Notes under the pieces: generated by a model
What the model was told of the DNA's origin: nothing
Database searches by the model: none
Seen by the model: the letters and a program-made list of their open reading frames with translations, nothing else
In this document: positions 1 to 5,010 of the stretch, one piece after another
Position numbering within the stretch: position 1 is the first letter of the stretch
Layout of the letters: every line of letters starts with the position of its first letter
From: a virus
Virus genome (UHGV): UHGV-1372688
DNA length: 5,010 nt
Strand: one strand, 5' to 3'
Position numbers and translations under genes: made by a program

Positions 1-672
1 CTTAACCACATACTTAGTAACATAAGAAACAGTACTCTCATATACTTCTCCAAGAGTTACAAATCCTAAAGGCATATAATCATATTTTTCTCCATTAGCT
101 TGCCTTGTATTAGGATAATCTTTATGAAATTTTTTCATCTGTTTTTTAAATTCTTTCTTATCTCTTTCAAGTTCAACATCTCGCCAACATTCTTCAACAA
201 ATTGACTTCTATACTGCTTAAAACCTTTATCAGTAGAACTCCATTTCTTTAAATCTTCTGGTTTCCAACCATAAATAATAACATGGAAATGTGGTCTTTC
301 ATTCTCTGTACCATATTCAGCACCACAAATATACTTAATTTTAATATCTTTAGAAATATGGGTTTCAATTTTTTTTCTTAATCTCTTCATAAATTTTTGA
401 AATTCTGCATGGTCTAACTGTCCATTAGGAAAAACTTTTTTTTCACAAAAAGGATTTACAGTCAAGTTTAACAAAAAACATCTTTGAGAGCCATACTTCT
501 GAAACTCTGCTCTAGCTCTTACAGTATAATTTGACTTTCTAGCCTTTTTACACTCATGACACTTACCACAAGATACCCAAATAGCTCTATTTATATCACA
601 ATCTGGAGTATCATTTATTTGATATTTTTTATCTCTCATATTCCAATACATAAGAATTGGACTTGTACACAT
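1..672 (-). CDS. VP4: Rolling-circle replication initiator (Microviridae VP4/Rep, phiX gpA-like). 5' partial in window coordinates: the C-terminus continues beyond position 1. ATG at 672..670.
   Basis: Hand translation of the minus strand from the ATG at 672 gives 224 aa open to the window edge. The stop immediately upstream is TGA at 687..685. It begins MCTSPILMYWNMRDKKYQINDTPDCDINRAIWVSCGKCHECKK. It contains RCR motif I (CFLLNLTV, FLTLT-like), the HUH motif II (RPHFHVIIYG), and a two-tyrosine motif III (YVTKYVVK) at window positions ~24..1. There is an N-terminal Cys cluster C-x10-C-x2-C-H-x-C. The SD is GAGGTG (683..678 minus) with an 8-nt spacer. It is not in the ORF track because it has no stop inside the window. 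Confidence 0.85.
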   Translation of the reverse strand, partial: MCTSPILMYWNMRDKKYQINDTPDCDINRAIWVSCGKCHECKKARKSNYTVRARAEFQKYGSQRCFLLNLTVNPFCEKKVFPNGQLDHAEFQKFMKRLRKKIETHISKDIKIKYICGAEYGTENERPHFHVIIYGWKPEDLKKWSSTDKGFKQYRSQFVEECWRDVELERDKKEFKKQMKKFHKDYPNTRQANGEKYDYMPLGFVTLGEVYESTVSYVTKYVVK

Positions 673-709
673 AATAATTACACCTCAACAATAAGAATAT
701 ATATACAAG

Positions 710-738
710 ATAATATCATAAAACTAAAAAAAAGTAAA
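710..738 (-). promoter_or_regulatory. Candidate sigma70-type promoter for the Rep gene (TTTACT -N17- TATTAT, with a TG in the extended -10 position)
   Basis: The minus strand reads TCTTTACTTTTTTTTAGTTTTATGATATTATC. The -35-like TTTACT is at 738..733. The 17-nt spacer ends in TGA. The -10 TATTAT is at 715..710, about 40 nt upstream of the Rep ATG. AT-rich DNA makes chance matches common, hence the low confidence. Confidence 0.25.
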
Positions 739-805
739 GAATAAAAATTTTATATTGTCGCTAACGCTCCATTTTAAAGGGTTAGAAAAGAGTTTATAAA
801 AATTT

Positions 806-913
806 GGTGTCATGCCGCCGTTATATGAACAAGTATACACGGCGGCTGCTTTGGTAACAAACAAGCAGCTAAAGCATGACATATAGTTGTTAATAACAAC
901 ACCGCTAAAGCGG
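806..913. other. Cluster of nested G/C-rich inverted repeats (candidate three-way junction plus flanking hairpins). Possible origin, packaging or regulatory element.
   Basis: Read directly from the sequence. Outer stem gtcatgc 809-815 / gcatgac 874-880. Inner hairpin A gccgccgt 814-821 / acggcggc 839-846 with a 17-nt loop. Inner hairpin B gctgctt 845-851 / aagcagc 863-869. Near-palindrome gttgtta-a-taacaac 886-900. Tetraloop hairpin ccgc-taaa-gcgg 902-913. ggtgt 806-810 can pair with acacc 899-903. G/C content is visibly higher than in the flanking ~30% GC genome. Confidence 0.45.
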
Positions 914-926
914 ACGGACAACTCAC

Positions 927-973
927 TTGACTTAGACAACAAAATTTAAAAGTCCTTGTTGACCTCAACAAAA
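927..973. repeat. Imperfect direct repeat TTGAC-N(2-5)-CAACAAAA, two copies about 32 nt apart (iteron-like)
   Basis: Copy 1 is ttgac 927-931 plus caacaaaa 937-944. Copy 2 is ttgac 959-963 plus caacaaaa 966-973. Seen directly. Function unknown. Confidence 0.3.
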
Positions 974-980
974 CGATTTA

Positions 981-993
981 GCACCTGCGGTGC
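981..993. other. Short G/C hairpin gcacc-tgc-ggtgc
   Basis: Inverted repeat 981-985 / 989-993 with a 3-nt loop, inside the structured intergenic region. Confidence 0.2.
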
Positions 994-1023
994 GGTATAG
1001 GGTTAAGCTAGGGGACTCAGCAT

Positions 1024-1055
1024 AATAAAAAAAGCAAGTCGCACACATGCGACTT
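1024..1055 (-). terminator. Rho-independent terminator downstream of the 131-aa gene (on the minus strand)
   Basis: Eight-bp stem aagtcgca 1036-1043 / tgcgactt 1048-1055 with loop caca. On the minus strand it is followed immediately by GC-TTTTTTT-ATTAT (plus A-run 1027-1033). It lies 21 nt after the TAG stop at 1076-1078. Confidence 0.7.
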
Positions 1056-1075
1056 ACTCATATACATTATCTTGC

Positions 1076-1471
1076 CTATTTACTTGGCTCTGGTTGTGGC
1101 TCTGGTTGTGGCTCTGGTTGTGGCTCTGGCTCTAGACTAGGTAAAACCTCTTTATAATTATTAGGGTCTGACACCCATTTTATAAAATTAGATAAATTCC
1201 CAAAACTTGCCCTTTCCTCTGGAGAAAGTGAATCATACTTACATTTCATTTCTCTTTTCAAACATTCAATCTCTTCAACAGTATCATACATTTGGTCTCC
1301 AAAAACTAAAGGTCTACAAGCAACTCTACCTTGTTCAAGTAAACAATAAATATCATTCTCCATAAAATATGACTGGTCTGTTTTACTAGGTAACAAAAAC
1401 TCTTGAGGTTTATCTTCAAAGCTTTTATTATAAACTGTGTCAATAACTTTATAACTTTTCTTTCTAATCAT
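1076..1471 (-). CDS. Hypothetical 131-aa acidic protein with a C-terminal (PEPQ)n tail. Its position immediately after VP1 suggests a scaffold or VP3-like role, but that is unproven.
   Basis: ORF-track ORF with ATG at 1471. SD AGGAGG (1481..1476 minus) 4 nt upstream, and the SD overlaps the VP1 TAG stop. It ends ...LEPEPQPEPQPEPQPEPSK. It is followed by the terminator. Confidence 0.6.
   Translation of the reverse strand: MIRKKSYKVIDTVYNKSFEDKPQEFLLPSKTDQSYFMENDIYCLLEQGRVACRPLVFGDQMYDTVEEIECLKREMKCKYDSLSPEERASFGNLSNFIKWVSDPNNYKEVLPSLEPEPQPEPQPEPQPEPSK
1086..1133. repeat. Tandem 12-nt repeat ggctctggttgt: three perfect copies plus one variant copy (ggctctggctct)
   Basis: Perfect copies at 1086-1097, 1098-1109 and 1110-1121; variant copy at 1122-1133. 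It encodes the PEPQ repeats at the C-terminus of the 131-aa protein. Confidence 0.9.
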
Positions 1472-1479
1472 AATTCCTC

Positions 1480-3063
1480 CTAAATTCTACCTGCAACAAT
1501 ACTAGGATTTGATTGTATAGGAATGCTTCTTGTAGCTTTAATGTCAAGATAGCAATTCAACAATATAGAATCATCCTCAGGAACTGCAAGAACTCTAGTA
1601 AGTGGAGAATTAGACTCCATAAATTCAGCATTTAAAGTAGGAGCATTAGCAAACTTTTGTGCCAAATGCCAAACATCTAAAGACTGAAAACCAGCGGTAA
1701 CATTACTTCTCATCAATCCAGAAACCTTATTATATCCCTCTCTATACTCTCTATATCTAGGAGTATAACCAAAAACTTTATCACTTGTAGCATTATCAGA
1801 ACTTAAAAATAACTCTCTCTCCATAACTGGCTGTTCTCCAAGGTTAGCAAACTCTGGAAAATAATAATCAAATCTGTCTCTTTTTTCCCACTTTCTATCC
1901 AATCCTTGTTGATAAATTACTTCAGAATCAACACAAGCAAGAATCATAAATATCCCATGCTCTCTAGCTGAAATCTCACATAATTTATCATTCTCAACAC
2001 CAAAACCAAGTGCCGCCATATTACCCTGCGGAGTTGAAGCACTCTCTGAACTCTGTACAACTGGCTCTGAATTAATCATAGTTGTAGTACTACCAAGAAA
2101 CTCTGAACGACCAACAAGAAAATCTGGAATCTCCATTCCAAAATGTTCCTTTATTAAATCAATATATCTCATACCAGCTCTTCTATCTTTTTCAAGCAAA
2201 ACTTGTAAAGCACTAGCTTTTCTCAAACTCTCAATAGAAAGACCACTTACAGCCGACATATCAGCATATATAGATTTATCATTAGAAACAGCATTATAAG
2301 CAACACTTGCAAAACCAGCATCAATAGGATTTGTTTGATAATTCTTATTCTTAAAGTAAACTTTATCACCCGAATTACTTTCAGCATAAATAGGAGCATC
2401 ACCAAGCAATGAAATATCAACTTGCTCTGGTTGTGGCAGACAAGATGTAAAGTAATCAATAGGTTTACCTTTTTTCAGTAATTTATAATTTGCTAAAGTT
2501 TCAGCATAAACTCTACCACTAGGCAAATTATCATCACTAAATTCTTTTACCTCATCTTGAATATAATTTACTCTAAACCATTCATTCCAAATTTTATTAT
2601 AAGCTCTAAAAGGTAAAGCACTTACAGTGTAATCAATAGTATCTTCTGTAGGTGGAATACCTAAATAATCAGCAATACCACCTGTAACATTATTAGACTT
2701 ATCTTTCATAGGAATTTGAGGAACTCTATATTTAGTATCATCATCTTGATAAGTTTTCTCACCCATAAAATTTATCCAGTGATTCCAAAGAATTCTATTA
2801 GGTACCCAAAATGCAAAGAACTTCATCTTAATATTAGTCATAGGTGGCGCAACCATAGGCATTATCCTTGCCAAACTAGATATTTTAACTTCAAAATGGT
2901 CATTAGGTTGTAACTCTGACCAGTAAATTGGATACAAATAATCAGTCTTAATTGTAGTTACAAGACTTTCAGATAAATCAAAAGTTGACAAATTAGCATT
3001 AGCTTGTGGCAAAATATTATTATTATTTACCACAGAGCTTGGCATTTTCATATTTAAAGCCAT
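1480..3063 (-). CDS. VP1: Major capsid protein VP1 (Microviridae F-like jelly-roll capsid), 527 aa
   Basis: The N-terminal region carries the characteristic microvirus VP1 signatures: STFDLSES, LQPNDHF (LPGD-like), and FFAFWVPNRILWNHW (FFVPxRxxW). It is the largest ORF, of typical gokushovirus VP1 length. The SD is GGAAGGAGAG with an 8-nt spacer before the ATG at 3063. Confidence 0.9.
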   Translation of the reverse strand: MALNMKMPSSVVNNNNILPQANANLSTFDLSESLVTTIKTDYLYPIYWSELQPNDHFEVKISSLARIMPMVAPPMTNIKMKFFAFWVPNRILWNHWINFMGEKTYQDDDTKYRVPQIPMKDKSNNVTGGIADYLGIPPTEDTIDYTVSALPFRAYNKIWNEWFRVNYIQDEVKEFSDDNLPSGRVYAETLANYKLLKKGKPIDYFTSCLPQPEQVDISLLGDAPIYAESNSGDKVYFKNKNYQTNPIDAGFASVAYNAVSNDKSIYADMSAVSGLSIESLRKASALQVLLEKDRRAGMRYIDLIKEHFGMEIPDFLVGRSEFLGSTTTMINSEPVVQSSESASTPQGNMAALGFGVENDKLCEISAREHGIFMILACVDSEVIYQQGLDRKWEKRDRFDYYFPEFANLGEQPVMERELFLSSDNATSDKVFGYTPRYREYREGYNKVSGLMRSNVTAGFQSLDVWHLAQKFANAPTLNAEFMESNSPLTRVLAVPEDDSILLNCYLDIKATRSIPIQSNPSIVAGRI

Positions 3064-3161
3064 TAAAATACTCTCCTTCCACCTCTATAAAAAGGTACTT
3101 TCTTAGATTGATAAATAAAAGTTTTTGAAAACTGATACTGTTTCCCTTGTTGTGTAGCCAT
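3063..3161 (-). CDS. Unlisted 32-aa highly basic micro-ORF, translationally coupled to VP1. Candidate J/VP8-like DNA-binding protein.
   Basis: Hand translation of the minus strand from ATG 3161..3159 gives MATQQGKQYQFSKTFIYQSKKVPFYRGGRRVF, then TAA at 3065..3063. That stop shares its last A with the VP1 ATG (TAATG). It has 6 K and 3 R and no D or E. The SD-like AGGAGATGAGGTG sits immediately upstream. It is below the ORF-track length cutoff. Confidence 0.4.
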   Translation of the reverse strand: MATQQGKQYQFSKTFIYQSKKVPFYRGGRRVF

Positions 3162-3349
3162 TACACCTCATCTCCTCTCTTTATACTCTCAAGCATTCCT
3201 TGACACTTCCAAATAGATAAAATTTTAGGTTTTTGTCTTATAAAACCTTTTTTATACAAAGTATTAAAAGTAATATAATTATCAATAGTATCTTTTATTC
3301 TACTAATCAAATTACCAACTCCATTCAATTTTAGGTCTATCCTCAACAA
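3161..3349 (-). CDS. Doubtful 62-aa ORF. The 'M' start is really TTG and there is no upstream ATG. It overlaps the VP2 3' end.
   Basis: ORF-track entry. The codon at 3349..3347 is TTG, and the only Met is 12 aa from the end. There is no convincing SD. Its TAA stop overlaps the ATG of the 32-aa micro-ORF (TAATG). It is listed for completeness. Confidence 0.1.
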   Translation of the reverse strand: MLRIDLKLNGVGNLISRIKDTIDNYITFNTLYKKGFIRQKPKILSIWKCQGMLESIKRGDEV

Positions 3350-4034
3350 ACCTATCTCTTTTATAATCTAAATCTTTATTAAGCATAAACAAATATTGTT
3401 TAGCACTAACTGGAGAAACATTTTTATAATGTCTCTCTCTCATTCCTTGCTCTGTATTAGCAATATCTTTTTTATCTCTCTCAAGTTCCCAAGTAGTACG
3501 AGCAATATCAATCAACATTTTCTGTTCTTGTGTCGAGAGATTCTTAGTTTCTCTATAACTCTTTAAAACATTAGCTCTCGCTTGGTCTGTTTGAGCAGAC
3601 ATTAAATCTTGTTTTAATTTCTCAGAATAAACACCCATTTCCTTTAATTTAGTATCAGCTTGAGTGTTGAGCCGATTAATTTCATTTGTTTTCATATCAT
3701 CTTGAATTTTCAATGCTTCAGCATTTGTCTTATTAACATTAGCATCATTAGCCTTTTTCTGCATAGATAACTGAATAGCATTAGCAATAGACTGCCCAAC
3801 ACTATCAAAATTATAACTTGCTTGAGCTCCAGACGGTGTACTTGCTCCAGAACTAGCCGAACTAATAGCCAACATTGGATTTAAACCAGCAGCTTTTAAA
3901 TCTTGCACTCTCCTCTGAATAGAGGTATTAGACATATCTTCTTGCCAACCTCGATTTTTATCAGCTTCATTTTTATTAAACAAACCACCAACAATAGCAC
4001 TACCAATACCGCCAATAATACTACCAAATCCCAT
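3312..4034 (-). CDS. VP2: VP2-like minor capsid / DNA pilot protein, 240 aa. Start corrected to ATG 4034 rather than the TTG at 4049.
   Basis: The N-terminus MGFGSIIGGIGSAIVGGLF is a glycine-zipper hydrophobic segment. It is followed by RRVQDLKAAGLNPMLA and a long K/E/Q/N-rich coiled-coil-like region. This is the architecture expected of microvirus pilot proteins. SD AAGGAG (4045..4040 minus) with a 5-nt spacer before ATG 4034. The track's 4049 start is TTG. Confidence 0.65.
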   Translation of the reverse strand: MGFGSIIGGIGSAIVGGLFNKNEADKNRGWQEDMSNTSIQRRVQDLKAAGLNPMLAISSASSGASTPSGAQASYNFDSVGQSIANAIQLSMQKKANDANVNKTNAEALKIQDDMKTNEINRLNTQADTKLKEMGVYSEKLKQDLMSAQTDQARANVLKSYRETKNLSTQEQKMLIDIARTTWELERDKKDIANTEQGMRERHYKNVSPVSAKQYLFMLNKDLDYKRDRFVEDRPKIEWSW

Positions 4035-4053
4035 AATAACTCCTTTCAAGTAA

Positions 4054-4069
4054 GTCGCACAAGTGCGAC
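4054..4069 (-). other. Hairpin gtcgca-caag-tgcgac (7 bp possible) between the micro-ORF stop and the VP2 SD. Same stem sequence as the terminator at 1036-1055, but without a U-tract.
   Basis: Inverted repeat 4054-4059 / 4064-4069. On the minus strand: CCATAA-gttt-GTCGCACTTGTGCGAC-ttacttgaAAGGAGttattATG. Candidate attenuator, partial terminator or mRNA-stability hairpin. Confidence 0.35.
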
Positions 4070-4073
4070 AAAC

Positions 4074-4163
4074 TTATGGTAAATTAGCTAAAACAACAGT
4101 AGTAACACCTTTACAAACAAAGAATGTAGCCACAACTACTGCAACAACTCCAAAAAACTCCAT
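4074..4163 (-). CDS. Candidate 29-aa hydrophobic micro-ORF (predicted single transmembrane helix) in the 228-nt gap upstream of VP2
   Basis: Hand translation of minus 4163..4074 gives MEFFGVVAVVVATFFVCKGVTTVVLANLP, then TAA. There is no SD at proper spacing; GGAGGTGG lies 20 nt upstream. The plus-strand 81-aa track ORF here is its antisense. Confidence 0.2.
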   Translation of the reverse strand: MEFFGVVAVVVATFFVCKGVTTVVLANLP

Positions 4164-4262
4164 GAACTGTTTAAATATCTTTACCACCTCCAGTAAACCA
4201 ATTTTTAAAAAATTTCAATGTCCATTTAAAAACACCAAAAATCCAATTTGCCTTATCAAAAT

Positions 4263-4592
4263 CTATTTTTCATCACCTCCAAACCTCTTAATTAATGAAT
4301 CTATATAAGGAATATCAGATTCCAAACACATATTAGAAAATTTATATCTTCTTAACAGAACAACAACATCATACATTTTAACTTCTCTATCTCTTTCATC
4401 TAAATCTAATCTTTTCATAGGAATAGACTTAAAATCAAGTATCATTCTCTGAGACATTTCATCAATATGACAACAATAACCATACTCATTCAAAATTTCT
4501 AACTCATCACCAAAACAATCTGAAGATACATTAGCCAAAGAATAATAACCTTTTCTTTCTAAATCTCTAATTTTAGCTTTCAAATTATCCAT
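4263..4592 (-). CDS. Hypothetical 109-aa acidic protein. Start corrected to ATG 4592; the 172-aa track ORF is an upstream over-extension into the preceding gene.
   Basis: Met64 of the 172-aa ORF has SD GAGGTG 5 nt upstream (AAATATAGAGGTGTTTAT-ATG). This SD overlaps the TAG stop of the upstream ORF at 4603-4605. The N-terminal 63 aa of the longer version are I/K/L-rich low-complexity sequence overlapping the upstream gene out of frame. Function unknown; possibly a scaffold or VP5-like accessory protein. Confidence 0.5.
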   Translation of the reverse strand: MDNLKAKIRDLERKGYYSLANVSSDCFGDELEILNEYGYCCHIDEMSQRMILDFKSIPMKRLDLDERDREVKMYDVVVLLRRYKFSNMCLESDIPYIDSLIKRFGGDEK

Positions 4593-4602
4593 ATAAACAC
4601 CT

Positions 4603-5010
4603 CTATATTTTTTTAACAGAATTTGTATTCTGTCTTTGCCAATTTTTATAAGTCTCTGCTCTCTCTCTACCCTCATCAAGAACTTTATAATACATAGATA
4701 TTTTAGTAGTATAACCTTGATTATATAAATCTCTATATACTTCAGCAAAATAAAGCTCTCTTTCGCTTTGATAAAGTTCAATAGCTGCCACTAATTCCTC
4801 ATTACCACTCTCTAGTCCTTTTCTTATCCAATTTCTAGGAATAGCACATTTTCCATACTTGGTTGTACAATAACCAAGTTTAAGTAAATTCTTATAATTA
4901 TCAATAAACCACTGATAACCTAACATTTCACGAGGGAAAACAACATAAGGCTTTCTAATTACCTCTCCAGTCTCCTCATCAATAAAGTTATCTCTAGGAA
5001 TATCAGCATT
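4603..5010 (-). CDS. Hypothetical protein, 5' partial. The ORF is open from the window end; the track's 107-aa version starts at an internal Met at 4926.
   Basis: Minus-strand frame is open from 5010 down to the TAG at 4605..4603 (135 codons: ...NADIPRDNFIDEETGEVIRKPYVVFPREMLGYQWFIDNYK...SVKKI). There is no SD in front of the Met at 4926, so the true start probably lies beyond the window. No motif I can recognise. Confidence 0.5.
   Translation of the reverse strand, partial: NADIPRDNFIDEETGEVIRKPYVVFPREMLGYQWFIDNYKNLLKLGYCTTKYGKCAIPRNWIRKGLESGNEELVAAIELYQSERELYFAEVYRDLYNQGYTTKISMYYKVLDEGRERAETYKNWQRQNTNSVKKI

Follow-up and report, generated by a model that had tools for sequence, protein, structure and literature searches.

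A conserved hairpin and adjoining box upstream of Rep, a probable viral-strand replication origin of gokushoviruses

The window analysed here, i.e. the whole stretch of 5,010 nt, is the complete genome of a gokushovirus; its circularity was shown, and every gene is carried on its minus strand. The Rep (VP4) gene starts with an ATG at position 672 and encodes a protein that contains an HUH motif (PHFHVII) and a two-tyrosine motif (YVTKYVVK) and that matched PF23343. The cluster of inverted repeats described below lies in an intergenic region of 403 nt. A sequence-only reading of this DNA had pointed to a G/C-rich cluster in a genome of ~30% GC, located between the terminator of the late genes and the Rep promoter, and both observations were borne out. 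The G+C content is 0.39–0.46 over positions 751–1150 vs. about 0.30 in the rest of the genome, and the cluster is flanked by a terminator-like hairpin (1059–1032) and a promoter-like site (738–710). The former, which was the only site detected in the genome by the terminator scan, closes the late gene block VP2-VP1-VP3 and forms the upstream boundary of the non-coding spacer, and the latter sits between the hairpin H1 and the Rep start codon. The features of the locus are as follows.

1–672, minus strand: 5′ two-thirds of the Rep (VP4) gene, which runs on across the circle to 5010–4603 (359 aa in total).
710–738, minus strand: promoter-like site (TTTACT, 17 nt, TG-TATTAT), identified by consensus match only.
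806–813, minus strand: ATGACACC box, directly 3′ of H1 on the viral strand; presumed Rep-binding 'key' sequence.
814–846, minus strand: H1, the conserved core hairpin; viral strand GCCGCCGT-gtataCTTGttcatata-ACGGCGGC.
845–869, minus strand: H2, the second arm of the junction; viral strand GCTGCTT-gtttgttacca-AAGCAGC.
874–881, minus strand: outer stem, 5′ arm; viral strand TGTCATGC; repeats part of the CATGACA box in inverted orientation and closes the junction.
886–900, no strand assigned: near-palindrome GTTGTTAATAACAAC (arms 886–892/894–900), specific to the window.
898–921, minus strand: GTCC-GTCCGCTTTAG-CGGTG; 3′ half, in degenerate form, of another conserved element.
1032–1059, minus strand: intrinsic-terminator-like hairpin followed by a T run, identified by terminator scan and folding.

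All of the inverted repeats that had been read from the sequence were recovered in the inverted-repeat listing. The arms of H1 (814–821/839–846) and H2 (845–851/863–869) form perfect stems of 8 and 7 bp, respectively, and the outer stem (809–815/874–880) lengthens to 8 bp (808–815/874–881). These arms share 2 nt at 814–815 and again at 845–846, overlaps that the minimum-energy fold settles into a clean three-way junction. The junction that had been suggested as a candidate was thus obtained by single-stranded DNA folding at 808–881 on both strands, with z-scores of about −5 to −6. The region 800–920 folded at −27.8 kcal/mol on the minus strand (z = −6.05) and at −28.2 kcal/mol on the plus strand (z = −5.81), with none of 200 shuffled sequences being as stable in either case, and the same structures remained when the whole 403-nt intergenic region was folded. 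Single inverted repeats of 7–8 bp are not rare in this AT-rich spacer, in which 47 pairs were listed, and the significance of the cluster therefore rests on nesting and conservation. When H1 was fixed and the upstream arm alone was shuffled, the z-score in the window was −3.3 (1 of 300 shuffles folded as well). Conditional on H1, the folding added by H2 and the outer stem was significant in both the window and the related locus L288.

The loop of H1 is reduced to 8 nt, CTTGTTCA, by inner TATA/TATA pairs, and its CTTG corresponds to window positions 833–830 on the minus strand. GACAC starts 18 nt past this CTTG, and the ATGACACC box also makes the 3′ arm of the outer stem. A covariance model of the element had a single match in the window (804–850, minus strand; 32.6 bits, E = 2e-5), and the match to the pattern CTTG-N14-21-GACAC was likewise unique in the genome on either strand. 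In comparison with the closest relative, KT264834, the segment 806–881 is identical at 72 of 76 positions vs. 78–83% in the neighbouring spacer, and no similarity is found past position 888; the origin block is co-inherited with Rep across a recombination breakpoint.

The loci of relatives were found with an alignment of five Reps, a single Rep query having found none. Among 180 Rep-anchored loci, CTTG-N14-21-GACAC had 126 occurrences on the Rep strand and 17 on the opposite one. Of the 126, about 110 lie in perfect hairpins of 6–14 bp, whereas chance matches have stems of 2–5 bp. Loci matched by the covariance model had one match each (E up to 0.01) and came from 87 of 100 sources and 44 of another 92. 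These matches lie on the Rep-coding strand at 128 of the 131 loci, the three exceptions being prophage-like. Several clade-B loci gave no match to the model, and those that were inspected had little upstream DNA or an extra ORF at this position. The median distance from the element to the Rep ATG is 316 nt (106 loci), and the distance in the window is 142 nt.

The stems differ completely among clades yet stay paired, e.g. GCCGCCGT, CTCGCCGTT, AAGGGGCGTAAT, GGGCATATA, GGCCCAGTTAAC, AGCACAGTTAC, and CCTGGCACCATTAC. The covariation score was 0.356, in comparison with 0.128 ± 0.014 for shuffles (0 of 500 reached 0.356) and at most 0.153 for slid partners, and double changes were seen at 9 of the 10 stem pairs, although the pair counts are somewhat inflated because the structure itself guided the covariance-model alignment. 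The covariation analysis that the sequence-only reading had named as a check, together with conservation in related microviruses as the point on which its proposal would stand or fall, thus gave a conserved core hairpin with massive covariation of the stem.

The loop keeps (T)ACTTG(A/T)T, in which CTTG is invariant. Among 80 distinct origin sequences, the base right after CTTG is A in 63 and the second base is T in 76; in the clade of the window, T follows CTTG. TGACAC is present 16–18 nt after CTTG in all 80 sequences, with a T before GACAC in 80 and a C after it in 66, neither of these positions having been imposed by the search. The isolates Chp2, phiMH2K, and SpV4 possess the same hairpin with an ACTTG(A/T)T loop in an intergenic position upstream of Rep, and the 3′ box is degenerate in these three cultured isolates (GTGATAGC, CACAG, and TTGACGAC). 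The window contains every component of this gokushovirus-wide element: a hairpin within the range of 6–14 bp, the ACTTG(A/T)T loop, and TGACAC at the conserved spacing, on the Rep strand and in a single copy.

The remainder of the junction is distributed far more narrowly. H2, which contains a second CTTGT motif (865–861), is identical in KT264834, and in L288 it reads GTTGATT...AATCAAC, in which two pairs have changed on both sides, one from C-G to T-A and the other from C-G to A-T, and remain paired; the loop is conserved. H2 is absent from L289, L290, MG945678, L292, and L294. KT264834 and L295 (GTCATGC) retain the 5′ arm of the outer stem, as does L288, where GTCATCCC pairs with GGGATGAC; in L289, this arm stacks straight onto H1. 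H2 and the outer stem together were supported in the window, KT264834, and L288 only, being absent or non-significant in L290, MG945678, L292, and L294. An upstream inverted copy of the box was also considered as a general gokushovirus trait and rejected, copies of at least 6 nt occurring upstream in 7 of 80 sequences and downstream in 18 of 80. Of the cluster that had been read as one unit, the core formed by H1 and ATGACACC is conserved, and the other parts of the junction are supported only in the three genomes named. It is H1 with its ATGACACC box that constitutes the conserved functional unit, and the three-way junction around H1 is a local, lineage-specific embellishment.

Two further structures had been included in the cluster, and both are present in the window. 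The near-palindrome at 886–900 is specific to the window and lies outside the block shared with KT264834, the homology to which ends at ~888. Sites of the dif/XerCD type are known in enterogokushovirus prophages (PMC7062461). A dif site was taken to be about 28 bp long, with two 11-nt arms and a 6-nt spacer, and to resemble the host dif; the palindrome, which has a 1-nt centre and is window-specific, was judged on its geometry and lack of conservation to be an unlikely site of this type. The hairpin ccgc-taaa-gcgg at 902–913 is not conserved as a local structure; a second conserved element is present here as a degenerate copy, and the hairpin is its 3′ part. In relatives, this element is a long hairpin with an unpaired GTCTTTAG bulge, and its strict two-helix form, in which the helices covary, was found in L124/L125, L126, L213, L290, and L292/L294; a direct two-helix search did not find the strict form in the window. 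RNAalifold applied to a MAFFT alignment of the element returned no structure because the 5′ arms were misaligned. TTAGCG-like motifs recur in the window at 903–911 and 759–767. Single-strand origins of the ssoA type contain an RSB element and CS-6 (TAGCGT) in a long hairpin. The long hairpin of the relatives has a GTCTTTAG(C/T)G bulge, and no canonical RSB or CS-6 was identified.

Searches beyond the Rep-anchored loci were also performed. The loose pattern CGTNNNATGAACAAGTA gave only chance matches in coding DNA when scanned over viral contigs, and a stricter clade-specific pattern gave none in the same contigs. The clade hairpin had 17 matches in 185,579 species genomes, which look like chance occurrences because none precedes an ATGACAC box; no prophage copy was found in these genomes, and they therefore give no clue to the host.

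The closest known counterpart of the element is the origin of phiX174, a member of the same virus family, which reads CAACTTG^ATATTAATAACACTATAGACCAC (the caret marking the nick). This origin is annotated at 4306 inside gene A, with GACCAC starting 17 nt past the nick. All of its 30 nt recur, without a single difference, in the divergent bullavirus Lilleen. In phiX174, cleavage occurs at G4305/A4306, and synonymous changes from Q107 to D115, a span that covers CAACTTG...GAC, are detrimental (bioRxiv 10.64898/2026.07.25.740675). The A protein of phiX174 carries LHFHAVHF and YVAKYVNK where the Rep of the window carries PHFHVII and YVTKYVVK. In both genomes, an ACTTG core followed by (A/T)T lies on the viral strand (TACTTG-TTCA in the loop of the window), a GAC(C)AC box follows the nick after 17 nt in phiX174 and 18 nt in the window (GACACC), and the element is present in a single copy. 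The two nevertheless differ in several respects. The spacer of phiX174 is AT-rich and unstructured, with no hairpin, whereas that of the window, rich in G+C, forms the 3′ arm of a hairpin; the phiX174 origin is within the Rep gene, whereas the element of the window is intergenic and upstream of Rep; and the base that follows the nick is A in phiX174 and T in the clade of the window. The covariance model gave no match to phiX174. Because they differ in spacer and location, the element is regarded as a variant of the phiX174 origin and not as the same element.

Similarities to other replicons are more general. In the origins of CRESS-DNA viruses and of pT181- and pMV158-type plasmids, the nick motif is also placed in the loop of a G+C-rich hairpin near a Rep-binding sequence, and the stem covaries while the loop is fixed. 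The CRESS-DNA loop motif is, however, NANTATTAC rather than ACTTGWT, and the Rep of the window belongs to a different family, being of the two-tyrosine phiX A type with no fused SF3 helicase. A CRESS-type nonanucleotide stem-loop origin was rejected for the window, the loop being CTTGTTCA and not NANTATTAC, and no iterons being present: tandem repeats of the box were not found in the window, which has one inverted partial copy only. Plasmid origins of the pC194/pUB110 family have the nick motif CTTG^ATA, and most gokushovirus hairpins have the CTTGAT core of this motif in their loop, but the plasmid Reps belong to another Pfam family and the plasmid origins have another layout. In Ff phages (M13/f1), the intergenic hairpins hold the packaging signal, the (−) origin, and the (+) origin. 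The window resembles these phages in having a non-coding spacer past a terminator with several adjacent hairpins, one of which contains a Rep nick site (predicted here), although there is no sequence relationship and the virions are of another type; Ff-like roles for the other hairpins of the window are speculative. Within the microviruses, hairpins between the capsid and Rep genes have been described in reekeekee- and roodoodoo-microviruses, for which negative-strand initiation was discussed and the function left open (PMC9865509). Like the element studied here, these hairpins are intergenic, upstream of Rep, have a conserved loop and compensatory stem changes, and were detected by a similar type of analysis, but they belong to other microvirus clades; the comparison was made from their published description (PMC9865509).

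On these grounds, H1 (814–846) together with the ATGACACC box (806–813) is probably the viral-strand (+) rolling-circle origin of this gokushovirus and would be a hairpin-borne counterpart of the phiX174 origin. The sequence-only reading had suggested a replication origin, an origin of complementary-strand synthesis, or a packaging signal; a structured origin in the Rep-proximal spacer is retained from it, and of these functions the evidence favours a viral-strand origin nicked by Rep. Folding alone does not tell the strand, since the hairpin folds equally well on both, and a viral-strand origin is favoured because the nick motif of phiX174 lies in the loop on the coding strand and is followed by a phiX-like box at a phiX-like spacing. 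Rep, an HUH endonuclease with two adjacent catalytic tyrosines, would bind the TGACAC box on the supercoiled double-stranded replicative form, and the inverted repeat would let the nick motif become single-stranded in the loop. By analogy with the annotated phiX174 position, the predicted Rep cut in the viral strand follows the G of ACTTG^TT and falls between window positions 830 and 829 (minus strand); Rep would remain on the 5′ end while the 3′-OH primes leading-strand synthesis. After one round, the second tyrosine would cut and join the hairpin regenerated on the displaced strand, and a circle would be released to be packaged. Both H2 and the outer stem would be accessory structures, specific to this lineage, that form in single-stranded DNA alone, where the TGACA box is paired with its upstream inverted copy; masking of the box, termination or packaging, and help in complementary-strand priming are candidate roles.

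The three-way junction might instead be the complementary-strand (−) origin, recognized on the packaged single strand by host RNA polymerase or primase, for which the phiX174 F-G hairpin, bound by PriA, and the Ff intergenic hairpins are models. Every microvirus needs such a site, a strong nested fold is predicted on the viral single strand, H2 and the outer stem add significant folding to that of H1 in the window and L288, and the capsid-Rep hairpins of other clades have been so interpreted, with reservations (PMC9865509). This explanation is nevertheless unlikely: conservation across the subfamily extends to a loop sequence and a box of the same kind as the nick and key motifs of phiX174 and is not one of shape alone, and outside a small subclade the components of the junction are not preserved. 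Relatives also hold a better candidate right after the terminator, i.e. the long hairpin with covarying helices and a GTCTTTAG bulge, and this second conserved hairpin, upstream in the relatives of the window, could be the (−) origin. The two roles are not exclusive, as H2 and the outer stem could serve as the (−) origin and H1 as the nick site. Somewhat less likely still, the element might be recognized by a phage protein other than Rep (the capsid, or a DNA-binding protein of VP5 or VP8 type) as a site for binding or packaging, independently of Rep nicking. A conserved loop and box would fit any sequence-specific protein, but the identity to the phiX174 nick motif and the co-inheritance with Rep across the recombination breakpoint point to Rep. 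The phiX174 origin also suffices for packaging, since synthesis and packaging are coupled, and if packaging is Rep-coupled as in phiX174, a packaging signal would be no real rival.

An element acting at the RNA level, such as a terminator, attenuator, stabilizer, or translational regulator upstream of Rep or the next gene, is improbable. It would accord with the location on the coding strand, with the ribosome-binding site (AAGGAG) and start codon that come straight after TGACACC in many relatives, and with the presence of TTGACA, the −35 consensus, in 16 of the 80 sequences. However, H1 is followed by ATGACACCAAA and not by a T run, which excludes it as an intrinsic terminator, and the terminator scan yielded 1059–1032 alone. 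TTGACA is found in a minority of sequences and the window has no −10 at the right distance, and TGACA was accordingly rejected as a −35 hexamer; moreover, a structural RNA would not need an invariant CTTG loop that matches a DNA nick site. The element of the window is probably little transcribed because it lies downstream of the terminator and upstream of the promoter-like site. Rfam 15 gave no family match at the gathering score in 673–1075, with only a sub-threshold match of a miRNA model to the terminator hairpin, and nothing in six relatives, and a tRNA scan found nothing relevant. There is hardly any likelihood that the cluster arose by chance or that an ORF (724–942, minus strand, 72 aa) lies behind the conservation. 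Inverted repeats are indeed numerous in the spacer and the ORF spans the region on the coding strand, but the fold z-scores of −5 to −6 and the conservation and covariation over about 130 loci argue against chance; the ORF, which has a TTG start, was rejected, its frame being broken in KT264834 by stops on both sides of the hairpins.

A broader reading joins two proposals: that all Gokushovirinae share a hairpin-borne phiX-type origin and that the junction in this lineage is a strand-state switch. In the shared origin, ACTTG^WT would lie in the loop and the TGACAC box 16–18 nt downstream. In single-stranded DNA, the upstream inverted copy would hide the Rep-binding box and H2 would be a priming or termination structure, and in the duplex replicative form the box would be exposed and H1 would extrude for nicking. 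As a combination, this reading is tentative and rather doubtful.

Gokushoviruses are among the most abundant ssDNA phages in gut and marine samples. No description of a gokushovirus origin was found in the open-access literature, older subscription literature lying outside the search, and the database reference entries for Chp2, phiMH2K, and SpV4 have no annotated origin; the sequence-only reading had remarked that this origin is not known to be experimentally defined. The viral-strand origin proposed here amounts to a prediction for the whole subfamily that specifies one site per genome, its strand, the nick to the nucleotide, and the binding box. It would link the origin of phiX174, which has no hairpin, to the hairpin-borne origins that are typical of other HUH replicons, provide a reference point for the orientation and annotation of the thousands of microvirus genomes from metagenomes, and suggest the minimal cis elements for gokushovirus-based vectors. 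If the joint reading were true, the ssDNA phage group of greatest abundance would gain the defined origin that it has so far lacked.

The window is a complete circular genome of 5,010 bases, as indicated by a 55-nt terminal repeat in the source contig (ENA ERZ1689551, 5,065 nt), of whose unit it is an exact rotation in reverse complement. All long ORFs are located on the window minus strand. As a rule, Microviridae package mRNA-sense DNA, which makes the window minus strand the viral one.

Genes and signals identified in the window
4049-3312, minus strand, VP2-like protein
3063-1480, minus strand, major capsid protein VP1 (Pfam Phage_F)
1471-1076, minus strand, scaffold protein VP3 (Chlamy_scaf)
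672 past position 1, then 5010-4603, minus strand, replication protein Rep/VP4, 359 aa (PF23343)
1075-673, non-coding spacer
1059-1032, terminator-like site (stem plus T run) at the spacer start, the sole such site in the genome
738-710, promoter-like site at the spacer end, ahead of Rep

The stem GTCGCA/TGCGAC is present twice in the window. The copy at 1038-1053 is the late terminator, with a viral-strand TGTG loop followed by a T run; that at 4054-4069, which closely precedes the ribosome-binding site of VP2, has a viral-strand CTTG tetraloop and no T run. The terminator of the closest relative, KT264834, is GTCGCA-CTTG-TGCGAC. A 12-nt tandem repeat (GGCTCTGGTTGT) at 1081-1135, coding on the minus strand, specifies a (PEPQ)n C-terminal tail of the VP3 scaffold (LEPEPQPEPQPEPQPEPSK); VP3 of KT264834 is 4 aa shorter.

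The sequence-only reading had described a G+C-rich cluster of inverted repeats at 806-913, including a candidate three-way junction, and all of the repeats were found where it had placed them. The minimum-energy ssDNA fold of 800-920 consists, on both strands, of the three-way junction and two small 3' hairpins (z-scores of -6.05 and -5.81; equally stable shuffles, 0/200), and these structures are kept when the whole spacer is folded. The G+C content of the cluster (0.39-0.46) is above that found elsewhere (~0.30), and its position between the late terminator-like site and the promoter-like site ahead of Rep agrees with that proposed. The junction comprises a core hairpin (H1, 814-846), a second arm (H2, 845-869) and an outer stem (808-815/874-881). 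Because the spacer is rich in isolated repeats of 7-8 bp (47 pairs), the extra arms were tested conditionally, by shuffling the 46 nt upstream while H1 and its 3' tail were left intact (300 shuffles); in the window, they are unusually stable (z -3.3, 1/300 shuffles). Between H1 and the Rep promoter, a block (GTCGCTAACGCTCCATTTTAAAGG, 757-781) that is near-identical in KT264834 holds another TTAGCG motif, TTTAGC/TTAGCG being present in three copies in the spacer.

Close relatives of the Rep protein are few.

Relatives of the window by Rep identity
Gokushovirus WZ-2015a KT264834, raccoon, 81%
MG945678, pig faeces, 55%
seven Logan assemblies, 41-60%
second clade, including MG945371, MG945222 and MG945195, 32-39%

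An H1-type hairpin was identified in the spacer upstream of Rep in every close relative where the region is present. The sequence of its G+C-rich stem varies among these relatives (GCCGCCGT, CTCGCCGTT, TCCGCCGTTAT, TCGCCGTA and AAGGGGCGTAAT), its loop is TACTTGTT(C/T)AT (CCTTGTTTTAT in the second clade), and (A)TGACAC lies directly 3' of the hairpin. Compared with the window, MG945678 has two double changes at the stem base, both of which preserve pairing.

A wider scan covered 180 loci from IMG/VR and public metagenomes, anchored on Rep homologues with 22-39% identity. The pattern CTTG-N14-21-GACAC has 126 matches on the Rep strand compared with 17 on the opposite one, and ~110 of the Rep-strand matches lie in perfect hairpins of 6-14 bp (chance matches, 2-5 bp), whose stems are unrelated between clades (GGGCATATA, GCAGGAACAATT, GGCCCAGTTAAC, AGCACAGTTAC, CCTGGCACCATTAC, GTCGGCACA and TCGCCGATATTT). 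With a covariance model derived from 83 sequences, each matching locus had exactly one match, in 87 of 100 sources and in 44 of 92 further sources (the latter at E up to 0.01), all on the Rep strand except in three prophage-like loci. Both sides have changed in 9 of the 10 pairs of the resulting alignment. Covariation across related genomes, the check suggested by the sequence-only reading, was detected for the core hairpin, with a score of 0.356 vs 0.128 +/- 0.014 in shuffles (0/500 reach it) and at most 0.153 with slid partners; this alignment was fitted to the model, which somewhat favours the structure, and the raw per-sequence stems are independent of it. Among 80 distinct sequences, the loop consensus is (T/C)(A/G)CTTG(A/T)T, and the spacing from CTTG to TGACAC is 16 (n = 15), 17 (n = 36) or 18 nt (n = 29). 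T precedes GACAC in 80/80 and C follows in 66/80, both positions having been left free by the search. The hairpin is located a median of 316 nt upstream of the Rep start (122-813 nt in typical layouts; 142 nt in the window). In three classical isolates it is likewise intergenic and upstream of Rep, with a more degenerate 3' box.

Hairpins in classical gokushovirus isolates
Chp2, 2904-2941, loop tctACTTGAT
phiMH2K, 3296-3335, loop ...ctACTTGTTgtaa
SpV4, 512-544, loop attACTTGTTata

Several of the related Rep-anchored loci (L numbers) show further features. In L275, L278 and L281, contigs of 9-149 kb contain regions that resemble microvirus prophages (VP1 and Rep); the hairpin-plus-GACAC motif (L278 3837-3885, minus; L281 3882-3930, minus; also L275), with the loop CCCCTTGTATTTA, lies there on the strand opposite to Rep, no more than ~10 nt from the Rep stop codon. 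The next ORFs beyond the motif are on the other strand in L275 and L281, and the motif may mark the element boundary in these loci. No prophage copy of the clade hairpin was found in 185,579 species genomes. Position 1 of the L189 and L249 contigs falls inside the hairpin loop, at CTTGAT, probably owing to an assembly break at the inverted repeat. Clade-B genomes lacking a covariance-model match differ in what precedes Rep: in L208, a 59-kb contig from human gut, a hairpin at 2605-2627 (AACAAGTAC-tattt-GTACTTGTT) is followed by a T run and has ACTTGTT in its stem, not in its loop, and the box CCACATATAATGTTAATTT is common to L128 and L210-L212. The contigs of L208 and L212 exceed microvirus genome size.

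Hairpins that present a nick motif in the loop are already known from rolling-circle origins, and the origin of phiX174 is a textbook example. The phiX174 record annotates the viral-strand synthesis origin at 4306, in ccccCAACTTG^ATATTAATAACACTATAGACCAC. Complete mutagenesis identified G4305/A4306 as the cleavage site and found synonymous changes to be detrimental in gene A codons Q107 to D115 (bioRxiv 10.64898/2026.07.25.740675), a span that is exactly CAACTTG...GAC. In the divergent bullavirus Lilleen, the 30-nt phiX174 origin is identical and the flanks differ. Since the phiX174 origin and cleavage site fall in CAACTTG^, the gokushovirus loop ACTTG(A/T)T is, judged by sequence, the phiX nick core. 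The TGACAC box takes the position of phiX GACCAC, 16-18 nt after the nick in gokushoviruses (18 nt in the window) and 17 nt in phiX, and a catalytic signature is common to both Reps (LHFHAVHF and Y343-VAK-Y347-VNK in the phiX A protein; PHFHVII and YVTKYVVK in the window Rep). Unlike the gokushoviruses, phiX174 lacks the hairpin and has an AT-rich spacer, and its origin lies inside the Rep gene; the covariance model gave no match to phiX174.

The best-supported reading is that H1 and the ATGACACC box together serve as the origin of the viral strand. In this reading, the box is the binding site of Rep, which would cut the loop 3' of the CTTG guanine (window 830/829, minus strand), and the second tyrosine would then complete the round; binding, nick position and dynamics are inferred by homology. 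The proposal of an origin in the cluster is supported for H1 and the box, which are conserved and carry phiX-type motifs, but not equally for the junction arms, which are lineage-restricted. A role of these accessory arms as a complementary-strand origin is possible, but it leaves the phiX-type loop and box unexplained.

Other assignments were also considered for the region. A terminator is excluded for the hairpin, which has no T run, and no RNA family was found. Stop codons in KT264834 interrupt a 72-aa ORF that spans the region, the palindrome does not fit a dif site, and TGACA as a -35 promoter fits just 16/80 sequences.

KT264834 and the window have the same H2 and outer-stem sequences. 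Both are kept with different sequences in L288 (Rep 60%), where H2 has changed from GCTGCTT/AAGCAGC to GTTGATT/AATCAAC (two compensatory pairs, conserved loop) and the outer stem from TGTCATGC/GCATGACA to GTCATCCC/GGGATGAC; the minimum-energy fold of L288 is again a three-way junction (conditional z -2.45, 8/300 shuffles). L295 keeps GTCATGC...GCATGAC around a different insert, and in L289 GTCA/TGAC is stacked directly on H1. Conditional folding revealed no significant extra fold in L290, MG945678, L292 or L294; these carry a CCCTTGTGG motif ~35-45 nt upstream of H1, at the position of CTTGT inside the window H2. Because no extra fold is significant in these relatives and the subfamily as a whole shows no enrichment of inverted box copies upstream, the junction is a real but lineage-restricted elaboration. 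The putative Rep-binding box is paired within its outer stem, so that the junction could hide the box when the DNA is single-stranded, or could help to prime the complementary strand.

In the relatives, the complementary-strand origin is better sought in a second conserved element than in the junction. This candidate, well defined there, immediately follows the late terminator and forms a long hairpin whose two basal helices covary (helix 1: CGGCA/TGCCG, CGGCG/CGCCG, CGGAG/CTCCG and CACCG/CGGTG; helix 2: GGCG/CGCC, GGCA/TGCC, GGGC/GCCC and GGAC/GTCC). Its GTCTTTAG bulge is unpaired and invariant, its apex is AT-rich and 30-34 nt long, and it has no Rfam match.

Copies of the second element
L124, 4378-4440
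L126, 4646-4709
L213, 1868-1931
L290, 1691-1752
L292, 1621-1678
L294, 140-197
window, 898-994, minus strand, degenerate copy

The window lacks the strict form, the 5' partners being split by an insertion. The hairpin noted at 902-913 is present as part of GTCC-GTCCGCTTTAG-CGGTG, but since this resembles the 3' half of the second element, whose 5' partners are split, it probably represents a variant or a relic of this longer structure. The near-palindrome at 886-900 also exists, but only in the window, outside the block shared with KT264834. A hairpin, GAGTGC-GAATA-GCACTC, followed by A(T)CCCTATACC, was observed in L124 (~4306-4340), L289 and L295, and is near-identical in genomes whose Rep is only ~35-40% identical to that of the window; the window retains only the CCCTATACC box (993-1001, viral strand).

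Window 806-881 is 95% identical (72/76) to KT264834, the four differences being loop-proximal in H1, outside the G+C stem and CTTG core, and the H1 fold is kept in both; the neighbouring spacer is 78-83% identical. The segment 677-888, containing the Rep promoter, origin hairpin and junction, is 78-95% identical, and homology ends sharply at ~888, beyond which there is no similarity. This sequence pattern suggests that Rep and its putative origin are inherited or exchanged together as a module.

Conserved hairpins have been reported in two other microvirus clades, with their function left open (PMC9865509). No description of the hairpin as a gokushovirus origin was found in the open literature, older subscription work on Chp1, SpV4 and Chp2 lying outside the search; large comparative studies mention no origin, and none is annotated in the Chp2, phiMH2K and SpV4 reference records. 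The three-way junction itself is of narrower interest, and the hairpin with its box provides a nucleotide-precise, easily tested prediction for the whole of this abundant subfamily.

Follow-up and report, generated by a model that had tools for sequence, protein, structure and literature searches.

Proteins of the VP8/J type are core components of the microvirus virion that are often missing from annotations, because their genes are tiny and fast-evolving. Here, we ask whether a 32-codon open reading frame (micro-ORF) directly upstream of the major capsid gene VP1 in UHGV-1372688 is such a gene. UHGV-1372688 is a complete circular gokushovirus genome, and the window analyzed here comprises its 5,010 nt. 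An earlier note had proposed this ORF as a candidate for the DNA-condensing protein J/VP8. The ORF is real and its peptide is as quoted there (MATQQGKQYQFSKTFIYQSKKVPFYRGGRRVF; 32 aa with an ATG start, read from 3161 to 3063 in the ORF listing); the strand, which had been left unstated, is minus, the same strand as that of all genes in the genome, and the gene order is VP2-ORF-A-micro-ORF (VP8)-VP1-VP3 (Table 1). Conservation, a coding signature, basic composition, and an RGGRR(V/L)(F/Y) tail support the proposal, and it is quite likely that the micro-ORF is translated and encodes the internal protein of VP8/J type in a Fusobacterium-associated gokushovirus clade. VP8 counts among the conserved core genes of gokushoviruses (PMC9239249; PMC7062461). 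Its function is itself already known, and the micro-ORF would be a divergent form that no annotation names.

Table 1. Features of the micro-ORF and its neighbors in the window.
Feature	Coordinates	Strand	Remarks
Micro-ORF CDS, 32 codons + TAA	3063..3161	minus	candidate VP8/J-type internal DNA-binding protein
Micro-ORF Shine-Dalgarno region (GAGGAG ... GAGGTG)	3164..3177	minus	within the 3′ end of ORF-A
VP1 Shine-Dalgarno, GGAAGGAGAG	3071..3080	minus	inside micro-ORF codons 28-31 (G-R-R-V)
Codons 26-32, RGGRRVF, proposed C-terminal capsid anchor	3066..3086	minus	alignment A1; pN/pS 0.08
VP1 major capsid protein, 527 aa	1480..3063	minus	Pfam Phage_F 2.3e-122; phrog_514 5e-166
ORF-A, conserved small ORF, 49 aa from TTG 3310	3161..3310	minus	listed ORF reaches TTG 3349
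VP2 DNA pilot protein	3312..4049	minus	phrog_22637, pilot protein for DNA ejection, 7.9e-77

The micro-ORF is joined to its neighbors by stop/start overlaps at both ends. Its stop codon TAA (3065-3063) shares base 3063 with the VP1 start codon ATG (3063-3061), which confirms, in the minus-strand read and with VP1 identified by Pfam Phage_F, the TAATG overlap described earlier; its own ATG likewise lies in a TAATG overlap with the stop codon of ORF-A. The purine-rich Shine-Dalgarno (SD) sequence attributed to it is present upstream of the ATG as GAGGAG (3177-3172) and GAGGTG (3169-3164), and GGAG or GAGGTG was found 6-14 nt upstream of the micro-ORF ATG in every relative. The sequence GGAAGGAGAG is used twice, as the SD of VP1 and as coding sequence of the micro-ORF. 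As for composition, the peptide contains seven basic residues (K7, K13, K20, K21, R26, R29, and R30; no His) rather than the nine that had been claimed, only one of which lies in the N-terminal 12 residues. A residue count bears out the absence of acidic residues, and the isoelectric point, which the earlier note had suggested estimating, is 10.7. Aromatic residues make up 7 of the 32. Among the 37 small ORFs on the coding strand, the micro-ORF is the most basic, and no second VP8 candidate was found among the small coding-strand ORFs of the genome. AF2 predicted a low-confidence helix for the isolated peptide (pLDDT 65).

An ORF of 32 codons could by itself arise by chance, because the window contains 36 ORFs of at least 25 aa. 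Conservation places the micro-ORF beyond chance: all 15 relatives that could be assessed (VP1 identity 53-79%) retain an intact copy, and its coding signature is specific to its frame. The stops or frameshifts that had been named as grounds for rejecting it were absent from the assessable relatives down to 53% VP1 identity; integrated Fusobacterium prophages are among the relatives with an intact copy. The peptide measures 32-35 aa in the 15 relatives and 32-37 aa in further called members, and at the truncated L066 locus, where an apparent fusion to VP2 is an artifact of circular wrapping, only the C-terminal PWFRGGRRVF is assessable. When the coding signature was compared with that of the other frames, as the note had also advised, pooled pN/pS was 0.34 in frame versus 4.1 and 1.5 in the other two frames. 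Excluding the regex-defined tail gave 0.38 in frame, and the out-of-frame values overall were 1.4-4.1; the value for VP1 in the same genomes was 0.42. Variable columns numbered 15, 16, and 26 of 31 at the first, second, and third codon positions, respectively, and Ser12 alternates between TCN and AGY codons across relatives. The micro-ORF is a real conserved gene whose protein is under purifying selection. A short, intergenic-looking region that is purine-rich near VP1 might instead hold a conserved non-coding element (a promoter, ribosome-binding site, RNA or ssDNA structure, or packaging signal) that is open in one frame by chance. This explanation has next to no likelihood: third codon positions vary most, synonymous changes dominate in the micro-ORF frame only, and the reverse-complement frames contain stops in relatives. 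Moreover, RNA folding was no better than that of shuffled sequences (z = -0.12), and the region matched no Rfam family, contained no terminator, and was not enriched in promoter-like sites.

The arrangement in which the micro-ORF overlaps VP1 is found in this genome and nine relatives. In five other loci (L009, L067, L068, and L070/71), the micro-ORF ends 64-99 nt before VP1, which has its own SD there, and still retains RGGRR; L070 spells this motif with the non-SD codons AGA GGT GGT AGA CGT. The idea that the basic tail is the VP1 SD merely read in frame was rejected on these grounds, and the micro-ORF is not a by-product of that SD, because it lies 64-99 nt from VP1 in five loci. The same loci bear on whether the micro-ORF is an upstream leader, whose translation would only deliver ribosomes to VP1 by TAATG termination-reinitiation and whose peptide would be functionless. 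Such a leader would fit the stop/start overlaps at both ends, the location of the VP1 SD within the ORF, and the overlapped arrangement in this genome and nine relatives, but purifying selection on the peptide is as strong as that on VP1 (pN/pS 0.34-0.38 vs 0.42), its sequence is kept where it is separated from VP1, and its length is constrained to 32-37 aa. We consider a functionless leader very unlikely.

The probable identity of the encoded protein is indicated by its C-terminus. Residues R26, G27, G28, R29, and R30 are invariant in alignment A1, and the tail RGGRR(V/L/I/M)(F/Y) is present in 29 of 30 distinct peptides, the exception being P0126, which ends in RGGRRIS. The pattern RGG[IR]R.?[FLYW]$ matched 16 of 16 family copies, with no match among the 1,015 other small ORFs and essentially none in shuffled sequences. 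The strict canonical pattern RGG[IR]R[FL]$ matched no family member, the family having one extra residue (V/L/I/M) before the terminal F/Y. Comparable tails are RGGRRF in SpV4, RGGIRL in phiEC6098 and phiMH2K, RGGIRF in Chp1 and Chp2, and, more loosely, VGGQQF in phiX174 J. In the VP8/J class, Gly-Gly is followed after two or three residues by a hydrophobic or aromatic C-terminus, an arrangement also seen in RGGRRVF-COOH. Within the VP8/J family, structural conservation is confined to the last four residues; cryo-EM shows the C-terminal Phe of SpV4 VP8 buried in a hydrophobic pocket of VP1, and a structural role of the tail is described for SpV4, EC6098, and phiX174 (PMC11281519). The size and location of the micro-ORF also agree with this class (32 aa, on the coding strand, between VP2 and VP1), as does its basic composition without acidic residues, at the low end of charge.

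Profile comparisons gave low-scoring matches to canonical VP8. Alignment of the micro-ORF family with canonical VP8 by hhalign gave P = 5.5e-4 over 30 columns (probability 30%), and the mid-peptide F-S-K-T of the family aligned with F-(S/R)-(R/K)-T of canonical VP8 (alignments A1 and A2). In a search with a canonical-VP8 HMM, family members ranked first to third of 1,031 small ORFs, at 11-13 bits; the copy of this genome was not among the 40 matches listed. Against phrog_10695, the family fell short of significance, with one member matching at E = 4, compared with 4.5e-19 to 8e-8 for Chp2, EC6098, and phiMH2K. These sequence comparisons are no more than suggestive of homology between the micro-ORF family and canonical VP8.

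The peptide of this genome had no match in Pfam or PHROGs; with Pfam PF04726 (Microvir_J), neither this peptide nor three other family members matched at E ≤ 10, and phiX174 J itself scored 60.9 bits against a cut-off of 30. The family profile found only chance matches among PDB chains, such as "VPFARGGRR" in ribosomal uL4 (E = 0.6). An exhaustive HMMER search of 1.84 billion representatives recovered only three clusters of the family, along with a single spurious match to a repeat protein, and no bridge to canonical VP8. A tandem-duplicated peptide query found only clusters of 35-37 aa and missed those of 32-33 aa in the collection, so that its count is a lower bound. A back-translated scan with QFSKxFIYQ gave 1 viral-contig and 50 metagenome-contig matches, all attributable to chance and lacking microvirus context. 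The family was absent from seven distant gokushovirus viral contigs (VP1 27-39% identical), six of which carry small Arg-rich ORFs with canonical tails of the RGGIRL/RGGYRI type. These VP8-like ORFs are 22-38 aa long, and the reference VP8/J proteins are 36-44 aa long.

Three named systems allow a closer comparison. SpV4 VP8 ("DNA binding protein ORF8", 38 aa, PDB 9CGM) is, like the micro-ORF peptide, small, basic, and free of acidic residues, and its end (...NPRGGRRF) is identical to that of the micro-ORF (...FYRGGRRVF) in RGGRR and the terminal Phe. The two differ in length (38 vs 32 aa), charge (+13 vs +7), and aromatic residues (2 vs 7); SpV4 VP8 lacks both the extra residue between RR and Phe and the FSKTFIYQ core, and its gene, unlike the micro-ORF, does not adjoin VP1. 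It is present at 60 copies per capsid (PMC11281519). Canonical gokushovirus VP8 (phrog_10695), which includes phiEC6098 VP8 (PDB 8DES), Chp1/Chp2 ORF8, and the "putative DNA binding protein" of phiMH2K, is likewise a single small coding-strand ORF; its N-terminal half is rich in Arg/Lys, and it shares with the micro-ORF family an RGG-x-R-hydrophobic C-terminus. Canonical proteins, however, are 36-44 aa with charges of +12 to +18 and end in RGGIR(L/F), whereas the family tail is RGGRRV(F/Y). The VP8 gene of EC6098 follows VP2, as the micro-ORF does after ORF-A, although the overall gene orders differ (VP1-VP2-VP8-VP4 vs VP2-ORF-A-VP8-VP1-VP3).

The third system, phiX174 J (38 aa; PF04726; phrog_2354 "DNA condensation"), resembles the micro-ORF in position. 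The analogy drawn in the earlier note is correct, the J gene (848-964) lying directly upstream of the major capsid gene F (1001-2284). Its N-terminal part is basic, and its aromatic-aromatic-x-GG-xx-F tail (LWYVGGQQF) can be set beside VPFYRGGRRVF, but the two proteins have no detectable sequence homology (no Pfam match). phiX174 belongs to Bullavirinae and possesses external scaffold and spike proteins, both of which are absent from this genome. In phiX174, J enters with the DNA, replaces the internal scaffold B, and remains capsid-bound (bioRxiv 10.64898/2026.07.25.740675). J and SpV4 VP8 take different courses: the N-terminus of the former is close to the 2-fold axis, and the latter extends toward the 5-fold axis (PMC11281519).

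The main departure from these proteins is the low charge of the micro-ORF peptide (+7, 22% K/R), compared with +12 to +18 and 32-50% K/R in the reference proteins. At 60 copies, +7 would neutralize approximately 8% of the 5,010 phosphates of the genome; the same arithmetic gives approximately 13% for phiX174 J and approximately 23% for EC6098 VP8. These figures would suit a real protein that binds the capsid interior through its tail and has a main job other than DNA condensation, for example in assembly or maturation, where it might displace VP3, the internal scaffold, or stabilize contacts of VP1, with polyamines or other factors neutralizing the charge. The conservation pattern is in line with this, as conservation in the family is highest not in the basic N-terminus but in the tail and in FSKxF(I/V)YQ, an aromatic core prone to form beta structure. 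So is the behavior of known proteins: SpV4 VP8 also occurs in empty capsids and extends a VP1 beta-sheet (PMC11281519), and the replacement of scaffold B by phiX174 J takes place at maturation (bioRxiv 10.64898/2026.07.25.740675). Nevertheless, N-termini of the typical kind, rich in Arg, occur in more distant family members (MRRSRARAR and MRKNRARR); the 32-aa forms contain no acidic residue, and the 33-37-aa forms contain a single Asp at most; and both roles are compatible in J/VP8 biology. We therefore regard a protein with a main role outside condensation as unlikely. It is about equally doubtful that this clade carries a distinct low-charge, aromatic-rich VP8 subtype, perhaps acting together with ORF-A, that holds the ssDNA mainly by base stacking or serves mainly as a clamp inside the capsid, in place of the electrostatic condensation of typical J/VP8 proteins.

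For a VP8/J-type internal protein, the reading that we prefer, phiX174 J and the VP8 proteins of SpV4 and phiEC6098 provide the model. We infer that the peptide is translated, incorporated into the virion, and bound to both the VP1 pocket and DNA, and that translational coupling influences its stoichiometry; its charge and the analogy with known proteins suggest a role in ssDNA binding and packaging. As ssDNA is synthesized and packaged, the peptide would move into the procapsid together with the genome. The proposed binding partner is VP1, which is homologous to the VP8-binding capsids 8DES_A (1.3e-102) and 9CGM_A, the latter from SpV4 (3.8e-67). Each VP1 would hold one peptide (60 per virion), with the last aromatic residue of the tail (VP-aromatic-aromatic-RGGRR-V-F) lodged in a hydrophobic pocket on the inner surface of the capsid protein. 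Contacts to the ssDNA would come from the Lys/Arg residues upstream of the tail, and perhaps also from the unusually numerous aromatic residues; these would fasten the DNA to the shell and offset part of its charge. VP2, a 1-nt gap, ORF-A, TAATG, VP8, TAATG, and VP1 may form a translationally coupled chain, in which the VP1 SD inside the GRRV codons could help tie VP8 output to VP1 output.

The other small gene in this chain, ORF-A, begins 1 nt past the stop codon of VP2 and ends by TAATG onto the micro-ORF; for VP2 itself, the probable start is ATG 4034, the sixth residue of its listed ORF. ORF-A is conserved, with a pN/pS of 0.32 in its conserved core, and had no match in Pfam or PHROG. ORF-A was considered as the true J analogue and set aside, as it is weakly basic in this genome and close relatives and bears acidic C-terminal extensions in distant relatives (alignment A4); its identity as VP5 was ruled out, as it has no similarity to VP5. 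If ORF-A does act together with VP8, the two would constitute a two-part internal protein set specific to lysogenic Fusobacterium gokushoviruses.

As a divergent VP8 subfamily, the micro-ORF family would complete the gene complement of a gokushovirus clade that is gut-associated and lysogenizes Fusobacterium, and would add RGGRR-x-aromatic to the known sequences of the capsid-anchoring tail, leaving the understanding of microvirus biology unchanged. Adding its sequences to VP8 profiles could allow annotation pipelines to detect the gene. The claim that the micro-ORF is hidden from automatic annotation holds in part. It goes unannotated in each of the five GenBank records in which it is present, whereas JGI/IMG and ENA call the exact peptide, as a "hypothetical protein", and Logan gene calls include the micro-ORF in 5 of the 12 relatives whose upstream region was covered (L062, L063, L067, L068, and L073).

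The window, 5,010 nt long, represents a complete circular genome of gokushovirus-like type, and its minus strand carries all the genes, in the order VP4, a 109-aa ORF, VP2, ORF-A (a small ORF), VP8 (the micro-ORF), VP1 and VP3. The order in EC6098, VP4-VP5-VP3-VP1-VP2-VP8, has only the placement of VP8 after VP2 in common with it; the Chp2 order is VP1-VP2-VP3-ORF8-ORF4-ORF5. The acidic 109-aa ORF matched no family in Pfam or PHROGs, and its position and length match those of a called 109-aa gene in a relative, L063.

Genes and conserved small ORFs of the window
Feature	Coordinates	Strand	Remarks
VP4, 359 aa	672->1, continuing 5010->4603	minus	
Acidic ORF, 109 aa (MDNLKAKIRDLERKGYY...)	4263-4592	minus	starts 10 nt past VP4 stop
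VP2	4049->3312	minus	phrog_22637, 7.9e-77
ORF-A	3161-3310 (longest ORF extends to 3349)	minus	conserved small ORF
Micro-ORF	3161->3063	minus	between ORF-A and VP1
VP1	3063->1480	minus	Pfam Phage_F, 2.3e-122
VP3	1471->1076	minus	Chlamy_scaf

The earlier note had read the micro-ORF as a candidate J/VP8 DNA-condensing protein, and the position and translation given there both proved exact; the ORF lies on the minus strand. Base 3063 is common to the micro-ORF TAA and the VP1 ATG, as expected from the TAATG overlap described there, and the micro-ORF ATG likewise overlaps the ORF-A TAA. The purine-rich Shine-Dalgarno (SD) sequence ascribed to the ORF is present upstream as GAGGAG and GAGGTG (3177-3164). 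The peptide indeed lacks acidic residues, but it contains seven basic residues (4 Lys and 3 Arg) rather than the nine originally counted; its isoelectric point is 10.7, and 7 of its 32 residues are aromatic.

Because the VP1 SD (GGAAGGAGAG, 3080-3071) is embedded in codons 28-31 of the micro-ORF (G28-R29-R30-V31), a possible origin of the basic tail as a by-product of the VP1 ribosome-binding site had to be considered. Relatives were gathered independently of the micro-ORF, using a VP1 search that covered contigs across the identity range, together with two GenBank genomes. An intact ORF was found upstream of VP1 in all 15 loci with the region available (VP1 identity 53-79%), with a length of 32 aa except in one locus (35 aa); in a sixteenth, truncated locus (L066), only the C-terminal PWFRGGRRVF is visible. 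The stop/start overlap with VP1 occurs in the window and nine relatives, whereas in five loci (L009, L067, L068, L070 and L071) the ORF ends 64-99 nt before VP1, which there has its own SD. In L070, a Fusobacterium prophage, RGGRR is encoded by AGA GGT GGT AGA CGT, without an SD-like sequence. The spaced loci and these non-SD codons rule out a mere by-product of the ribosome-binding site, and the retention of RGGRR under such circumstances indicates that the tail is under selection as protein. The 11 distinct orthologues of 99 nt vary in 15, 16 and 26 of 31 columns at codon positions 1, 2 and 3, respectively, and their Ser12 codons alternate between TCN and AGY. Pooled pN/pS was 0.34 in frame, versus 4.1 and 1.5 when the remaining two frames were read, and 0.38 in frame with the ORF-locating tail left out, compared with 0.42 for VP1 of the same genomes; these are uncorrected pooled p-distance ratios from related sequences, meaningful only in comparison between frames and with VP1. 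Alternative readings of the region found no support: RNA folding of the micro-ORF region did not surpass that of shuffled controls (z = -0.12), an Rfam search returned no matching family, neither a terminator nor a surplus of promoter-like sites was found, and the antisense frames are interrupted by stops in relatives.

VP8 has been described as a conserved core gene linking gokushoviral subfamilies (PMC9239249), and annotations of it exist for EC6098, phiMH2K and some metagenomic microviruses. The expectation that automatic annotation would miss the micro-ORF was borne out in the five GenBank records holding the family (the peptide and its orthologues), all of which leave it unannotated, but not in JGI/IMG and ENA, which call the exact peptide a "hypothetical protein"; Logan gene calls contain the family for some relatives and lack it for others. 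The family is narrow, given that exhaustive HMMER searching of 1.84 billion representatives yielded only three 50%-identity family clusters. With a tandem-duplicated query, word-indexed searching of proteins recovered family clusters of 35-37 aa alone and missed those of 32-33 aa in the same collection, including the window peptide; micro-protein counts obtained in this way are lower bounds. The family is most likely a divergent form of VP8.

The family tail reads ...VP(F/W/Y/N)(F/Y)RGGRR(V/L)(F/Y), with R26, G27, G28, R29 and R30 invariant in the alignment. Reference sequences, all from database records, end in ...IMRGGIRF (Chp2 ORF8), ...SFRGGIRF (Chp1 ORF8), ...AMRGGIRL (phiMH2K), ...SMRGGIRL (phiEC6098 VP8), ...NPRGGRRF (SpV4 VP8; PDB 9CGM) and ...ARLWYVGGQQF (phiX174 J). 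SpV4 VP8 thus has RGGRR and a terminal aromatic residue in common with the family, whose tail is one residue longer. In cryo-EM, the C-terminal Phe of SpV4 VP8 is buried in a hydrophobic VP1 pocket near the 2-fold axis; in every microvirus structure solved, this pocket is filled by the J or VP8 C-terminus, and structural conservation of J/VP8 is limited to the last four residues (PMC11281519). The strict canonical tail motif was not found in the family; the reference-derived motif relaxed by one optional residue occurred in 16/16 family copies, in 0/1,015 other small ORFs of these genomes and ~0 times in shuffles. Small Arg-rich ORFs ending in SRGGIRL or SRGGYRI were present in six of seven distant gokushovirus contigs, several with a preceding YYV that echoes WYVGG of phiX174 and FYRGG of the family. 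A second shared element is the mid-peptide F-(S/R)-(R/K)-T of canonical VP8, which corresponds to F-S-K-T in the family.

Profile comparison of the family with canonical VP8 by hhalign aligned 30 columns (P = 5.5e-4, probability 30%). An HMM trained on canonical VP8s alone placed family members first to third of 1,031 small ORFs (E = 0.006-0.02, 11-13 bits), the window copy being absent among the 40 matches listed. Canonical VP8s are members of phrog_10695, which one family member reaches only at E = 4, and Pfam Microvir_J gave no match to the family. On these results, homology to canonical VP8 is suggestive but not demonstrated. Window VP1 is homologous to the VP8-binding capsids of phiEC6098 (8DES_A, 1.3e-102) and SpV4 (9CGM_A, 3.8e-67), and from this, together with the size, charge, tail and uniqueness of the peptide in the genome, we infer functional equivalence to VP8. 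Conservation, coding signature, tail and capsid homology support the original J/VP8 reading.

During DNA packaging, J takes the place of scaffold B and stays bound to F (bioRxiv 10.64898/2026.07.25.740675). By analogy with J and VP8, the peptide would probably enter the virion together with the ssDNA, lodge Phe32, its last residue, in the VP1 pocket and touch the DNA with its Lys and Arg residues. AF2 prediction of the lone peptide was uninformative. The window copy has a charge of only +7, and 60 copies would neutralise ~8% of the genome phosphates, compared with ~13% for phiX174 J and ~23% for EC6098 VP8 when calculated likewise from charge and genome length; distant family members regain an Arg-rich N-terminus (e.g., MRRSRARAR... 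and MRKNRARR...).

ORF-A, 44-71 aa long in relatives, lies between VP2 and the micro-ORF and carries the motif I.D.I..Y...N.LY.KGFI, with a core pN/pS of 0.32; it gave no Pfam or PHROG match and no similarity to gokushovirus VP5. Only 1 nt separates it from the VP2 stop, and a TAATG overlap ties it to the micro-ORF. Stops and starts are near-contiguous or overlapping along VP2, ORF-A, VP8 and VP1, and this chain, with the VP1 SD lying within VP8 codons, suggests translational coupling, which would fit a 1:1 stoichiometry of the peptide with VP1. In some relatives a spacer separates the ORF from VP1, so such coupling is not a requirement.

Three relatives, L070 (ENA, 105 kb), L071 (GCA_021443715.1, Fusobacterium varium) and L073 (65 kb), lie on large bacterial contigs. 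L070 and L071, whose VP1 is 58% identical to that of the window, are flanked by FUR and hydrogenase-rubrerythrin genes, and L073 by alanine racemase and Na-sulfate symporter genes; other large-contig VP1 matches (53-59% identity) carry the name Fusobacterium in their sources. The bacterial flanking genes and source names indicate that the clade lysogenises Fusobacterium, and the window GC of ~0.31 is in keeping with such a host.

Within the 3' end of VP3, a 12-nt unit is repeated perfectly in tandem 3.8 times (1085-1133, minus strand); this repeat encodes the C-terminal EPEPQPEPQPEPQPEP tail of the scaffold protein and gives rise to a spurious GSGC-repeat ORF on the opposite strand (1047-1157). 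The VP3-VP4 gap (673-1075, ~400 nt) contains no convincing coding-strand ORF and has a raised GC (0.33-0.39 versus ~0.30); a search there for inverted repeats of >=10 nt found none. This stretch may contain the origin or else be a degraded VP5 region. In the same region, the more distant relatives L067 and L068 carry genes of 61 aa and 85 aa.
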